Program-made: the position numbers and the translations under genes | DNA from: a virus | Taxonomy: Duplodnaviria; Caudoviricetes | Length of the DNA stretch: 64,000 bases | Reading direction: 5' to 3' (one strand) | IMG/VR virus record: IMGVR_UViG_3300014205_000172 | Coordinates: 160,001 to 224,000 of that record | Shown: piece after piece, positions 1 through 64,000 of the stretch | Position numbering within the stretch: the stretch's first letter is position 1 | How the letters are laid out: each line of letters opens with the position of its first letter | The notes under the pieces: generated by a model | Databases searched by the model: none | What the model was told of the DNA's origin: nothing | Seen by the model: only the letters and a program-made list of their open reading frames with translations

Positions 1-2
1 GT

Positions 3-410
3 CTGTTTGTTGGTCGGCTCACTGGTGAGTATTCATTGCTCAGCATTGGCGATCCCAATCAAGAAGACGAGTTTGCAAAAAGCCACCCCGGTCGACACCG
101 CTTGGAGATTGACGATGTCGAAGAGTTGATCGATAACTCTTACGTCATGTTCGATTACCTGAAGGCGCTGAAGGTTCTTGTGTGGCTCGAAGATCAAGGT
201 GATAAGGATATCGTCATTCACTGCGAAGCGGGTATCAGCCGTTCTGCAGCAGTGGCAAAGTTCATGGTTGAGCATCTGGGGTATACGCTTAAACCCCATG
301 GTGATCTCAAGACTGACATGGTCGGTTATAACGTGCTGGTCTTCCGTCAATTGCTCATCGCCCAGCTAGACCGAGTAAAGACAAAACTGGTTCAAGTAAA
401 GGAGAAGTAA
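3..410 (+). CDS. Protein tyrosine/dual-specificity phosphatase-like protein (5' truncated by window edge)
   Basis: HCEAGISRS = CX5R P-loop; frame open from position 3. Confidence 0.8.
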   Translation: MFVGRLTGEYSLLSIGDPNQEDEFAKSHPGRHRLEIDDVEELIDNSYVMFDYLKALKVLVWLEDQGDKDIVIHCEAGISRSAAVAKFMVEHLGYTLKPHGDLKTDMVGYNVLVFRQLLIAQLDRVKTKLVQVKEK

Positions 411-634
411 TGTCAGCTCGCGCATGGGGATCGGTTATCCTACTCATCCTCTTTGTTGTATTCGTAACGTTAGTGATGCCCCACTGGATTCATCAGCGGG
501 AAGTCGGCAATACGGTTGTGGCTAGCATGGACAAGTGCGTTGAGTTTGAACGCGTCAAAGGTCACGGTCAAGACCACCTCGATTCCACCTACCGCCTTTG
601 TTGGATGCGTGCTAAGTCAGACGCCTCTAAATAA
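410..634 (+). CDS. Small membrane-anchored hypothetical protein
   Basis: N-terminal TM helix; TAATG coupling to upstream gene. Confidence 0.65.
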   Translation: MSARAWGSVILLILFVVFVTLVMPHWIHQREVGNTVVASMDKCVEFERVKGHGQDHLDSTYRLCWMRAKSDASK

Positions 635-655
635 CCCACGCCCTGGAGAGTCATT

Positions 656-1030
656 ATGCGCAAAAGTGATACAGCTATGTTTGAAAAAGCCCAAGCCGAA
701 CTGGTAAACAAGGATTACGCTGCGGCCATCCTCGCCTTGTATACCTGGTTCTTCAGCAAGGAAGAAACCGTTGCGGGCCGTCTACCTCTGGCTGAAAAGA
801 TTTCCATGCTTGAACACCGCGGTATCGGTCTCAAGCTTCTTGCTGTCTTCAGCAAGAAGCGTAAATACCTGAAGACAGATCTGATGATCTATTTCGCAGA
901 TCGCCGCGAGCCTGGCATTCTGGCTTCTCGTATCTCGCAAACCCTGCAAGATCACCTCACTAAAGATATTGGTGTCGGTATCCGCGACACAGTGGTTAAA
1001 GAGGACGATGAAGAGGACGCTGCGGCATGA
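656..1030 (+). CDS. Hypothetical protein
   Basis: GGAG RBS; operon context. Confidence 0.7.
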   Translation: MRKSDTAMFEKAQAELVNKDYAAAILALYTWFFSKEETVAGRLPLAEKISMLEHRGIGLKLLAVFSKKRKYLKTDLMIYFADRREPGILASRISQTLQDHLTKDIGVGIRDTVVKEDDEEDAAA

Positions 1031-1506
1031 ACGAGAATAAGGACCACCACCAGGTCGTAATGTCGACTGAGCATTACGAATCGCTGATCAATGCTGCACG
1101 CGGTAAGTTGCACGCACTTCCAGCCAAAGAGGTTGCGAAGATTGACCGGCATGTGCGTAAGTTTAACTACTGGCGGCGCATGCAACGTCAGCAGGAGCTT
1201 CTGACTGAAACCGTTGATGTAAAAGAAGCTAAGCAGGCTGTACAAACGTTCCTACAGGAATGGGAAGGTAAACGAGTAGTCTTCGTTATCCGAAACCTTT
1301 ACGAAATCACAAAGGCCTATGTGGTATTGGTCGTCGGTCCATCCCGGCAAGTCAAACGCGGTATCTGTGCACGGATAATCCAGGGTGCGGGTCATCGATG
1401 CGTCCACGCCATCCCAAGTTGTTTCATGTCGATTGGTGACTTCAACGAATACAATCGTAAGAAGTTTGAAAAAGAAGAAGCCGAACGACGGAAGGTACCG
1501 CAATGA
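1027..1506 (+). CDS. Hypothetical protein
   Basis: ATGA overlap with upstream gene. Confidence 0.7.
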   Translation: MNENKDHHQVVMSTEHYESLINAARGKLHALPAKEVAKIDRHVRKFNYWRRMQRQQELLTETVDVKEAKQAVQTFLQEWEGKRVVFVIRNLYEITKAYVVLVVGPSRQVKRGICARIIQGAGHRCVHAIPSCFMSIGDFNEYNRKKFEKEEAERRKVPQ

Positions 1507-1802
1507 TCAACTTCCGCCAGACTGATCTGCCTTTGCATTACGAACCGGTCATTGTCGACCACCGCACCATCGATACCGGCTCCGGTAACACCCCCATCCC
1601 AGCCTTAAAAGTAAAGACTCGCTTCGATGAAGCGATGGCCCACAACGACTACTTGATCTATGGTGTAAGTCACATCTCGCCAGATCACATTCAAGTGGTT
1701 TATCTTAGCCGCGTTAATCACGATAAGGCTAGGGAAGATTTCCTCAGGTCCAACCGCAGTTCTCTCGGTACGATTAACATAGACGCCAGTCGTCGCGATT
1801 AA
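1503..1802 (+). CDS. Hypothetical protein
   Basis: ATGA overlap. Confidence 0.65.
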   Translation: MINFRQTDLPLHYEPVIVDHRTIDTGSGNTPIPALKVKTRFDEAMAHNDYLIYGVSHISPDHIQVVYLSRVNHDKAREDFLRSNRSSLGTINIDASRRD

Positions 1803-1818
1803 TAAAAGGAATAGATCC

Positions 1819-2172
1819 ATGAGCCGTAATAAAGTTCGTAAACAACAAGCCGTTGAACGCCATAACGCACAGTACGTAATGCATCGCCAACTGGAAGAAT
1901 TGAACGCCAGAAGTGGTTTGCTTTTCGACCCTCAGGTTGGCCGCACTCCAGGTAAGTCCAAACCGGTATCGGAGATGCTGGCCGCTCAGACCGCTGAAGA
2001 CCCAGGTCTGGGACGTGGTCAAACTCGGCACATACTGACCGCCGAAGATATGGGCGGTATCGGACCAGATGACGGTGGCTTACGCCGCGGTGAGTTTGCT
2101 GTTGTATCGGCACTCACCCCTGCCGATAAGGCGGTACCGGCCGAAGTATTTGTAGCCACTCAGCCTGAATAA
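1819..2172 (+). CDS. Hypothetical protein with isolated DnaB-like GGLRRGEF motif
   Basis: AAGGA RBS; GGLRRGEFAVVSAL near C-terminus. Confidence 0.7.
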   Translation: MSRNKVRKQQAVERHNAQYVMHRQLEELNARSGLLFDPQVGRTPGKSKPVSEMLAAQTAEDPGLGRGQTRHILTAEDMGGIGPDDGGLRRGEFAVVSALTPADKAVPAEVFVATQPE

Positions 2173-2184
2173 CCACAGGTAATC

Positions 2185-2236
2185 AATAAAGCATAGGTCA
2201 GCCTTTGGGCTGGCTTTATGCTTTATTTTTTATTTT
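2185..2236 (+). terminator. Intrinsic terminator (GCATA...TATGC family)
   Basis: aataaagcata..cagcc-ttt-gggctg..tatgctttatt followed by T-tract. Confidence 0.75.
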
Positions 2237-2272
2237 GTGTTAATGACATGAGCCTTCCAGAGGTATTGTGGG

Positions 2273-2533
2273 ATGGAAACCATACGGGTCAATCGACATC
2301 GTCTATTAGTTGGGGATAGGTTTGTAATACCCAACGACAACGACCGGTTACTCTACGAGGTGCAGGGTAGCCATCCCGATTCTGGACTGCTAATTAGACG
2401 TATTAAACATGGTTGGTACGGCTACATGCACCTGGAATCTGGAGTGGTCATTGGTAGCGAGAAGGACAGTCCTTTAAAGGAGCTTACGACGATACCCTTA
2501 GTGGTCTTGATGAATGAAATGGACCTTGCGTAA
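2273..2533 (+). CDS. Hypothetical protein
   Basis: GAGG RBS; lies between two hairpins. Confidence 0.6.
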   Translation: METIRVNRHRLLVGDRFVIPNDNDRLLYEVQGSHPDSGLLIRRIKHGWYGYMHLESGVVIGSEKDSPLKELTTIPLVVLMNEMDLA

Positions 2534-2534
2534 A

Positions 2535-2570
2535 GCATACAGGCAGGGCATGTGCCCTGCCTGTATGCCG
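2535..2570. terminator. Stem-loop of GCATA...TATGC family
   Basis: gcatacaggcagggca-tg-tgccctgcctgtatgc; arms nearly identical to 5981-6016. Confidence 0.7.
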
Positions 2571-2595
2571 TATGCGTTAGATCGCTGTAAAAGTC

Positions 2596-2610
2596 TACAG
2601 CAATACATCA
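2596..2610 (+). promoter_or_regulatory. Putative early (virion RNAP) promoter
   Basis: TACAGCAATACATCA; recurrent intergenic motif resembling phiKZ early TATATTAC. Confidence 0.6.
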
Positions 2611-2639
2611 TGGTAATAGAGAATACCCTGGAGGTATCT

Positions 2640-2885
2640 ATGGACAGGTCAAATATAGACAGAAAGAAAGAGTGGGCATCCAGCTTTTATTTGGATATAG
2701 AGTTAGGGCGTGAAACTGTTGATGATCATAGTAACTTCATGGGCGACTATAATTTTTCTGACGTGAAAGATGGTTACATCGTCGACGGCGTATATACCGA
2801 TAAGCCCGATTTTGATCTAATTCGTAAGGAGGACGCTGAGTTTGTAAACGAGTGCCACACTTTATTGAATTACACTCGGGAATAG
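2640..2885 (+). CDS. RKK...YTR microprotein paralog 1
   Basis: GGAGG RBS; IDRKK...NYTRE. Confidence 0.7.
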   Translation: MDRSNIDRKKEWASSFYLDIELGRETVDDHSNFMGDYNFSDVKDGYIVDGVYTDKPDFDLIRKEDAEFVNECHTLLNYTRE

Positions 2886-2890
2886 TATCA

Positions 2891-3133
2891 ATGAATACAA
2901 GCATGGATAGAAAGAAATGGACGGCTATTGCCGGGACATACGAAGATGAAACGGGTAGACAAACCCACTCCTCAGAAAGTAACCTAATGGGGGATTATTC
3001 GTTAGTTACCGGCGCCCAGTGGTACTACGTAGGTGGGATTTATACAACCAAACCAGATAATGACGACAGGCGAAGAGAAGACATCGTGTACGTGAAATCC
3101 AATTGTCAACTAAACGACTACACTCGGGAGTAA
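2891..3133 (+). CDS. RKK...YTR microprotein paralog 2
   Basis: MDRKK...DYTRE; aligns end to end with paralog 1. Confidence 0.7.
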   Translation: MNTSMDRKKWTAIAGTYEDETGRQTHSSESNLMGDYSLVTGAQWYYVGGIYTTKPDNDDRRREDIVYVKSNCQLNDYTRE

Positions 3134-3138
3134 TTCCC

Positions 3139-3366
3139 ATGGCGTACGATAACCATAGAAAGAAAGCCATGCCTGGGGATTGGGCACCTCAATTAAGTGA
3201 CGGCGGGATGAGCGTCGACACAATAAGGGACAGTTATTACAATGACGGTAATCGCATAGAAGGCAATGGTCAGCTTGATCCGGATGTCCTAACCGAACCT
3301 AGAGAAATGGACCACATGAGACCATGCGGTACAGAACCGTTTAAGAGGGCTCATCATGGCAGCTGA
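3139..3366 (+). CDS. RKK microprotein paralog 3
   Basis: GGAG RBS; DNHRKKAM, DGG, DPD. Confidence 0.65.
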   Translation: MAYDNHRKKAMPGDWAPQLSDGGMSVDTIRDSYYNDGNRIEGNGQLDPDVLTEPREMDHMRPCGTEPFKRAHHGS

Positions 3367-3583
3367 CGTATACCGTAAAAAGAACTGCCCAGACACAAAT
3401 AGTTGGTTAGGTAATGACCAAGGCGGTGTTAAAAATATACGCATAACGGTTTGTCATATGGACGATGGTAACAGCCGATTAAGTTGTTTCGGCCGCGATC
3501 CGGAAACAATTAGAGTGCCGTATGATAGAAAATCATGCAGATCTATGCATGACTACCCGGTAGATAAAGAACATGTCGATTGA
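3356..3583 (+). CDS. RKK microprotein paralog 4
   Basis: DVYRKK, QGG, DPE, DY near C-terminus. Confidence 0.65.
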   Translation: MAADVYRKKNCPDTNSWLGNDQGGVKNIRITVCHMDDGNSRLSCFGRDPETIRVPYDRKSCRSMHDYPVDKEHVD

Positions 3584-3821
3584 TCAGCATCGTAAGAAAG
3601 CCATGCGGGGACGGAAGCCTGATGATGAGGGTGGTTATGGCACAATACCTGACGGCATTGGATATAATGACCAATGGTCGTTATCGACAGGCCATCCGGC
3701 TGATCGAACAGACCCAGATTTATTTAAGACCTCCTGGATCTTCGATGCTGAAATCGACAGGAAGGTCCAGGCTGGCAGAGCTCCGGGACATGGTGATTGT
3801 TGTGATTACACCCGGCCTTAA
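3573..3821 (+). CDS. RKK...YTR microprotein paralog 5
   Basis: DQHRKKAM, EGG, DPD, DYTRP. Confidence 0.7.
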   Translation: MSIDQHRKKAMRGRKPDDEGGYGTIPDGIGYNDQWSLSTGHPADRTDPDLFKTSWIFDAEIDRKVQAGRAPGHGDCCDYTRP

Positions 3822-3832
3822 TGGAGTTGAAA

Positions 3833-4039
3833 ATGTTGGACATAACCCGTAAGAAATTTGCCGATCCGCGGGTTTCGTCACCAGACGGCGGCAGCGGCGC
3901 GATCGACAACGATAATGCCGTGTGTCCGTCGCGACCATTCCGGACAGAAGGTCACTTCGTCGATGGTGATCAATGTAGGTTTCATAAGGCCATGCTTGCC
4001 GTACACATAGGCGGCTACAAAGATTTTACAAAGTCGTAA
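3833..4039 (+). CDS. RKK microprotein paralog 6
   Basis: GGAG RBS at 3823; DITRKK, DGG, DFTKS. Confidence 0.65.
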   Translation: MLDITRKKFADPRVSSPDGGSGAIDNDNAVCPSRPFRTEGHFVDGDQCRFHKAMLAVHIGGYKDFTKS

Positions 4040-4086
4040 TACCTAACCTTATTTATCGAATTTAAACAAACCCTGTTGGAGTTAAC

Positions 4087-5193
4087 ATGAGTCTCAATTT
4101 CATTCCAGAACCTGTAAGTCAAACCCTGCTCGACAACATCAAGCGTTGGAACGATCAACTTCCATTGCTGCGAGGCGATAACATCTACGATATTTCACGC
4201 CTGTTCTTCTCCAGCAAAGGCTGGGATGCTCAACAGGCGCACCTCACCGCTGACATCGCTCACGGCAAGACTGGTGGTGAGAACGATCGGCATATCCACA
4301 AAGTCGTTCTGGACGGCATCCTCAAACCTCAAGGTCTGCGTTTCATGCGTACCCTGATGGGTCGGCTCATCATCAACGAGGATGAAATCATCGGTGCCTT
4401 CGTCAATCCAAGCACCAGCGCCACTCAGGCCAAGTACGACGTCATCGGCACCGACGCGTTTGTCAACTATTTCCGCAATACTTTCAAAGAGCTGATCGAT
4501 ACAGGCGTTACGCCGCATCTGCGCCGTCTGACGCTGAGCGACAAAGCTATTACGACGACGATCGAAACGATCCCACCTATCGGCGTGATCAAAAACCAAA
4601 CTCTGTTCTACCCGTACTTTGGCCGTACGCCAGCAGAAGTCTGGGCAGCTTTCGCGAAGTCCAGGGCTAACGTCCTCGTTCTGATTGGCCCTCCGGGTAC
4701 CGGTAAGTCTAACTTCATCTTGCAGATGATGGATGCACGCGGCTGGGATGACAAGATCAGCATGATTGACCGTCAGGATGTTCTGCTGAACCCAGGGCTG
4801 TCCGATTACATCCGCAGCTGTCCGGCAGGATCTGTTGTAATCTGTGAAGATGCCGACCGCCTGCTGATGTCCCGCGATCTGGGTAACGACAACATGTCGG
4901 CCGTGCTTAACGCCGCTGAAGGCATTGTAAGTCGTGATGTGAAGATTATCTTCTCCACTAACCTGGAGTCGCTCTCCGGTACCGACGACGCACTTACACG
5001 CCCAGGTCGTTGCTTCGACGTGCTTCGTTTCGAACTTCTGTCGAAAGAACAGGCTTATGCTGTACGTGACATGATGGAGCTGGAGTCTGTGGACATGGAT
5101 GACAAAACCATGACCCTGGCGAAAGCTTTGAACTATCACGAAATGCACCAAGACCGTATCGTCAAGCGTTCGGGTGTCGGCTTCTCTCAGTAA
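4087..5193 (+). CDS. AAA+ family ATPase
   Basis: Walker A GPPGTGKS, Walker B VICEDAD, STN, arginine finger RPGR. Confidence 0.9.
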   Translation: MSLNFIPEPVSQTLLDNIKRWNDQLPLLRGDNIYDISRLFFSSKGWDAQQAHLTADIAHGKTGGENDRHIHKVVLDGILKPQGLRFMRTLMGRLIINEDEIIGAFVNPSTSATQAKYDVIGTDAFVNYFRNTFKELIDTGVTPHLRRLTLSDKAITTTIETIPPIGVIKNQTLFYPYFGRTPAEVWAAFAKSRANVLVLIGPPGTGKSNFILQMMDARGWDDKISMIDRQDVLLNPGLSDYIRSCPAGSVVICEDADRLLMSRDLGNDNMSAVLNAAEGIVSRDVKIIFSTNLESLSGTDDALTRPGRCFDVLRFELLSKEQAYAVRDMMELESVDMDDKTMTLAKALNYHEMHQDRIVKRSGVGFSQ

Positions 5194-5235
5194 CGATACA
5201 TACAGGGCGGGTGTAATCCCGCCCTATTATTTGAG

Positions 5236-5502
5236 GTGTTTATGACAACTCCAGAACTGGAAACGCTTCGTAAATTACTGACTGGTTTGCTTGAAGCCAA
5301 GTGTGTACAGATTGGGGCTGCAAGCGACACACTTGGCCAGGTGTCTAAACTGAGCGGTATTGCACTTACTCAAATCTCAATCCTCTACCTGGGTGACATG
5401 AATAAGCTGTCTATGTCAACCATTGTCGAGATCGGTCGTTTTACAAACACACGGTTGCGCTATACGGTTGTGGCCGAAGCGGAATCACAAGGGCAGAACT
5501 AA
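5236..5502 (+). CDS. Possible XRE-like helix-turn-helix protein
   Basis: LGQVSKLSGIALTQISIL HTH-like pattern. Confidence 0.5.
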   Translation: MFMTTPELETLRKLLTGLLEAKCVQIGAASDTLGQVSKLSGIALTQISILYLGDMNKLSMSTIVEIGRFTNTRLRYTVVAEAESQGQN

Positions 5503-5972
5503 TGTCATTTATCAATAACCAAACTGGCGCGCCTATCCAAGAGACATCAATCTTGCTGGAGGTCGGCGTGCCTACTGGCATCACCGGTCGGACTTACTTG
5601 CTCAACGATAGTCTGCGTAAGGCTATCAGAGCACTCCAGGGTAAGAAGGTGTATATGGAGATGGGCGTTCCAAAGAACGGCGGCCTATCGCGCCCTGACT
5701 GGGCCAGTACTGTAAACAACGAACGCGTCTGTGGCGAGGCAAGCAACATCCGCTTGATCGAAAGTCGCCAATCACCAGGGTTGGCTGTAATCATCGGCGA
5801 TATCAAACCCCACGGCCCGTTCGGCGTAGTAATGCGCGACACCATCACCGGCGCTGATCAGGCGCATAACCACTTCAGCATTCGCGCTGCATGTCAATTA
5901 CCCGATCCGGAGAACGCTGACATTTTGTCGATCAGGCATCTTTATACTTTCGATTTGATTGCCCGTAAGTAA
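5502..5972 (+). CDS. Prohead protease (T4 gp21/phiKZ gp175-like) homolog, probably inactive
   Basis: GRTY, EMGVP (for E-L-x-H-P), ERVC, IKPHGPFG, FSIR, TFD. Confidence 0.6.
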   Translation: MSFINNQTGAPIQETSILLEVGVPTGITGRTYLLNDSLRKAIRALQGKKVYMEMGVPKNGGLSRPDWASTVNNERVCGEASNIRLIESRQSPGLAVIIGDIKPHGPFGVVMRDTITGADQAHNHFSIRAACQLPDPENADILSIRHLYTFDLIARK

Positions 5973-5980
5973 CATTTCTA

Positions 5981-6016
5981 GCATACAGGCAGGGCGTAAA
6001 TGCCCTGCCTGTATGT
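5981..6016. terminator. Stem-loop of GCATA...TATG family
   Basis: Long inverted repeat, same arms as 2535-2570. Confidence 0.7.
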
Positions 6017-6051
6017 CGTAATAGTGACTTGATACCAAAACCCTATCAAGT

Positions 6052-6717
6052 ATGTTTACCGCCTTGGGGGTTATGATGAATAACGTATTTGAATTCCGTA
6101 AACCATTAAGCTCTGAGCCGGATGAAAATAAATACATCGTAGTTGAGGGTTATGGGACTTCATCAGAAGATTTTCTTTTGATGGACCACGCGATGCAAAT
6201 AGACCGGTTAAAGACGAAGTGTTGGCACCAGCGCGGTGCCGGAGAGCCATCTGGTATTCTGATTTACCGCTTGGTTAGTATTCTTGAACGTGTATTGATG
6301 GGTGTGATTCTTAGGCTCGATGAAACTGTCGGTCTTACGGTGGACACTAACGAGGTCGACAAAGATTGCTTCCGAGTCGGCGCTACCATCATGCGGTTGG
6401 ACGATATGCGCGCCGCCACCAAAACGGGTGACGCTTCGAGCGTTAAGGCGTGTGAAATCATCGTGTACTATCTGAACCTATCGGAAGAATCCCAAGATAC
6501 GAAATGGCGGTCAGAAATAACGGGTGTCGATGATCTACCGGCATCCTTTTTCAAGTCTAACAAACTACCTTACCCGAAGGTAGAGACTTTGATCAACAAC
6601 ATCAACCAACTGGTCAGTGAAAATGATGGTTTCGCTAAACTGGCCGGCACCCATTACGTAGCGGCGCTTCCTTTTAGCGGCGCGCGTTGCATAATGATCA
6701 CCTTAGAAGTCAACTAA
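6052..6717 (+). CDS. Hypothetical protein
   Basis: Long ORF; start may be about 6073. Confidence 0.7.
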   Translation: MFTALGVMMNNVFEFRKPLSSEPDENKYIVVEGYGTSSEDFLLMDHAMQIDRLKTKCWHQRGAGEPSGILIYRLVSILERVLMGVILRLDETVGLTVDTNEVDKDCFRVGATIMRLDDMRAATKTGDASSVKACEIIVYYLNLSEESQDTKWRSEITGVDDLPASFFKSNKLPYPKVETLINNINQLVSENDGFAKLAGTHYVAALPFSGARCIMITLEVN

Positions 6718-6730
6718 CCGGAGTATTGTA

Positions 6731-7864
6731 ATGCCCCTGATTATTACCGATAATGACACCAACTACTTGGTGCAGGATATCAACCTCGCTCGTAAGGTTG
6801 AGGCCCTGCCACCCGCTGTTTATAACCTGGTGATGTCCGAAGAAGGCCCTCGGTTGTTTAAAGGCCGTACCAAGTTCGATATTCCAAAAGACCCGCTGGG
6901 TGATCACAACACCATTCGCGATCTGATCATCAGCGACTACAACAGCACAACCTCGCCTGTCGGCGTGATCTTGGTCGGTCTGAAAGGTTCTGGTAAAACC
7001 ATGCTGTCAGAAGATCTCTGCAATCTGGTCATCGACTCCGGCCGCTGCATCCTCAATATCACTACGCCGCTGTCAGGCAGTCTGATCTCCACCATCATCA
7101 ATCTGCTAGGCCCATGCGCCGTAATGTTCGACGAGTTCGGTAAAGTGTATTCCGAAAGCGAAGAACGTAACAGCGTACTGACGTTGTTCAGCGACAGTGA
7201 AAAGCGTAACATCCTGTTCATCGTCACAGCCAACAGCGAACGTGAATTTGTTGACGCCATGCTGAACCGCCCAGGTCGTTTCAAATACCGTATCAACTAC
7301 GACGGTATCAAAGAAGCCACCATCATCGAAGCGTTGGCCAACCCGAAGCACAGCCCTGAACTGGTGGAATACCTTCGCATGTATTCGCAGTACCACGCCA
7401 TCAGCTTCGACATGCTGCTTCTGATGAAGAAGCTGTTGGCCAAGTGCGTAACGCCCGCGGACTTCGTCAACAAGATCGAATTCTACAACCTGCCGGCCAA
7501 AGTCAATGTCCGTTACACCGTTAAGGACGTGACGTACAACAACAGCACCACTGATTATCGCGGATGGTTGGATCAGAGCGAAGAAGGTCTGCTGACCCTG
7601 GAACTGACCGAAAACAAAACTGGTGCCGTGGTCTACAGCCAACCGCTGGTGTGGGCGACGGTTGATAAAGTCAAGCGTGGCATTGTCTGGCAGCTGAAAA
7701 TTGACGAGGGTCTGAAGATCAGCGTCGAACGTGATGTTACTGAGCATGTATTTAAAGTACGTGCTCGCGATGCCACCGGCGGGAACAAACATCACTTCAG
7801 CCATCCGGATGAAGATATCGAGTATAAGAACCCCGGGTATCCGCAATCAGTCAAGCAGTTCTAA
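6731..7864 (+). CDS. AAA+ family ATPase
   Basis: GLKGSGKT, MFDEFGK, TAN, NRPGRF. Confidence 0.9.
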   Translation: MPLIITDNDTNYLVQDINLARKVEALPPAVYNLVMSEEGPRLFKGRTKFDIPKDPLGDHNTIRDLIISDYNSTTSPVGVILVGLKGSGKTMLSEDLCNLVIDSGRCILNITTPLSGSLISTIINLLGPCAVMFDEFGKVYSESEERNSVLTLFSDSEKRNILFIVTANSEREFVDAMLNRPGRFKYRINYDGIKEATIIEALANPKHSPELVEYLRMYSQYHAISFDMLLLMKKLLAKCVTPADFVNKIEFYNLPAKVNVRYTVKDVTYNNSTTDYRGWLDQSEEGLLTLELTENKTGAVVYSQPLVWATVDKVKRGIVWQLKIDEGLKISVERDVTEHVFKVRARDATGGNKHHFSHPDEDIEYKNPGYPQSVKQF

Positions 7865-7875
7865 TCAAAAAAGAA

Positions 7876-7889
7876 GCAGTAATACATCA
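7876..7889 (+). promoter_or_regulatory. Putative early promoter with C-rich leader
   Basis: GCAGTAATACATCA followed by ataaccacccc and TTGGAG RBS. Confidence 0.6.
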
Positions 7890-7927
7890 TTGCTTCGATA
7901 ACCACCCCGTCCTACTTTGGAGTTACC

Positions 7928-8236
7928 ATGACGACTGTTACCATCCAGAAACCTACCGATCTCCTGCAATTCGTCGACAGCATCAAACACGACTTCTTCA
8001 ACGAAGGTCTGCAAACCGGCCTGAAAACCCGCGTAACCTTCTTCGTCGAGGAAGGTCCGGAGTCCGTGATCACCACCATGCTCAACAAGCCGGTCACCGA
8101 CCACGTTCATCACATGAACGCCAACGTAGTTATGGCGCTTGACGAAGCCATCGTCCGCATCCGTGAACAAGACGGCATGCAGTTCGAAGACACCGTCATC
8201 GTCCTGTCCGAAGAGCTGCAAGCTCAAGACGACTAA
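7928..8236 (+). CDS. Hypothetical acidic protein
   Basis: GGAG RBS; strong codon bias. Confidence 0.75.
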   Translation: MTTVTIQKPTDLLQFVDSIKHDFFNEGLQTGLKTRVTFFVEEGPESVITTMLNKPVTDHVHHMNANVVMALDEAIVRIREQDGMQFEDTVIVLSEELQAQDD

Positions 8237-8308
8237 CTGTAGTGCGGCCAGCGGGTTTTTACTCGCTGGCCGTATGCCGCTTCATTCACTCATTGGGAGA
8301 ACCACCCT

Positions 8309-8671
8309 ATGTCCTTTTATCGCTTCGTCGCTAATGTAGGTGCCGCTACTGCCATCTACGCGGTCGGTTACTACATGGGCAAGGTTGCCGCTAAGTCTGA
8401 AGAACCTATCGCTTCAGCGGTGGCGTTTCACCATCTGCAGACTGAAAGCTATCGTGAGCTGCACGATCAGTTCGAAGAACTGCTGAATGAGCCGGAAACT
8501 ATCCTGGGTCAAGTCCAGGAAGAGATCGGTAAAATGAAAGAACTGTTCAAAGCGTATTTGGATGGTATCGATCCGGTTGCCGGTTCGCGCGAACAGCGTG
8601 AAGCTGTCGTTAAAGAACTCAAGAAGTTCACCGCCCAAGTCAATAAGCTGAAGAAGGCTGCCGGAAAATGA
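8309..8671 (+). CDS. Hypothetical protein, N-terminal hydrophobic helix plus coiled coil
   Basis: GGAG RBS. Confidence 0.7.
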   Translation: MSFYRFVANVGAATAIYAVGYYMGKVAAKSEEPIASAVAFHHLQTESYRELHDQFEELLNEPETILGQVQEEIGKMKELFKAYLDGIDPVAGSREQREAVVKELKKFTAQVNKLKKAAGK

Positions 8672-9000
8672 AACCAGTGCTGTTTATTTTAATGATGCTT
8701 GTGTCAGTTATGTCGCAAGCATCGTTGCCTTCTAACATGCACACTGTCACTGAAGATGATTGTGTGAAAAGTGAGGAGGTTATCCAGGGGGCTATCAACG
8801 CCCGTGGCGAAATTGATTACGAAACTGTAATCGTGGTGTTAGGCAGACCTGAATACAAAAAGATGGATGGCCTTACCGACATGCTCCCCATGACTAAGGA
8901 CTATCTGAAAAAGGTATTCTTTGAGAACATGTCTAATACGGACGAGTTCTGGCGCAGCTGCATGCAGAAAGTAGGTACTCAAATACCTCGCCAACTTTGA
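8668..9000 (+). CDS. Secreted hypothetical protein
   Basis: Signal peptide MKPVLFILMMLVSVMSQA; Cys pair. Confidence 0.7.
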   Translation: MKPVLFILMMLVSVMSQASLPSNMHTVTEDDCVKSEEVIQGAINARGEIDYETVIVVLGRPEYKKMDGLTDMLPMTKDYLKKVFFENMSNTDEFWRSCMQKVGTQIPRQL

Positions 9001-9005
9001 CCCAT

Positions 9006-9050
9006 CCGCGGGGGCTTCGGCCTTCGCGGGTCTTTTCTAATTCTTTTTTT
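9006..9050 (+). terminator. Intrinsic terminator
   Basis: ccgcgggggc-ttcg-gccttcgcgg then T-rich tail. Confidence 0.75.
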
Positions 9051-9063
9051 AGGAGTGATTTAA

Positions 9064-9567
9064 ATGACACAGTTTAAAGTAGCACTCGTTGAGCAATCTC
9101 TTGGTGTTCCTTATCTGTACACCTGCATCAAGTTTGATTCGTCCACCGATCTGTTTTGTTTGGTTGAGGGCGATACGTTCACAGACGCCTTGAACCGCGA
9201 TCTGGAGTTCCGTCCATTCTATCCACCGATCGAACTGGGTCTACGATCTGGAAGCGTCAGTGAGAAAACAAGTAGCATCATGAGCATCAATCCATTTGAT
9301 CGCCCTAACCTCCTGGGGTTCAAACTAACCCAAGAGCAGATCTGTGAGATGATCGTATTACCTGTTCCTGCATTGGGCGACGATCACTTCATTGTGTTCT
9401 GCAGCAACATGAAGCTGATCTACAAGAACCTGTACGGTGGCCTCACACAGCTGCCTATCAACCTCGCTCAGGCGTGTGATGTCTCTATCAACCCTACGCG
9501 TAGCCTGATGGCGATGTCGGGCTTCGGTGAGATCATAGGCGTCTTGGCTGACGCTGAACTGCTCTAA
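9064..9567 (+). CDS. Hypothetical protein
   Basis: AGGAG RBS. Confidence 0.7.
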   Translation: MTQFKVALVEQSLGVPYLYTCIKFDSSTDLFCLVEGDTFTDALNRDLEFRPFYPPIELGLRSGSVSEKTSSIMSINPFDRPNLLGFKLTQEQICEMIVLPVPALGDDHFIVFCSNMKLIYKNLYGGLTQLPINLAQACDVSINPTRSLMAMSGFGEIIGVLADAELL

Positions 9568-9577
9568 GGAGAAGATC

Positions 9578-10042
9578 ATGACTTTTGTAAAACACCAAGG
9601 TATCGACCCACGAATTGATTATTGGGTGGACGTTGATCGCGATGCCCTGACTGTGGTTGTGAACGCTAGCGATGTAGAAGTGGCGATCATGTTTTATTCA
9701 GATCCTGACACCGTTCCAAAGGAACAGATCCTGAAAGAAATGCAGGACCTTTATGCTGACCGCCCAGTCAGTTTCTCTAAGGACACTGACAAGTATCAGG
9801 CAGCTCTCAGGAAAATGGGTTATGGCGTGATTCCACACGAGGAAAGGGTCCGTCAGAAAGAAATCATCCTAGTGGGTGCCGCTAACTATAACCTTTACGC
9901 TAACCATTTCCTTACAGGTGGCGAACCTACTCAGTTCCGAACAGTTCTGAAAGTACGCCCCCTCGAACCGCGCCGACCACCGCCGGTAAGCCCAACTGGC
10001 GTTAACCGTCAGGGTAAACCTGCCAAACACTGGCAACGTTAA
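9578..10042 (+). CDS. Hypothetical protein
   Basis: AAGGAG RBS; basic tail RQGKPAKHWQR. Confidence 0.7.
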   Translation: MTFVKHQGIDPRIDYWVDVDRDALTVVVNASDVEVAIMFYSDPDTVPKEQILKEMQDLYADRPVSFSKDTDKYQAALRKMGYGVIPHEERVRQKEIILVGAANYNLYANHFLTGGEPTQFRTVLKVRPLEPRRPPPVSPTGVNRQGKPAKHWQR

Positions 10043-10185
10043 TGACGGGCCTCAAACGACACCTGGCCTTCTTAGCGTTATCTCTGTCGATCGCTGCCAT
10101 CAAATACGAGAGCACATCTAAGAAGCGCCCCAAGTTCGGGGACAAAGGACGCACCGGTAAACCGCTGAAAGGTTGGCAGAAGTAA
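10042..10185 (+). CDS. 47-aa microprotein not in the ORF track
   Basis: TAATG-coupled; MTGLKRHLAFLALSLSIAAIKYESTSKKRPKFGDKGRTGKPLKGWQK. Confidence 0.55.
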   Translation: MTGLKRHLAFLALSLSIAAIKYESTSKKRPKFGDKGRTGKPLKGWQK

Positions 10186-10241
10186 ACCTCTGTGAGTCCT
10201 ACATTACTTACTAGACATATGCTCATTAAGGGAGGTGTGAA

Positions 10242-10832
10242 ATGTTAAGTCTTGAATCACGACGGTACATTAAAGATGCATCCGCGCGTTTTGATGTTAT
10301 CGTCAATGTGATTAAACAACAGCTGGTGGAAAAGCCGTCAGAGTTTTGGGAGGCTGTTGCTTACGCCCTGGAAGATTATCGTAACCATGTCCATGGCGCA
10401 TGGCTGACCAATACGGTTCTTGAAATCGGGGATGGTACAACTGAGGTTTGTTGTTCGGTCTGCAGCATCCTGGTTACCTGTGACGACCCAAAGAAAGTAG
10501 TTGAGTATCGGTATTCCAGTCTGGCTGTGCCTCACCTTATACAGCCGTTTACGGAAGCCGCCATCAGAAAGGTTGATGAAGAAGTCGCCGCACAGTCTTT
10601 TATTAACAGGCAGCCGATGGGGCGGATCTGGTGGACGGGTGTCAAGCGGTTGCTTGGAAAAGGTTGGGTTGCCTCCGTTTATAATTTCGACCCAGAAAGT
10701 CGCAAGCTGACCACTCAGCTCTTGAGCCCCTGCAAGTTGAAGCTTATTACAGTTGTCCTCGACTATGCGGTAATCGCTGAAGAAAGTGAGTGGCTTCACG
10801 AAGCAGTAACAAAAAAGGATACCGAACAATGA
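10242..10832 (+). CDS. Hypothetical protein
   Basis: GGAGG RBS; promoter-like motif at about 10193. Confidence 0.7.
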   Translation: MLSLESRRYIKDASARFDVIVNVIKQQLVEKPSEFWEAVAYALEDYRNHVHGAWLTNTVLEIGDGTTEVCCSVCSILVTCDDPKKVVEYRYSSLAVPHLIQPFTEAAIRKVDEEVAAQSFINRQPMGRIWWTGVKRLLGKGWVASVYNFDPESRKLTTQLLSPCKLKLITVVLDYAVIAEESEWLHEAVTKKDTEQ

Positions 10833-11356
10833 TCACAGTAACTCAAAATCGCAACAAAGGCGGTGGGGACGTTTACAACAGCGAGCAGTCGTGGACGTTA
10901 AGTAAGTCGCTTAACGTACTCATTAGCTGCGAGCTGGGCTTCGGCGGGCAGTTGATGGAAGTCACGCCAACGCGTGTTGTTGTACAGACTGATGTCATGG
11001 GCTGTATTGACATCACGATCTTCGAAGGTACTGAAGAAGCAATGGTCATGCTCGTTAAGACGGCGCACATTGCTAACCACGTCCGTCATCTTTCCATGTC
11101 GACTGATAACATTAACCACATTGCTAAAAACCTTGTGGACTTCTCCGAAGGTAGTCCTGCTGTTATTGCAATGGCCGCCGGTATGTTCATCGGCGCGGGT
11201 ATTGTTAAAGGTACTATCATCGCGTTACTTGCGGGTGACGATGAGTCTGTACTACCGCAGCTCAGTGCTTTCAGTAAAGACATGTTGCTGACCCTGCTGG
11301 AACTGCATATCGAAAGCAACGTGTCTTGCCGAGAGTTAATCGAGCTGGCTTCTTAG
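10829..11356 (+). CDS. Hypothetical protein
   Basis: ATGA overlap. Confidence 0.7.
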   Translation: MITVTQNRNKGGGDVYNSEQSWTLSKSLNVLISCELGFGGQLMEVTPTRVVVQTDVMGCIDITIFEGTEEAMVMLVKTAHIANHVRHLSMSTDNINHIAKNLVDFSEGSPAVIAMAAGMFIGAGIVKGTIIALLAGDDESVLPQLSAFSKDMLLTLLELHIESNVSCRELIELAS

Positions 11357-11368
11357 AAGGAATGAAGC

Positions 11369-11695
11369 ATGACCATTCGCAACGTAACGGTCACTAAACG
11401 TGAGCCGGTAGAAGCGCTTGAAATCGAGATCGAACTGCGTGGCACCAACCGAGCCGGTAAGACCCTGATCGCAGCCATGATTCAAGAAGCCCTCGAACAT
11501 GCTGGCTTTAAAGACGTAACAATTATTTCCGCTGACGGTGATGCTGAAAAGACCCGTCGTCGTTTACCTCGTGTTGATCTTCGTGATCAGCGTTGCTGCA
11601 ATACCACCATCCGCATCCTGGATGAGAACAAACCAATCACTATCAAGAAAACGCTTCTTGAGAAGTTGGTAACCAGCTTATCCTCTAGTCGTTAA
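11369..11695 (+). CDS. Small P-loop-containing protein
   Basis: IELRGTNRAGKTLIA Walker A-like motif. Confidence 0.55.
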   Translation: MTIRNVTVTKREPVEALEIEIELRGTNRAGKTLIAAMIQEALEHAGFKDVTIISADGDAEKTRRRLPRVDLRDQRCCNTTIRILDENKPITIKKTLLEKLVTSLSSSR

Positions 11696-11800
11696 GCTCG
11701 AACAATACCCTTTTAAACATTCCTGCTGATTCGTATACCTTCATCATCAACAAGAAGGCTGCGGCTATTTCTCACGCGGCTTTATGTAAGTGAGGTTATC

Positions 11801-12136
11801 ATGGCTACTCTTTCTGTTACCGTCGCCAATGGCGAAGAGTTGGTAAGAAAGGCTTTAGAAAACTTCCGTCAGAACGACTACCTGACGCGTGCTCATGTGG
11901 CAGAGTTCATCGAAAAGATGGGCGAGAACAAAAGCGATGTGATTCAACTCCATCACGGCACCGTGCAGCATCCAGGTGATCTGTTCCGTGATGAGGTGGT
12001 CCTCATGAATGAAGGTGTGGTCTTGCACAGGGTCCCTATCGGCGACTATTATCGCAAGCAAGAACGTCCTGTAACCAATAAACCAGAATGGTCTAAAGAG
12101 ATCAACTGGGATCGTAAATTTAAGGATGGTAAATGA
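11801..12136 (+). CDS. Hypothetical protein
   Basis: GAGG RBS. Confidence 0.7.
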   Translation: MATLSVTVANGEELVRKALENFRQNDYLTRAHVAEFIEKMGENKSDVIQLHHGTVQHPGDLFRDEVVLMNEGVVLHRVPIGDYYRKQERPVTNKPEWSKEINWDRKFKDGK

Positions 12137-12435
12137 TGTCCCTGAGCAAACAATTGAAGATCTTCAACAAAGCCATGATGTCTAAACACATCGCGTTGAA
12201 GAAGGCGGGCGTCAACGTCCTGACCATCAGTGAAGAAGAGCTGCTTAACCGCATCGCTGACCTGTTGATGAACGTCGAGAACGAACCTGACTGGATGGTG
12301 ACTCTCGCGCTGTACGCCTTCGCCTCCAGCAAGTCTGAGTTTGCACCGGCTCAGCTGATCGCTCAACACATGGCCAGCGCGGCCAGCGATGTGGACGACG
12401 CCATTGCACTGCCTGATGATGAGGTCCTTAAATGA
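12133..12435 (+). CDS. Hypothetical protein
   Basis: Overlap coupling. Confidence 0.7.
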   Translation: MMSLSKQLKIFNKAMMSKHIALKKAGVNVLTISEEELLNRIADLLMNVENEPDWMVTLALYAFASSKSEFAPAQLIAQHMASAASDVDDAIALPDDEVLK

Positions 12436-12722
12436 CGGAAGTTACACCAGGGGCTGAAACGGTTCGTTCCGGTCGCGGTTTAAAATTTCTTCATGGATTA
12501 CTTGAAGATTTGACCAACGAGGGAACCGAACAAAGTACATCGGTCGTTGGCTGGTTGTCAGTAGTCCTCTACCCATCCGATCCGGATGAGGAAAACCCTC
12601 GGGATCTGACTTACCTGTTGATGAAGTCAACATCTCCAGATGGTCGGTGGCGGTACGTATTGGACATCACCTTCCCTGATTCTGATGAAACCATCACCAT
12701 CAAATCAATCCGCAGTAAATAG
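12432..12722 (+). CDS. Hypothetical protein
   Basis: ATGA overlap; weak similarity to next ORF (LLxKxTxPD..R). Confidence 0.65.
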   Translation: MTEVTPGAETVRSGRGLKFLHGLLEDLTNEGTEQSTSVVGWLSVVLYPSDPDEENPRDLTYLLMKSTSPDGRWRYVLDITFPDSDETITIKSIRSK

Positions 12723-12733
12723 AGGCTACTTCC

Positions 12734-13021
12734 ATGTCAGTTAAAGTTTCGTTTGACCGCGAAGTCATCATGACCGTAGTGGGCGAATTGGGCTGTGCTC
12801 AACTCAACCTCTATCTGTTGGAAAACCCAACCGCTGCGCACGAGTATCTTCAGGACGGTCTGGAGTTGCTGCTGATCGCTGACCAGAGCGGTGAGACGTT
12901 GAAGAACTGTGAGGCTTTGCTTGTAAAGGAAACCTACCCAGATAGCACTTACCGCATGGCGGTGCTTGTCAACATCGAGGGTGGTTCCAGCATCGGCATC
13001 TACGCCCCATTCGAGAAGTAA
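12734..13021 (+). CDS. Hypothetical protein
   Basis: GAGG RBS. Confidence 0.65.
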   Translation: MSVKVSFDREVIMTVVGELGCAQLNLYLLENPTAAHEYLQDGLELLLIADQSGETLKNCEALLVKETYPDSTYRMAVLVNIEGGSSIGIYAPFEK

Positions 13022-13082
13022 CAACATAGCGCCCACGGACAAGCCGTGAGCGTTTACCTTTTGTATTTTTGAGTAAGTCACG

Positions 13083-13661
13083 ATGTATAATGCCTCTACC
13101 GCAATGGAGCGCTTAGCGCTAATTTTTGCATTCCACTCTGACCGTAAAGAACTCAAGAAGATCATTACACGGTTCCGTAAGTACTGCTGCAATCAGGTCC
13201 GTGACGATATCATCAAACCCATTCTGGATGCCGAAGACTACAGCGAGCATTTCGAATACCTCGAATCCCTCTACGCTCAGTTTAAAGTCCTGGGCGAGAA
13301 GTTTGCAGAAGAAGGTCATCCCGCTATGGTTGTGGTCGGCGATGATGCATATCCCGTCCAGATCACGCTGATGAACTCAAAACAGCGGATGTTGATGTAC
13401 GAAGGCCTCACCACCGAGAAGGCTAGTGAAGAAATTAAGCAAGATCGGTTCTGGGCGCTCAACAACGAATATGAACTGCAGTTGTCTGCAGGTCATTCGG
13501 TAATGAACGTTCTCGGCCTCGATCTGCTGTACTTCAAAGTACAGTTGTTTGAAAGCAAAGGCTTCTCTGGCACTATTGCCGATCTGGGCGTGCAGCGCGT
13601 TGAAGGCGCCGCTATTCACAAACCTGGACAATCATCCTACATTCAAGGGGATCGGGTATGA
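13083..13661 (+). CDS. Hypothetical protein
   Basis: Long ORF in operon. Confidence 0.7.
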   Translation: MYNASTAMERLALIFAFHSDRKELKKIITRFRKYCCNQVRDDIIKPILDAEDYSEHFEYLESLYAQFKVLGEKFAEEGHPAMVVVGDDAYPVQITLMNSKQRMLMYEGLTTEKASEEIKQDRFWALNNEYELQLSAGHSVMNVLGLDLLYFKVQLFESKGFSGTIADLGVQRVEGAAIHKPGQSSYIQGDRV

Positions 13662-14068
13662 GCAACGAAGCTGAAGAATCATTGTCTCTGACTCTGGAAC
13701 AGGAGCTGAAACTCATCAGCCATGCCTACGCCGGCACTAGCGATATCGAAGCCAAAGAAGAACTGGAAGAGATGCGCGACTTGATCAAGCACTCCCCTCC
13801 CGATGATCCTGCGCGTAAACGTGCAGAACGTAACCTTCCGAAGCTGGAAGAGTACATCGATCTCTACAACCGGCGTGCGGTTTACGGCGTAGCTCAGGTG
13901 ATCGACTTACCTAAGCTTCAAACCATCAGTCGCGCCGAGCGGGGTTCTTTGACAGACCGAAAACCACACATCACTGTCATCAATGAAGTGCATTTCCATG
14001 ACCTTGCACCGGGTAGTAAAGAGCCAGTCAGCGATGTCTTCAAAGCATTCTTTGAGGGTAAGAAATGA
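13658..14068 (+). CDS. Hypothetical protein
   Basis: ATGA overlap. Confidence 0.7.
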   Translation: MSNEAEESLSLTLEQELKLISHAYAGTSDIEAKEELEEMRDLIKHSPPDDPARKRAERNLPKLEEYIDLYNRRAVYGVAQVIDLPKLQTISRAERGSLTDRKPHITVINEVHFHDLAPGSKEPVSDVFKAFFEGKK

Positions 14069-14742
14069 GTATCATCCACAAAGATAAACCTTATTGCGTG
14101 GTAGTGTTGACCCACCGCGCTACGGGTCTGTTTCATCTGGTGCTCACCACACTGACCCCGTCCGCGTATGACGTGTCGTCCATGATTGCGTATATGAACG
14201 ACTTCGCCAAGCGTACTCACCGCATCAACAACTACGCCCTGCGTGAGTTTCTCAACACCTATGCGCCTGTAAGTGCCGGTGACTTCGATCAGCGGTTTCT
14301 GTGCCATGACGTGACGCATGAGGTGGCCAAAGCAATAGCGATCACTACAGCGCACGCTATGGGCGCTGGTAAGCTGTTGACTGCTCACACGGTAAAGCCT
14401 GCGGCATGGGAGCTGAATCTCATGGCCAAGATGCGGATGCAGAAAGATCTTCCAAGTCCTTATACGAAGCCTGTAACGAACCAGCCCGTATATAGTCCAA
14501 CGTTGACATCCGCTGAAACATCGCCCATCACCAAGGCTCAGTACGACTACATGTGCCAGCATGTCTGCAACGGTATAAAGCCTCTGCAGTTGGATGAAGA
14601 ACTCAAGCTTCATCAGAGCACCGTTGATACCTGTGATCCTCAGTTGCCGGCGTGGGCATGGGCGAAGAACCGTATTGATGAAATCCGCGAGTACGGTTCT
14701 TTGTACCTTGCGTATGTGACGTACGGTAAATATCTTTTTTAA
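14065..14742 (+). CDS. Degenerate GIY-YIG-like domain protein
   Basis: YCVVVLTHRATGLFH...AK...A..MG...LLT resembles C-half of 31235-31933. Confidence 0.45.
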   Translation: MSIIHKDKPYCVVVLTHRATGLFHLVLTTLTPSAYDVSSMIAYMNDFAKRTHRINNYALREFLNTYAPVSAGDFDQRFLCHDVTHEVAKAIAITTAHAMGAGKLLTAHTVKPAAWELNLMAKMRMQKDLPSPYTKPVTNQPVYSPTLTSAETSPITKAQYDYMCQHVCNGIKPLQLDEELKLHQSTVDTCDPQLPAWAWAKNRIDEIREYGSLYLAYVTYGKYLF

Positions 14743-14759
14743 TTAGGGGTAATTATTAG

Positions 14760-15278
14760 ATGAAATATCCTGATGGCGATCCAAATCTGGATTTGACTGA
14801 TCTTCGTATCGACGACCCGTTGTTGACCGGCGTGGTGTTGGATTGGGCGCTTGCAAAAGCAACGGAAGGCTTACCGATCTTTAACATGCACGATGGTACC
14901 TATCCCGGCAATAATGCAAAGCTGATTTACTGCTCGGAACAGCGTGCCGTCATTGTCGATCTGGAATGGAAACTCTGGCACGAGGGTCCTGACTCAAGGA
15001 TTAATGGCCGCTGGGAACCTACCCGAAACTGGGCACAGCTTGGCCCGTATCTCAACAAATACAAAATCTCCACAAGCTACGGGAGCGCTGCAGGGTCATT
15101 AAACATGGCCTCCATTAAGGGTCTTTCACCAACGAAAGGCTGTGAACGGATGGAGGACGCAATAGCTCTGACAGTTGTTTATCACGCCTTCGGTAAAGAA
15201 ATCCGCGTACCAACAAAACTTCTGGAGATCCAAAAGATGCTCACAGAAGACAATATAAAATACATCCTGACATCGTAA
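14760..15278 (+). CDS. NinX/DUF2591-like phage protein
   Basis: LTGVVLDWALAKA ... WEPTRNWAQLGPYL pattern. Confidence 0.6.
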   Translation: MKYPDGDPNLDLTDLRIDDPLLTGVVLDWALAKATEGLPIFNMHDGTYPGNNAKLIYCSEQRAVIVDLEWKLWHEGPDSRINGRWEPTRNWAQLGPYLNKYKISTSYGSAAGSLNMASIKGLSPTKGCERMEDAIALTVVYHAFGKEIRVPTKLLEIQKMLTEDNIKYILTS

Positions 15279-15289
15279 GGGGTTTAACC

Positions 15290-16027
15290 ATGCTCGAACA
15301 AATCTGCATTTATAAGTGGGAAGATCTGCTGGCTTGGATCACTTCGGTCGAACACAATTTCTGCAGCCAGGTCACCGGCAAGTTTACCACAACTGTGAAA
15401 GTCGGCGCCATGTGGCAGCACCATACCGTCGAACTGCAAGTCACCGATGATCTCCAGGCCGTCATGGACAACATGACCAAGATCGTCACCAAAATAATGC
15501 ATGCGAAGATGGTGATCGGCAGTTTGTTCATCTCACTACCGGAACAAGGCAAGGTCCTGGTAATCGCTAACCCTGAACAGATGGCTGAAGAAGAAGCCCG
15601 CGTGAACAGCACGACGTTCCGTTTTGTTAAACACCTTCCTGCATATGTTGAGGCTGATTGCCAAAACGTTACAGCCACCTCGAAAGAGGCTTTGCTTGAC
15701 TTCGGTTTTGTTCGCCGTTTCTCCGAACGCCCTGGGTTCCACCAGTTTGCGGCCAGCGGGTTTGAAACAGATCCGAAGACCGGTAAGTTATACATTACCC
15801 TGGTGGCTGAGCTTGATGAAGGCTACGAGTGGTTCGTGGTGGGTTACGTCTACGCTGACCTTGAAATGCTGACCAGTCTTGATTTCCCGCTGTGGGTACC
15901 CAAGTACCGTGAAGCAGAAGCTCGTCAGAACGAAACCATGAACTACAAGCAACCTGTGCCATTGAGCGCTCTGATTGCTAGTGGTGTGGTCAGCGTTACC
16001 CAGGGTCCCAAAGTGGCGGACGATTAA
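15290..16027 (+). CDS. Hypothetical protein
   Basis: Long ORF with RBS. Confidence 0.75.
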   Translation: MLEQICIYKWEDLLAWITSVEHNFCSQVTGKFTTTVKVGAMWQHHTVELQVTDDLQAVMDNMTKIVTKIMHAKMVIGSLFISLPEQGKVLVIANPEQMAEEEARVNSTTFRFVKHLPAYVEADCQNVTATSKEALLDFGFVRRFSERPGFHQFAASGFETDPKTGKLYITLVAELDEGYEWFVVGYVYADLEMLTSLDFPLWVPKYREAEARQNETMNYKQPVPLSALIASGVVSVTQGPKVADD

Positions 16028-16396
16028 ATGACTGAAGTTCTGATCAACGGCGTGCGGTTCGTACCGGCGCCGATTGTTTGCGAGAATCCAGAGCTGCTCG
16101 ATTTCGAATGGGACTTCCGCGATGTAGGCAAGGCGCGCATCCGCGATTTCCTTTGTCAGCTTCTGCTGACTCTTTGGGAAAAGGGCGAAAGGTTCGACGG
16201 CAAATGGCCATGGGGTAATAGCGGCTGGCAGTGGGATTTCTACGAAGCCCTTGTTGCCGCTAAAGCTGTCGAGGGCGACATTGACGTCAACGCATTTGGC
16301 TGGGAAAAGGGCGATGGTAATCGCGAGAAGGCTTTCGATATCACGATGGGCCTGATCACCGCCATGTGTTCAACTCCTGCTGACGGTAAGTCCTAG
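16028..16396 (+). CDS. Hypothetical protein, tandem paralog A
   Basis: LLDFEW..IRDFL..LW..FDGKWPWGNSGW. Confidence 0.75.
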   Translation: MTEVLINGVRFVPAPIVCENPELLDFEWDFRDVGKARIRDFLCQLLLTLWEKGERFDGKWPWGNSGWQWDFYEALVAAKAVEGDIDVNAFGWEKGDGNREKAFDITMGLITAMCSTPADGKS

Positions 16397-16404
16397 GGGT
16401 CGCT

Positions 16405-16731
16405 ATGGCAACTGAGCTAACTCACGACGAACTGCTTGATCTTGAATGGCAGTTCGAAAAAGGCGGTCCTAAATCGTCCATCCGCAATTACCTTCAAAGC
16501 TTGTTGATTCATCTTTGGCAAGCTAAGTCAAACTTTGACAGCAAACGCCCATTTGGTAAATCCTCTTGGGAGTTTCAACTGTACGCTGCACTGATTGGCG
16601 CGAAGGCGATCGCTGGGACTGTTGATAGCGACGGGCTTGTTGAAACGATATTTACTGAGGACTTAGCTAAGGCTGATGAGTTGATCGAACAGCTTATCAT
16701 CACCATGTGTAAATCCTCTGGTAACCAATAG
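16405..16731 (+). CDS. Hypothetical protein, tandem paralog B
   Basis: LLDLEW..IRNYL..LW..FDSKRPFGKSSW. Confidence 0.75.
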   Translation: MATELTHDELLDLEWQFEKGGPKSSIRNYLQSLLIHLWQAKSNFDSKRPFGKSSWEFQLYAALIGAKAIAGTVDSDGLVETIFTEDLAKADELIEQLIITMCKSSGNQ

Positions 16732-16740
16732 GGGCTACTA

Positions 16741-17193
16741 ATGGGCGGTCGTGATCCAAATAAAAAACCAACGTCGAAAGACTTCTTGGGTGATCCAACC
16801 CGGATGATGGAAGCTGACTTTCGATGTGGCTACAGGGGTAAGGTCCGACGGGAATACGAGATGTTCCTTGATACAGACGGTTCGCGCAGTAAGTTTGTTG
16901 CGTATCGGGCTGTCCATGGCGGCATGATCGTGTGTCACACAATTCACCACCTGCGTCACCCAGATACAAACATTCGAATGATCGTGTGGTATTTACGCCG
17001 CGCTAAGTCCACGCCTGTACCACTCGTGGTTTGGGCGGGTAATGCGAAGGTCGAATTTCCAGAAGGTTCTCGCGATCCCGCCATGATCGAGATGACACCT
17101 AACCTCATGCAACGTCGCTACATGACAACGGGCGTGTGGCAGAAACCTCGCATCAAGCGCCCCTTCAGTTTCCCGCAGCCAATCGATCGCTAG
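16741..17193 (+). CDS. Hypothetical basic protein
   Basis: RBS; operon context. Confidence 0.65.
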   Translation: MGGRDPNKKPTSKDFLGDPTRMMEADFRCGYRGKVRREYEMFLDTDGSRSKFVAYRAVHGGMIVCHTIHHLRHPDTNIRMIVWYLRRAKSTPVPLVVWAGNAKVEFPEGSRDPAMIEMTPNLMQRRYMTTGVWQKPRIKRPFSFPQPIDR

Positions 17194-17201
17194 GAGGGTT
17201 T

Positions 17202-17432
17202 ATGACCATCGGTTCCCATCTCGACACAATGGAGCTTTGGAAACGAAAGCGTGCTCAAACGGCTGGCGTTACTTTACTTAAACCTGAGTCCGTTCCCAAC
17301 TACTCCGCCTACAACGCTGCAGTGGTTGAGTTAGACGCTCGTATTGAAGCAATGCGTCAGCTGCCGGAACCGCCAACTTCATTGTTGGAAGGTCTCCTGC
17401 TGCTTGGCGTTCCCGTAACCATTAAACAATAA
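17202..17432 (+). CDS. Hypothetical protein
   Basis: AGGAGG RBS. Confidence 0.65.
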   Translation: MTIGSHLDTMELWKRKRAQTAGVTLLKPESVPNYSAYNAAVVELDARIEAMRQLPEPPTSLLEGLLLLGVPVTIKQ

Positions 17433-17460
17433 CCCGCAATACCCACTAGGAAGTAAGACG

Positions 17461-18357
17461 ATGAAGAAAATGTTCTACGCTGTCCTGGCCTTGATGGCCA
17501 TCTCGTTCGGGGTACTTGCCTCTGAACCAAAAGAGCTGAAGTTCTGCACCGGCGCTGCTGAAGGTTACTACAGCCAAATCGGCCAGGTTGTTGGTACCGA
17601 GATCCAGTCCAACTCCAAAGGTCTGGTGGTGGTCAAGTTCGTCAACACCAAAGGTTCCGTCGATTCCGCCACTCGCCTGAAGTCCGGCGAGTGCGATATT
17701 GCGATCCTGCAAAACGATGCGGTAACCTCGCGTCCGATGCCGACTGACATCTCCACTACCGATGCTCACCAGGAAGCGATCTATTGGATTCATGGCAAGA
17801 ACAGCAAGGTCAAAGACTTTGCCGACCTGTCTGATAGCGACTACAAGAACATGGGCGTTGCCATTGTTGACGGCTCCGGCGCTGAAGTCACCCTGCGTAA
17901 CTTCGGCAATATCGACAAAGATTACAAAGATCTGAACATCGTCGGGTTCAAGAACTGGCGCTGGGCCGTCAAGGCTACTGCTGAAGGCAAGATCCGTAAG
18001 GGTGGTATTGACATCCCTATCGCTGGTCTGATCTACGTTGGCCGTCAAGGCAAGATCTCTGGCGAAATTACCGGTGAATTCAAAGAAGACCTGCGCATCG
18101 GCGAGATCGATGTCAGTGCTTTCAAGAAGGTTAAGGACTCGAACAGCAATCCGCTGTACGAGACCTGCGAGGTTCTCTCGACCAACGGTATCGAAACCTC
18201 TACCACACTGAGGCCGGACACCTATTGCCTGCGCGCTCAGTTCGTGTATAACAACGCGTTCTTCGAAGGCATGGACGAAAACGATGCTGAGCTTCTTCAG
18301 ACCGTCGTCGACAAGGCCATCGTGCGTAACGTGCGTCAGGCACAAGCGGTTAAGTAA
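17461..18357 (+). CDS. TAXI-family TRAP solute-binding protein (PBP2 fold)
   Basis: Signal peptide; CTGAAEGYY, TKGSVD, DIAILQND, GSG motifs. Confidence 0.75.
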   Translation: MKKMFYAVLALMAISFGVLASEPKELKFCTGAAEGYYSQIGQVVGTEIQSNSKGLVVVKFVNTKGSVDSATRLKSGECDIAILQNDAVTSRPMPTDISTTDAHQEAIYWIHGKNSKVKDFADLSDSDYKNMGVAIVDGSGAEVTLRNFGNIDKDYKDLNIVGFKNWRWAVKATAEGKIRKGGIDIPIAGLIYVGRQGKISGEITGEFKEDLRIGEIDVSAFKKVKDSNSNPLYETCEVLSTNGIETSTTLRPDTYCLRAQFVYNNAFFEGMDENDAELLQTVVDKAIVRNVRQAQAVK

Positions 18358-18568
18358 GTGAGCGTCACCGAAATACTCCAGACCTATCGCCGGTTGGTTA
18401 AACCTACCATGCTTGAGTATGCATCCTTGTCGAAACTGGCCAGGGATGTTTACAGCGAGGGTGGTGTCGTACAACTGACTCATGATAGCGCCGGTGGTGT
18501 GAAGTTGGAAATCATTGCGCCTAAAAGACGCAGGGTATCTAAAGCTACGTCCGCCGAGTAACTGTACG

Positions 18569-18612
18569 ACATATAGCCGGGGCATTGCCCCGGCTATATG
18601 CTTTCTTTTTTA
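18569..18612 (+). terminator. Intrinsic terminator (CATA...TATG family)
   Basis: catatagccggggc-att-gccccggctatatg plus T-tract. Confidence 0.8.
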
Positions 18613-18629
18613 CACAACTAGGTTTATTT

Positions 18630-19031
18630 ATGAACAACTTCAATGCAAACGAGATTGCCCTGATTGAGCGCTTTCGCAAACAACTGAACGACCTTAACAC
18701 TACCAGTGAAGCGCAACATGTCCTGATTAAAGAAAAGAAAGAGGATGCGGGTACTTCCATCAACCTTATGGTCCCTGTAAAAGTACCGGATCATTTCCTT
18801 AAGGAAGACGCGGATGCCGCGTTCCCGGACATTTACTTGTCTTACGATGAGGGTATTCATGAAATGTCTGAAATGTTACCGATCGGCTATTCGTTGAGAA
18901 CGCTTTCTGAACTGATGAAGATGATTGAAGATGTGGCTGGAGTAAAGCCACTGTTTATCAGACCGTCGTCGTCACCCACATCTCTGTTTATCTCAACTCC
19001 TCAAGTTCTTCTATTAATGGTGCTCGAATGA
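18630..19031 (+). CDS. Hypothetical protein
   Basis: ORF after terminator. Confidence 0.65.
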   Translation: MNNFNANEIALIERFRKQLNDLNTTSEAQHVLIKEKKEDAGTSINLMVPVKVPDHFLKEDADAAFPDIYLSYDEGIHEMSEMLPIGYSLRTLSELMKMIEDVAGVKPLFIRPSSSPTSLFISTPQVLLLMVLE

Positions 19032-19378
19032 ACAAAGAATTTGATCTGCACAGTAACCGTGGAGAATCATGGAATGGTTTTCCCACGTTGGAAATCCACA
19101 GCCACTCAAAAGGCCCACTTGCGGTTCTTGTCGATGGTAACGAACCCCACTTGATGATGAGCATTGTTAGCGTAGTTGACCACATCACAGAACCTCGTGA
19201 TGTAGACGATTATTCGGTTGAGTCAACAGGTGATCTGAATAGTCAGATCAACCCTGTGTGGGATCTAGTTTGGACCCTCAGATCAGGTGAAAAAATTACA
19301 CTAGGTCAGGTAACCACAGAAGTTGGCGCTAACAACCTTCTGACCTATTTGAAGGAAGTGGCTAGCAATGAGAACTAA
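19028..19378 (+). CDS. Hypothetical protein
   Basis: ATGA overlap. Confidence 0.65.
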   Translation: MNKEFDLHSNRGESWNGFPTLEIHSHSKGPLAVLVDGNEPHLMMSIVSVVDHITEPRDVDDYSVESTGDLNSQINPVWDLVWTLRSGEKITLGQVTTEVGANNLLTYLKEVASNEN

Positions 19379-19673
19379 GATCAACTGGCCGGATACAACC
19401 TACGCGATGTCTGGCATGGATACGTTTTGCGGCGGACCTTCCCATGAGGATCGCACTGCCAACAGCTACTATCGTGAAGTCAAACCGATGGTGGAACGTA
19501 TTGTCCACAACCTCGAACAGGAGATCGATCTCCTCAACGCTGAGCTCAATCGTTTAAAGGAAGAGCTAAAATCTACAAAACCACGCGTTAAGTATAATCA
19601 AGGTTCTGGCGTGTGGGAATTAGTCCAAGCCCAATGTGGTTGGAAACCCGACATGACTAAAGAAGAGGTTTAG
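19368..19673 (+). CDS. Hypothetical coiled-coil protein
   Basis: Overlap coupling. Confidence 0.65.
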   Translation: MRTKINWPDTTYAMSGMDTFCGGPSHEDRTANSYYREVKPMVERIVHNLEQEIDLLNAELNRLKEELKSTKPRVKYNQGSGVWELVQAQCGWKPDMTKEEV

Positions 19674-20396
19674 ATGACAGGTCAGATTAAAGTAGGTGTC
19701 GCTATTCTCATCCGCCGCGAATCCTGCGCCGACGATACTATCCTGGCAGGTATACGTCAAGGCAGTCATGGCGCTAACACATGGTGCCCTCCAGGTGGTG
19801 GGTTGGAATACGGTGAAAGCGTAGAAGCTTGCGCGCGGCGCGAAGTGCTCGAAGAAACAGGGATGACTCTATTATCAGTTTCTCTACCATTTGCGGCTAC
19901 TGACGACATCGTTGATGGTACCCAGTGGATTACGCTATGGGTCAAGGCTACTGTTGCCGATGATGCAATGCCTAAGCTGATGGAGCCAGACAAATGCAGT
20001 GTGTGGGATTGGCATTGTTTGTTCCAAGTTCCAACACCTCACTTCAGACCGTTTACACTCCTGTTGAAACAAATCATGGCAGGCGATAATTACGCTCACC
20101 AAATTATCACAATTCCGGCAGTGACTGACGATATAAAGCCAGGCGAATACGTATTTGCTAGTCGTTATAGCGATGCGGACCCTGGCGATCCTTGGTGTGT
20201 TGGATACGTTACAGACGTACGCGTTAAAGCAGGGTACCTTATAATCGGCGAGTATAGCACACGCGGCTGGCGACACGCTCGGAGGATCACAGCTGAACAA
20301 GGTCAGCGGATTCTTGAACGGTACCCAGCTATGGAAAATGGCCCCTCCCTCCCTTATCACAACATCGCCAAAGTCTTTGGTATCGAAGGAATTTAA
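19674..20396 (+). CDS. Nudix hydrolase with extra C-terminal domain
   Basis: Nudix box GGLEYGESVEACARREVLEETG; EPDKC..W.W. Confidence 0.9.
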   Translation: MTGQIKVGVAILIRRESCADDTILAGIRQGSHGANTWCPPGGGLEYGESVEACARREVLEETGMTLLSVSLPFAATDDIVDGTQWITLWVKATVADDAMPKLMEPDKCSVWDWHCLFQVPTPHFRPFTLLLKQIMAGDNYAHQIITIPAVTDDIKPGEYVFASRYSDADPGDPWCVGYVTDVRVKAGYLIIGEYSTRGWRHARRITAEQGQRILERYPAMENGPSLPYHNIAKVFGIEGI

Positions 20397-20398
20397 CC

Positions 20399-20959
20399 AT
20401 GCGTAAGAAAAAGATCTACCTCGGTCAAGTCACAGCACCTACCAGCTATCTTGTAAAGGGTTTTCTGGCCGGTAACTTGTTGTCTATCGAAAAGACCCTT
20501 TACAAAAAACTTGGGCGTGAAAACGTTCCACTGGTCAGTAACCTATTTGACGTATTGTCAAATTATTTTATCCCGCGAAATCCCGCGCTTGGTTTTAATG
20601 AAATTGACCCGAAGCTACTCCTTGACCTGGTCAATGATACTGCCATGACGAACTTCTCTTTATCCGAGGTGGAGATTTCATCGGCTACGATCAACGGATC
20701 TGGTTACCTTCTCATCAAGTCAAGCAAAACCTCGACCTTTCGCGGCGTTTCAATTTTGACGTTCGACGCGGAGACCGATTTGCTAAAATTGAAAGATCAT
20801 CAGTACACCACCCCTGAGTCTGAAGAGTGGGCATATTACGAGGGTGGCAAGGCCGAGCGTAAAACAAAGAGTCGCGTTAAAGAACGTGCTCGTGAACGTG
20901 AGGTCATGTACCTGCGTTGGAAATCAAGCTCGCACTTTCTCTCCGCGCTTACACACTAA
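20399..20959 (+). CDS. Hypothetical protein
   Basis: AAGGA RBS. Confidence 0.7.
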   Translation: MRKKKIYLGQVTAPTSYLVKGFLAGNLLSIEKTLYKKLGRENVPLVSNLFDVLSNYFIPRNPALGFNEIDPKLLLDLVNDTAMTNFSLSEVEISSATINGSGYLLIKSSKTSTFRGVSILTFDAETDLLKLKDHQYTTPESEEWAYYEGGKAERKTKSRVKERAREREVMYLRWKSSSHFLSALTH

Positions 20960-21110
20960 GGAGTTTAACAATGACCTCTTGCACTGTGGCCATCCACGCA
21001 CCTAAGGAACGCAACAAGCTGGATTATTCCCTGGCGGACCGGGGTTCCAAGGTCACCCACTTGATCCAGGCCAATACGCCATGGTACGATTAAACTCTTA
21101 AGGACGGCAC

Positions 21111-21383
21111 ATGCCGAAATACCAGCCTGATGATGTCGTGTACGCCGTCCGGAAGATTGATGAGCCTGCAAGTGGGGATAGTCCGGGCGGAAGGCTTTGT
21201 AAGTTTGCGGATAAGTTAATCGTCCGCAGAGAGTCGATGCTTGACGGTAAACACGCTTATTCCGTGAGTCATGAAGGTAGAACAGACGGCAAGACGTTCG
21301 CTGTACATCCTCACGAAATTAGCTACATGAAACCCTTCATTCATAATGACCCCGATCATTACGTCTATACCTGGAAGAGATAA
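21111..21383 (+). CDS. Hypothetical protein
   Basis: AAGGA RBS. Confidence 0.65.
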   Translation: MPKYQPDDVVYAVRKIDEPASGDSPGGRLCKFADKLIVRRESMLDGKHAYSVSHEGRTDGKTFAVHPHEISYMKPFIHNDPDHYVYTWKR

Positions 21384-21385
21384 AC

Positions 21386-21805
21386 ATGCCAATCAATAAA
21401 GATGAACAACTCCAAGTGCTCGCTGATCTATGCGGCGTTGACCTGAGTAAGACTAGTGTTATCCCAGTCACTAATCATGAAGAATGGCAACAAGGTTACG
21501 ATGCCGTTTTCAAGACCGAAGATGGCAGCATTTACAAACCTTATCGGATGGTCAGCCTACCGGCCTTGTTTCGGAACATCTCACCCATCGTTGAAGTCAA
21601 AGGTCAGTTCGACACAAAGGCGGCGCTAGCCGAGTTGGAGCGCATGTACGGCGTGAAGTTCACCACGAATGACGTAACCATTCAATTCATTGAAGGGCGG
21701 CGTATCGAGCCTGGCCACAGCTATGATGCACACATCCTGAGCAAGGTGAGTTCGCAAGTCTACAAAGGCTGTGCGACGCTTCGACTCTACAACCCAAAGG
21801 CGTAA
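21386..21805 (+). CDS. phiKZ-like virion/tail-associated repeat-domain protein
   Basis: Y.R/M..L..LF ... YGVKFTTNDV ... S.VY.G pattern shared with 58095, 59913 and 61581 ORFs. Confidence 0.5.
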   Translation: MPINKDEQLQVLADLCGVDLSKTSVIPVTNHEEWQQGYDAVFKTEDGSIYKPYRMVSLPALFRNISPIVEVKGQFDTKAALAELERMYGVKFTTNDVTIQFIEGRRIEPGHSYDAHILSKVSSQVYKGCATLRLYNPKA

Positions 21806-21808
21806 ACC

Positions 21809-22333
21809 ATGGAACTCACCTGGTCTGATTTAGAAGGGCGTCTGGACGAGTTTCAATACCGTACAGACATCGTTGAGAAAGGCGAGGACATGCCAAGTGA
21901 TGTTTCCGTGGACTACGTGTGCGGCCATCACCTGGTTCCTCTGATCAACGTCTGCTCCAATCGTGAAGCCTACCTCATGAACTGCTACGGCCTGGATATG
22001 CGGAGCAATAAAAAGCCTTTTCCTGAAATCGTCAATAAGGTGGATCGTTACAAGAAGATCGCTGAAACGATGTCAATTAACGATCTTTCTGAAGCGGCCG
22101 ATGACGTGATGGTTTACGGTGAAGCAGATGATCATCTGTTTGCCTTCTGGATGCACCGCTCTGATCGTTGTCAAGTGATCAAGATGACAAAGGTCGTACC
22201 TCTGGCCAAGTTCATCGAGCTGCACCTCCAGCACATCAAGGAAGCCTTCGAACACTGGAACTATACAGACACTGACAAAGAGCCCATCATCACTCGTATA
22301 TCCGGCGAGATGGGTGTCGTTAACTGGGTTTAA
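21809..22333 (+). CDS. Hypothetical protein
   Basis: Operon context. Confidence 0.7.
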   Translation: MELTWSDLEGRLDEFQYRTDIVEKGEDMPSDVSVDYVCGHHLVPLINVCSNREAYLMNCYGLDMRSNKKPFPEIVNKVDRYKKIAETMSINDLSEAADDVMVYGEADDHLFAFWMHRSDRCQVIKMTKVVPLAKFIELHLQHIKEAFEHWNYTDTDKEPIITRISGEMGVVNWV

Positions 22334-22406
22334 CGTACCAGTAACAAAATACCTGCAATATCCCTAATATGCAAAACCCACACTTGACCTACAGTAAGGA
22401 AACTGC

Positions 22407-22706
22407 ATGGAGATTTTTCTCTGGTGGATTATCCCTCTGCTGGTCTGTTCATTAACCCTGTGGTCATGGATCATTCGGGGTAGTTTGCCGGGCGCCTTTG
22501 TGCCGTCTGCCATTTACTTCCGTGTGAAACAAGTGGTTATCTCCACGGCAGGCTTCTGGGGCCTGCACGGGATGATTTCCATCTTACTGAACACCTGGAA
22601 TAGACCTTCGGAAATCAAGCTCGGTCGCGTTACCGTACGGGCACTGCATTGGGCAGTGTATCCATCACGGTCGCTAAAACATATCGCAATGCCTGAGTCG
22701 GGATAA
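22407..22706 (+). CDS. Putative membrane protein
   Basis: AAGGA RBS; hydrophobic segments. Confidence 0.55.
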   Translation: MEIFLWWIIPLLVCSLTLWSWIIRGSLPGAFVPSAIYFRVKQVVISTAGFWGLHGMISILLNTWNRPSEIKLGRVTVRALHWAVYPSRSLKHIAMPESG

Positions 22707-22926
22707 CCGCTCACCAGAAAGGCGCTGATCAATATCAGCGCATACTGCTTCGTGCGCATACACGTCGTAGGTTCTACCCTCCCCGATGTAAATTCCATTG
22801 ACCAGTTGTGTTCCAGCGGCCTTGACGGGTTAGCTGAGTTCCGTACTGCAGGTAATGGACAGGGGAGGTATTTCTTCTTATTTATGCTGTATATTTTCTT
22901 ATTTGACACTGTAGAAGGATTGCCTC

Positions 22927-23799
22927 ATGGACTTGTTTCGTAACTTCGCAAAGTTTGCAACCTACGATCCTAGAGATAAGGATCAGAATAGAGCGTTTGG
23001 TGAAATCGCTAAACGAGACTTTCAAAATGCTGAAAGGTTCGTACTTCCGTTGAATGGACGCATCCTCGATAACGGCGGTGATAGCCTTGGTCAAGAGATG
23101 CGTCTTCCGTACCCTTCTATCACACTTGAGTTTGAATCTGAGTACAATCCAGATATTGGTTGGGATGATCTTGGTGCGCAGATGGAGAAGATGTCGTTCG
23201 CTAACAACATTTTTAGTCACCAGATTGTATTTGCTGAACAAGCATTGGATGGAACGATTACGGTACAACTTGCATCTAAGTTTCGCCCCGGCGGTCAGAA
23301 TGCTGGTCGTTGGACACTGTGGCCGTTCAAGATGAGTTTCTCTAACAAGCTTGGTGCTGACCTAGACGTAGTAGCAAACATCACACCTACGCGCATGTCA
23401 GGAATGGCTGCTTATAAAGACCATACCGAAGAAGAAAACAAAGCGCTTGCTCCGGCCGTTGGTCTCACTATTCTTAAGCCTGCATTTAAAGCAGTTGCTG
23501 AGTTGTTAGAGGCATTGGGCTGTTCTAATGTAAAGGCAGAAAAGAAACCCAACAAGAAACGTTTAGCTGGCCGACGTTCAGGTGAACTACCTTACGACGA
23601 TTATCACGAACTAATTGTCTACACGTCCCGTGGGGCAAACGAGCGAAGTGAAAGTATTTCGGGTGGTGCTAAACGTCGTGAGCATTTACGTCGTGGTCAC
23701 ATTCGCCGTTACCAGTCTGGTTTGAAAATCTGGGTTCAGGCACACGTCGTCAATGCTGGAGCTGCCGGTAAAGTCACCAAACACTATAAGGTTAAATAA
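22927..23799 (+). CDS. Conserved phage protein with C-terminal R-x-H-x-R-x-G-H motif
   Basis: RREHLRRGHIRR...IWVQAHVVN. Confidence 0.75.
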   Translation: MDLFRNFAKFATYDPRDKDQNRAFGEIAKRDFQNAERFVLPLNGRILDNGGDSLGQEMRLPYPSITLEFESEYNPDIGWDDLGAQMEKMSFANNIFSHQIVFAEQALDGTITVQLASKFRPGGQNAGRWTLWPFKMSFSNKLGADLDVVANITPTRMSGMAAYKDHTEEENKALAPAVGLTILKPAFKAVAELLEALGCSNVKAEKKPNKKRLAGRRSGELPYDDYHELIVYTSRGANERSESISGGAKRREHLRRGHIRRYQSGLKIWVQAHVVNAGAAGKVTKHYKVK

Positions 23800-23805
23800 A
23801 CCACT

Positions 23806-24168
23806 ATGAAAATTGTATCTCGTGAAGAGTTTCTCGCCATTAAAGGTGAGGTCGTTTTTGGAATCGTTGAAGAACACGGGCAGGATATCGGGCTCAACAC
23901 TCTTTATATCAAAGCTGGCAATGTCGGACCTAACGACTATTGTTACGACACGCTTGACGCCGGTGCTTTGGAGGTAGGGGCGTCAGTAAATGCCGAGTAT
24001 TGGGACCAGATAGAGAAACTGAAGAAGGGTGAAGAAGTACCTTTAGATTTTTCATGTGCGTCAAGAGCGGCTTTAGATATTCGAGATAACCAAAAATACG
24101 CCATCCTTGATACCGCCGATGTAACCCGTTTGCGTGATCGTTTGAATCAGGTGCTTAACGCTAGCTAA
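23806..24168 (+). CDS. Hypothetical phage protein
   Basis: MKIVSREEFL start; operon context. Confidence 0.7.
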   Translation: MKIVSREEFLAIKGEVVFGIVEEHGQDIGLNTLYIKAGNVGPNDYCYDTLDAGALEVGASVNAEYWDQIEKLKKGEEVPLDFSCASRAALDIRDNQKYAILDTADVTRLRDRLNQVLNAS

Positions 24169-24282
24169 CAGCATACAGCCAGGGGTAATTCCCTGGCTGG
24201 TTTCTTATGTTCTTTTTTGTTTAGGTAACGGTTCCTTGGTCGTACATTACCGACTCGAACAACTTACTTAAGGAGTCCTACT

Positions 24283-25356
24283 GTGGACAATCGCACACCT
24301 GTTCCAAAGCACGTCCCTCTCATGACTAGCGCTAAGTACTCCCTTACAGGCGATACTTCATTAGAAACCGTCGAGTACATGGGTCGTAAGATGGCTCTGG
24401 CTATGGCGCACGAACACCCTGAAGAAGTAGATCGCCTGCGCCGAGAAGCGTATAACCGTAACGCTTTGAAGAACCTTCGTGACCGGATGTTAATCAAAGA
24501 CAATCAGCTCGATCAAATGATGCTCGGCCGTGGCAGTATGGATAACACCATGGATGTTCTAATGAAGCCAGAGGTTCAGCACTCGGCTATCATGCAAGGC
24601 GTGATGGAATACATCAACGATCTTGAGCTCACTGCGTCTTCAGAGATGCTGAATGAATACGTTGCGTCTGCTGAGGCCAGTCGGTTTGTGTTTGGCGATA
24701 ATGCTAACTACAAGTTTGATCAAAACGCAATGACCACTCCACTTGAAATGCCATTCCAGAACTGCGTGTTCGAGTTTGACAATAAGGGCGCTAAGGCTCT
24801 GGTTCGTGTTAAACAGCACCGCGTCCAGAACAAGATGCATAACAACGGTAAGCCAGTGCTTCTGGTCACCATGTTCTACAAGGTGAGTGACGAAAGTCAG
24901 TGGGTCTACCGTAACATCATTCAGCGCGTCCAGCATGATTCTACTGGGAAGCTACAAGTAATGTACGTAGATCCTAAAGGTGTCTTGGACGCATTGGGTA
25001 AGGATGAGTACAAAGAAGTAAAAACCCAGTTCAAGAAATACCTGAACGCCATCCTCGCATTGCTGCACGGACTTGATAACAAGAAAATTATCATCGTCCG
25101 ACCTTCCGGCAACTTGCACACAGCAGGTGAGATGAAGACGGAGGATGGTGTCAGCGTTGTTTGGATGTCTGGCGTTATCAAACGTCCAACCGAACACTTG
25201 GGTGGTACTCACGCCTCGCCTCGTGAACACGAACGTGCCGGTCATTGGCGCACTCTGCAAAGCGGTAAGCGGATTCGTATCAAAGCCCTGACTGTCAATA
25301 AAGGCACTAAGGGTAAGATTGATAAAACCTACCGCATTAATAAGGATAGCTTTTAA
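24283..25356 (+). CDS. Paralog of 22927-23799
   Basis: EMPFQNCVFEF; HASPREHERAGHWR. Confidence 0.75.
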   Translation: MDNRTPVPKHVPLMTSAKYSLTGDTSLETVEYMGRKMALAMAHEHPEEVDRLRREAYNRNALKNLRDRMLIKDNQLDQMMLGRGSMDNTMDVLMKPEVQHSAIMQGVMEYINDLELTASSEMLNEYVASAEASRFVFGDNANYKFDQNAMTTPLEMPFQNCVFEFDNKGAKALVRVKQHRVQNKMHNNGKPVLLVTMFYKVSDESQWVYRNIIQRVQHDSTGKLQVMYVDPKGVLDALGKDEYKEVKTQFKKYLNAILALLHGLDNKKIIIVRPSGNLHTAGEMKTEDGVSVVWMSGVIKRPTEHLGGTHASPREHERAGHWRTLQSGKRIRIKALTVNKGTKGKIDKTYRINKDSF

Positions 25357-25685
25357 TGACAAATGTATTTGATATAGCTGCTGCTGATTTCGATCTTTCA
25401 GCTCTGCGGATGGCCCGTATTTTAACTGGGTCGCGGGCTGCGGCAATATCCATGCTGGACAGTTATCAACCAAGGGTCTATCGGAACTCTGATAAAATGC
25501 CTCGGCATCCACGGTCTGCAACAGCACATGAGTTCCTGAAGGACCATCCGCACTTTTCAGGATACCTAGAAGTTGTTCACGATCACCCGATTGATTACGT
25601 AGGTAATGTCGGTCACGTCTTTCTGGACGCTTTACCAAAGTCTGGATTTTGTGGATCGGTAACAATGACATTCATTGCCGACTAG
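25356..25685 (+). CDS. Hypothetical protein
   Basis: TAATG coupling. Confidence 0.6.
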   Translation: MTNVFDIAAADFDLSALRMARILTGSRAAAISMLDSYQPRVYRNSDKMPRHPRSATAHEFLKDHPHFSGYLEVVHDHPIDYVGNVGHVFLDALPKSGFCGSVTMTFIAD

Positions 25686-25695
25686 GAGTTTGAAA

Positions 25696-25941
25696 ATGAC
25701 CGCTCCAAATAACAAACCAGTTTCTGGCGAAGATCTGATTCGCTTCGCTAACTATCTGAGCAAGAATCCAGCGTGGGGTTCTTTACACATTGTCCTTGCT
25801 GATGACAATATCAAGGACTGTCATGTGCAGTGGTGTATCGACCACGCTCGTGAGATTGGCGATACGGAAGGTGAATATCTGGCCAAAGTTCTTCTCACTC
25901 TCAGCAAGTCTCAGCGTTACAACCTGCCTCGAAGACTCTAG
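25696..25941 (+). CDS. Hypothetical phage protein
   Basis: AGGAG RBS; GSLHIVLADDN. Confidence 0.7.
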   Translation: MTAPNNKPVSGEDLIRFANYLSKNPAWGSLHIVLADDNIKDCHVQWCIDHAREIGDTEGEYLAKVLLTLSKSQRYNLPRRL

Positions 25942-25951
25942 GTGACTAACG

Positions 25952-26155
25952 ATGACCAAGCTGCCATTACCGCGCGGTGCGTTCGCCTACACCGACACAG
26001 AAGGTAAAGAGAGGACGGGTTACGTCACCTCTAATCCTGACCGCCGTACGACCACTTGGCGACGTATGAAGAAACATATCGCCGAACAAGCCGCCCTGAA
26101 GTTAAAGAAGGAACAAGAAGATGTCCAAGCTCTCCAACCTACATGCCCGCGTTAA
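25952..26155 (+). CDS. Hypothetical protein
   Basis: AGGT RBS. Confidence 0.55.
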   Translation: MTKLPLPRGAFAYTDTEGKERTGYVTSNPDRRTTTWRRMKKHIAEQAALKLKKEQEDVQALQPTCPR

Positions 26156-26621
26156 AGCACTCGAAGCTGAACTCGCCGGCAAGTACACTCAGCAAGAACT
26201 GTTCGATAAAAAGATCACAGAGCTTGAGCAACAAAATACTTATCTGCGTAATGAGTTGAGTAGTTCGCAAGGCTACAGTGTTACGCTTGAAGGCCGCTTG
26301 ATGAAGTGGGAAGGCACGCCAGCTTCCCGCCATGAGCTGAAGGGTGAAAAAGACCCATTCGTCAACTACCTCGATAAAGAGCGTGCTGATTTGGCGTTGG
26401 GTGACATGACTGACGATGCCCTCGCCACTGCCATCTTCATGAACTACGACGTGTTCCCACCGGTTCAAGATCTGCTTTCAGGCGCAGGTAAAATGCCCAT
26501 CGCCTACATGACCGGTGGTAAAGAACGCATTCGCTGGCTGTCACGTCAAGTGATCCGCCTCAGTGACGAACTGGAAACGTACAAAGCCGCAGGTAACCCT
26601 AAAGGCACTCTGGAGGTTTAA
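26121..26621 (+). CDS. Hypothetical phage protein (coiled coil plus TDD..KERIRWLSR domain)
   Basis: AAGGA RBS. Confidence 0.7.
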   Translation: MSKLSNLHARVKALEAELAGKYTQQELFDKKITELEQQNTYLRNELSSSQGYSVTLEGRLMKWEGTPASRHELKGEKDPFVNYLDKERADLALGDMTDDALATAIFMNYDVFPPVQDLLSGAGKMPIAYMTGGKERIRWLSRQVIRLSDELETYKAAGNPKGTLEV

Positions 26622-26891
26622 ATGTCGAACAAGTTGAAGTTGGTGAACCTCACCATTCGTGCCGAAGTCTTTGGCGAAGGCGTTCTCGACGTCAAAGAAT
26701 GTCTGGTTTCTATGGGCATTGCTGTAACGCCTGTTTCTGAAACCGACCCAGGTTTCGCTGTCAATCGTAAGCGTTTGTTTGAAGACAATTACGAGTTTGA
26801 CTTCACCGAAGAAAATGGGATCATCAATTACTCACCGGCGGACGAACCAAAGAACGGGACCATCGACATCATTATTGAAGTGTCCGACTAA
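26622..26891 (+). CDS. Hypothetical protein
   Basis: GGAGG RBS. Confidence 0.7.
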   Translation: MSNKLKLVNLTIRAEVFGEGVLDVKECLVSMGIAVTPVSETDPGFAVNRKRLFEDNYEFDFTEENGIINYSPADEPKNGTIDIIIEVSD

Positions 26892-27148
26892 TGCCCAGTG
26901 TTAAGGTTACGGAGCGTTACGGTGAAACTTTAGTGCTGACTACAGGTTGTGCTGAAGAGATCGTAACGTTGACAGTTCTTGCTCCAGACGATGTGATTCA
27001 ACGCATCGTGGACAAGCATCAAAAAACCTGTGAAAGTGCTTACAACATTGCTCAGTGGCTGGTAGCCAAAAACTGGGCAGTGCTTACTGAAATTAAAACC
27101 GTAACGCTTATTCAGTCGTTACAAATAGAAGCCAGGAGAGAACCATGA
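26891..27148 (+). CDS. Hypothetical protein
   Basis: TAATG coupling. Confidence 0.65.
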   Translation: MPSVKVTERYGETLVLTTGCAEEIVTLTVLAPDDVIQRIVDKHQKTCESAYNIAQWLVAKNWAVLTEIKTVTLIQSLQIEARREP

Positions 27149-27384
27149 ATGTTGCAGATATGTTGAAACTCACGCCGCCTAAAGACGCTACCCACTTTGT
27201 GCTGGACGACGATGGGTTCAGCGCCGCCTGGTACATGTACGATGGCGCTACGCTGTATGGTCAGCCTATGGCAAGCGTTGGTCCGGATCAGGACTGGACT
27301 GAAGTCAAGGGCGGCGTACGCGCAGTACGTTCTATCAAGAACGACGCCGAAGCTATCTTCGAACGCTCTAAGCAAGGACTGTAG
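27145..27384 (+). CDS. Hypothetical protein
   Basis: AGGAG RBS; P.DATH motif. Confidence 0.65.
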   Translation: MNVADMLKLTPPKDATHFVLDDDGFSAAWYMYDGATLYGQPMASVGPDQDWTEVKGGVRAVRSIKNDAEAIFERSKQGL

Positions 27385-27386
27385 CC

Positions 27387-27851
27387 ATGCTTGAACCACT
27401 AATCACACACGCCACTGATTTTAGTGGATCGTATTTGGATAACCTTGGTCGGGGGTTGTTCTTCGGTGGGTTGTTGTTCATGACCTATACTTTCATCTGG
27501 CTGGGTGCCGTGCTCTGGAACATCACCTGGTCGTGGATCGATGAGCAACCACGTCAGTGCCATAACTGCTTCAGCATATTCATCGCCAAGCTTACCGGGT
27601 ATGAACACATCGGAAGCCTGTATGCCTGGCGGTCTGAAAGCATGGGAAGTACTGACTTCATTCACCTACTCCCCATGCTTACCGTGTTTGCAGGACCTGC
27701 GGTCCTTATAACGCTTCTGACGTTCTACAGCCTTACGCTAACTGTAGTCGTAGCGTTTGCTCTGGCGCATCTGACGCGGTATATCCGCCGGATGAAGAAA
27801 GCCTTTGACAAGCACGTCACGGATAAAGACGCGCACAAAGGGGACGTCTGA
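27387..27851 (+). CDS. Membrane protein
   Basis: Several TM helices; C-terminal FDKHVTDKDAH. Confidence 0.75.
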   Translation: MLEPLITHATDFSGSYLDNLGRGLFFGGLLFMTYTFIWLGAVLWNITWSWIDEQPRQCHNCFSIFIAKLTGYEHIGSLYAWRSESMGSTDFIHLLPMLTVFAGPAVLITLLTFYSLTLTVVVAFALAHLTRYIRRMKKAFDKHVTDKDAHKGDV

Positions 27852-27852
27852 C

Positions 27853-28476
27853 ATGGATACTCCAGAAGTCCTGTTTGATAAAACAGCTATAGAAATGCAC
27901 GATAAGGTGATCAACGAACTCCTTAGCGAACTCCCCATGTCTGCTAAGATGATCGCCTTGGAAGTGCTGGCTAAGCATCATCAGAAGTACACCATCACTG
28001 AGCCAACCGCGCCGCCTGTAGCCGATATGCTTAGTGTATGGGGAAAAGTGGCAGTGGCCGGTGAACGTGCATCTATGGCGTTCACAAATGCTCGGCGCAA
28101 ATTGATCCGCAGCCTGTTCAAGGTGTACGGGTTCAAGGTGAAGGAAGGTGAATCGGATTTGAAGGAATACGTCTTCAAGGCCGGTGAAGCGCTGATGGAT
28201 AAGATGGACCAGTACTACCGCGAAGTCGGCGTGGTGGCCATTGCCAACATGGGCGAGTTCTCCGAGAAAACCATTGAGCACTACGAAGCAATGGAAGATC
28301 GGTCGAAGTGGGGGCCGGGTAAGTGGTACGAACACCTCGGTGCTGTACTCGACGACCAGGGTCGTGTTGTCTTTGGCAGCGTATACGCTGTTGAGAAAAT
28401 GATGGAACTGCGTCTGACGGAATATGTCCGAGGTATTGTTCTGGCCGCCGCTATCCAAAATAAGCAAGGGGAATGA
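27853..28476 (+). CDS. Hypothetical protein
   Basis: Operon context. Confidence 0.7.
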   Translation: MDTPEVLFDKTAIEMHDKVINELLSELPMSAKMIALEVLAKHHQKYTITEPTAPPVADMLSVWGKVAVAGERASMAFTNARRKLIRSLFKVYGFKVKEGESDLKEYVFKAGEALMDKMDQYYREVGVVAIANMGEFSEKTIEHYEAMEDRSKWGPGKWYEHLGAVLDDQGRVVFGSVYAVEKMMELRLTEYVRGIVLAAAIQNKQGE

Positions 28477-28477
28477 C

Positions 28478-29131
28478 GTGGAGTTAGAATTCAAATATTT
28501 TGTCCGTGATGGTTGGTGTCTCACGATCCCTGGGGATATTAACGAATACCCGGTACAGGCAAAGCGTGAATGGGTTGGTGAGGGTGTTGAAATTGTCAGC
28601 GACATGCTTCTGCCGATTGGCGGTGAGTCTGTCATCGGGGAACTTCGCCTGCAGCCGGTGCTGCATGGGTCGGTCGACCCTACGCGTCTTGCGTGGATCG
28701 TTTGTACAGAAAACCGCAAGTTTTCCATGACGGTTGTACAGTTCAAGGTTGATGACAAGTATTTCAACCCCGGTGCTCCTCTTGACGATGTGCTTTCGTT
28801 CAAACTTCCGGCGTCGTTTATCAACACCGCTGAGATACTCAGCGAGGTCGAACTAACGTATCGTCAGCTTTCCATCTTCCGCCAGTTCTTCAAAACGAAC
28901 AAAGCAATTGGTTCATTGCGCCGGGCAGAAGGAGTCGTGATTTTCGATAAGTTGGCCGATAAGCATTACCTCCTCACGAACCACAACCGCACGCCTCTGG
29001 AAGCTATCTGGCAGAGCGAGATCCCTGAGGCGTTGTCGGAAGATGAAGAAGGCGCGTTGTATCTGTACGAGCCCATGGTACGTAAAGACCAGATCATGGT
29101 AAATGCGTCGGCGTTCTTCTTCCCGCAATAA
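28478..29131 (+). CDS. Hypothetical protein
   Basis: GTG start after GGGGA. Confidence 0.7.
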   Translation: MELEFKYFVRDGWCLTIPGDINEYPVQAKREWVGEGVEIVSDMLLPIGGESVIGELRLQPVLHGSVDPTRLAWIVCTENRKFSMTVVQFKVDDKYFNPGAPLDDVLSFKLPASFINTAEILSEVELTYRQLSIFRQFFKTNKAIGSLRRAEGVVIFDKLADKHYLLTNHNRTPLEAIWQSEIPEALSEDEEGALYLYEPMVRKDQIMVNASAFFFPQ

Positions 29132-29184
29132 GTCGTCATACACCACGGCTAAAAAAAAGCCGTGGTGTCTTCGAGGTAAGCCTT

Positions 29185-29703
29185 ATGTCAAAATTATACA
29201 TCTTCGGTGAGGATCATTCTAAGCTTAAGGAGATTACCAAGATCGATGCAAAGATCGCTAAGATCAAACCGGATTACCTTTTGCACGAATTGCTGTATGC
29301 CGATGTGGCTCTGACAAAAGAAGTCATTGAGCAAAGACTCCATCATTGTAAAGAGGGAGGTCTCTGCGACCCTCGGTTGAATAAAGACATTTATGAATTA
29401 GGGCTTGCTCATGACATTAAGTTAGTGGGCATTGATCTGGATATAGACGGACTGACCCACCTACCGCTCGCTGAGCAATTTAAACGTCGTGAACGACACA
29501 TGGTGAAGATGATCGAACGTTATCGTCTGAAGGGCACTGTGTGCGTTGTTGTTGGCGATGCACATCTGCGCACTGAGCGGTCTGCTGAGTTAGGTGACCC
29601 ATCGCCTATCCCTGCTCTCTTCGGACATATGGCGGTCATTGAACGCAGTGAGTCCGGTCGTTATTCCCCAGAATCAAAACAGCTTTCTTGGCTCGGCTGG
29701 TAA
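29185..29703 (+). CDS. ChaN/EreA/TIKI-superfamily-like protein
   Basis: IFGEDH, LHE, GID, RE..M, VVGDAHL; ends SPE...WLGW. Confidence 0.55.
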   Translation: MSKLYIFGEDHSKLKEITKIDAKIAKIKPDYLLHELLYADVALTKEVIEQRLHHCKEGGLCDPRLNKDIYELGLAHDIKLVGIDLDIDGLTHLPLAEQFKRRERHMVKMIERYRLKGTVCVVVGDAHLRTERSAELGDPSPIPALFGHMAVIERSESGRYSPESKQLSWLGW

Positions 29704-29719
29704 TAACGAGGGTTTCAAA

Positions 29720-30295
29720 ATGACGTTTGTATCATCGCGAAAGATTCCACTGATCTGTCAAACTGTTGGCGCGCTACCGGTTATCACAATGGAGAACTAT
29801 CCAAAGTGGTACGGACTTGAGGTCATCCATCCAAATGGCACTGTAGAAGATGTCGATCCAGATCTGTTGGATGAGTTGTGTGGCGATAAGCCTTTGATGG
29901 GTGACCATAACTACCATCCAGACCTATTGAAAATGGTAGCTAACAGACTTGGCGGTATTGTCGATCAGGTCTCCCTGTACACAGCCGCTGGCCGCTGGCA
30001 AGTGGAAGTTGTTGATGAGTGTAATGAATATTCATACTCGGCCATCCACCGCAATAGTTCCACTTGGGTTGAAAATACGGTCAGTGAGGAGATTGCGCAA
30101 CTCACTCTGTTTCGAATGAAGTGGCTTAGTGAAAATATGCCAGATTGCATTCAAAGCGTACGTATTCTTTACCGTCCTAATGGTACGCTTGTGCTGAATG
30201 ACGTTACAGCAACCATTTCGGATCTCGACAAGCTAGGTGTTCCTACGTCTATGTTGCAGATGTATGCCAGTAACTACTTACTAAAACCCGTATAG
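29720..30295 (+). CDS. Hypothetical protein
   Basis: GAGG RBS. Confidence 0.7.
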   Translation: MTFVSSRKIPLICQTVGALPVITMENYPKWYGLEVIHPNGTVEDVDPDLLDELCGDKPLMGDHNYHPDLLKMVANRLGGIVDQVSLYTAAGRWQVEVVDECNEYSYSAIHRNSSTWVENTVSEEIAQLTLFRMKWLSENMPDCIQSVRILYRPNGTLVLNDVTATISDLDKLGVPTSMLQMYASNYLLKPV

Positions 30296-30299
30296 GTAT

Positions 30300-30470
30300 G
30301 TAGAGAAACCGTAATGCTCGCGACCGGTTGTAAGTGGAAGCTTAGGGCAGCTGGCCAATTGCGATCACTGAAGCCGGTGCGCGAGCGCCTTATTCTAGCT
30401 TTATCCCAGCACGATACCTGCATTAGACATCAGTAGCAGAGAAAGGCTTTTCTCAGATTACTAGGTGGCA
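30300..30470 (+). ncRNA. Putative structured RNA, unit A
   Basis: Long stem gctcgcg-accggtt / agccggt-g-cgcgagc; shares motifs with unit B. Confidence 0.45.
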
Positions 30471-30472
30471 AA

Positions 30473-30898
30473 ATGTTTGATATCGTATCTGTCGCTGACC
30501 GGACTATTCGTGAAATCTATTTGGACGAAAGTCTGAAGGATGAGGAACGAGGTGCTTTAGTCATCGTGTTGGGATCGGGTCATCGATTCGAGATTTATGA
30601 CGGCCATGGTCAAAGCTGTTGTGAACATCGTTACTTGGAAACAAGCGATGATCTTTCTGCATTAGTTGGGGAGCAGTTAGTGTCTGTGGTGTGTGAATAT
30701 CACGACAATGGATCAGAGTGGGGTGACGCTCAAACCGAAGCCGCCTCTATCCATATCCGATCAGATCGCGACTCTGTCGTGGTCGGTTGCTACAACTCGA
30801 ACAACGGCTACTACGGTGGTCTTAGTCCAGTGGTTGATGTAATCGACTCCAATGGTTTTGTGATTGTGAGAGGGGCTGACTTGCAACAACCCGGTTAA
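30473..30898 (+). CDS. Conserved phage hypothetical protein (CCE...NGYYGG family)
   Basis: QSCCEHRY, NNGYYGG. Confidence 0.75.
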   Translation: MFDIVSVADRTIREIYLDESLKDEERGALVIVLGSGHRFEIYDGHGQSCCEHRYLETSDDLSALVGEQLVSVVCEYHDNGSEWGDAQTEAASIHIRSDRDSVVVGCYNSNNGYYGGLSPVVDVIDSNGFVIVRGADLQQPG

Positions 30899-30934
30899 TG
30901 CGGACCGGCGCTTCGGCGCCGACTTATTCAAGTG

Positions 30935-31185
30935 TTATGCCTGCGACCCACTAAGTAATTTCCGCCGTGCCGAAGCCTCGGGCGGGGGTGAATAGGTGAG
31001 TGTCGCGGGCGCCTAATCTGCTGCAGCAGATACTGTACTGGTACCGTATTGTGATTGTCACAGCCCCTCGTAAGGGTGAATAGGCCATATAGACATCAGG
31101 ATGATGGAAAAGACCTCGCAGACGGATGGAACATCAGTGCAGTAGCCTTTCCCATACTGGCCTGCTTCGGCAGGTCTTTATGCTG
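30935..31185 (+). ncRNA. Putative structured RNA, unit B
   Basis: gcctgcgac/gtcgcgggc multi-stem; gcctaatc/gaataggc; ends in UUCG terminator hairpin. Confidence 0.5.
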
Positions 31186-31234
31186 TAAGTATCAACTTAG
31201 ACATCTGCTTATATATCCACCAAGGGATCTTATC

Positions 31235-31933
31235 ATGAAATTTGGCTCTTATGACTTTAAACAAGTCTGTCGCAATGAAGTAGAGTCACTGCCAGAAAGT
31301 AGCGGGTTGGTACTTATCCGTGATCGGTCCGATCATCGCTTTGACGTACTCTGCGCCAATAGCTTACGGCGTCGTCTGTATCAGGCAGTTAATGGAGAAG
31401 TGGGTTCGCTTATTAAAGCACGTTATCCCATCTCTCCTGAAGATCACGTTGAGTTCTTCTACTGCTCGCTTGGGTATGTCGCTAACCTGAATGTCCACAA
31501 GTACCGGCTGCGTATGCTCCTTAAAGGCAAGCTTGTTACTCAGAACACTCATGGTACTGACGGTCGTGGTTACAAGATCAACTTGTTTACCTACCCTGAA
31601 ACGAGTGAGTACTTCATCTCGATCCAAACCATGGCGTCCAGGGAAGATCCATTGATGCGTCTGTACCGGATGCTCAATGGGAAGATTAAACAGACGCACG
31701 TAACAGGCAATCCTATTGTAATGAACTTCTCGCGAAAGCGCGGTCCCTTCAATGAGACCAACTCTTTCATTCATGAACTCCGCAAGGCTGACATCCCAAC
31801 TCTTAACGAAGCAAAACAAGCTGCACGAGAATTAGCACTAGAACTTGGCACTCAATATTTGCTCACAGCCAATGTGGTTGATCGGGCACAGTGGAAACAT
31901 CCCGGATGGGATAAGGTCGCAAAACATGCTTGA
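31235..31933 (+). CDS. Tandem degenerate GIY-YIG-like domain protein
   Basis: LPESSGLVLI...ANSLRRRL in N-half; C-half similar to the 14065 ORF. Confidence 0.5.
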   Translation: MKFGSYDFKQVCRNEVESLPESSGLVLIRDRSDHRFDVLCANSLRRRLYQAVNGEVGSLIKARYPISPEDHVEFFYCSLGYVANLNVHKYRLRMLLKGKLVTQNTHGTDGRGYKINLFTYPETSEYFISIQTMASREDPLMRLYRMLNGKIKQTHVTGNPIVMNFSRKRGPFNETNSFIHELRKADIPTLNEAKQAARELALELGTQYLLTANVVDRAQWKHPGWDKVAKHA

Positions 31934-32180
31934 CTATATCGATTACATTTGCGTTGCAATATGGCTCATTGGCGTCATTGCTTTGTTTGCTCACGAGATC
32001 TGGATCTTCTGTAAGTATCCCGAAGACTGGGATAAGCGAGACCAGGGTATTACGTACATCCCTGACTGGCAAGTGTGGCTGGTGATGGTGTGCTGGCCAG
32101 CGGTATTGCTTCTTGCATGCCTCTACGCCGTGGGCATTTATGCCTCCACCAACTATCGTCATTTGTTTAAACAAAGGTAG
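31926..32180 (+). CDS. Small membrane protein
   Basis: Two TM helices; WP motif. Confidence 0.65.
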   Translation: MLDYIDYICVAIWLIGVIALFAHEIWIFCKYPEDWDKRDQGITYIPDWQVWLVMVCWPAVLLLACLYAVGIYASTNYRHLFKQR

Positions 32181-32186
32181 TGAACA

Positions 32187-33128
32187 ATGCAAGAACAACA
32201 GAAGAAAAAATATCTCTGTATCTACCATGATAAATGCATCGACGGTTTTGGCGCGGCATGGGCGGTGCGCAAAGGACTGGTGGGTGAGGACGTGGAGTTC
32301 TTCAGCGCCGACTACGGCTGTGAAGCACCTGGCGTCACCGGCAAACATGTCATCATTGTCGACTTCAGCTACAGTGCGGACCAGTTGGTGGAAATGAGTC
32401 ATAAGGCTGAAAGTGTCCTTGTGCTCGACCATCATAAATCGGCAGCTTTGGCACTCGCATCCTTTCCGAAGTTTACGGCAGGGTGCGTTAACGACATGCA
32501 ACATGGTTCCGATCACTTCTTTGGGTACGAAACAGCATTTGCTAAACGGCGCGCCAGAGGCGAGTCCGCCATCGCATGTTGCTTCGATATGACACGCAGT
32601 GGTGCGATGCTAGCGTGGAACCATTTCTTTCCAGGTCAACAACCACCGGACATTATTCGCCATGTTCAGGATCGTGATCTGTGGCAGTTTAAGTTGGAAG
32701 GTACTCGCGAAATAACGACTGCCATCTATAGCTACCCTAGTAGTTTTGAGTTGTGGGACCACTGGGTCGCAAACTCTCTGACCAAATTCCACCTCAGGAC
32801 GGAAGGTACTGCATTACTGCGTGGACAAGCGCAGAACATTAAGGTGATGATCGATAACAATCTCGTTAAGATGATGATCGGCGGATACGCCGTTGAGGCC
32901 GTCAATGCTCCAAAGATGTACGCATCCGAGATCGGCAACATCCTAGCCAAGACTAACGATTTTGGCGTAACTTACTTCGACACACTGGAATATCGTGAGT
33001 TTAGCCTACGTGGGGAAGTGGGTAAGATCGATGTCAGTCTGGTGGCGGAGCAGTATGGTGGTGGTGGACATGTTACCTCCGCTGGCTTTAAAGTACCGCA
33101 TTCGCACAGACTCGCTTCATTAAAATGA
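32187..33128 (+). CDS. DHH/DHHA1 family phosphoesterase
   Basis: YH..CIDG, VDFS, LDHH, DRDLW, SLR, GGGGH..SAG. Confidence 0.9.
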   Translation: MQEQQKKKYLCIYHDKCIDGFGAAWAVRKGLVGEDVEFFSADYGCEAPGVTGKHVIIVDFSYSADQLVEMSHKAESVLVLDHHKSAALALASFPKFTAGCVNDMQHGSDHFFGYETAFAKRRARGESAIACCFDMTRSGAMLAWNHFFPGQQPPDIIRHVQDRDLWQFKLEGTREITTAIYSYPSSFELWDHWVANSLTKFHLRTEGTALLRGQAQNIKVMIDNNLVKMMIGGYAVEAVNAPKMYASEIGNILAKTNDFGVTYFDTLEYREFSLRGEVGKIDVSLVAEQYGGGGHVTSAGFKVPHSHRLASLK

Positions 33129-33184
33129 TGCACAACCTGCAGTTAGCCGCTGCAGGTCTTTTTTTTGTTTCTAGTGAAGGTGTC

Positions 33185-33200
33185 TACAGCAATACATTAC
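33185..33200 (+). promoter_or_regulatory. Putative early promoter
   Basis: TACAGCAATACATTAC right after a terminator. Confidence 0.6.
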
Positions 33201-33245
33201 GTAGGTGGACATCCATTTGTTATTCGTTAAACAAGGAGCTTCAAA

Positions 33246-33617
33246 TTGTCAAACTCTACCCTCATTGCACAAAACGTAGAACTGCTTTCGCGTGGAGAAT
33301 ACCGCGATGCGTTCACTAACCCCAACGTTGAGCTGTTCATCCCTGTAGATGAAACTGGGAAAACAGTTCCCTATACACAGGCTGTTCATTTCCAGTGCTG
33401 GTCAGTTGGTGAGCGTAACCCAAATATCCCTGCCCTCGTTACTCTCTCCGACCAGCTGGAAAACTGCTGGCTGAAGAAAGATTTCGATTACAAATTCGTA
33501 CCCCTGGCTCGCTGTGCCGCATATGGGTCAATTAAGATCATGGACGAATGGTTATTCAAACTCAACCGTAATGAAGCTGGCGATATTAAAGACATCGGAA
33601 ACATTACACTTTACTGA
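33246..33617 (+). CDS. Hypothetical protein
   Basis: AAGGAG RBS; TTG start. Confidence 0.65.
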   Translation: MSNSTLIAQNVELLSRGEYRDAFTNPNVELFIPVDETGKTVPYTQAVHFQCWSVGERNPNIPALVTLSDQLENCWLKKDFDYKFVPLARCAAYGSIKIMDEWLFKLNRNEAGDIKDIGNITLY

Positions 33618-33633
33618 TAAGGACTAAAGCTTC

Positions 33634-34362
33634 ATGGGTGATAAAAGTCGCATTCTCATGTTGTTCTCTGGTGGTCTTGATTCCACTTGGTTGTTGTACA
33701 ATCGAGTGAAAGAAGGACACGCTGTTGATGTATTCTACGCCAAGGGTGGTCAACCGCGACTCAAGCAAGAGTGCGAGAAGCAACACCGTGAGTTGATTAA
33801 AACCTGGATTGAAAAACACGCGCCAGAAGATAAGCCTGCTCAAATTACCGAAGTGGACCCAGGTCAGGTTGAAGTTCAATTTGGCGCGGCTAAATATGGG
33901 GCATGGAAACAAGCTATTGGCTGGATTGTAACCGCCCTGGAAGTAGTCGACCATACCAAACACGATTGCGTGGAAATCGGCTACGTGATGGGCGATGAGA
34001 TATGTCAGCATTTTCACGATATGCAAGATGCGTGGAATTCTTTGTGGAAGTTCAGTAAGGTGGGCGATCCTGTTCCACTCAACTTCCCACTACGTATCAC
34101 AAGCAAGTATGAAATCCTCAAGCAGTTACCGGGGGAGCTTTACAAGTTAACATGGGTGTGTGAACTCCCAGTTACGGGAGAGGGTGGAGGGTTGCGGGCC
34201 TGCGGGCATTGCCATGCCTGCACCACCCGTGCTGTTGAAGAACATCGCTTCTTCTTGAAGCAGGGCATGACGCTTGAAACGTTCCACACGCCAAGCGCCA
34301 AACTCATTGAAGATAAGCCTTTAAGCGATGAGTTCATGCAACTCATTAAAGATGAAAACTGA
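33634..34362 (+). CDS. QueC-like PP-loop ATPase
   Basis: FSGGLDS PP-loop; TWVC...CGHCHAC Zn site. Confidence 0.8.
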   Translation: MGDKSRILMLFSGGLDSTWLLYNRVKEGHAVDVFYAKGGQPRLKQECEKQHRELIKTWIEKHAPEDKPAQITEVDPGQVEVQFGAAKYGAWKQAIGWIVTALEVVDHTKHDCVEIGYVMGDEICQHFHDMQDAWNSLWKFSKVGDPVPLNFPLRITSKYEILKQLPGELYKLTWVCELPVTGEGGGLRACGHCHACTTRAVEEHRFFLKQGMTLETFHTPSAKLIEDKPLSDEFMQLIKDEN

Positions 34363-34369
34363 GGTGTCT

Positions 34370-35101
34370 ATGTCCATTTCGAAACGTGTAGAAGAAATCC
34401 TGTTCTTTCGTAAGTTGGACCAGATGGGTTTGACTCCGATGTGGGAATACATCTGTCGAACCAACCCGGCAAAGATCAACGCCTACCACAATACCGAACA
34501 CATGTTTGGTGTCGCTCAACTTGCTTGGAAAATTTGGAACGTTGAGGTCGGTGAGGAACAGTGCGCTTCAGACTCTGAGGATTATACGTTCCTTGAAGTC
34601 ATCATCGCTTCACTGTGGCATGATTACGATCACAGTGGCGGGTACCAGCCGGATGTTGAAAATATCTCTGACGCGCTCGCCGCGCTTGAGACCTGGCTTG
34701 ACCTCCCTGAATACAAAGACGTTGCCGATAATCTCGGTCTGTACTACGACGATGGTGGCACGCTTGAGCGTGTTCGGCAACTCATCACTGTCACCGAGTT
34801 CCCATTTATTCATGAACCTCGCTTCATGGCCGAGAAGATCATTCGGGACTCGGATCTGCTGTATAGCTTCTCTGATGCAACAGGTCCCATCCTTCACGGA
34901 CTTTATACCGAACTTGCCAATGCGGGTAAGTTCCCAGCCGAAGTAACCTTTGATCGAATGATTGAAGGACAAACCAAATTCCACGATGAGGTTCAACTGT
35001 TCACCCATACGGGACTCGCCATCCACCGCGAGTTGAAACAGATGGTCATCAAAGAACAAATCAAATACGGTCAGCAACTGCTGGCACTGGAAAAGACATG
35101 A
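34370..35101 (+). CDS. HD-domain phosphohydrolase
   Basis: YHNTEH, WHDYDH, IRDSD. Confidence 0.8.
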   Translation: MSISKRVEEILFFRKLDQMGLTPMWEYICRTNPAKINAYHNTEHMFGVAQLAWKIWNVEVGEEQCASDSEDYTFLEVIIASLWHDYDHSGGYQPDVENISDALAALETWLDLPEYKDVADNLGLYYDDGGTLERVRQLITVTEFPFIHEPRFMAEKIIRDSDLLYSFSDATGPILHGLYTELANAGKFPAEVTFDRMIEGQTKFHDEVQLFTHTGLAIHRELKQMVIKEQIKYGQQLLALEKT

Positions 35102-35541
35102 CCGACGAACAAAAGTACCCAACTCGGGAAGAATCTCAAAAGATCCTGACTGACCGCATCTCTGCGTTGGCCGAAGGTCTTGAACCTCACCTGACTCGGC
35201 GGTTGCTGATTGAAATCGCCGAAGAAGTGTTCTTGGGTGCTTACGGCATCTATCTCACTGACGAGATGAAAGAACTCCAAGACCGTGCTGATACGGATAC
35301 TACGTCTATCCAGCCGATCAATGGCGGTAAGGCTATCCTGGTCTCCCCATACGGCTTTGAGGTCGTGTCGGAAGAATCGGTAGGTCGCAATGACCAGTAT
35401 CGTGTAACGCTTCGTGAATGCACTCGTAGCCAGTTCCACACCCGTATGGGTGGCGGTATGAGCGTCGGTACTGGCAAGGTTCCTCATCTCGAACGCGGTG
35501 GTCTGTTCAAAGGCTACCGTAATAAACGTAACTCTCACTAA
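35098..35541 (+). CDS. Hypothetical protein
   Basis: ATGA overlap. Confidence 0.7.
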   Translation: MTDEQKYPTREESQKILTDRISALAEGLEPHLTRRLLIEIAEEVFLGAYGIYLTDEMKELQDRADTDTTSIQPINGGKAILVSPYGFEVVSEESVGRNDQYRVTLRECTRSQFHTRMGGGMSVGTGKVPHLERGGLFKGYRNKRNSH

Positions 35542-35551
35542 GGGCTTGAAA

Positions 35552-36577
35552 ATGGCTAAGCGTACTTTCGTTGTTGCTGTAGATCCGTTCATGGATAACT
35601 TCAGCGTACTGGGTTTGCGGCACACGCTGGCGAACGGTGATGAGGTTGTGATCCACAACACGCCAGACTTCAACATGGTCGGCGATAAGACCGTTTTCAA
35701 CTTCGATATCTTTGTGTCGGGTAAGTACAAGCAAGAACTGCTTAGCAGCATTGTCCCTAGCTGGCGCTTGGTTGAAATCCCTCGTCACGGTAAGATTGCT
35801 CAGCACTGCCTCTTGCAGCAAGCGGCAGCCGCTTATTCTGCAGGTCGAGAACGGCGCGACTTCTTCATCAACGTACCCACCTGGAAACAAGGCTGGGGTG
35901 GTCGCAATTACCCAATCCAGCCGGGTCGTATGGTTGTTAAGCCAAACGACGGCGCGCGCGGCATTGGACAGTTTGTTGTTAACACACATCTTGTCAACAT
36001 CGACGCTTTCCTCAAAAGCCTCAACATTCTTTTGGCTAGCGAATATACCGCTGAATCATTGGCTGAGTTCCTTGCCAAATATGAAGATGCGGTGACTTAC
36101 CACACAGGCAGTGAAAACAAACCGCTGGAAGGTTTGGCTACGCTCAAAGAGCAAGGTGTCATCGTCCAGACTGTGGTCGAAAACATCGGTACCGAATACC
36201 GCATCATCACCAACAAAGATTGCGAACCCACCTATGTCCAGAAGCGTCGGATTCGTGATCCAGAATCAGTATTCCCTCAGGCCACTGGTGGTGGTTCGTT
36301 GATCGACAAGGATTCCATTGTCGACATTGATGAAATGCCTGGCTGTGTCGACCGTGACATGCTCAGTTATCTGTGCCGTCATGCGATTGGGCCAATGAGT
36401 TCGATTGACCTGTTCGTTACGAACGATGGACACTGGGGCATTTTCGAGTTCTGTAACCAATTCGGTATCTCGGGTATTCCGCAAGTTATCATCCACTCCA
36501 TGCATGTTCAATTCATGGAAATGGTCGTTGATCGTTATCTTGACGCCGAAGCCTCCACCGTCCTGAAGAGCGAATAG
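35552..36577 (+). CDS. ATP-grasp fold ligase (RimK/GshB-like)
   Basis: VVKPNDGARGIG, EYRI, IDLF, IFEFCN. Confidence 0.75.
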   Translation: MAKRTFVVAVDPFMDNFSVLGLRHTLANGDEVVIHNTPDFNMVGDKTVFNFDIFVSGKYKQELLSSIVPSWRLVEIPRHGKIAQHCLLQQAAAAYSAGRERRDFFINVPTWKQGWGGRNYPIQPGRMVVKPNDGARGIGQFVVNTHLVNIDAFLKSLNILLASEYTAESLAEFLAKYEDAVTYHTGSENKPLEGLATLKEQGVIVQTVVENIGTEYRIITNKDCEPTYVQKRRIRDPESVFPQATGGGSLIDKDSIVDIDEMPGCVDRDMLSYLCRHAIGPMSSIDLFVTNDGHWGIFEFCNQFGISGIPQVIIHSMHVQFMEMVVDRYLDAEASTVLKSE

Positions 36578-36578
36578 C

Positions 36579-36896
36579 ATGGCCGAATTCTTTAGCGTCG
36601 AATCGCACAAACTGCTTGTTCTGGCGGCGTTCGTTACCATTATACTGGTGTGGTTGAAAATCAGCACAGGTCGGTATGCGGAACGTAAAGAAATGACCGA
36701 TTGGTGCGCGGCCGTTTCGGCATGCTTTGCAAAGAACGACTTCAGCTGTATTCCAAAAGGCGTACAGCTGAAAGGTATTTATCGCCGGCTCAAGATGCTA
36801 GAGAAATTCGGTATTGGTGCCGAGGTCCATTACGACAAGGAAACTCTCTACGTCAGTAAAGGCAAAGGCGATACGTGGAGCTTCGATATCTACTGA
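36579..36896 (+). CDS. Membrane-anchored hypothetical protein
   Basis: N-terminal TM helix. Confidence 0.65.
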   Translation: MAEFFSVESHKLLVLAAFVTIILVWLKISTGRYAERKEMTDWCAAVSACFAKNDFSCIPKGVQLKGIYRRLKMLEKFGIGAEVHYDKETLYVSKGKGDTWSFDIY

Positions 36897-36965
36897 GTAT
36901 TTAATGACGCAACGGAGGGCTGTATGAGCCCTCCGTCTTCTATGCTATTTAAAAGGATTCTGTAC

Positions 36966-37709
36966 ATGGCACTTTTGTCAGATCGGCAAATCAAAGAACG
37001 TTGCATGAAGCCAAGTCATTTGTTGTTGGAGAATGATGGCAAGTACAGTCCTGTAATCTCTGGCGTCACACACACGGCTGAATGTGTTGAGCAATGGGTA
37101 GTGCGTTCTTATGCGCGGCTGATTGACGCTACCCCTGAAGCGCTTAAACGCGTAGATTGGAAACCGATGATCGCGCCGTTCGAGCCGCAAGCGGTCCGAT
37201 TTATCGAAGACGTCAAGGTAATAAGCTATGGAACAAGTTCGTTCGGGTATGACATCCGGATGAAGAAAGAAGGGTTGAAGATCTTCACCAACATCAACTC
37301 GGCCATCATCGACCCTATGCGGATGTCGCCTGAAGCGTACAAAGAACCGCTCGTCCATTTCGACGAAGAGTTCAAGCTGCACTACTTCATCCTGCCGCCA
37401 AAGTCTGTAGCACTTGGCCACACCGTGGAATCGTTTGCCATCCCTCGCGATATCCTTGTGATGTGCCTGGGTAAGAGCACTTACGCTCGTGTGGCCATGA
37501 TGCCAATCGTTACCCCACTGGAACCTGAGTGGGAAGGCGAACTTGTGTTGGAGATCGCTAACCTTGTAGAACTACCGATGCGTATCTACCTGGAAACCGG
37601 CATTGCCCAGCTGTTGTTCCTCCAAGGTAACGAGCCTTGCGAAGTCAGCTATAAAGATCGTGGTGGTAAGTACATGGGTCAAACGGGGACTCAAGATGCG
37701 ATACTTTAA
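36966..37709 (+). CDS. dcd: dCTP deaminase
   Basis: ISYGTSSFGYD, GKSTYAR, TPLEPEWEG.L.LE, IAQ, KYMGQ. Confidence 0.92.
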   Translation: MALLSDRQIKERCMKPSHLLLENDGKYSPVISGVTHTAECVEQWVVRSYARLIDATPEALKRVDWKPMIAPFEPQAVRFIEDVKVISYGTSSFGYDIRMKKEGLKIFTNINSAIIDPMRMSPEAYKEPLVHFDEEFKLHYFILPPKSVALGHTVESFAIPRDILVMCLGKSTYARVAMMPIVTPLEPEWEGELVLEIANLVELPMRIYLETGIAQLLFLQGNEPCEVSYKDRGGKYMGQTGTQDAIL

Positions 37710-38037
37710 ATTTGCCCTTTTCATCTGTGCAATTTATCTGTGTGGGGCGTTTGTCTCAGGTGGTTTCAACCCTGAGCACTGGGATTCCTTTTGGAAACTG
37801 GTCCTTGTAATTATCGCCGTGACTGGCGGTTTGATCTACGTAAGGAATGTTCCATGAACGTAGCTGTAGGTAGTTTATGTATTGGGGTTTTTCTGTATTT
37901 CGCCATTGCGTTTATCCTTATGGAAGGCGATATGCGTAGGTGGCCTATACTGGGTAGGGCGGTTTGGGTAGTTCTCGAACTTGCAGTTTTCTTTACCCTG
38001 ATTATTAAATTCTGAAGATTAGCGAAGGAAGTTCACT

Positions 38038-38490
38038 ATGATCACAATCGAATTTAAACCGCCAGTCAGGTCAAGTTTGGCCCTCGTCCGTGATGGGAAT
38101 ATCGAAAACTGGCGTTCTTTTGAAAAGCGCTGTCGGCGTGACCCTATCGGTATCGAATACATCGAGGAGCTGTCTAACGGCATGTGGTCCAACTCGCGTA
38201 TTGCGTACATTGATGAGAATCGTGTCTGCGGCAGGTTTGTTAGTATCGAGTTGAACGAACTCAAAGGTACCGCTTCGGCGATCATCGAACCGTATGGTCC
38301 CTTAAAGCCAGTGCTGGAAGCACACATCGCTAATATTAAGGATGTCAAAGAACTGGTCTTCCTTATCCGTGGTGGTCTCAACCACATCGTCACGTATGAC
38401 TACATGGGTCCACGAGCCATGTACGAACAGAAGCGTGCGGCACTGAGGGAAGCTCAGCAAAAGAATCGCGATACGTGGTGGGCTCGGTAA
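38038..38490 (+). CDS. Second degenerate prohead-protease-like protein
   Basis: RIAYIDENRVCG, IEPYGP, FLIRG, IVTYD; aligns with 5502-5972. Confidence 0.55.
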   Translation: MITIEFKPPVRSSLALVRDGNIENWRSFEKRCRRDPIGIEYIEELSNGMWSNSRIAYIDENRVCGRFVSIELNELKGTASAIIEPYGPLKPVLEAHIANIKDVKELVFLIRGGLNHIVTYDYMGPRAMYEQKRAALREAQQKNRDTWWAR

Positions 38491-38526
38491 CACCGTTATA
38501 TGAAATAAACTGAAAGGGATGCCGTC

Positions 38527-39141
38527 ATGGGCGTGTTCAACAAATGGTGGTCTTCAAGAAATACCCCGAAACGTCCCGAAACGCCCAAGTTAGTAAAGCC
38601 ACCAATTGTAATGTCGATTGTTGATTGGGATTCTATACATCAGGAAACCGCTAACCAGTTCCTTCAGTACGGTTGGCGCCGAGGTGAGTTAAACGAGTTT
38701 ACAATACCCTGGGATCGGCAAATAGTTAATGCCACTACGCAGCTAACTGGTTGTACAGTTCGAAGCCTGTCCGTATTACTCCCCAATAACCTTGGGTTGA
38801 AAGCCTCCGAGATATTGTCACCTCAGATTACTGAGATGGGATTACCAACGGTACAAATACTTTACCTCTCAAAGGAATCCTCTTTTGAGAACATGCCTCT
38901 CATCGATCTTCTTTCGGGCGGACCAACCCGTGAACTTAGTGAGACGCTGCGGTACATTGCGTTAAGGATGGAATCCAAGATCGAGGCAGTCATGACCGAC
39001 TGTGATCTTGGAAAGGTAGTCGTCGTCTTTAAGTCGAGAGCGCTTAATTTCACACTCCTCAATAATAAAGAACGTTGGCAGGGTGGTCTTGATCTCTCTG
39101 TTGAACAAACGACCGTTAAAAAGGAATCAGATAAACCATGA
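38527..39141 (+). CDS. Hypothetical protein
   Basis: Long ORF. Confidence 0.7.
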   Translation: MGVFNKWWSSRNTPKRPETPKLVKPPIVMSIVDWDSIHQETANQFLQYGWRRGELNEFTIPWDRQIVNATTQLTGCTVRSLSVLLPNNLGLKASEILSPQITEMGLPTVQILYLSKESSFENMPLIDLLSGGPTRELSETLRYIALRMESKIEAVMTDCDLGKVVVVFKSRALNFTLLNNKERWQGGLDLSVEQTTVKKESDKP

Positions 39142-39542
39142 CCAGTAACGTAGCTGTAGAAACCATTTTGGAAATCATCGCTGATGCGGTAGCCGGCACT
39201 GCTCGGCAAATCCGTTTTAATCCTGAAGCGGCTAGTCACGAAAAGCCAGTCGACTTCGTAGCGGCCATCCCGGCGACTTTACCTTCACACTTTTACGATA
39301 AAGGCGTATCGGTTCCCATGGGGTTGACTGAAACCACACTGGAGTCATTCGGCAGTCGCATTCCCCACTTCTTGCTGAAGATGTTGGGGGATGAGGGGAC
39401 AGCTGATGTGCTGAGCGCTATCTCCGCTGCCAAAGATACCACCCCACGTTATCTATATAGCGCCAGCACGCTGTATGCCTGCCGTAAGGATCTCGTGATC
39501 ATGGTTTGTGAAGCCGTTACTCAACCAGGAACTCCGACATGA
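39138..39542 (+). CDS. Hypothetical protein
   Basis: ATGA overlap. Confidence 0.7.
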   Translation: MTSNVAVETILEIIADAVAGTARQIRFNPEAASHEKPVDFVAAIPATLPSHFYDKGVSVPMGLTETTLESFGSRIPHFLLKMLGDEGTADVLSAISAAKDTTPRYLYSASTLYACRKDLVIMVCEAVTQPGTPT

Positions 39543-40216
39543 GTACGCCCGTTCGTAAGTATTTGGTCAAGCTGCCCATCAGTGCGGTCGATATGACGGC
39601 CAGTCCCATCATGGCCGGCTACAGTGAAATCCTCAAAGAGCTGAAGAAGCATTCGACTACTGATGTCATCAAATATAGCATGCCAGCCGCCAGCGGTGAC
39701 GTGATGCGCCTCGTGGTCAGCATCGCTAAGGTAGCCAAAGACGAGCTCGTCGAAAAAGGCGTTGACGTCAATGACCTGCCCGACTTGGCCGATGTGCTGA
39801 ACACCAACCTGCCGTGGATGGGTCACGTTACTCACAACACGGCAAGCCGACAATTCAAGTCTAAGCATGTGCTGGCCGTGGCGGTAGAAGTGCTGCGTGA
39901 GTTCGATGGTTACATCTACAGGCTGTCTGCTGATACCGGCAGTGTTCCAGAGTCTCGCGGTCCTGCGCTCTTCGAACTGCAAAGTCCTTCGCGCATGGAT
40001 CGTTTTTACAAGATCCATGTTAACATGGATATCAGCGACAAGATGACCGCCGACATCATGTTGAAGTCTCCGATCGTACCGCAAGGTTTGATTGATGAGC
40101 TGACAGCAGTCGGTTATACGCACCAGGGTCGGTTTTTCTCACACCCGGGTACTTGGCGTGGTGTTAATATCCACGTCTCTCTTTTCGGTATGATCGCTGA
40201 CGCCGGAGTAAAGTAA
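39539..40216 (+). CDS. Hypothetical protein
   Basis: ATGA overlap. Confidence 0.7.
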   Translation: MSTPVRKYLVKLPISAVDMTASPIMAGYSEILKELKKHSTTDVIKYSMPAASGDVMRLVVSIAKVAKDELVEKGVDVNDLPDLADVLNTNLPWMGHVTHNTASRQFKSKHVLAVAVEVLREFDGYIYRLSADTGSVPESRGPALFELQSPSRMDRFYKIHVNMDISDKMTADIMLKSPIVPQGLIDELTAVGYTHQGRFFSHPGTWRGVNIHVSLFGMIADAGVK

Positions 40217-40217
40217 C

Positions 40218-40694
40218 ATGGATATCTCGATCATCCCTAAGTGGGTGTGGTTACTGATTGCCCTTGCAGTACTTGGGGGTGTGGTAGGTTCTGGTATTTA
40301 CGCCGTACATAGCTACAACCAAATGACCATTAGTTTGGCCAAAGAAACGTCCGAGAAAAACACAGCTATTGAAGCAAACAAAACGCTTGATGCTGAAATT
40401 ACACGTCTTAAACAAGACGTCGCCGACAAGGCTCAGGTTAACAAGGACATTGATGTAGGGCAGAAACAAATTGCTGCACTCATGGATGGGTTGTCCAGTG
40501 ATCTTGAAATCGCAGTCGCTCAACGCGATGAGGCGCGGCGTAAGCTGTTGTTAGACAAAGGTGGTGTCAATATGTGCAAGGCGGATGATGCGTTCTCTGT
40601 GGTCCCTACAGAGCGTGACATTGGCCTTGACTATGCATGGAAGGTGTATTGCAAAACCAATCCAACCGCTACTGCGTGTAAGGGGGTGAAATGA
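40218..40694 (+). CDS. Putative i-spanin (Rz-like)
   Basis: N-terminal TM, periplasmic coiled coil, C-terminal Cys; overlaps lipoprotein gene. Confidence 0.65.
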   Translation: MDISIIPKWVWLLIALAVLGGVVGSGIYAVHSYNQMTISLAKETSEKNTAIEANKTLDAEITRLKQDVADKAQVNKDIDVGQKQIAALMDGLSSDLEIAVAQRDEARRKLLLDKGGVNMCKADDAFSVVPTERDIGLDYAWKVYCKTNPTATACKGVK

Positions 40695-41011
40695 AATACG
40701 TTCTGTTGTGCATGTTTGCCTTATTGGTAGGTTGCGCTGCTAAGCCTATCGTAGTCACCAAAACTACAACGCAATATGCAGTACTGGATGAACGTTGGAT
40801 TGCTGACTGCCCTATTACATCACCGCCTGACCCCATCGTTTACAACACCGCCGATCTTCAGCATCGGCTAGACATGTGGTCGGTATCTTACGCGAATCTT
40901 GTACAGTCGGTTGTGAACTGTAATGTTCGTCTTGTAGGGGCTCGTTCCTACAACGACAAAAAGAAGCTGGAAACCACTACAATTACCTGCACCAACGGCG
41001 TCTGTAAGTAA
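40691..41011 (+). CDS. Putative o-spanin lipoprotein (Rz1-like)
   Basis: Lipobox LVGC; Pro-rich; CN motif. Confidence 0.7.
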   Translation: MKYVLLCMFALLVGCAAKPIVVTKTTTQYAVLDERWIADCPITSPPDPIVYNTADLQHRLDMWSVSYANLVQSVVNCNVRLVGARSYNDKKKLETTTITCTNGVCK

Positions 41012-41064
41012 CTACCGAAATACCCTTTCTTTATAGCCCATCACGCTACTTCGGAGATACGTTC

Positions 41065-41400
41065 ATGAAAGTAACTAACCTCGCTGGCATTACCCCCGCT
41101 CTGGCAACCATCGCCGTAGATGGTTTCGCTACCGTCGAGATCTCCTCGTTCACCAAAGGTACTCTGACTGCAGTTGCCGGCCATGGCGACATGTTCGTCC
41201 AGGTGAAACTGGATGCCATGCCTGAAGGCGAAAAGTCTAGCACACTGCTGGGCAAGTCCTTCAAGATCAACCTGGAAACCGGCGATGTGGAACTGATCCC
41301 TGGCACAGCTACTCCGAAAGCTCCGAAAGCTCAGAAAGCGAAGCCTGCATCGGCACCAGGTCGTGGTGCGCTGGCGCGGATCAGCAACGACCGGATGTAA
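41065..41400 (+). CDS. Hypothetical protein with Lys/Ala/Pro-rich tail
   Basis: GGAG RBS; high-expression codon bias. Confidence 0.75.
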   Translation: MKVTNLAGITPALATIAVDGFATVEISSFTKGTLTAVAGHGDMFVQVKLDAMPEGEKSSTLLGKSFKINLETGDVELIPGTATPKAPKAQKAKPASAPGRGALARISNDRM

Positions 41401-41465
41401 AATGACATAGAGAGCAGGCACGCAGCCTGCTCTCTATGCTGCTCTCTATTCAATTAGGACACACC

Positions 41466-41996
41466 ATGACTACTATTGTTCACCATGATGGCGTACTTTA
41501 CGCCGACCAGTGTCACATACGGGCAGGGCGTCCGATTACCACGTATCAAGCCACTAAGTTGTTTATGTCTGAAGACAAGCAGTTTGCTTATGGGGTTAGC
41601 GGTTCCGTGATACGTCAGGAGGACCGCCCAGCGGCCGAAGCCGTTCTCCGTAAATTCATCGAAGACGTACTGGTTGCTAAGTTAGGCGACATTGCCAAGT
41701 TGAATGATTTTACTGATGGTGCTGCTTTAACCAAAGCTCTACTTGATGGTCACGCCATCATCATTACCAAACAGCGTGTCTTTTCGGTAACGCCTGTTGG
41801 GTTTGCAGATGGGACTAATTTGACTACAGGTATTGGCACTGGTGGTTTTCTTGTGGTCGGTATGATTAGAGGCGGGATGAAGCCTAAAGAAGCCTTCGCT
41901 AACCTCGGCGACATAGATCCGTACACCACGGGTCATGTCGACAGCGTTTCCATGAGGTCGCTCAAACCGTTCGTCATTAAAGGAGATTCCAAATGA
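41466..41996 (+). CDS. Ntn-hydrolase (HslV/proteasome beta-like) peptidase
   Basis: N-terminal MTTIV...AD; GTG; D.YT.G.V. Confidence 0.65.
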   Translation: MTTIVHHDGVLYADQCHIRAGRPITTYQATKLFMSEDKQFAYGVSGSVIRQEDRPAAEAVLRKFIEDVLVAKLGDIAKLNDFTDGAALTKALLDGHAIIITKQRVFSVTPVGFADGTNLTTGIGTGGFLVVGMIRGGMKPKEAFANLGDIDPYTTGHVDSVSMRSLKPFVIKGDSK

Positions 41997-42544
41997 GCCT
42001 TATCATCTGGATTGGCGAAGAGGTGGGGTTGCAGACAACCCCTGTCTCGATGGAAGGTCTTCATTGGATTACCCATGGCCTGACGTTTGATCACTTCTAT
42101 ACCAAGTACGGCTTTGTTGCGCCGTTGAATGATTTTGATCTCAACTACAGCGCGGTCATTGAAGACCGTAGACCACCAATGCCGAGTCATGTGCGTGATG
42201 CAACCACTGGTATCAGTTGGATGCTGATTGACCATTACGGTGAGGTCTGGCAGATCGATGCTTTTGCGGATACTGAGAAAGGCAAAAACATCATGGGCAT
42301 GAGCAGTTGGTCCATGCCGGTCGGTCAGGTCAAAGCCATAGCCATGACAATAAACGATAGTGATCGTGACTTACTCATGGGGTTTCTGATGGCTAAGCCG
42401 GATAAGGAAGCCGTCACGAATTTCGTACAAGAGAACAAACTCGCATACGGCCGTAAACTGAACTGGTTCTCAAAGAAAGACATCGTTGAGCGCCTGCATA
42501 AAGAATTCCCACTTGAAGGAAACGATAATGTCAAACCAGCCTGA
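41993..42544 (+). CDS. Hypothetical protein
   Basis: ATGA overlap. Confidence 0.7.
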   Translation: MSLIIWIGEEVGLQTTPVSMEGLHWITHGLTFDHFYTKYGFVAPLNDFDLNYSAVIEDRRPPMPSHVRDATTGISWMLIDHYGEVWQIDAFADTEKGKNIMGMSSWSMPVGQVKAIAMTINDSDRDLLMGFLMAKPDKEAVTNFVQENKLAYGRKLNWFSKKDIVERLHKEFPLEGNDNVKPA

Positions 42545-42827
42545 AAACAAATTCTTTACCTCGGTCGAAGCAAAGCTTATCTTTGCTGCTACTCAGCTGG
42601 ATGGCCCTCAGCGTACTAAAATGCTCGGCGTTGAGCGTAAGATGTACCACGATCCAGATGCCGCTGAACTATGGCGTATTGATACCATCAACAAGATCCA
42701 TAGCGCTCGATTTGATTTCGATAAGATCACTATCGAAGCGGCCGTTGGACAGGTTAACAAAATGCATGGTATCATGACGTACACACCTTTGGAGGATGAA
42801 GGTAACGACCTTGACCTACCCGATTAA
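42528..42827 (+). CDS. Hypothetical protein
   Basis: AAGGA RBS. Confidence 0.65.
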   Translation: MSNQPENKFFTSVEAKLIFAATQLDGPQRTKMLGVERKMYHDPDAAELWRIDTINKIHSARFDFDKITIEAAVGQVNKMHGIMTYTPLEDEGNDLDLPD

Positions 42828-42834
42828 AAATAAT

Positions 42835-42850
42835 TACAGTCATACATTGC
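42835..42850 (+). promoter_or_regulatory. Putative early promoter with C-rich leader
   Basis: TACAGTCATACATTGC then cacacccccac. Confidence 0.6.
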
Positions 42851-42909
42851 AATAGAGCACACCCCCACTCATTGCAATATTTATACCTGCCCTAAGGAGG
42901 GCCTGCTTC

Positions 42910-43194
42910 ATGACTGGTATTAACACCCTGCAGTACGATGACGCGTTTGTTCAGACTAACGTTGAGTTCGGTAACGAAATGGCGCTACTTCGTAAATACC
43001 GCGATGACCTGACTCAGCAGTATCAGGCATTATCGCTGAAGAAAGTGAGTATGATCATGACTCATAGCGACACTTCCCATCTTCAGGTTCAGATGGATGA
43101 GCTGAGCCGTACCAAGCGCATGATCACTGACCAGATCGACGAATTGATGGCAGTACAAACCAGGTATCTGCGTAGCTGCATGCACGCATCGTAA
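42910..43194 (+). CDS. Hypothetical coiled-coil protein
   Basis: AAGGAGG RBS. Confidence 0.75.
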   Translation: MTGINTLQYDDAFVQTNVEFGNEMALLRKYRDDLTQQYQALSLKKVSMIMTHSDTSHLQVQMDELSRTKRMITDQIDELMAVQTRYLRSCMHAS

Positions 43195-43255
43195 ACCTCC
43201 TATAACTACCGCCCGGCTATCAGCCGGGCGTTTCTTTTGCAATTAAGGAAGAAAC

Positions 43256-44641
43256 ATGCCAACAGTATTGAGTTCTCGCGATTGGGGTATCGTTTTCCAA
43301 CAGGTTGACAACAGCAACCTGGTTGACCACATCCCGCCGTACGTTTACAAGCTGAGCATCGATGGCAATATGAACCTGGTCCTCGTTAAGGACCGTAAGA
43401 ACTTCAATGTTCCTGAACGTCTGTATGGTTCGAACCAGGAATACCTGGAACTGCTGTACGATGACTGGCGCTCTACCGAAGGCGCTACCGGCGCAATGCT
43501 GTTCGGCAATAAAGGCTGTGGTAAAACGGTCTTGGCTGAAGCGCTGGCAAACAAATCACTGATCGCCGACATCCCGGTGTTCATGGTTGACTCGTGTATT
43601 CCGCCTGGCATGATCAAGGCTGCCGTCATGGCATGTCCTGGTGGCGCAATGGTCATGTTCGACGAATTCGAAAAGATCTACGATGAGGACGATCAGAAGA
43701 AGCTGCTGACTCTGTTCAGTGACAGCGATCTTAAGAAAATCCTGTTCATCATGACCGTCAACGAGGCCAGCGGCATTAACAATTTCTTGATTAACCGCCC
43801 AGGGCGAATCAAGTACTGGATTCAGTATCGTGGTATTGAAGACCAGGTAGTGGTTGAAATGATGGAAGCTTTCAACGTTCCTCATCAGCTTCGGCCGTCA
43901 CTGCGTGAATGGGCGCAAGGCGATGCTTCTATCATGAGCTTCGATATTCTGAAATTCGTGTGTAAAGAAGCGGCTAAATGCGCTGACTGGAAGTCGTTGG
44001 TAAAACGTGTACGTATTTTGAACGTACCCGGCATGTACCACCACGAGTACTCGCTCAGCGGTATCAGACTTCCGAACAATCAAGTTTGGCGCGAAAACTT
44101 GACATTCGAGATGACGGGTTTCCGCTCGTTCTCTTTGCACATCAAGGACGTCGAACAGGGTATCGATATTTTTGAAGAGTTTGATATCGCCTGTGGTGAG
44201 GATGGTCTTTTTAAAGCCGAACATAAACTACCCGGCGGTATTGAGATTTCCTTGTTTCGTGATCAACGTCACTACACCGCTACAAAAGACATTGCTACTG
44301 TCTGCGTGCCGTGCAAGCCATTGCCGATCGAACCAGCGGTACCGGCGAATGGGGAGGTTGCCCAGGAGCCTGTGGGAAAGCCCCACTGGGGTCCAAAAGT
44401 GGAAATGCTTTCAATGCTTGAAGAGGTTGACCCCGCTTCTAAAGAGAGTGCGTTTCCTTACTTTCCGCCAATGAACGCATTTGCTGGTTCGATGGGGTCG
44501 AGGAGGCTACTTCTTCCAAACGTTGTGGACATGTCAATAAAGGGAGTCCGTCTTAAAGACTCTTTTACGGACTCTATCAGCCGAGTCCTGTCGTCAAAAC
44601 ACACGAGAAACAAAGGTCCTAAAGGCGACGACGTCTATTAA
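43256..44641 (+). CDS. AAA+ family ATPase (paralog of 6731-7864)
   Basis: GNKGCGKT, MFDEFEK, LLTLFSDS, NRPGR. Confidence 0.9.
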   Translation: MPTVLSSRDWGIVFQQVDNSNLVDHIPPYVYKLSIDGNMNLVLVKDRKNFNVPERLYGSNQEYLELLYDDWRSTEGATGAMLFGNKGCGKTVLAEALANKSLIADIPVFMVDSCIPPGMIKAAVMACPGGAMVMFDEFEKIYDEDDQKKLLTLFSDSDLKKILFIMTVNEASGINNFLINRPGRIKYWIQYRGIEDQVVVEMMEAFNVPHQLRPSLREWAQGDASIMSFDILKFVCKEAAKCADWKSLVKRVRILNVPGMYHHEYSLSGIRLPNNQVWRENLTFEMTGFRSFSLHIKDVEQGIDIFEEFDIACGEDGLFKAEHKLPGGIEISLFRDQRHYTATKDIATVCVPCKPLPIEPAVPANGEVAQEPVGKPHWGPKVEMLSMLEEVDPASKESAFPYFPPMNAFAGSMGSRRLLLPNVVDMSIKGVRLKDSFTDSISRVLSSKHTRNKGPKGDDVY

Positions 44642-44686
44642 CCTTAATAAGTCAGCTAGGAATGACCCTAGCTGGCACACCTATTC

Positions 44687-45232
44687 ATGGAGATTGACAT
44701 GTTTAAAAATTTGATGCATAAAGTGAAGTACCATTTCCAACGTGACGATATTGAGACCTTGCTGATTAGCATCGTTGCATCGTGTCAGACCAATGTCAGA
44801 CTCCCGTTTACTGATAATAACGGTAACATTACAAAACGTGGTGTCGTTGGCTACAACGATAAGAAGGTCTTCATCGACGTCGATGGCGTATTGGCTCAGT
44901 TCAGCAAGGACCGAATCACTCTCACCAACAAGGACCTGAAGGAGCTGGTGGCGCGTCACAAGGGTCGTATCACGACACACCCTAAGGACGCGGTGCGGTC
45001 TCGGATTGATCAATTCAAGCACCTCACTGGAAGTGCCGTAAAGGTCCGTCATCTACCAACTGACACTGTGTACAACATTCCATTCTTCCGCACTGACAGC
45101 GGCATCGTGATGGACCGTAACGATCCTGTCACTCATGTACCGTTGGTACTGATGCTGGACTTCTTCGCCCACAAAATCCTGTATCTCGAAGATCTGACTC
45201 GGGTACTGCCGGGCGAGGCTGCACGATCTTAA
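44687..45232 (+). CDS. Hypothetical protein
   Basis: ORF after hairpin; start may be 44699. Confidence 0.7.
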   Translation: MEIDMFKNLMHKVKYHFQRDDIETLLISIVASCQTNVRLPFTDNNGNITKRGVVGYNDKKVFIDVDGVLAQFSKDRITLTNKDLKELVARHKGRITTHPKDAVRSRIDQFKHLTGSAVKVRHLPTDTVYNIPFFRTDSGIVMDRNDPVTHVPLVLMLDFFAHKILYLEDLTRVLPGEAARS

Positions 45233-45254
45233 TTTAAGTAAAGCTGGAGGTTTA

Positions 45255-45821
45255 ATGAACACCAAAGCTATTGAGTACCCCGCTTGCCTGTGGTTTGCAA
45301 ACGCGCAATACAGTAAAGACGAGGTTCAGCAATTAGTTAACTTTGTTGATAAAGAAAGCGATACTGTAAACGTTTCGCACCGTCGACAATATGGCTTACA
45401 TCTGTTGGGCTATCCGGGTACTGAAACTTGTACAAAGAGTGGCGTGGTAGATACCCAATGGGTATACCTTGACCTTTCTCAGGTCGGTGGTGCTGAGTTT
45501 TTAACAGCACGGCATCTCAGTGAAGTACTTGATGTCTTTACTGAAGCCGGTGGTGCCGTCATGGGCGGGTCCCTTAAAACGCATCTGCTTCGCAATAAGT
45601 ACGCTCGATTACTGAGTGAACTTTCTGATTCAAATGAAGTGATGTTTGCTAATGGCGGCGCGTTGCTGATGAATATTTCCGCGTTCTATAATAGCTTTTA
45701 TCATCTGGTTCCTGCCGCACTGTCCATCGACAAAGGGTCCGTTGATGAGTTTCCAAGCGATATGTCGCCAGAAACCCGTCGTCAGCTTCAATGCACGTTC
45801 CGTTTCCTGGTTTACGTATAA
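45255..45821 (+). CDS. Hypothetical protein
   Basis: GGAGG RBS. Confidence 0.7.
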   Translation: MNTKAIEYPACLWFANAQYSKDEVQQLVNFVDKESDTVNVSHRRQYGLHLLGYPGTETCTKSGVVDTQWVYLDLSQVGGAEFLTARHLSEVLDVFTEAGGAVMGGSLKTHLLRNKYARLLSELSDSNEVMFANGGALLMNISAFYNSFYHLVPAALSIDKGSVDEFPSDMSPETRRQLQCTFRFLVYV

Positions 45822-45822
45822 C

Positions 45823-45872
45823 GCATACCGCCACAGCCTTTGAGGCTGTGGCGGTATGCTCTCTTCTTTTTT
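45823..45872 (+). terminator. Intrinsic terminator (GCATA...TATGC family)
   Basis: gcataccgccacagcct-ttg-aggctgtggcggtatgc plus T-tract. Confidence 0.8.
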
Positions 45873-45885
45873 ATTTAAAAAAGTT

Positions 45886-45899
45886 TGAGTAATACATGA
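45886..45899 (+). promoter_or_regulatory. Putative early promoter with C-rich leader
   Basis: TGAGTAATACATGA then a C-run and gttctttggagaac RBS block (repeated at about 55828). Confidence 0.6.
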
Positions 45900-45945
45900 T
45901 GAAGACGAATACCAATACCCCCATCCTGTTCTTTGGAGAACTTAC

Positions 45946-46518
45946 ATGGACTACTCCATTATCAACCATCTTCTTAGCCATAGCTATACCAAAGACGAGT
46001 TTGTCATTGGTGGGCTGATGGCCGTTGCCATGTCAGAACCTCTGGCGGCGAAGATCCTCAACTACGCAGCGCCGGTGATCTATGTCACCAGCACGCGGTT
46101 TAATGAACTCAAGGCTCGTGACCGCACTGTGGAACTTAGCCCTAACGAGATCCGAGTATACTTGGGTCGTGAAGGGGTTACGGTTAGGTTGGGTATTCCT
46201 TACAGTTGGACTGACGAGCATGGGTATCAGATTCTTGATACTATTCCTCTTCGGCGCTGGTTGGAGAAGCATGGTCATGAGAGCCTTCTTAAGTACGTGC
46301 AAGATGTTCCCTTTCCAACCAGGCTTGCAAAGATGGAGAAGACCGAGGAGCTGATTACATTTGAGGAGGATTGCGCGAGGCACGATTGGTATAGTGACTT
46401 CTCCGATTCCTTCCGTGTCCGTGATAACGGCGCTAAGGGGTTGTTGAAACTGCAAGCCCGTCGTGATGAACTTGGTGAAAATGCCAAGGATATCTTCTTG
46501 TATTACTCGACCAAGTAA
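45946..46518 (+). CDS. Hypothetical protein
   Basis: GGAG RBS; HDWY.DFSD motif. Confidence 0.75.
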   Translation: MDYSIINHLLSHSYTKDEFVIGGLMAVAMSEPLAAKILNYAAPVIYVTSTRFNELKARDRTVELSPNEIRVYLGREGVTVRLGIPYSWTDEHGYQILDTIPLRRWLEKHGHESLLKYVQDVPFPTRLAKMEKTEELITFEEDCARHDWYSDFSDSFRVRDNGAKGLLKLQARRDELGENAKDIFLYYSTK

Positions 46519-46568
46519 TACCCTAGGGGCGTGGTTATGCCACGCCCTTTTACTTACACCGTTCAAAG

Positions 46569-46850
46569 GTGAACGAAATGAACAAAGATTTTCCTCAGCA
46601 ACTGAAACTGATGGCTGAACTTTACAGCGACCTCACCAAACGCCTTGAGGCGATCGAAGAGACGCTTGGCAGCGTACAGGCTGAGACTTACAGCGATGAT
46701 ATCAAAGCACTCATGGTTGACGACGTGCTGCGTTGCAACATGATGATGAAAGATATCATGAAGTACGCCACTGATCAGCTCGCTGACGTTATCATGCATC
46801 CAGCGTTTAAAGAACTGATGGCCACATTGAAAGCTAAGGCGAGGGTTTAA
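46569..46850 (+). CDS. Hypothetical protein
   Basis: AAGGT RBS; start may be 46578. Confidence 0.7.
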   Translation: MNEMNKDFPQQLKLMAELYSDLTKRLEAIEETLGSVQAETYSDDIKALMVDDVLRCNMMMKDIMKYATDQLADVIMHPAFKELMATLKAKARV

Positions 46851-46852
46851 TC

Positions 46853-47353
46853 ATGGCATACCTACCAGGTCAACTTGCAGGTACTTGTACTTCTGAACTG
46901 TTGGAAAATGCGTGCAGCTGCGGTAAACCTTCTGAACTGAAGGTAGTCGGGGAAACCGACAGCTTTGGTTCGGAATTCCATTTCATGTGCTGTGCTTGCT
47001 ATAACGACATGAAGAAACAGGCTGAAGAAAACCCTCATCTGGAAACCTGCCCTCGCTGTAAAGCTGAAGCGGTACTGATCGCACACCGCGATCCAGATGA
47101 AGGTAGTAACGGCCCTCTGTACTACCTCTGCGGTCCGTGCCTGAAGATCTCTAACGCGTACTACATGGAAGGTCTCAGTGAAGCTGAACGCGGTCAGGAT
47201 CAAAATGACGATCAGTTTGACGACGATGATCAAGATGATGATCCATGGACGCCTGAAGATGAGGAAGCGTTCCATGCTAAGCTGGACAAGGATGAGGAAG
47301 AATACCAAGCGCATCTGCTGCGCACTGACGTGACCGATGGAGAACAAGCATGA
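46853..47353 (+). CDS. Zn-finger protein with very acidic tail
   Basis: CSC, CCAC, CPRC, CGPC; D/E-rich C-terminus. Confidence 0.7.
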   Translation: MAYLPGQLAGTCTSELLENACSCGKPSELKVVGETDSFGSEFHFMCCACYNDMKKQAEENPHLETCPRCKAEAVLIAHRDPDEGSNGPLYYLCGPCLKISNAYYMEGLSEAERGQDQNDDQFDDDDQDDDPWTPEDEEAFHAKLDKDEEEYQAHLLRTDVTDGEQA

Positions 47354-47649
47354 CACCTACTGAGTTACAAGAAGGCGCAATGAAGCTCCAGCGTGAAACA
47401 ACGGGTCAGGTGCGGGATGTTGAATCTAACATCTTCGCTCGACCTTCTCTAGTTTCATTCGGCGCGAACTTCGATGGGGATACACCTAGCCATGCTCCAA
47501 TGCTGAAGTTTACGAAGAGCCGTACTCTTCGCATCAGGCTGCGGCGTAAATTCAACAACATGTCTATCAGTAACAAGAACTCTGTTCGTAAATTTCGTAA
47601 GGACCTTGCAAAAGCTGCTAAATACTTAGCGGCTAAAGATCCAGAATAA
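47350..47649 (+). CDS. Small basic protein carrying RNAP-like ANFDGD motif
   Basis: ATGA overlap; LVSFGANFDGD. Confidence 0.65.
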   Translation: MTPTELQEGAMKLQRETTGQVRDVESNIFARPSLVSFGANFDGDTPSHAPMLKFTKSRTLRIRLRRKFNNMSISNKNSVRKFRKDLAKAAKYLAAKDPE

Positions 47650-47665
47650 TCTTACAGTTTGAAGG

Positions 47666-48046
47666 ATGTGTAAAATGGGTATGTTTGACAGCGTGGAAGT
47701 TTTGGCGAACAAGGTTGGCATTGACGCAGGTAGTTATCAAACCAAATGCCTGGGGTGTACTTTAGCCCACATGACAATTGGGGAAGATGGGTGCATCATC
47801 TACACTCCTCCGGGCAGTATGAATGAAAGCGGTTATGCGTCCGACCGTGAAAATGAGGAGGTCATGCAGATAAAAGATGGGGGGTACGGCACGTCGGGTG
47901 ATGATCCGTACGAAGACTGGCTCACGATATACGGCGATGGCCATGATGGTAAATGGGTCGAGTACTACCTGCGTATTGAGAATTGCAGGATCGTGAAAGT
48001 ACTCAAGTGGGATGAAGTGGTATTTAACACCCACGATCCAGAGTGA
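47666..48046 (+). CDS. Conserved phage hypothetical protein
   Basis: MGMFD...YQTK motif. Confidence 0.7.
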   Translation: MCKMGMFDSVEVLANKVGIDAGSYQTKCLGCTLAHMTIGEDGCIIYTPPGSMNESGYASDRENEEVMQIKDGGYGTSGDDPYEDWLTIYGDGHDGKWVEYYLRIENCRIVKVLKWDEVVFNTHDPE

Positions 48047-48359
48047 CATAACGACAGAGCCCTTCGGGGCTCTGTCTAGTCATTTCTTTTTTTGTTAGAT
48101 TGGTATTAGTTTACCAAACAGGATAATCAAATGAGGGGGATAAGGAGGAGCTTGCGACGACGATAGGGGGAGATAGGGGAGTAGAGATGACGAAGGAATC
48201 TCTTCCTTATTCCTATGTAATGTAAATGAATGGTTTTTTATTCATTGGAATGGAATATGGATTGGTTAAAATGCCGGAGGCGTTTTATCTGATGTTGCTC
48301 TATTACTCTAGCTAAGAAACTATCCATTTATCTTAAACACCTAAGAGCTAAACCCCACA

Positions 48360-48647
48360 GTGAAAAGAATCCATCTAAAACCTGATGCTAAGTCAAAAGG
48401 GTTTTACGTATTAGAACACGTAGCTACCGGTAAGGTATGCACCGGGACATGCAGTAACCTGCAAGAGAGTATCCTAGCCAGTAAGCAGCAACTGATGGTA
48501 GGTACCTTCCCTAATAAACCCTTTCAGAAAGCGTACAACAGCGACTGCGATATTAAAGCTCACTATACTGCTACAGCTACCCTTAAGGAAGCAAAAGCGC
48601 TAGAACGTGAGTACAGGCAGACTAAGTGCGATTACTTATTGCTGTAG
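48360..48647 (+). CDS. GIY-YIG-like small protein
   Basis: KGFYVLEHVATGKVCTG.CSNL ... N..FQKAYN ... A..LE. Confidence 0.55.
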   Translation: MKRIHLKPDAKSKGFYVLEHVATGKVCTGTCSNLQESILASKQQLMVGTFPNKPFQKAYNSDCDIKAHYTATATLKEAKALEREYRQTKCDYLLL

Positions 48648-48661
48648 TGGAGATATGAAAC

Positions 48662-49072
48662 ATGGCAGTAGAAGACGGTCTTTTAAAAACAGCGTTGATT
48701 GAAGCCCGCTATGCAATTCCTCGTGAAATCTTGGAGATTGCAGGCGGACAACCTTTCATTGACAAGGTAGTGACTGAACGACTTGAAGAAGTGCGTAATC
48801 AAACACTAAAGAATATTCCACCAAGTTGGAGGCACAAAGTAGTTCGTTACATCGTTACTCGGCTAAAGCAGGCTATCTCTGAAGTGCATGCCGGAGACAG
48901 AAAGCAGAATGACCTTAAACGTTGGGAAATCACCGTCATGAATCAGGGAAGGTTCAATGAGTTTCTTGATGGATACACGGAAGCCGAAGCATTAGCAGAT
49001 GACTTGATGGATACCATTCTTAAGATCAATAGCATGCGTCGATGTGCTTCAGTAGCAGGAGTAGTCAGATGA
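48662..49072 (+). CDS. Hypothetical protein
   Basis: GGAG RBS. Confidence 0.7.
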   Translation: MAVEDGLLKTALIEARYAIPREILEIAGGQPFIDKVVTERLEEVRNQTLKNIPPSWRHKVVRYIVTRLKQAISEVHAGDRKQNDLKRWEITVMNQGRFNEFLDGYTEAEALADDLMDTILKINSMRRCASVAGVVR

Positions 49073-49284
49073 AAGCGTCTATCGAGCAACCTGAAGAAAC
49101 TGTGTGGAATCAGCCAGTCCTTCAGCCGTTATCAGCCCGGCCAAAATTTACCGCCCCTACGAAACAACCTGTTGTCGATTTGGGCGATTACTCGGGTGCT
49201 GTATTTTTTGACTATATTCCAACAGAAGAGGAAAGGCAGATCGTTGAAGCCCACCTGATACCAAATATGTATCCTCGTAAATAG
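49069..49284 (+). CDS. Hypothetical protein
   Basis: AGGAG RBS; ATGA overlap. Confidence 0.6.
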   Translation: MKASIEQPEETVWNQPVLQPLSARPKFTAPTKQPVVDLGDYSGAVFFDYIPTEEERQIVEAHLIPNMYPRK

Positions 49285-49287
49285 ACA

Positions 49288-49322
49288 GCATACAGCCAGC
49301 CCACTGTGGGCTGGCTGTATGC
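49288..49322. terminator. Stem-loop between convergent genes
   Basis: gcatacagccagccca-ctg-tgggctggctgtatgc. Confidence 0.75.
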
Positions 49323-49328
49323 CGCTTA

Positions 49329-50117
49329 CTAAACGTGTAGATAGCTGTGCTCTTTGGGGATATTGGCGTACGCTGGCGATCCAGGAAACACGATATCGGA
49401 TGCAGGGATATCGCTACTGTAAACATATTCGTTTACAGTCTTCTGAAACGGCAGCCTTTCGACAAACTCCAGCGATTCGGTATTAAGCTTAACCAAGAGC
49501 GGTATGCCGTAGAGACCGGAGTATGCCTTGGATGGCGTGAACCAGATTTTATTGCCCTTAATCCTGGCGTCATTACTTCCATTGGCCTTAATGGATAGCC
49601 CCACACGACCTATTAGGTCAGGCGATGTCCTAGTGCCATGGAATAAGTAGATGTGTTTATTTGCAGTCCTGGCGTGAGCGAGCGCTTTCTCCTCGCCAAA
49701 CTGGTTCTTATAACCCTCTACCAGACCACTGAACAGTTCAAAGGAGGCTTCCCCCATATCGGCTTCGCTCAAGATAACGCCTTTAATGGACGAATGTCCT
49801 TGAGTTATGGCTTTATACGCCCTATGAAAACCGTCCACGGTCACCAGAGTACCATCAGATCTCCGTAGGGCGATTATGGGAAAGCCGTCAATCGTTACAG
49901 CATCAAGACGCTTTTTACTGATACGGTCATGCGGGTACTGGTGTTTTAGCTCAGACAGTTTAATGTTTACAACTGGCTTACCTTTAGCATAAGTCTGTAA
50001 CTGCTCGACTGTACGCGACCATTTACTTTCAAGCTCTACGTCTCTCGAAGCGTAGTTGGATACATCCAGTCCACCAGACTCCATGGCGATGGCGAGCAAC
50101 GTCTTTCGCATAGTCAT
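49329..50117 (-). CDS. Putative head-packaged protein: ParB/Srx-like plus ADP-ribosyltransferase-like domains
   Basis: LAIAMES leader; PII..VDGFHR; LFHGT..GL..IWFT..NEY. Confidence 0.6.
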   Translation of the reverse strand: MTMRKTLLAIAMESGGLDVSNYASRDVELESKWSRTVEQLQTYAKGKPVVNIKLSELKHQYPHDRISKKRLDAVTIDGFPIIALRRSDGTLVTVDGFHRAYKAITQGHSSIKGVILSEADMGEASFELFSGLVEGYKNQFGEEKALAHARTANKHIYLFHGTRTSPDLIGRVGLSIKANGSNDARIKGNKIWFTPSKAYSGLYGIPLLVKLNTESLEFVERLPFQKTVNEYVYSSDIPASDIVFPGSPAYANIPKEHSYLHV

Positions 50118-50127
50118 TTTACAGCCC

Positions 50128-51246
50128 TTAAGCAGGCGCGCTGGTTTTAACAGATTTGATGCCGATCAGGGCCTTCAGATCGTTATAAACACGGATGTGG
50201 CCGCTTTGTTCAGTCGATACCAGAGCGACGATGCGCTGACCAACGGTCATGGCACGGGTCGAGACACCACGGAACAAAAGAGCTTCATGAGCGTCTTTCG
50301 CTTTACTGGCGTCGTTGAGCAAGCTCTTCTCAAGATCGGCAGTAATCTTGGCAAAGTGCGCAACCATACCTTCGAACCACTGAACCTTGTCAGAAACATG
50401 TTTGGTCAGTTCGAGAATTTGATCTGGGCGGTATTCGTAATCGGTAGTGGTTGGGCCATGAAGGAACCGAGCCTTTGCTTCCTCAATCAATTTCGGAGCA
50501 GGATCGGCCTCAATGTACTTGATCAGGTTCTCGTTGGTCTGTATCAACGCCTCGGAGTTAATGAACGAGTGTTCGTTAATCAGAAGATTGCCTTTCTGAT
50601 CTTTGAACGATAATACGTTCCCGTGATCTTCGGTCGGTTCTTTATCCAGCTCTTGAATAACCAAAGATGACTGAAGCTTACCGCCAGCGACAAACATAGT
50701 TAGCTGAGGATGGTGGCCTCTAACGAAAGCCGACTGGTCAACGTTGGTGTGTTCGTTGCCTTTCCAGTGCGCTTCGATCGCTGCCTGATCATCCTTGACT
50801 TTCTTGGCGCGCATGCGGGCGAAGATGTTCAGACGACCCAAAGCCTTGACGAAAGCTTCCCACTTCTCTTTCAGCCAGGCAATCAACTTGCTGATTACGC
50901 CAGCCGACTTCTGTTTGACTGCACCAGCATCAGCCGTCGCTGCTTCAAACGAAGGGGCCAGAGTGCCAAGAGGAATCTCGACCCCATGAACCGCCATCAG
51001 ATGGTTCAGCTTGCCCTGATAACTCTCGAAGGATTCTTGAGTGAACGCTTCACCGCCGTTGTGGGAAAGCGATTCCAGCGACTCGGCAAACTTGAGGGCA
51101 TTCATAAGTTCGTCTGCACGGGCTTCGGTGGCATAGAGGAGTTCGTCAAAAACCTCATCCGAATCCACTTCATAGCCCATGGTCTCTTCAGGCAACACCT
51201 CGCCCGACTCCATCGCGATCGCCAACATCGTTTTTTCAAAGCTCAT
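50128..51246 (-). CDS. Internal head protein (phiKZ inner-body-like family)
   Basis: Acidic propeptide with AMES, ATE, SLE, SFE sites; helical I..W..EKW segment. Confidence 0.7.
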   Translation of the reverse strand: MSFEKTMLAIAMESGEVLPEETMGYEVDSDEVFDELLYATEARADELMNALKFAESLESLSHNGGEAFTQESFESYQGKLNHLMAVHGVEIPLGTLAPSFEAATADAGAVKQKSAGVISKLIAWLKEKWEAFVKALGRLNIFARMRAKKVKDDQAAIEAHWKGNEHTNVDQSAFVRGHHPQLTMFVAGGKLQSSLVIQELDKEPTEDHGNVLSFKDQKGNLLINEHSFINSEALIQTNENLIKYIEADPAPKLIEEAKARFLHGPTTTDYEYRPDQILELTKHVSDKVQWFEGMVAHFAKITADLEKSLLNDASKAKDAHEALLFRGVSTRAMTVGQRIVALVSTEQSGHIRVYNDLKALIGIKSVKTSAPA

Positions 51247-51290
51247 GAATATTCCCCTATAAAGATGCCGGCCTTTCAGCCGGCTATTGA

Positions 51291-53816
51291 TTATTTAGCC
51301 GTAACACGCTTGATGTTGATCGTGTAACCACGCAGAGTGCCAATGATGTCCACTGGTTCACACCGCAGGACGTTTTCGGTAATGGTACCTTGCGTTTTGT
51401 ACTCACCATTCATTCCATTGACAGGATTGAAGTTCTCAACCCAACCATCTTCAGCATCAGGACGAAGCGTATAGATGTAAACGTTCAGCTTTTCGATGTC
51501 TGATTTGCTGACATCTTCGTCTACCACTTCAATGTCCAAGCGGTGAGCTTTAGCGTCGTACTTGTAACGCTGCAGGTTCCACTTCTTCTCAATGGCCGAA
51601 CTGATACCAAGCATCATGGCATCTTGCTTCTTGTCGCAGCTATAGAGCCAGGTGTTGTCTTCGATCTTGTCCCACTTAACCAACTCGCCACTGTGTTTGA
51701 AACCAGGCTTGAGCTCATCCTGCTTATAAGCAGAAGAGTGGTACAAGTACGTAGGCAGCTTAATCAAAGGCTCACTGATTTCCTTTTCACCAACTGGCGG
51801 TTCGAGCGTCTGGTTATCAAACGACTCCATTGCCAGATCGATCAGACCATCGAGGTAGTCATGCTTGGATTCCAACTGCATGGTGTCCAAGTCGACGTTA
51901 GAAACGCCCAGGATCGAAGCGGTCATTTCAGCCGACCACTGCATGATGTCGTTACTGCGGGTAGAGATGTTCGGCTTATCACCGGTGTCCAGCAGCACGT
52001 CCCACACATCGACTGGCGTATCTTGACCCAAACGAGCAGCACGGGCAACTGTCTGAATACGGATCGCTTCACGGAAGGGTTGGTTGATCAGGATGATCGA
52101 ACTAGCCGCCGTCAGAGGCACCGCTGTGGATAGAGAAGGATAAGTCGCCAGCAGTGGGTTGATGTCATCATTCTCAAAGAACGACTTCACGATAGCCGAC
52201 AGGTTCTTGTTGGTAGCGCCATAAACCGCAGCTGTCTCGTAGCCTTGCTGTGTGATCAGCTTATTAGCCTTCTCCAGCACTTCAACAAAGCTTGTAAAGA
52301 TCAGCGTCTTTTTCTGAGCACCATCAATCAACTTCGAAAAGTCAATGTGGTCGACCATGTCCAAGTGACACTTAGAACGAGAGCCACCCAACACGGTACC
52401 CAGGCATTCGCCGAGAATGGTTAGGTTGACGTACTTGACGACTGACTTCGCTTTACGGAAGTCATCCTTCATGGCGTTTGGCAATGCAGGAATGATCACC
52501 TTACGCTCAAAGCTGTTGGCCATCATCGACTCAGCTTTCATCGTCTTAGGATCAAAGCCTTTACTGATCAAAGCCACAGCCGCTTTGTAAGCAGCATAAT
52601 CGGCTTTGTTGTAATGAGCGTGTTGCTCAAAGTACGTCAGCGCACGGTCATAGTCGTTTTTGAATTCAGCCTTGTGCTTATCGTAGAACGCAGTACGCTC
52701 TTCGATGAACTTACGCATCTTCTCGCCGATCGCTTCCAGGGTGTACTCATTACCGGTTGGCATTTTAACCAATACGGTTTTGGTGTTCACTGGAATGTCG
52801 ACTACGTCTTGTTTAGGGACGTGGTACTTCAAGTGACCAATACGGTTACGCAGGATGTCGTTGGCGCGTTTTGCATCACGACCATAGATCTTACGGAAGC
52901 GTTCTTCAGCCTCTTCATTAAACAGTGGGTCAATGCATTTAAGAAACGGGATGCACTCAACACCCAGTGCTTGGATCGGCGTACCCGATGCCCACAGGTT
53001 GACCCTGATTTGCGGCATAGATGCTAGGTCGATGTAGATCTGAGTACGGTCCGACGACATGCGGTTGAAGTTGTGGGATTCGTCCAGCCCCAGATACGTG
53101 TTTTCGAAATCACGAGGGTTTGCTTTGACGTAATCCGCCATTTGCTTCAACTGCTCGTAATGCACGATGTAGTAATAAGCATTGCTGTGCAGCGGCTTAT
53201 CTTCAGTCGACACCCAGTACGGCAGTTTCTTCAGCATGATGTCAGCAACAGTATCACGCCAGACACGCTCTACCGAGTTCTTCGGTACCACGATGATCAT
53301 CTTTTTCACGCCTAGGCAGTGGGCAAGGATGATCTGTGTAACGGTCTTACCGGTACCGGCGCCTGCGTCCAACATGTAACCACGCAGACGATAAGCCGGA
53401 ACCATCCGGCCGAAGTGTCTGACGAAATCACGCTGGAAAGGTTTGAGTGGAAAAGGTACCAGATGGTCAATATCTTTTTCATCAGTGATCGACGCAATCA
53501 CACGGTCGATGTCACCTACCCAAGTTTTCTCTTTCAGCTCATGGATCACTTTAGTCAGCACACGGCGAGATGTGCGTGTCTGCGGATCGGCAATCAGGGT
53601 CTCACAAACGTACTTAAAATCCAAAGCGAAGAAGTGCAAAAAGCGCAACTTACCGCTCTGGATAGCAGAGAACATTTGGTTCCCTACTTGATTCGAGCCC
53701 CACGATCTGTACATATCCCGAAGGAGCGTAAAGGTATCAATACCCTCCACAGTAATGTACTTTGGCGTGGAATACACATCTACAACGCCAAGAGTTTTCT
53801 TAATAGAAGAAAACAT
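51291..53816 (-). CDS. SNF2-like SF2 helicase with C-terminal extra domain
   Basis: AGTGKT, DESH, SGTP, TAVPLT, QTVARAARLGQ; AMES before C-terminal LYHSS domain. Confidence 0.85.
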   Translation of the reverse strand: MFSSIKKTLGVVDVYSTPKYITVEGIDTFTLLRDMYRSWGSNQVGNQMFSAIQSGKLRFLHFFALDFKYVCETLIADPQTRTSRRVLTKVIHELKEKTWVGDIDRVIASITDEKDIDHLVPFPLKPFQRDFVRHFGRMVPAYRLRGYMLDAGAGTGKTVTQIILAHCLGVKKMIIVVPKNSVERVWRDTVADIMLKKLPYWVSTEDKPLHSNAYYYIVHYEQLKQMADYVKANPRDFENTYLGLDESHNFNRMSSDRTQIYIDLASMPQIRVNLWASGTPIQALGVECIPFLKCIDPLFNEEAEERFRKIYGRDAKRANDILRNRIGHLKYHVPKQDVVDIPVNTKTVLVKMPTGNEYTLEAIGEKMRKFIEERTAFYDKHKAEFKNDYDRALTYFEQHAHYNKADYAAYKAAVALISKGFDPKTMKAESMMANSFERKVIIPALPNAMKDDFRKAKSVVKYVNLTILGECLGTVLGGSRSKCHLDMVDHIDFSKLIDGAQKKTLIFTSFVEVLEKANKLITQQGYETAAVYGATNKNLSAIVKSFFENDDINPLLATYPSLSTAVPLTAASSIILINQPFREAIRIQTVARAARLGQDTPVDVWDVLLDTGDKPNISTRSNDIMQWSAEMTASILGVSNVDLDTMQLESKHDYLDGLIDLAMESFDNQTLEPPVGEKEISEPLIKLPTYLYHSSAYKQDELKPGFKHSGELVKWDKIEDNTWLYSCDKKQDAMMLGISSAIEKKWNLQRYKYDAKAHRLDIEVVDEDVSKSDIEKLNVYIYTLRPDAEDGWVENFNPVNGMNGEYKTQGTITENVLRCEPVDIIGTLRGYTINIKRVTAK

Positions 53817-53896
53817 GGTGACTCCTAATGCTTTTATTGAGGGAGGTGTTTAAAGACATAAAATCATCGTTTAAAGAAGCCGCAGCAATACATTCT

Positions 53897-54262
53897 TTAT
53901 TTGTCGTCTTCTGGAATGTCAACCATGCCGATTGTTTTGTTCTTGTGGCCGTGGGTGCAGTCGCCCAGATAGATAAGATTACCTTCACGGATAAAGAAGT
54001 GGCATGTAAAAGGCCGTGGTGTGATGGTACCACCAGTCATCAGGATATCGCGTTCTTCATCCGTGATGCGGCCAACACCACTAAGTAACAGACTGGGTGA
54101 AAAGGTTGGTTCGGTTACACTACCATTCCAGCTCCAGAAGGCTTGTTTATTCTTTTCATGCTCTAAGTACACGTTGTGCATCATCATGCAACCGGGGCAA
54201 AAGAAGCTTAATGTGTACTCATTCACCTGTTGTAAGATCGGCGAAAGCTGTCTGATTTCCAT
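53897..54262 (-). CDS. DUF6527-like Zn-binding protein
   Basis: FCPGC...H, WSWNG..PTFSPS, CHFFIREG..YLGDCTH. Confidence 0.7.
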   Translation of the reverse strand: MEIRQLSPILQQVNEYTLSFFCPGCMMMHNVYLEHEKNKQAFWSWNGSVTEPTFSPSLLLSGVGRITDEERDILMTGGTITPRPFTCHFFIREGNLIYLGDCTHGHKNKTIGMVDIPEDDK

Positions 54263-54267
54263 TTGAT

Positions 54268-55098
54268 ATGTCCCCACCGGAGCTAAGTGAAATGGATAAG
54301 AAGGATGAAGTTAAAAGACTGCTGGGTCTTGCGGTCAGAGATAAAGACTTAGGTCCGATGGTCCTCAAGAAGAATTTGAATGATTTGGTCTTGATTGAAC
54401 ATGATGGGAAGAGCGTTGGTTTTGCAATCCCTCGTTTTGAAAAAGACGGTCATTGGCGTACAGGTCCTATCTTTATTGAACCTGGGTATCGTAAGAAAGG
54501 TATTGCCTCAGCATGGATCACTGAGTTCTTTAAAGGTAAAAAAGGAAGAGCTTGGATCGAACCCCATAACCATGCCAGTCAGGGCGCCTTCTCAAAGGCC
54601 GGGTTCCATAAAACAGGTAAGGAGCTCAATACCTCCGGCGAACACTTCCTTGAGTACTCGGTTGAATCAGCAGCTACCTCCGCTGAACAACGATTGATCG
54701 ACCTAGCGTTAAAAGATCCACGTTTAGGTCCCGCTGCAGTTACCACAGACCCTAATCAACTAGTCTGGGTTTATGATGATAACAAAAAGAAGGTGGGTTT
54801 CTTTACACCTAAGCAGGAACCAGATGGCAGGTACAGAACCGGTACCATCTTTATCGAACCTTCAGAACGCGGTAAAGGGTACGGATCGAACGCTGTGAAT
54901 TCGTTCTTCAATGGCGCTACCACACCGGGTCGTGCTTGGATCGAGCCTACCAACGTGCCAAGTCAAACCATCTTTAAAAAGGCAGGATTCTATAAATCAG
55001 GTCGTCACACGATGTCGAAGACAACACCCAGACTGTTTGAAGAATGGATTAACAAACCAGAACCACCATTAGTATCACGACCAGTGCTTGGTTGGTAA
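54268..55098 (+). CDS. Tandem GNAT acetyltransferase
   Basis: Two repeats of RTG.IFIEP..R.KG and GRAWIEP.N..SQ..F.KAGF; linker SVES; ends LGW. Confidence 0.8.
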   Translation: MSPPELSEMDKKDEVKRLLGLAVRDKDLGPMVLKKNLNDLVLIEHDGKSVGFAIPRFEKDGHWRTGPIFIEPGYRKKGIASAWITEFFKGKKGRAWIEPHNHASQGAFSKAGFHKTGKELNTSGEHFLEYSVESAATSAEQRLIDLALKDPRLGPAAVTTDPNQLVWVYDDNKKKVGFFTPKQEPDGRYRTGTIFIEPSERGKGYGSNAVNSFFNGATTPGRAWIEPTNVPSQTIFKKAGFYKSGRHTMSKTTPRLFEEWINKPEPPLVSRPVLGW

Positions 55099-55120
55099 AA
55101 AGATACATTATATGGGTAAT

Positions 55121-55356
55121 GAATACAACCTGTTCATCTTGCTCGCTGGACAGGTTACTTGTGGTCGGGACGTTCCCTTCGACCTGGGTCATTGTCGTTC
55201 CTGGTCGTGTGACAGTGACTGCTGAGTATCACTTAGCCTATAAATCACTTAGTGTGGGAACGGAGTGCTTTATAGAGTGTGTGGTGCGTTGTGGTGCTGA
55301 AGGTGGGTTGGGGGAGTGAAAACATATCGGCAGGGCGCAAGCCCTGCCTTTATGCC
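55121..55356 (+). ncRNA. Putative small RNA
   Basis: Promoter-like ATACATTA at 55103; five consecutive hairpins; G-rich tail; terminal hairpin. Confidence 0.45.
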
Positions 55357-55379
55357 GTTAATATTCGATTTAACTTTTT

Positions 55380-55394
55380 TACAGTCATACATCA
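55380..55394 (+). promoter_or_regulatory. Putative early promoter
   Basis: TACAGTCATACATCA then catacccctacc. Confidence 0.6.
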
Positions 55395-55435
55395 CGCTGA
55401 TGAATAAACATACCCCTACCTTAAAAGGATTTATC

Positions 55436-55810
55436 ATGTTTAGCAAAGACGTTCTGGCACTGGTTGGATTAAGTATGGCTGGTGTAATTATTGGCGGTCT
55501 GATTGGCCGCCATCTCGGAAAGACCATCGGTACGCTGCAAAAGGATATCAGCCTTCTCGACCGCCGTATCATCGAGCTCGAAATCAAAGCTCTGGGCGGT
55601 GCGACAACTGAAACCGCTGAGCAGCGCGGGGCTTATGCCGATCTCGTTGTTCAACTGCTTGTCGATAAAGTTCGTCAGAGTCAAAAAGTACTGTCGGCTG
55701 GCGGTAATGAGAAAATCCATGTTCTGCGTAAGAAGTTTGTCGATAACGAAATTACTGCCGGCATACTTACAACTGGTCTTCTGTACGATGTTTACAGAAA
55801 TGCAAACTAA
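55436..55810 (+). CDS. Membrane-anchored coiled-coil protein
   Basis: AAGGA RBS; N-terminal TM. Confidence 0.7.
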   Translation: MFSKDVLALVGLSMAGVIIGGLIGRHLGKTIGTLQKDISLLDRRIIELEIKALGGATTETAEQRGAYADLVVQLLVDKVRQSQKVLSAGGNEKIHVLRKKFVDNEITAGILTTGLLYDVYRNAN

Positions 55811-55846
55811 CACAATTATCTAACCCCGTTCTTTGGAGAACACACC

Positions 55847-56188
55847 ATGCAAACTTTCGACACACTCCTGGCAATCGTTTATGTTGGTTTGATGATGAGT
55901 ATGCAAATCAACACACTCATCAAACTGTACAAATCCACTACCGGTCATTCAATTGCCCGCTGCTGCTTTGCTTTGACCTTCGTTATGGTTTCGCAATATA
56001 CGCAGCTTAAGAACAATAAAGATTTCCGCCGTGGTTACATGACGGCGCTCTATGTTGCGCCATGCGTGTTCTTTCTGACAGGTCTCAATTACTGCCTGAT
56101 CGCAAACCTGGTCTTTATCATCCAAGGTTTACTTTACGCGTACATCGGCAAAGTCTTGGTCGTTAAACACACTACTCTCACCGCTTAA
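55847..56188 (+). CDS. Membrane protein
   Basis: Several TM helices; GGAG RBS. Confidence 0.7.
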   Translation: MQTFDTLLAIVYVGLMMSMQINTLIKLYKSTTGHSIARCCFALTFVMVSQYTQLKNNKDFRRGYMTALYVAPCVFFLTGLNYCLIANLVFIIQGLLYAYIGKVLVVKHTTLTA

Positions 56189-56200
56189 GGAACTAATGCC

Positions 56201-56533
56201 ATGTCTTCAGAAGCTATCATTCGCGGTGTATCGATCGTAGTCTGCGTTGCAGCCGCAGCATACACCTCTTACAAAATTGGTTCCTGGTTTGCTACCACTC
56301 GACGTAAAGTGCACTACATCGAGGAAATCAGCATTGGGCTGATGCGGCTCAAGTCGGGCGAGCCGGTTGGGGATGTAGAATCCCTCAAATTGCTGAGCTT
56401 GGACCTGGAACAAATCACTGAACAGTTGCAGAAGGCCGCTGAGGATTTCAGCTCTGTAACCGAAGAACAACTAGTGCGTACAGTTGTACGTATCAGCAAT
56501 CTTCATCTGGAATACAAGATTCCAAAAGAGTAA
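56201..56533 (+). CDS. Membrane-anchored hypothetical protein
   Basis: AAGGA RBS; N-terminal hydrophobic helix. Confidence 0.7.
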   Translation: MSSEAIIRGVSIVVCVAAAAYTSYKIGSWFATTRRKVHYIEEISIGLMRLKSGEPVGDVESLKLLSLDLEQITEQLQKAAEDFSSVTEEQLVRTVVRISNLHLEYKIPKE

Positions 56534-56630
56534 CAGCATAAGCACCTACTGCGAGAGAGTCTCGCAGTAGGTGTCTCCTTTTTATTTTCTACAAAAACGG
56601 ATGTTCCTATAACTTTCGGAGCACGACAAC

Positions 56631-57410
56631 ATGAAATACTTACATGAAGATGATGCCAAACATCTGGAGATTATGGAAGGGTTTGCTAAAGGCCCTCTCA
56701 CAACTGCTGAGCTACTGATCAAGCGCGTTATCGCATTCTTCCATGGGTACGAATATACTTCTGATAGCAGTATCCATGCAGCTTGCTTACAAGAAGAACT
56801 GCAACTGCGCCAGGAGATTGCTGACAGTGACCAGATTAATGCTGAAGTAAAAGCACTGGCACTGAAAGCACTGAAGGACCATTTGGAATTTCCGGACGGG
56901 CCGCTCGATCAACTGAAGTCACGTTATCCTCGCGTTCAGCACGAAGGGTTAGTGAAATCAGGTTTTGCCACACTGCTTCACAAACATGGCTCTGCGTACA
57001 TGGAACAGGTAATTGAATATTTGCGTGATCTGGATGCTCTGATTAAAGAACTTCCGACCAACCAATATCCAGGCTACTTTGTCCATACGCCATCTACGCC
57101 GCACTGGAAACAGATGCGTGAATACGCATTGTCCGAAAACCCTCCCGCACATCCCGCTTCATTCTACGGCTGCATCCTCTCAGATAAGCTACAGACTAAA
57201 GTAACATCATTCTTTGAGCGTAGCATCATTAGCGCTGAAGCGTGGCGCACAACGGTCTGTGAGAACGACCTGACTAGCTCAGCATCGGTAGGGGTAAGCT
57301 TCAAGATGGAATATGTGGCTGATGTACTCGCCCCTTCTAAGAACGAACCTGGATCTGCGACTTGGATCAATGTCAGCATGGAAGGTAAATACTACAGTTT
57401 CTATGTTTGA
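56631..57410 (+). CDS. Hypothetical protein
   Basis: GGAG RBS; flanked by terminators. Confidence 0.75.
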   Translation: MKYLHEDDAKHLEIMEGFAKGPLTTAELLIKRVIAFFHGYEYTSDSSIHAACLQEELQLRQEIADSDQINAEVKALALKALKDHLEFPDGPLDQLKSRYPRVQHEGLVKSGFATLLHKHGSAYMEQVIEYLRDLDALIKELPTNQYPGYFVHTPSTPHWKQMREYALSENPPAHPASFYGCILSDKLQTKVTSFFERSIISAEAWRTTVCENDLTSSASVGVSFKMEYVADVLAPSKNEPGSATWINVSMEGKYYSFYV

Positions 57411-57477
57411 TCACACCCACGGTTCGCCGTGGGTGATCCACCACATTCTTTTTTTTGTAGTGGCTAATTAATACTAC

Positions 57478-57755
57478 TATGTATTACGAGTTCTTTTACA
57501 ACCTAAAACTTCAAGCTGACCTTCACAGTAAGTCGTTTGCGCGACAGCTCCCTGATGAGAAGCGCCTTTTACAGACTTCAGTCTGACTTAGGCTTTGTTC
57601 CTCGAACTTAGCCGGCTTTCCAAACGATGCAATATACGAAGTAAAGCACTCAAAGGACTCTTTGTACTTACACATGCTTTCAACTGGTGCGCGCGTTTGG
57701 TCTGACCTAACACCCTTATAGGCGACTGGCTGGCTTCGGCCAGCCTTTATGCTGC
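57478..57755 (+). ncRNA. Putative structured RNA (or 35-aa microORF plus UTR)
   Basis: Starts at TATG; multiple hairpins; ccaaacg/cgtttgg long-range stem; UUCG terminal hairpin. Confidence 0.35.
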
Positions 57756-57809
57756 ATTTTGTAATAGGTTGATTTGTAAGAAATTACTTCTTGTATCTAT
57801 AATCTGAAT

Positions 57810-58033
57810 AGAAATTTCTCTCCAGGGCATTTGTAGAGAATCTTCGGTTACCTAATCCTGTAACACCGAAGCGGGTATAGGTGAGATAAGCGTTCGGGCG
57901 TACGCTGGTTTCTAAAGGATAGTTTGACGCTTAGCGTTTAACCGTCAGTCACTTATGGGCGTAAGTGACTGGTGGATGTACGTTGGGGGTGGTGTAGAAA
58001 ACAAGCACCCTTCACGGGGTGCTTTTTATGCCG
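57810..58033 (+). ncRNA. Putative structured RNA with pseudoknot
   Basis: cttcggt/accgaag stem, loop complementary to gggtataggtg; cagtcactta/taagtgactg stem; G-rich tail; terminator. Confidence 0.5.
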
Positions 58034-58094
58034 TAATGAGATGGTATGTAGTCATAGTGACTATATCCTAAGTACTCAAGAAGGTATATGAATC

Positions 58095-58619
58095 ATGGCA
58101 AAGGTAAACCTCGCACTCACCGCCTCCGCTAACGTCCTGGCCCTGATCAATGCTGCCAACCCAGCGCTGAACGCAACCGATACCCAGGTCACTCTGGGCA
58201 CTCCTTCGGTTGAAGCCGGTACTGGCGGTCGCAACACCAGCCTCATCGTTACCGCTATCGACAACCAGGGCTTCAGCGGCACCCAAACCTTCGCCTACAC
58301 CCGTCAGGCATTGGCTTCCGGCGCTGCGGTCGCGACTGCAAAAGCAGTACCGTTCGCGATCGCTCCAGGCGACACCAACGCTCAGATTCTGACCAAGGCC
58401 GCAACTGCCCTGGGTCTGTTGGAATCGGAACTGACCATCGCCAACGTTGTTCAGCCTACCAACGAAACCACTCCAGGTTCGGCCGACATCGTGGCCAACG
58501 TCGCCAGCCTGCTTTACACCGGCACTTACGCCGCCACCCTGACCGTGCCGGACGCAGACGTCCCTTTGTCTAGCGTCGCAACCGTCACTGACCTGAGCGG
58601 TTTCGACGCAGAAGCCTAA
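58095..58619 (+). CDS. Virion structural protein (tail-associated repeat domain)
   Basis: Ala/Thr-rich; NTSL..TA..GFSG...YTR..L; SLLYTG; DLSGFD tail. Confidence 0.7.
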   Translation: MAKVNLALTASANVLALINAANPALNATDTQVTLGTPSVEAGTGGRNTSLIVTAIDNQGFSGTQTFAYTRQALASGAAVATAKAVPFAIAPGDTNAQILTKAATALGLLESELTIANVVQPTNETTPGSADIVANVASLLYTGTYAATLTVPDADVPLSSVATVTDLSGFDAEA

Positions 58620-58627
58620 GGGTTAAA

Positions 58628-58660
58628 CATATAGCCGGGAGCGCTCCCGGCTATATGCCG
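58628..58660. terminator. Stem-loop (CATA...TATG family)
   Basis: catatagccgggag-cg-ctcccggctatatg; outer arms match 18570. Confidence 0.7.
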
Positions 58661-58731
58661 CATCATGAAAGTGATAGTTTACATTTGACACTTATTAGAT
58701 AATACCACCCCAACCGCCCTGGAGTATTATC

Positions 58732-59352
58732 ATGTCTCAAGTTACCCTCGATACCGCGCCTTACAAACCAAGCAATCTGATTGTTAAGATCACTCACGTT
58801 CCGGAAGTGTTAACCGATCACCCACATCTAGTGCACTTGTTTAAACAGATCGTCGAGAAACTGGCTGTAGAGGTGGGCGATACCTGGATGCCAACATCAC
58901 TCCAAACCTATTCGATGCCTGAAGCATCATCATCGGGTGTGGACCTTTCACTCTATAGTCTGCCAGAACCTGAAACAAAAACGATCAACGTCTGCGTGGC
59001 TGAAATCAAAGATAAACGTATTTCGCGTACGTTGAAAGAAATCTGTAAAATATGTTTTAAGGAAAAGCCGGTTCCGCCTTCGGATACTGTCCAGGAAAAC
59101 GTCGGGTTTGATCTTTTGATGTACGAATTGGATGAAGCCGGTCTAGATGTCATAGACGCTTGGAAGCTGACAAACTTCACAGTTCCTTATGGGATAAATA
59201 TCCCTTTGTCAGCCTCAAATGGATTTGGTATTCCTGAACCGGAGACAGGTAGGCTTTGTAGCATCCCGCTTGAAGGTGTGTTCTTTTCGAGTGATGTCGT
59301 GATTGAAGAAGCCGGCTCCCTTCATCGGTTCAATTCAGAAAGCAAGGTGTAG
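58732..59352 (+). CDS. Hypothetical protein
   Basis: GGAG RBS; C-rich leader. Confidence 0.7.
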   Translation: MSQVTLDTAPYKPSNLIVKITHVPEVLTDHPHLVHLFKQIVEKLAVEVGDTWMPTSLQTYSMPEASSSGVDLSLYSLPEPETKTINVCVAEIKDKRISRTLKEICKICFKEKPVPPSDTVQENVGFDLLMYELDEAGLDVIDAWKLTNFTVPYGINIPLSASNGFGIPEPETGRLCSIPLEGVFFSSDVVIEEAGSLHRFNSESKV

Positions 59353-59358
59353 CCAGTC

Positions 59359-59868
59359 ATGGAAAGCAAATACTTTTTGACACTCATTGGCGTTCACTCA
59401 CCAGATGATGAGTTCCCTTTCCTGCGTCCTGATTTCAAATGGACAAAAGCACTGAGTGGTCTGTTAGAGTCAAGTTCGGCAATCGACATCGTCGGTAAAG
59501 GGGTCCCTACAGAAGAACCTAATGATGGCCCCGATATCGTCAATAGCCTGAAACTGACCTTTGACGAAGACGTTCAAAAGAATGCAAACCTGTTTAAACT
59601 ACTCATGCAGGTTGAGCGAGGGTTTAACATGTCTATTCTTTTGACGCCCTTGACCGGGGTCACCACGGGCGATCCTGCATTGTTTTTAAAAGATGCCGTC
59701 ATGGGCGAATATGTAACTGCAGACGTCGGTAAGCCCGAACAGGGTATTCTCGATATCTCGTTTGAAAGAGCGGATACCTCGTATACTGTTCAGCAGTTCG
59801 CTACTCATGTGGCGATCGCTAAGAACCGATCGCCTGCTGTAGCTGTCATCCACGGCCAGCCAGAGTAA
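59359..59868 (+). CDS. Hypothetical protein
   Basis: AAGGT RBS. Confidence 0.7.
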   Translation: MESKYFLTLIGVHSPDDEFPFLRPDFKWTKALSGLLESSSAIDIVGKGVPTEEPNDGPDIVNSLKLTFDEDVQKNANLFKLLMQVERGFNMSILLTPLTGVTTGDPALFLKDAVMGEYVTADVGKPEQGILDISFERADTSYTVQQFATHVAIAKNRSPAVAVIHGQPE

Positions 59869-59873
59869 TAACG

Positions 59874-59908
59874 GCATAGACCCCGGTCCTTGCGACCGGG
59901 GTCTATGC
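59874..59908. terminator. Stem-loop between convergent genes
   Basis: gcatagaccccggtc-cttgc-gaccggggtctatgc. Confidence 0.75.
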
Positions 59909-59912
59909 TACA

Positions 59913-60467
59913 TCATGAAGGATCGAAGCCATCAAGATTGGTTTCTGAGGCCAGATCTGCAAGGGATGGCGCCGATCCAGAGGCGTTAAGAACCACCTGC
60001 GAGCCTGGATTATAATACGCCGATGTAGACACAGCTGTCAGAGTGATCTGACCTCCGGCTGTACCAATCGTTGTATTGACCACATCCTTTTGTTCCAATG
60101 CGATACCAAACTTGGTATTGATCGCCGATAGCGCTGCGTATACGTTTGCATACGTGCCTGTCAATGTCAGCTCTTTCCCTGTAAAAGCAGAAGCGAGATC
60201 GGTTCGGTTAAAGCGAAAGGTATACGTCCCCTTGTACCCTTTCCCATCAATAGCTGTCAATAAAACACTGCTATTAAATAACGTATCGCCTACGTTTACA
60301 GTTGGATCGGCGATCGTGATTTGCGCCGTAGTGATAGAAGTACCCTGCTCGCGATTAATAGCCGCAAGTATCCCAGTAGAACCAGCTACCGCGAAAGGTG
60401 GCAAGTTTGCAATGGAGTACAATACGAACGCATCAAGCGAACGTAGAACGAATTGTGGGTTAGCCAT
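59913..60467 (-). CDS. Virion/tail-associated protein, paralog of 58095
   Basis: NSSV.LTAIDGKGYKG...FNRTDL; NLDGFD tail. Confidence 0.7.
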   Translation of the reverse strand: MANPQFVLRSLDAFVLYSIANLPPFAVAGSTGILAAINREQGTSITTAQITIADPTVNVGDTLFNSSVLLTAIDGKGYKGTYTFRFNRTDLASAFTGKELTLTGTYANVYAALSAINTKFGIALEQKDVVNTTIGTAGGQITLTAVSTSAYYNPGSQVVLNASGSAPSLADLASETNLDGFDPS

Positions 60468-60470
60468 GCG

Positions 60471-61568
60471 TTACACCTTCGGCTTAACTTTGATGGTGAG
60501 TCCGGCAACACCAGGCTGAGTCCATGCCAGACCTGCCGGCGTCTTCGTCAGCGAGAGCATACGGTCGTACCATGTCTGAGCTGCCACCATTGCGGTGTCA
60601 GCGTCTGCAGACTCTGTACCGTTCACGGTGGCGCTGATGCCAAGATGTCCAGAGGTGGCCGCTGTAACGGCTGATCGCCCTTTAACCAACACGCCAAGGA
60701 TCTTCGTATTCAGCGGAATCGTGCTGGCATCATAGGTAATCGACCCAGGAGTCATTGCCGCATCAGTTGTAGCAGTGGGGGCAGAAACCGGTGTGTTAGG
60801 GTTAGCGTATCCTTTCTTGAATACGGAGGATACATCGCCCGTGCTCGGTGTCCAAGTGGCAGCCACAACTGCCGCAACAGGAACCTTTGCTACGACCTGG
60901 TCTCCTAGAAATTGAGCAACCTCCCCAGCCTCCCACTCAATGCAGTGAAAATCACGCCACGAATAAGTGTGCGTCTGACTCTGTGTGATCGAATAGCTAC
61001 CATTCGCCGCACCGAATACAAGGAATGTCCCCAAAGCTCCAGGCGTTGCGCCCACAGCAGTTGCCATCCAAGTCGGCATTGCAATGGGCGAAAGTGCAAC
61101 ACCGTCGATCCGTCGGTTGATCAGCCCGGTGGTGTAGTTCAAGTTAACTTCCAGAAAATATGACTTATTTGTCACAAAGTTAGGTAAGTTAGCTTTAGTG
61201 ATTATGGCTACTAGGTTCCCCAGCTCATAGTCGGACGTTAGCGCTAAAACGTTGACTCCCGCAAAACCTGTACCGAACTTCATCCGAATACCCATGTAGA
61301 TATTCGAACTTGCTGATAACGTCTGCACCATGTCTTTAATATTGACGTTTAACTTAAATCGATAATTCCCGTAGTTATACGTCCCTGCAGCAATGCTCAT
61401 CAACATCCAACCATCGGTCTGTAAAGACCAAGTGGTCGTTGTTTCAAAGTTGGATGAATAAAGCTGAAAAGGACCGTTGGGTATCCGCGTATTAAGCCCA
61501 GCAGTTTGACTGGCTCCGCTGGCGCTCCCAATAGGAAGTTCAAGCCCGTACAAAGCATGAATTTTCAT
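60471..61568 (-). CDS. Tail fibre-like protein (phiKZ gp131-like family)
   Basis: YFLEV, RRIDG, RDFH, FLG, P.G.AWT motifs; beta-rich. Confidence 0.65.
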   Translation of the reverse strand: MKIHALYGLELPIGSASGASQTAGLNTRIPNGPFQLYSSNFETTTTWSLQTDGWMLMSIAAGTYNYGNYRFKLNVNIKDMVQTLSASSNIYMGIRMKFGTGFAGVNVLALTSDYELGNLVAIITKANLPNFVTNKSYFLEVNLNYTTGLINRRIDGVALSPIAMPTWMATAVGATPGALGTFLVFGAANGSYSITQSQTHTYSWRDFHCIEWEAGEVAQFLGDQVVAKVPVAAVVAATWTPSTGDVSSVFKKGYANPNTPVSAPTATTDAAMTPGSITYDASTIPLNTKILGVLVKGRSAVTAATSGHLGISATVNGTESADADTAMVAAQTWYDRMLSLTKTPAGLAWTQPGVAGLTIKVKPKV

Positions 61569-61580
61569 GAAGTGGGTCCC

Positions 61581-62213
61581 TTACGTCCAGAGGATCGTGT
61601 CAGATTTGAAGGCCGAGGCCAATGTTGGAGTGAAGCCAACCTGGGCAGTCCTGTTTGGGATAAAGAACCGACTCGTGGAAGCGGCAGTGATAGTTACTTC
61701 GACAGCCCCAGCTGGGATCGGCGCGTCGACAATATCGTCAGTTGTAAGGACCATGCCACTTGCAGCGTTGATTCCAGCAATCAGTCCGTGAGTCGACGTA
61801 GCTGAGCCGATGACTACAGTCGTCAAATCCGCTGGGATGCGGGTCAGTGCTACACGACTGTAATAGAAATACATCGACCCAGACAATGCAGAACCCACAC
61901 CAGCCGTAACTAGCACGCGGCTATTGTGCAAATAGGTCTCAGACCCAGTATAGTTTTCCGGCGCTGAAAACGTAAATTGACTAGCTGGCCGGATGCTTTT
62001 GCTTTGCGCCAGCACCAGGTTCGCCAATGCCGTAATGCCAGTCACGCCTTTTGGAAGCGGGATATCCGATACCAACGCGTAACCCTGAAGGTTTCTCAGA
62101 GCCAAACCATTTGGCTCTGGATAAAGCGCATATGCCGTAATGCCGCTCACCGCCGCCAAGTTGGGCTCCTTATAGAGCCCATATGCCGTAATGCCAGAAA
62201 TGGAAGCAGACAT
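61581..62213 (-). CDS. Virion/tail-associated protein
   Basis: SGITAY repeats; YYSR..L, IN..SG..LT.DDI domain. Confidence 0.65.
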   Translation of the reverse strand: MSASISGITAYGLYKEPNLAAVSGITAYALYPEPNGLALRNLQGYALVSDIPLPKGVTGITALANLVLAQSKSIRPASQFTFSAPENYTGSETYLHNSRVLVTAGVGSALSGSMYFYYSRVALTRIPADLTTVVIGSATSTHGLIAGINAASGMVLTTDDIVDAPIPAGAVEVTITAASTSRFFIPNRTAQVGFTPTLASAFKSDTILWT

Positions 62214-62224
62214 GCATTACCTCC

Positions 62225-63214
62225 TTAAATATCCGGTGTCAGTATGACGTCGGTCACATCAATTACAGCGTTCGTCCAAGGGTGCCCGCCTGGGGCGGTT
62301 GGAAATAAGCCGACTTGACCATTGTAATTGATAACGTTGTTGGCAGGTCCTGACACGACCGCCTCGGCCGATTCATCGGTGCCGTTCTTAAGTTTCATAC
62401 CGCAGTTTACAACGTTCGCGATAGTGGACGAAAGCGCTACAGTTAATTCAATTGCCGACGCTGTAACACCAGTGGGTAGGTCGGGACGTAACGATGCAAC
62501 CAATGGAGTTTTGTTGACGTCTGAAATATCTTTAGTGCTGTCTAATAGATCGAGGCCATAAATTAAATCCACCCCAGTCGTTGGCGACGTTGTCCAACCG
62601 GAAGCTGTCGCCGAATCAAATTGGATACGCTTGGCGATTTGAGCACCAAGGAATCCGGAAATACCGCCTTGGTCATCATTGATGTAAATATCCCGAAACG
62701 CTGAGTTGCTCGTGTTGCTCCCAGTTGTCATCTCAAGATATAGTATCCAGCGTCGGTCATTCGCCGATATCGCCACTGACGCCAAGGCTATTCCATTGTA
62801 GCGGCGGTCGACAATACCGGTGGCGATATCAATCGAGAATTCAAAATACCCAGTAGTCCCGGCTGGGATTGTGGTAAGACCGGTGACCGTACGCACCTCG
62901 GTGCTGGAAAGAATAGATGAGGTGACAGATGAGGTGAGAGATCCAATGACCAAACCAACTAGCGGCTTAGTTGTATTAGAAGCGACGTCAAACCGCACCC
63001 GGACGCCACACCAAATTTTCGCGACCGGCTCGGCCAAAAAGGGCACTAACGAGTACCCGATGCGCGATGTAGAAGTCCAAGATGTAGAACCAGCCCAACC
63101 GTCACTACTAATTTGCTGACCGCCATAAGCCAGCATTCCATGGTCTGCCAGCGGTGTCCAAGTACCGGATAACTTCGGATAATGATCAAAGCCAATTACT
63201 GCTTTTACAGTCAT
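62225..63214 (-). CDS. Tail fibre-like protein (gp131-like paralog)
   Basis: MTVKAVIGFDH; YFEF, RRYNG, RDIYINDD, FLG, PGG.PWT. Confidence 0.7.
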   Translation of the reverse strand: MTVKAVIGFDHYPKLSGTWTPLADHGMLAYGGQQISSDGWAGSTSWTSTSRIGYSLVPFLAEPVAKIWCGVRVRFDVASNTTKPLVGLVIGSLTSSVTSSILSSTEVRTVTGLTTIPAGTTGYFEFSIDIATGIVDRRYNGIALASVAISANDRRWILYLEMTTGSNTSNSAFRDIYINDDQGGISGFLGAQIAKRIQFDSATASGWTTSPTTGVDLIYGLDLLDSTKDISDVNKTPLVASLRPDLPTGVTASAIELTVALSSTIANVVNCGMKLKNGTDESAEAVVSGPANNVINYNGQVGLFPTAPGGHPWTNAVIDVTDVILTPDI

Positions 63215-63231
63215 GATACAAACCCCATTAT

Positions 63232-64000
63232 TTAGATGACGGTATCTGGCGTTATTTTAAACGACAGCGTCGCGAGTTTAGGTACGTTCCAGCTGCTACC
63301 ATCAAGAGCTCTTGAATAAACCCCTAGCGATAACCCGTATTTTAAACCGCCGGCTGGTGCGGATACTTGCATTGCCGGTAAGTTAACGCCGCTACCGCTT
63401 ATCTCTACTTTTGTAGGACTTGGTGAAATTGTGGCACTTGCTCCCGCCATGCTAAAAGCCATACCTAAAATACGTGCTCCAACGACAGCAGTTGGACTTA
63501 GTGTAATAGCCAGTGGGGTTTTATCGGTCGGTGAGTTGACCGTGATGGTGCTAGGTGGTGTCAAGTTCATGACATCCACTAATGACGCAGATCCAGAACT
63601 AGGTACCCAACCGACACCTGTAGCGCTGGATACTGTAGTTGGATAAATACGGGCCTGTCCAATAGAACCAGTGATGCCATCGCCCGCAATGTCATCAATT
63701 ACGTGCACATCTCGGATAGCAAAACGTGTAGTACCGCTGGACCCAATCCCACTGAGCACAAAGTTCAATACCAGCTTACCCGCATCCCAGGCTGTAGCGC
63801 CAGCTGTCGACAAGGTAAACGTGCGAGTAGCAGCCTGAGCAACACCATTGACTATATAACTGGTAAGGCCTGTCGCACGGGTATATGTGACTTCAACAAA
63901 CAGTTCAGTACCTACTGCCTGAGTTGCCAGCCAAGGGGCGGCTGTAGTGAACAGATAATCGGCACCAGCATTCGGCGACCCTTCTTGCGCAAGACTCAGT
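63232..64000 (-). CDS. Tail fibre-like protein (gp131-like paralog; start lies beyond window)
   Basis: Frame open to window edge; RDVHVIDD, DKTPL...L, DG.SW. Confidence 0.7.
   Translation of the reverse strand, partial: LSLAQEGSPNAGADYLFTTAAPWLATQAVGTELFVEVTYTRATGLTSYIVNGVAQAATRTFTLSTAGATAWDAGKLVLNFVLSGIGSSGTTRFAIRDVHVIDDIAGDGITGSIGQARIYPTTVSSATGVGWVPSSGSASLVDVMNLTPPSTITVNSPTDKTPLAITLSPTAVVGARILGMAFSMAGASATISPSPTKVEISGSGVNLPAMQVSAPAGGLKYGLSLGVYSRALDGSSWNVPKLATLSFKITPDTVI

What the first reader, a model, noticed from the sequence alone, without database searches (positions are those of the whole stretch)
2596..5193. Six-gene array of hypervariable microproteins with fixed DxxRKK N-ends and D[YF]T[RK] C-ends, next to an AAA+ ATPase
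Seen: six tightly coupled 68-82 aa ORFs. All have RKK within the first 10 residues, preceded by an Asp (IDRKK, MDRKK, DNHRKKAM, DVYRKK, DQHRKKAM, DITRKK). Four end in NYTRE, DYTRE, DYTRP or DFTKS, and copy 4 keeps DY. Copies 3-6 share an x-G-G, and copies 3-5 share D-P-[DE]. The middles are very divergent and rich in D/G/P/C with little hydrophobic core. 3' ends match at DNA level (tacactcggga twice, tacacccgg). The array follows an early-promoter motif and has no obvious terminator before the AAA+ gene. Inference: a constant-ends, variable-middle scaffold under diversifying selection, such as a panel of anti-defence binders, adaptors or substrates of the ATPase, or processed peptides. I do not recognise the family.
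Basis: partly seen in the sequence, partly recalled or inferred. Interest (0 to 1): 0.78.

Follow-up and report, generated by a model that had tools for sequence, protein, structure and literature searches.

The report
RKK-tagged microprotein array beside Bcs1-like ATPase
A giant nucleus-forming phage carries a row of six small, fast-changing, apparently unfolded proteins that all start with the same Arg-Lys-Lys tag. The same kind of row sits in front of, and is sometimes fused to, the same Bcs1-like ATPase in many distant relatives, so the row and the ATPase look like an undescribed two-part system.

Summary
Six translationally coupled genes of 68-82 aa (2640-4039) all carry R-K-K five to seven residues after the start Met. 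In the whole 237-kb genome this occurs in these six genes and only three chance ORFs.

They are one diverged family: c1/c2, c5 and c6 match full length, c3 and c4 match full length, and all share the first ~25 residues. The family lies between a promoter-like motif and a terminator-like hairpin, together with an AAA+ ATPase. That ATPase is the orthologue of phiKZ gp208 and is Bcs1-like by sequence and fold.

New here:
- Eleven arrays from at least six ATPase lineages (down to 45% identity) keep 2-8 RKK genes directly upstream of this ATPase.
- In two lineages the last unit is fused in frame to the ATPase N-terminus.
- Only the tag survives between lineages, and six different Arg codons encode it.
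- The bodies evolve 3.5-9 times faster than the ATPase, but dN/dS stays below 1, so diversifying selection is not shown.
- AlphaFold gives no confident fold.
- Pfam, PHROGs and my literature searches gave no match for the family.

Best reading: tagged clients, or else adaptors, of the ATPase. The function is untested.

This scan has already noted the same family on other DNA (e1-5377144, e1-5377136).

The parts
2528..2575 (+). 23-nt-arm inverted repeat (hairpin) that ends the upstream gene 2273-2533. The same arms recur at 5967-6030.
   Evidence: I5, I11, I16. The same hairpin-then-motif cassette recurs in the genome.
2597..2610 (+). Promoter-like motif ACAGCAATACATCA, 30 nt before the c1 start codon.
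   Evidence: About 10 clear + strand copies of ACAG[CT]AATACAT[CT]A in the genome, each 30-55 nt before an SD and ATG and often after a T-run. The stretch is conserved in relatives. The temporal class was not determined.
2640..2885 (+). c1, RKK microprotein, 81 aa; starts MDRSNIDRKK, ends NYTRE.
   Evidence: 42% identical to c2 (E 6.5e-18). Orthologues in L005, L006 and L012.
2891..3133 (+). c2, RKK microprotein, 80 aa; MDRKK near the start, ends DYTRE. Absent from the L006 and L010 arrays; its body is not alignable at DNA level with the L005 copy.
3139..3366 (+). c3, RKK microprotein, 75 aa (DNHRKKAM). Its end overlaps the c4 start by 11 nt.
   Evidence: hhalign c3-c4 95%.
3356..3583 (+). c4, RKK microprotein, 75 aa (DVYRKK). 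Its end overlaps the c5 start by 11 nt.
   Evidence: 49% identity to the L005 orthologue with saturated dS.
3573..3821 (+). c5, RKK microprotein, 82 aa (DQHRKKAM, ends DYTRP). The most central member of the family.
   Evidence: hhalign to c1/c2 91% and to c6 85%. Present in all five close genomes.
3833..4039 (+). c6, RKK microprotein, 68 aa (MLDITRKK, ends DFTKS). An alternative ATG lies at 3821.
   Evidence: dN/dS 0.04 against L005. Replaced by a c5-like copy in L006 and absent in L012.
4087..5193 (+). Bcs1-like AAA+ ATPase, 368 aa; orthologue of phiKZ gp208.
   Evidence: Pfam AAA 27.8 bits. PHROG 14322, E 1e-100, unknown function. The only PDB sequence hits are Bcs1. The fold of the orthologue P0018 matches Bcs1 and YjoB over both domains. 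Orthology to PHIKZ208.
5204..5225 (+). Terminator-like G+C-rich hairpin with a T-rich tail; probable end of the operon.

Best explanation
The six genes encode members of a lineage-specific family of small (about 63-126 aa), very hydrophilic, probably disordered proteins. What defines the family is an N-terminal handle: Met, 3-9 residues (often D-hydrophobic-x), then invariant R-K-K. The family is expressed from one operon with the phage's Bcs1-like AAA+ ATPase.

I think they are most likely clients of that ATPase. The RKK handle would be the address that the ATPase ring reads at the free N-terminus. The ATPase would then handle them (translocate, load or remodel), and the interchangeable, fast-evolving bodies would do the actual work at the phage-host interface.

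Shown: the family, the tag, the rapid turnover, the conserved linkage to the ATPase, the fusions, and the Bcs1-like nature of the ATPase.

Inferred: co-transcription, binding of the tag by the ATPase, the client rather than adaptor role, and any role against the host.
For: 1. The tag is selected as a peptide. 56 distinct units from 11 arrays all have R-K-K 4-10 residues after the start, and all six Arg codons are used. Between lineages nothing else is invariant.
2. The linkage is conserved. RKK arrays of 2-8 units lie directly upstream of, and on the same strand as, the ATPase orthologue. This holds in the window's clade (5 genomes), L017/L020, L021, L018/L026, L100, L101 and L099, with ATPase identity down to 45%. 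The 72 control loci that hold only AAA-domain relatives have 0-2 such ORFs each. Other neighbours (S80-like gene, second AAA) are not conserved across these lineages.
3. There are fusions. In P0018, P0019 and P0020 (451 aa) and in P0025/L021 (437-438 aa), an RKK unit is in frame with the ATPase N-terminus. These are two different extensions in two lineages. The family HMM ranks the fused N-termini first among non-family sequences (E 0.004 and 0.39).
4. One transcription unit is plausible: a promoter-like motif before c1, coupled or overlapping genes, no terminator-like site until after the ATPase.
5. The bodies look like terminal-tag clients. GRAVY is -1.0 against -0.19 for long ORFs of the genome, and Asp, Arg, Cys, His and Pro are enriched. 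AF2 gives pLDDT 54 for c1 and 29-50 for the fused unit, while the ATPase part of the same model is above 90.
6. Bcs1, the nearest solved relative, is a translocase of a folded client (titles of the PDB entries). Iyer et al. 2021 (PMC7824862) already proposed that jumbo-phage BCS1 orthologues bind and translocate proteins.
7. phiKZ orf208 tolerates a transposon insertion, and its knock-down has no plaque effect (PMC12676376; PMC12571901). That fits an accessory, host-dependent function.
Against: - No direct evidence of binding exists.
- A fusion is more typical of an adaptor or cofactor domain than of a client.
- The tag stays conserved in most fused forms although it is already tethered. It may therefore bind something other than the ATPase.
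- The fused ORF of L020 keeps the internal AAGGAG and ATG of the normal ATPase start. The long form could be a minor product.
- phiKZ, Phabio, L023-L025 and L102 have the ATPase without RKK genes. The ATPase therefore does not need them.
- The tag occurs on no other protein of this genome. If it is an address, it serves this family only.
Confidence: 0.35

Rival explanations
1. Adaptors or specificity subunits. The microproteins dock on the ATPase and their variable bodies recruit different (host) targets to it. In two lineages one adaptor has become a permanent N-terminal domain, as in the N-domains of other AAA+ proteins.
For: In-frame fusions to the ATPase N-terminus in two lineages. Conserved synteny. 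Residues that separate ATPases with RKK arrays from those without lie mostly in the N-terminal domain: F5, S37, D67, F86, L94, Y128. That contrast is confounded by phylogeny.
Against: The only invariant part is a 3-residue basic tag at the far end from the fusion joint. No conserved docking surface is visible in the bodies, and no fold is predicted. Six to eight adaptors for an ATPase that other phages run without any is not parsimonious.
Confidence: 0.2
2. Independent small host-takeover or counter-defence proteins. The RKK tag binds some other common partner (membrane, nucleic acid, ribosome, shell or spindle protein). The ATPase is only a co-expressed neighbour.
For: Position behind a promoter-like motif among many small genes of unknown function. 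Fast evolution and copy gain and loss between genomes whose ATPases are 88-98% identical. The tag is retained even when fused.
Against: Of all the neighbours, only the ATPase is kept next to the arrays across at least six lineages, and two independent fusions exist.
Confidence: 0.2
3. Virion-packaged internal proteins of the T4 IP type. RKK would be a capsid-targeting sequence, and the Bcs1-like ATPase would load the proteins into proheads for injection with the DNA.
For: [quoted passage not shown]
Against: No conserved protease site follows the tag; this is my reading of the alignments against the S/A/G-x-E rule of phiKZ gp175, which I recall from memory. There is no PHROG hit. The operon lies among non-structural genes behind a promoter-like motif shared with other small-gene operons. 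The true prohead protease is about 107 kb away.
Confidence: 0.1
4. Precursor peptides that are cleaved or modified (RiPP-like), with constant leader and follower and a variable core.
For: Constant ends with a variable middle inside the close clade. A short Peptidase_S80 paralogue lies two genes downstream.
Against: No modifying enzyme is nearby. The S80-like gene is missing next to the arrays of L021 and L026. The C-end is not conserved between lineages. At 63-126 aa they are long for such peptides.
Confidence: 0.03
5. Non-functional or decaying ORFs in a fast-evolving spacer.
For: No fold is predicted, there are no database relatives outside the clade, and sequence turnover is extreme.
Against: dN/dS is 0.04-0.41 with open frames in every relative. 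The tag is kept through all six Arg codons. SD sites and coupled starts are kept.
Confidence: 0.02

Closest known systems
T-even phage internal proteins (IPI, IPII, IPIII and relatives) with the capsid targeting sequence
   Same: Small, highly diverse accessory proteins that share only a short N-terminal address, in a polymorphic locus of a large phage (PMC3012670).
   Different: No sequence relation: no PHROG or Pfam hit. No protease site is visible after the tag. There is an obligatory neighbour, a Bcs1-like ATPase to which units can be fused, and T4 has no such ATPase. Packaging into virions is unknown here.
Mitochondrial Bcs1 and B. subtilis YjoB (for the ATPase), and the BCS1 orthologues of jumbo phages noted by Iyer et al. 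2021
   Same: The AAA domain is closest to Bcs1 by sequence (E 2e-9). The two-domain fold matches Bcs1 and YjoB over 333-411 aligned columns. Iyer et al. predicted a protein-translocating role for the phage orthologues.
   Different: No N-terminal membrane anchor and no Pfam BCS1_N hit. TM-scores are only 0.3-0.44. Ring size is unknown. The known client of Bcs1 is one folded protein, not a panel of tagged, disordered microproteins.
Secretion or export substrates that share a short signal read by an ATPase (for example ESX/type VII WXG100 proteins with EccC; PEXEL proteins with the HSP101 translocon)
   Same: Multi-copy, fast-evolving small proteins that share a short linear signal and are encoded next to, or depend on, an ATPase. 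This is an analogy from general knowledge.
   Different: No homology, a different ATPase class, no membrane component identified, and the destination is unknown.
W-motif microprotein array beside a membrane-anchored Bcs1-type ATPase in a 536-kb phage
   Same: The same design: tandem hyper-diverged microproteins with one short shared motif next to a phage Bcs1-like ATPase.
   Different: A different motif (W-x-[DE]-x-x-K-x-[FWY]), the array lies behind rather than before the ATPase, and that ATPase is membrane-anchored. I did not test it.

Membership tests
RKK microprotein family (defined here and in earlier notes of this scan) | R-K-K 4-10 residues after the start Met of a 60-130 aa hydrophilic protein | tested here: met
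   All six window genes and 56 distinct units in 11 arrays.
RKK microprotein family (defined here and in earlier notes of this scan) | Tandem array directly upstream of, and on the same strand as, the gp208-type Bcs1-like ATPase | tested here: met
   Window 2640-5193, and the same layout in relatives.
RKK microprotein family (defined here and in earlier notes of this scan) | Detectable homology among the copies | tested here: met
   hhalign 78-95% along the chain c1/c2-c5-c6 and c3-c4-c5. Caveats: the c3-c5 link covers the N-terminal 24 residues only, c0 matches at the N-terminus only (at most 56%), and c6 fails the leave-one-out HMM test.
T4-type internal proteins with a capsid targeting sequence | Sequence membership in known phage internal-protein families | tested here: not met
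   The five copies scanned (c1, c3-c6) have 0 PHROG families; all six have 0 Pfam families.
T4-type internal proteins with a capsid targeting sequence | Prohead-protease cleavage site at the end of the tag | tested here: not met
   No conserved x-x-E or S/A/G-x-E position after RKK in the alignments. The protease rule is recalled from memory.
T4-type internal proteins with a capsid targeting sequence | Presence in the virion and injection with the DNA | not testable with these tools
   Needs virion proteomics.
Bcs1-like AAA ATPases (for gene 4087-5193) | Classical AAA domain with P-loop, closest to Bcs1 | tested here: met
   GPPGTGKS in the translation. Pfam AAA over its cut-off. All five PDB sequence hits are Bcs1.
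Bcs1-like AAA ATPases (for gene 4087-5193) | Bcs1-type N-terminal (middle) domain before the AAA domain | tested here: inconclusive
   Foldseek aligns 333-411 columns of the P0018 model to full-length Bcs1 and YjoB, E down to 5.6e-12. However, TM is only 0.3-0.44 and Pfam BCS1_N did not hit.
Bcs1-like AAA ATPases (for gene 4087-5193) | N-terminal transmembrane anchor | tested here: not met
   I see no hydrophobic stretch in the first 90 residues of the translation.
Bcs1-like AAA ATPases (for gene 4087-5193) | Heptameric ring that translocates a folded client | not testable with these tools
   Needs cryo-EM and biochemistry.
RiPP precursor peptides | Modifying enzyme or leader-recognition protein encoded alongside | tested here: not met
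   The neighbours are AAA ATPases, an HTH-like protein, an S80-like protein and unknowns. Only the ATPase is conserved next to the arrays.
Chimalliviridae (genome context) | Chimallin, PicA/Imp1 and non-virion RNA polymerase genes | tested here: met
   Pfam Chimallin_Phikzvirus 27.3 bits against a cut-off of 27, over 564 of 627 positions. phiKZ gp69 gives E 1e-14 and gp55 E 9e-55 by tblastn on the genome.

The most novel reading that the evidence does not exclude
RKK is a linear transport address, and the Bcs1-like ATPase is the motor that reads it. Together they would form an energy-driven protein translocation system that moves a changing set of small effectors across a boundary the phage builds or meets: the early-infection vesicle membrane, the chimallin shell, the host inner membrane or the prohead. 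This would be the first signal-plus-motor pair of its kind in a nucleus-forming phage.
Probability: 0.1. Interest if true: 0.92.

Novelty: categorically new. Interest (0 to 1): 0.72.

Why it matters
Nucleus-forming phages sort proteins between compartments, yet no linear sorting signal and no ATP-driven motor for protein traffic is known in them. This module offers a three-residue invariant tag on dozens of otherwise unrelated microproteins, tied genetically to a Bcs1-type ATPase, a class whose model member translocates a folded protein.

The idea is directly testable: put the tag on GFP, mutate it, and delete the ATPase. If the tag turns out to be an address, it would also be a portable tool. 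If instead the microproteins are adaptors or counter-defence factors, the arrays are a ready-made library of fast-evolving binders whose targets would show what limits jumbo phages in nature.

The module also gives a first functional lead for phiKZ gp208, a widespread gene that is dispensable in the laboratory.

Tried and rejected
- Co-folding of the ATPase with c5, both as alignments (collected): no verdict, score 0.00. This is not evidence either way.
- AF2 of c1 with a 32-row alignment: pLDDT 54.5, so no fold search was run on it.
- ESM Atlas feature search with c5: only unnamed clusters at 0.88-0.91, within the chance range.
- Megablast of the region against GenBank phages: no match.
- Family HMMs against the Phabio and phiKZ/KTN4 ATPase neighbourhoods and the whole genome: no further members. 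The family is absent there, and the six copies are the only ones in this genome.
- Gene-wide and regional dN/dS: no value above 1. Site models are not feasible with 3-5 saturated sequences.
- Residues separating ATPases with RKK arrays from those without: nine positions, mostly in the N-domain, only one acidic (D67). The contrast is confounded by phylogeny, so it is not used as evidence for a docking site.
- ATPase tree: the backbone is unresolved once 17 rows are used. I do not claim a single origin of the arrays. L102 (no array) groups with L026 and L100 (support 83/76), which suggests a loss.
- Promoter class: the chimallin gene has only a partial copy of the motif about 230 nt upstream. 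I could not use it to call the motif 'early'.
- Literature searches for gp208, BCS1 in jumbo phages, and import signals: nothing on this family.
Full report
**Context.** The window is bases 160001-224000 of a 237-kb IMG/VR virus record. The genome is related to the phiKZ group:
- The 651-aa ORF just before the non-virion RNA polymerase beta gene reaches the Pfam chimallin cut-off (27.3 against 27 bits, 564 of 627 positions).
- phiKZ gp69 (PicA/Imp1) finds a homologue at E 1e-14 and gp55 finds one at E 9e-55.
- The AAA+ gene of the finding is 47.5% identical to Pseudomonas phage Phabio and 38% to phiKZ-type phages. Its phiKZ counterpart is PHIKZ208.

**The observation.** All six ORFs exist as described:
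- They are 68-82 aa long and lie on the + strand. They are separated by 5 nt (c1/c2, c2/c3) or overlap by 11 nt (c3/c4, c4/c5).
- Most have a recognisable Shine-Dalgarno sequence.
- Every one has R-K-K five to seven residues after its Met. In the whole genome, in six frames, only nine ORFs of 45 aa or more have this, and six are these genes.
- The C-terminal [DN][YF]T[RK]x motif is present in c1, c2, c5 and c6.
- In c4 the orthologues read GD[FT]RP followed by VDKEHVD. c4 therefore looks like the same end plus an extension that carries the overlapping start of c5.
- The shared 3' DNA (tacactcggga) is real, but its GGGA[GA] also lies where the ribosome-binding site of the next gene would be.

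**Are they one family?**
- c1 and c2 are clear paralogues (42% identity, E 6.5e-18).
- With orthologues from relatives, profile-profile comparison gives c1/c2-c5 91% (78 columns), c5-c6 85% (67 columns), c3-c4 95% (72 columns) and c3-c5 78% over the first 24 residues only.
- Leave-one-out HMMs against all about 3,200 genome ORFs recover c1, c2 and c5 significantly. c3 and c4 are marginal, and c6 is not recovered.
- I read this as one family with a shared N-terminal module of about 25 residues (Met..D..RKK...G..T) and bodies that have drifted nearly out of reach.
- No further copy exists elsewhere in the genome.

**Evolution among close relatives.** Five related genomes were found: L005 by ATPase pattern, and L006-L012 through a profile search of 1.84 billion proteins and contig look-ups. 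That profile search returned only 13 proteins, all but one of them from close relatives.
- The arrays differ in content:

| Genome | Array content |
|---|---|
| Window | c1-c6 |
| L005 | c0-c6 |
| L006 | c0, c1, c3, c4, c5 and a second c5-like copy |
| L010/L011 | c0, c1, c3-c6 |
| L012 | c0-c5 |

- Orthologues are 45-73% identical. The ATPase is 90% identical and the upstream gene 2273-2533 is 96%.
- dN is 3.5-9 times that of the ATPase. Even so, dN/dS is 0.15-0.41 gene-wide and does not exceed about 0.5 in any part.
- c2 and c4 also have saturated dS, and the c2 body has no DNA match to its L005 counterpart. That fits replacement by diverged alleles.
- Fast turnover is therefore shown. Diversifying selection is not.

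**The wider picture.** ATPase orthologues at 45-63% identity were fetched with their flanks.
- Arrays of 2-8 small genes that begin with x(3-9)-RKK lie directly upstream of the ATPase in L017/L020 (63%), L101 (59%), L021 (51%), L018/L026 (46-47%), L100 (45%) and L099 (45%).
- Controls: the 72 loci that hold only AAA-domain relatives have 0-2 such ORFs each, and minus strands have almost none.
- Phabio, L023-L025, L102 and phiKZ have the ATPase but no RKK genes.
- In all, there are 56 distinct units. R-K-K is invariant and is written with all six Arg codons, so the peptide is what is selected. Asp stands at position -3 in 31 of the 56.
- Between lineages, only the tag is invariant. A Gly about 13 residues later and a central DP[DE] recur in about 70% of units.
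- Other neighbours of the window's array (S80-like gene, second AAA) are shared only with L017/L020.
- The ATPase tree does not resolve the backbone, so I do not claim a single origin.

**Fusions.**
- In P0018 and P0019 (451 aa, starting MK[HN]DPLRKK), in P0020 (tag decayed to LRTK), and in P0025/L021 (437-438 aa, [MV]IHDI[NG]RKK), an RKK unit is in frame with the ATPase.
- The two extensions differ in length and sequence and belong to different lineages.
- The family HMM places the fused N-termini first among non-family sequences (E 0.004 and 0.39).
- In L020 the normal ATPase start is still preceded by AAGGAG inside the long ORF. Both long and short forms may therefore be made.

**The ATPase.**
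- It has a P-loop (GPPGTGKS) and passes the Pfam AAA cut-off. It belongs to PHROG 14322, of unknown function.
- Its only PDB sequence matches are Bcs1 (E 2e-9).
- An AF2 model of the fused orthologue P0018 is confident from residue about 88 onward (pLDDT about 90) and poor in the RKK part (29-50).
- Foldseek ranks Bcs1 structures first (E 5.6e-12, 333-411 aligned columns), followed by B. subtilis YjoB.
- It has no membrane anchor, and there is no BCS1_N Pfam hit.
- Iyer et al. 2021 noted BCS1 orthologues in jumbo phages and proposed that they translocate proteins packaged into the head (PMC7824862).
- In phiKZ, orf208 tolerates a transposon insertion (PMC12676376). It is listed as a non-core gene whose knock-down has no plaque effect (PMC12571901).

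**The operon.**
- A hairpin (2528-2575) ends the upstream gene.
- The motif ACAGCAATACATCA (2597-2610) follows. It recurs about ten times on the + strand of the genome, 30-55 nt before start codons and often after the same type of hairpin and a T-run.
- Its layout resembles the phiKZ early promoter as described in words in PMC8244752 (T-rich element plus extended -10). I could not confirm the temporal class.
- No terminator-like site lies on the + strand before 5204-5225, just after the ATPase.

**Nature of the proteins.**
- GRAVY is -1.0 against -0.19 for long ORFs of the genome. Asp is enriched 2.0x, Cys 2.2x, Arg 1.65x, His 1.5x and Pro 1.36x, and aliphatic residues are halved.
- AF2 gives pLDDT 54.5 for c1 with 32 sequences.
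- Cys and His positions are not conserved in the alignments.
- They are probably disordered on their own, or they fold only on a partner.

**Interpretation.** The invariant terminal tag, the many unrelated bodies, the obligatory ATPase neighbour and the fusions together point to a two-part system.
- I favour clients whose N-terminal tag is read by the Bcs1-like ring (0.35).
- Next come adaptors (0.2), which the fusions favour.
- Independent effectors whose tag binds another common partner also get 0.2.
- A T4-internal-protein-like capsid address gets 0.1.
- RiPP-like processing and junk are unlikely.

None of these has been tested biochemically.

**Earlier notes of this scan.** I looked these up after I had found the arrays and fusions myself.
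- e1-5377144 and e1-5377136 describe RKK arrays on other genomes, with the same fusion and linkage. My results agree with them.
- e1-5362134 describes a different-motif microprotein array beside another phage Bcs1-like ATPase. If it holds, the design is more general.
- e1-5656078 calls this genome nucleus-forming. I checked this through the chimallin, PicA and RNA polymerase matches above.

Noticed in passing
window 5502-5972: A 156-aa protein passes the Pfam Peptidase_S80 cut-off (35.7 bits, profile positions 57-174 of 229). It is a short paralogue of the phiKZ-type prohead protease. The full-length protease lies at genome 55559-56152 (196 bits), and a third faint match lies at genome 198194-198340. 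This paralogue is conserved after the ATPase in the close clade and in L017/L020 only.
   Followed up: partly
window 2528-2575 and 5967-6030; genome-wide: Near-identical palindromic hairpins (16-nt perfect shared arms) are followed after a T-run by the motif ACAG[CT]AATACAT[CT]A. This is a repeated terminator-promoter cassette found before about ten + strand operons (for example window 7876, 33186 and 55381).
   Followed up: partly
window 6731-7864: A second AAA ATPase (377 aa, PHROG 2376 'ATPase', Pfam AAA 28.8 bits) lies 1.5 kb downstream of the first. It is conserved at 69% identity in L017/L020.
   Followed up: no
L003 2025-3360 (Phabio PHABIO_302-306): Phabio, whose ATPase lacks RKK genes, has its own run of five 82-92 aa genes before an RNA ligase and the ATPase. 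Three share an EAR[VS]EN motif near residue 20, and two share an M[TS]IMAL[IL]EKQ start. This may be an analogous array with different motifs.
   Followed up: no
window 36-410: A small DSPc-like (dual-specificity phosphatase) protein with a Cys-x5-R type loop (HCEAGISRS). It scores below the Pfam cut-off (28.4 against 33.5 bits). It is conserved in all relatives upstream of the array region.
   Followed up: no
window 1819-2172 versus L005 3378-3866: The gene two places upstream of the array is 117 aa in the window but 162 aa in the 98%-ATPase relative, through internal insertions. The neighbouring gene 1503-1802 is only 46% identical. Mosaic turnover is therefore not confined to the RKK array.
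   Followed up: no
genome 94026-95981 (L104 3027-4982): The chimallin homologue is very divergent. phiKZ gp54 does not find it by tblastn (best E 0.79 elsewhere), and Pfam passes by only 0.3 bits.
   Followed up: partly

Follow-up and report, generated by a model that had tools for sequence, protein, structure and literature searches.

A locus in the 237-kb genome of a giant, phiKZ-like phage is what remains of a tRNA/small-RNA operon and keeps promoter and terminator signals of the phiKZ type; two of its elements, here termed unit A and unit B, are structured RNAs encoded on the + strand. The units are the first and last RNA elements of this operon, which is known from related phages. The locus lies in a 64,000-nucleotide stretch of the genome (hereafter the window) and was compared with three related phage contigs, designated L009, L052 and L053; counts over four genomes include the window. 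The letters and coordinates given in a first-pass annotation match on re-reading of the sequence, and that annotation overlooked both the operon remnant with its phage-type signals and the fact that its unit B is the first of three domains.

Unit A (30316 to 30389, + strand) consists, on the basis of folding and of its L009 orthologue, of a 71-nt irregular hairpin (30316 to 30386) with the apex GGCAGCUGGCCA, followed by an unpaired GCC. Domain 1 of unit B (30939 to 31013, + strand), as judged by folding and covariation, is a 72-nt hairpin (30939 to 31010) with the conserved apex UGCCGAAG and again an unpaired GCC. The closing stem is GCUCGCG/CGCGAGC in unit A, with GCC-UUAUUC following, and GCCUGCG/CGCGGGC in unit B, with GCC-UAAUC following, and the earlier observation that these stems are unlike in sequence yet both paired held true. 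The layout leading to the GCC is 7 bp, a 1-nt bulge and 7 bp in unit A, and 9 bp with a further interrupted helix in unit B; the hairpin helices as a whole are long and irregular, with 20 to 29 pairs and internal loops. Hairpin A folds at -40.0 kcal/mol (z -4.38) and hairpin B at -37.9 kcal/mol (z -3.58). Folding no better than that of shuffled sequences had been named as grounds for abandoning the units, and none of 200 shuffles was as stable as either hairpin. The complete intergenic stretches fold less markedly than the hairpins (z -1.87 and -2.45), and six of the nine hairpins tested have z between -3.6 and -7.1. The + strand folds better by 4 to 13 kcal/mol in 11 of 11 hairpins examined, which carry 38 G-U pairs on the + strand against 8 on the - strand.

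A search of the whole window against Rfam returned no gathering-score match for the units, and the three matches obtained at E up to 10 within positions 30000 to 31500 are at chance level, none of them to a ribozyme or to RF00005. ARAGORN reported no tRNA genes in the window or in the whole 237-kb genome, and blastn found no match to cultured phages for positions 30250 to 31300. When the genome was scanned for hairpins followed by RCC, 16 sites passed over both strands, five of them single hairpins, with unit A at -38.3, unit B at -36.2 and a 94-nt site at -36.8 kcal/mol; there is therefore no genome-wide family of such hairpins. A reading as small ORFs was set aside: the ATG frames at the unit starts, translated by eye, span 40, 5, 10, 5, 37 and 23 codons, are unconserved and lack a ribosome-binding site. 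Listing every maximal stem of the clusters gave too much noise to be of use.

Orthologues of unit B with compensatory changes were found in all three related contigs. Across the four sequences, 89.5% of cells are paired and 5 of 19 pairs have changed on both sides, and the covariation value of 0.368 (against 0.212 for shuffled alignments and at most 0.14 for slid controls) is reached by none of 500 shuffles, with orthologue numbers, four for unit B and two for unit A, that lie below the need of a rigorous covariation statistic. The covariation that the annotation proposed to look for in homologues is thus visible as compensated pairs in unit B. The apex UGCCGAAG is invariant in all four orthologues despite altered stems, and the unit-B apex has 8 nt of complementarity to the terminator. 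The unit A orthologue in L009 (2336 to 2411) shows 2 compensated and 4 one-sided changes among 22 pairs, and unit A has a conserved apical motif, CAGCUGGCCA. The compensatory changes and the G-U pattern show selection on the RNA pairing.

The proposal of a non-coding RNA with a conserved closing stem and flanks around a free interior is borne out in so far as the orthologues covary; its further part, that units A and B are a duplicated family, is weakly supported. With a covariance model built from the four unit-B orthologues, unit A of the window scores 19.8 bits, for which a rough calibration gives an E of about 0.006 in 83.5 kb; unit A of L009 is missing from the results of this model even up to E 10. 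A chain-of-exact-words test between the two intergenic regions points the other way, with a score of 33 against 25.5 +/- 6.7 that was equalled or exceeded by 149 of 1000 dinucleotide shuffles. The interiors are indeed unrelated on comparison, and the identical patches common to both units are just 6 to 10 nt long. The 10-mer TAGACATCAG is exact at 30424 and 31090, and GGGTGAATAGG is exact at 30986 and 31074, both as first reported. In the close relative L009, the 10-mer is unconserved, reading TGGACATCAG in unit B and missing after unit A, and with at most one mismatch it occurs 6 times in the window against 3.8 expected, and is thus not enriched. The flank motifs have only two copies in the 237-kb genome. 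An IMG/VR pattern scan with these motifs gave seven stretches, which we regard as chance because the closing stem is missing in all of them, and IMG/VR scans with the unit-B pattern and with a 24-mer of the Z element (see below) each returned just two contigs that were already known.

The remainder of the locus is laid out on the same strand. Hairpin A is followed by a spacer and the 5′ UTR of a DUF7448 gene (30390 to 30472), comprising a TTAT tail, TAGACATCAG (30424 to 30433), a small hairpin (30439 to 30454) and the Shine-Dalgarno sequence AGGTGG. The DUF7448 gene itself (30473 to 30898; 141 aa; Pfam PF24240, E 1.4e-13), for which homologues at 41 loci have 28-42% identity and which the operons of the relatives lack, lies where the relatives have tRNAs and tRNA-like RNAs. 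Terminator 1 (30905 to 30927), formed by CCGGCGCUUCGGCGCCGA and then cTTAT, precedes a TATG (30936 to 30939) whose G is base 1 of hairpin B. The whole of unit B is a roughly 243-nt terminated RNA (30939 to 31181) in which domain 1 is followed by the small perfect hairpin AUCUGC-UGCA-GCAGAU (domain 2; 31016 to 31031) and by domain 3 (31032 to 31143), a stretch of about 112 nt that a long-range helix of 11 bp closes and that contains the second copies of GGGTGAATAGG (31074 to 31084) and TAGACATCAG (31090 to 31099). Domain 3 is missing in L052 and different in L053; in the comparison with L009, 13 of 175 columns differ, two of them paired columns in which the pair is kept in both cases.

The sequence TATG that unit A was noted to follow is present at 30297 to 30300, and it completes a candidate phiKZ middle/late-type promoter, TTAC-N15-TATG (30278 to 30300, + strand), with a predicted start at G30300. 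This motif occurs once per genome at the head of the non-coding cluster (2298 to 2320 in L009, 2950 to 2972 in L052 and 1991 to 2013 in L053) and is followed by TAG(A/G)A in all four genomes. The 16-nt leader that would run from G30300 through its remainder (30301 to 30315) ends in A-U, immediately ahead of hairpin A. In excerpts of a published account of phiKZ promoter motifs (PMC4666361), the late promoter is TATG with its start at G, and each single change in TATG cuts transcription strongly; by this meaning of the motif, the TATG ahead of hairpin B is a possible late-type start site. At the other end, the UUCG-loop terminator recognized earlier is present at 31159 to 31176, with TTTATGCTGT following. 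As a full signal (31159 to 31182, + strand), it reads GGCCUGC-UUCG-GCAGGUC and TTTATG and is 94-95% identical over 36 to 40 nt in the three relatives, whose operon likewise ends in a conserved hairpin-TTATGCYGT terminator. The operon terminator fits the phiKZ terminator motif ...TTATKYYGT as given in excerpts of a second report (PMC10914365), and the sequence suggests that the TATG at 31179 to 31182 may restart transcription for the next gene.

In the relatives, the corresponding region holds tRNA genes. Upstream of the homologue of the adjacent 232-aa gene, L053 has tRNA-Tyr, Gln, Asn and Ser as well as a fifth, odd tRNA, L052 has tRNA-Asn, and L009 has an odd tRNA; these are ARAGORN calls that match RF00005 at 38.7 to 68.5 bits. 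The five given for L053 are the sole tRNA matches in the complete 248-kb relative. The small-RNA cluster is co-oriented with the tRNA genes in all three relatives, and the first element after the promoter in all four genomes is a 61- to 74-nt hairpin followed by RCC, namely unit A in the window and L009, and an element of unrelated sequence, H1, in L052 and L053. Unit B is the last element ahead of the conserved terminator in all four genomes. An element that follows unit A in L009 (2415 to 2485) is 90% identical to the element after tRNA-Tyr in L053. The window phage has lost all tRNAs and kept the two hairpins. A search with the upstream protein matched the L009 contig alone, and the cultured-phage matches of the DHH protein are all distant (<60% identity). 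Parts of the locus are covered by contigs of two RNA libraries, and assembled contigs are blind to transcription, strand and ends.

The ends of the units resemble those of the relatives' tRNAs. An A-U pair of letters occupies positions -2/-1 in 12 of 18 elements (7 tRNAs and 11 others), against a background AT dinucleotide frequency of 5.9%, and these 12 include three tRNAs and both Z elements, whose first bases are U or C rather than G. The stem is followed by NCC in 17 of the 18, a count that is biased in that H1 and Z were noticed or scanned with CC in mind; only for A, B and the tRNAs did the definition not depend on it. The L009 tRNA-like gene ends in GCC-U, the same as the units; the non-tRNA elements end in RCC-U (one in RCC-G) and never in CCA, whereas six of the seven tRNAs encode CCA. 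The units have a helix that extends for at least some 12 bp from +1 and an unpaired 3′ RCC(A) in which A76 is not encoded, as expected of hairpin substrates of RNase P. Excerpts of a published study (PMC11143913) describe cleavage of model hairpin-loop substrates by RNase P via an RCCA-RNA contact, and also its processing of pre-4.5S RNA, phage M3 RNA and C4 RNA.

On this basis, the idea of a processing element, raised in the first-pass annotation, seems plausible, and we tentatively suggest, at somewhat less than even likelihood, that the units are tRNA-end mimics excised by RNase P-type processing and akin to T4 RNAC and RNAD. Transcription of the + strand would run from TTAC-N15-TATG (G30300) to the hairpin-TTATG terminator (31159 to 31182). 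The unit ends copy the ends of the relatives' tRNAs, with A-U before base 1, a G-C-rich helix of 7 to 10 bp and an unpaired R-C-C, and host tRNA end-processing enzymes would then excise the units from the operon transcript, with RNase P cutting at U|G and with 3′ cutting and trimming at or after RCC. The products would be hairpin RNAs comparable to T4 RNAC and RNAD and presumably stable, and in the window phage the same cuts would also trim the mRNA of the DUF7448 gene now found between them. Several features count against processing. The U at -1 is able to pair with R73, which would lengthen the stem. In the window and L009, unit B opens with the G of a perfect TATG, as suits the start of a transcript better than a site of cleavage. 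The units lack mimics of the T-loop and D-loop and are not matched by tRNA models. The phage encodes no Ro60, RtcB or CCA-adding enzyme, and readings that involve these or Y-RNA were rejected.

The apical motifs CAGCUGGCCA in unit A and UGCCGAAG in unit B may be functional. An extended form of the proposal, which we judge to be quite unlikely, is that the hairpins function as mimics of the tRNA acceptor end, have been kept by selection since the tRNA loss and, once excised in the manner of tRNAs, act via the RCC-tailed helix and the conserved apical motifs. Such mimics could possibly serve as decoys that draw off host enzymes or defence nucleases from the ends of tRNAs, or as handles for tRNA-type processing of the operon RNA or for its exit from the phage nucleus.

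The hairpins might instead be promoter-proximal small RNAs of the phiKZ style, an explanation we regard as the main rival and as somewhat unlikely. The phage RNA polymerase would start at (T/A)ATG, the hairpin G would be a 5′-triphosphate end, and transcripts would end at a terminator close by or continue past it; unit B would be a free-standing small-RNA gene of about 243 nt (30939 to 31181) and unit A the 5′ UTR or leader of DUF7448. The phage does possess phiKZ-type signals, with about 20 hairpin-TTATGCYGT terminators that fit the published motif and a 2.7-fold enrichment of TATG between genes (197 against 73 expected), and in both the window and L009 the start of unit B coincides with TTATG|CC, as at the G of a phiKZ late promoter. 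Abundant short RNAs of phiKZ, about 71 and 141 nt long, arise via premature termination and were confirmed by northern blot, the 141-nt RNA adjoining tRNA genes and having a hairpin that begins right at its UUAUG. In 201phi2-1, excerpts of a published report (PMC11512511) describe a tRNA from a middle promoter and a 5′ UTR-derived sRNA directly upstream of a tRNA. A hairpin and TTAT terminator is present for the whole unit-B RNA (31159 to 31181), whereas unit A has just a weak GCC-TTAT, flagged as terminator-like, and the tail of unit B (UAAU, UAGA) has no TTAT terminator. The start motif is moreover only AATG or CAATG at unit A in both phages and at unit B of L052 and L053, despite the intolerance of the phiKZ TATG to changes; unit A has a better promoter 16 nt upstream; and A-U also precedes elements that begin with U or C (tRNA-Asn, Z), which are impossible as TATG starts. 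Among 57 intergenic T[AT]ATG[CT][CT] sites, a strong hairpin starts at the G only for the two units (-40 and -38 kcal/mol), with the next at -34.4 and the other 54 between -6 and -29 kcal/mol.

If the hairpins were structural punctuation only, as RNase III-type sites, stabilising barriers to exonucleases or long terminators from which no functional RNA is released, their long irregular helices of 20 to 29 pairs with internal loops and their positions between genes and at operon ends would be accounted for. RNase III cuts the T7 early RNAs and T4 species 1 RNA at such hairpins, and hairpin A with TTATTC was called terminator-like, the upstream gene having no other terminator. We consider this reading unlikely: it leaves unexplained the A-U that precedes the stem, the RCC that follows it and the apical motifs, of which UGCCGAAG is invariant in four of four genomes, and the usual terminator of this phage is a short hairpin directly adjoining TTAT. 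We hold it to be very unlikely that the units are relics of decayed tRNA genes or repeated boundary elements for cassette exchange whose RNA function is incidental. The locus is mosaic, in that the DUF7448 gene is not between the units in L009, similarity to L009 breaks at window positions 30390 and 30927, and contigs of other public runs have 30323 to 30399 swapped for 235 other letters, or joins at 31099 or 30806/31077; every tRNA is gone from the genome, and A-B sequence similarity is at chance level. Yet the selected RNA pairing seen in the compensatory changes and the G-U pattern is at odds with relics, no tRNA similarity is left even at E up to 10, and the identical patches of A and B measure only 6 to 10 nt. 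PeSL cassettes of T4-type phages promote such exchange and consist of a stem-loop and then a sigma-70 early promoter; here, by contrast, positions 30200 to 31300 hold no sigma-70-like site on the + strand and one on the - strand, as in shuffles. The ideas of a self-cleaving ribozyme or of an RNA partner for a GIY-YIG-like protein, both from the first-pass annotation, are highly improbable. Synteny speaks for the partner, with unit B and the terminator ahead of the 232-aa gene in four of four genomes; the terminator and TATG stand between the two, however. Against the ribozyme idea, Rfam gave no ribozyme match (gathering score in the window; E up to 10 in 30000 to 31500) and the hairpins are almost fully paired, with no conserved unpaired core.

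The link once drawn between the units and the protein encoded at 31235 to 31933 (+ strand) thus consists of synteny. This conserved 232-aa protein has a GIY-YIG-like N-terminal domain by a weak likeness of fold, and family models did not reproduce the label: no Pfam family matches at E up to 0.1, and a search of 17 distant homologues gave no GIY-YIG match with E up to 0.01. The AF2 model has pLDDT of about 90 over residues 1 to 100, for which UvrC GIY-YIG chains rank 2 to 11 in Foldseek (TM 0.58-0.64 on target; E 0.017-0.21, which is weak), with TM 0.61-0.64 and E 0.017-0.15 for the UvrC domain among the top hits. The top match of a profile search is the same UvrC GIY-YIG chain (E 0.23), and in that alignment the first Tyr, that of GIY, is Ile or Val, and the second Tyr and an Arg are kept. 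Eight homologues were found, and an in-frame upstream extension of the ORF (31055) was dismissed because all eight begin MK(I/F)G and the terminator lies inside the extension. There was no tblastn match in cultured phages, and PHIKZ302 was ruled out as a homologue on comparison.

It has long been known that tRNA clusters of phages also contain small RNAs to which no role is assigned, T4 RNAC and RNAD among them, and recent transcript maps of phiKZ-like phages contain many short structured RNAs that are likewise unexplained. The locus described here is a natural experiment, with the bracketing hairpins, the promoter and the terminator kept in a lineage without tRNAs. That the hairpins are kept despite the loss of every tRNA argues that their function is independent of decoding. 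Their tRNA-like ends bear on mimicry of tRNA ends by phages as a way to punctuate or stabilise transcripts. If the reading as acceptor-end mimics were true, the units would represent a new class of tRNA-end mimic encoded by phages; if they are merely leader and terminator structures, the result is an ordinary annotation of an uncultured jumbo phage.

Within the limited set of literature searched, we found no description of RCC-tailed hairpins in phage tRNA operons, and several known systems resemble the units in part. The units share with tRNA (RF00005) the operon position, a size of 66 to 76 nt with RCC counted in, a G-C-rich terminal helix of 7 bp and the flanks, but they lack the cloverleaf and the D and T loops and are missed by ARAGORN and by RF00005 at E up to 10. 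4.5S RNA ends in ACC(C). Hairpin substrates of RNase P (pre-4.5S RNA, acceptor/T-stem hairpins, M3 and C4), as far as excerpts of the sources describe them, also have a helix from the cleavage site, a U at -1 and an unpaired RCC; unlike these, the units have no encoded A76 and no T-loop equivalent at 12 bp, and their cleavage is putative. The small RNAs that ONT-cappable-seq has revealed in phiKZ and 201phi2-1, whether derived from 5′ UTRs or intergenic, likewise have a TATG start and a hairpin-TTAT terminator and include short structured RNAs upstream of genes, one directly upstream of a tRNA and one beside the phiKZ tRNAs. None of the phiKZ RNAs inspected takes the form of the units, a single hairpin that closes at base 1 and has an RCC tail, and these small RNAs have no sequence or model similarity to the units (model R1 found nothing in 44 kb of phiKZ). 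Excerpts of two publications (PMC3014915, PMC9697503) present T4 RNAC and RNAD (species 1 and 2) as small RNAs from the T4 tRNA region with roles unknown; like the units, these are non-tRNA RNAs within a phage tRNA cluster and on the tRNA strand, a position that holds for the units in L009, L052 and L053, the window being without tRNA. The likeness is one of position and description, not of sequence comparison, and the present case differs from T4 in that the phage is phiKZ-like rather than T4-like and that the units are single hairpins of about 72 nt, kept after all tRNAs were lost.

Two long hairpins, here called units A and B, lie in the gene-free stretches (30296-30472 and 30899-31234) that border a DUF7448 gene (30473-30898; 141 aa; Pfam match with E 1.4e-13) of a phiKZ-like phage, whose record is 237,171 bases long with an estimated completeness of 95%, the window being its positions 160001-224000. 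All the sequence strings quoted for these units in the first-pass annotation are found where it placed them. The hairpin of unit A (30316-30386, + strand, 71 nt) has a folding energy of -40.0 kcal/mol (z -4.38), and that of unit B (30939-31010, + strand, 72 nt) has one of -37.9 kcal/mol (z -3.58). None of 200 shuffles folds as well as either hairpin, and the folding is thus beyond chance. The reverse strands are less stable (z -2.63 for A and -0.86 for B), and all 11 such hairpins collected from four genomes fold better on the + strand, by 4-13 kcal/mol, with 38 G-U pairs on that strand versus 8 on the other. This stability and G-U bias indicate that the hairpins are RNA structures read in the gene direction. 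Rfam and ARAGORN recognise no element at this locus.

No cultured relatives of the locus were found. The 232-aa protein encoded 3' of unit B (31235-31933, + strand) has eight homologues in a large protein collection, through which three related loci were reached: L009, a close relative (~85% nucleotide identity), and L052 and L053, whose homologues of the protein are 54-57% identical. Unit B is present in all three (L009 2705-2779, L052 3328-3393, L053 3205-3271), with 89.5% of cells paired in the alignment. The covarying homologues expected from the first pass are evident for this unit, since 5 of 19 pairs in the four-orthologue alignment are changed on both sides, and the covariation score of 0.368 (shuffled 0.212 +/- 0.039) is reached by none of 500 shuffles and compares with 0.14 at most in slid-partner controls. 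The apex UGCCGAAG is invariant in all orthologues. A single orthologue of unit A was found (L009 2336-2411), in which two pairs are compensated. We conclude that units A and B are real, selected RNA hairpins with no Rfam match.

The RNA of unit B is larger than originally described, extending to ~243 nt in total: the 72-nt hairpin is followed by a small perfect hairpin (31016-31031), a 112-nt third domain (31032-31143) closed by an 11-bp long-range helix, and a terminator. Its 13 differences from L009 over 175 columns include 2 in paired columns, both of which keep the pairing; in the minimal form seen in L052, just 13 nt separate the hairpin from the terminator. The apex UGCCGAAG(C) at 30968-30976 is also the exact complement of the terminator loop region (G)CUUCGGCA at 31163-31171, and this complementarity is kept at equivalent places in four of four genomes. 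It could serve in anti-termination or as a kissing contact, or it could have arisen by chance between two tetraloop hairpins.

The proposal that A and B are homologous is thinly supported. They have in common the flanks GTWATGC..GCGAC and GC-GCC-TWAT as well as the closing-stem design, and a covariance model built from the four unit-B orthologues returns unit A of the window as its top non-self match (19.8 bits; E about 0.006 in 83.5 kb, a roughly calibrated value). However, this model does not report unit A of L009, and a collinear exact-word test of both intergenic regions is not significant, with 149 of 1000 dinucleotide shuffles scoring at least as high as observed. Likewise, the exact 10-mer TAGACATCAG occurs in both window copies as quoted, but differs by one base in L009 unit B and is absent 3' of L009 unit A. 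We treat A and B as one kind of element, possibly paralogous. The 10-mer also has a third near-copy, TAGACATCTG, at 31198-31207, 37 nt 5' of the 232-aa gene start; ACATCAGT is repeated (30427/31131), as is CAGTAGC (30431/31140).

Directly 3' of the upstream gene, each of the four genomes carries one TTAC-N15-TATG followed by TAG(A/G)A (window 30278-30300, L009 2298-2320, L052 2950-2972, L053 1991-2013). This promoter-like motif fits the arrangement reported for phiKZ middle promoters, in which an element lies ~24 nt 5' of the TATG start and transcription begins at the G of TATG (PMC4666361); in phage 201phi2-1, a tRNA is reported to be transcribed from a middle promoter (PMC11512511). At the other end of the operon, all four genomes share the hairpin GGCCUGC-UUCG-GCAGGUC with adjoining TTTATGCTGT, at 94-95% identity. 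This hairpin is among about 20 GC-rich hairpins followed by TTATGC(C/T)GT in the whole genome of the window phage, a form reported as the phiKZ terminator motif (PMC10914365). Between genes of this genome, TATG is enriched 2.7-fold and TTATGCY 5-fold. From these promoter and terminator motifs it follows that phiKZ-type signals are used, and that A is the first element of the operon and B the last. The first element 3' of the promoter in L052 and L053 is a 61-74-nt hairpin of unrelated sequence (z -5.5 and -7.1). A second intergenic AAAAAGTTAC-N15-TATGTAGA is present at 93673-93695 of the window phage's genome (window -66327 to -66305), nearly identical to the motif heading the L052 and L053 tRNA operons.

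The corresponding position in the relatives, 5' of the 232-aa gene, holds tRNA genes. L053 carries tRNA-Tyr, Gln, Asn and Ser plus a fifth, odd tRNA, and these five form one cluster that accounts for all tRNA matches in a complete relative (248,574 bases). L052 has tRNA-Asn and L009 has an odd tRNA, whereas ARAGORN finds zero tRNA genes in the 237-kb genome of the window phage. The odd tRNA (L009 2603-2686, 46.4 bits; L053 2834-2915, 38.7 bits) matches Rfam tRNA and is called 'tRNA-???' by ARAGORN; it is unable to decode because a small hairpin with the loop UCGCU replaces the 7-nt anticodon loop. Between the units, L009 has no DUF7448 gene, its similarity to the window stopping at 30390 and 30927, and instead carries element Z (L009 2419-2477, L053 2217-2275), an unknown RNA of about 125 nt, and the odd tRNA. 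Z, a mini-cloverleaf of 56 nt followed by GCC, has three small arms and is closed by a 6-bp stem; it has no Rfam match and lies 3' of unit A in L009 and 3' of tRNA-Tyr in L053. Its 90% identity between phages whose 232-aa proteins share only 57% indicates strong constraint. L052 (3187-3325) and L053 (2375-2516) also encode one tRNA-like RNA each, about 140 nt long, in which a canonical T arm (GGTTCGAAT-type) is combined with a giant central arm. In L052 the apex of this arm has the 10-mer CAGCTGGCCA, which the apex of unit A also contains (chance probability roughly 0.03 by our own estimate). Units A and B are bracket elements of the tRNA/small-RNA operon of a phiKZ-like phage, kept after tRNA loss.

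Among 18 elements (7 tRNAs and 11 others), A-U occupies positions -2/-1 in 12, the background AT frequency being 5.9%. All but one have an NCC after the stem (17 of 18), a count that is partly biased because Z and the first hairpins of L052 and L053 were found with CC in mind. CCA is encoded in six of the seven tRNAs; the odd tRNA ends in GCCA in L053 and GCC-U in L009, and the non-tRNA elements have RCC-U, with one RCC-G. RNase P is reported to cut acceptor/T-stem hairpin models and to contact RCCA, and its reported substrates include pre-4.5S RNA and phage M3 and C4 RNAs (PMC11143913). Given these end signatures and this activity on hairpins, we tentatively favour, at somewhat less than even chances, a reading in which units A and B would be cut out of the operon transcript in the way that tRNAs are.

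The main rival, which we rate as possible though rather unlikely, is that the first G of each hairpin is a transcription start, yielding a short RNA in the phiKZ style. In the window and L009, the first G of unit B belongs to a perfect TATG, so that unit B may simply begin a primary transcript; phiKZ makes abundant short RNAs by starting at such sites, one of which, adjoining tRNA genes, opens with a hairpin right at UUAUG. However, unit A, and unit B of L052 and L053, have AATG or CAATG, and single changes in the phiKZ TATG are reported to nearly abolish transcription (PMC4666361). Elements without an initial G follow the A-U rule too: both tRNA-Asn genes, both copies of Z and the L009 odd tRNA start with U or C. 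Among 57 intergenic T[AT]ATG[CT][CT] sites, a strong hairpin starts at the G only at units A and B. Contigs from two RNA libraries span unit A, continuing as in L009, and run through unit B to 31511, although as assembled sequence they are uninformative on strand, ends or even transcription.

We consider it improbable that the units are RNase III-type or stabiliser hairpins, and somewhat more so that they are relics or recombination modules. The latter would accord with a locus that is hyperplastic and clearly mosaic in other public assemblies: one contig from another sample (X3) has 235 other letters in place of hairpin A (30323-30399), another (X2) has a junction at 31099, directly 3' of TAGACATCAG, and a third (X6) joins 30806 to 31077. 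A ribozyme, or an RNA partner of a protein, as the first-pass annotation suggested, is very improbable, and the 232-aa protein is linked to the RNAs by position only. Its 'GIY-YIG-like' label is fair but weak. The UvrC GIY-YIG domain is among its top Foldseek matches (target TM 0.58-0.64, E 0.017-0.21), as are T4 EndoII and I-TevI, and the same UvrC chain is its best PDB profile match (E 0.23); the AlphaFold model has a mean pLDDT of 70 (about 90 for residues 1-100). However, the protein has no Pfam family match, no GIY-YIG match was obtained for any of 17 distant homologues, and Ile/Val stands where the first Tyr of the motif is expected in the UvrC profile alignment. One distant homologue (P0015, 475 aa) carries a dCTP deaminase-like domain (PF22769, E 4.4e-17) as a fusion.

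On the excision reading, units A and B would correspond to T4 RNAC and RNAD, small RNAs from the tRNA region of T4 whose roles are described as unknown (PMC3014915, PMC9697503). The hairpin family is new, and its kind is already known, if poorly understood.
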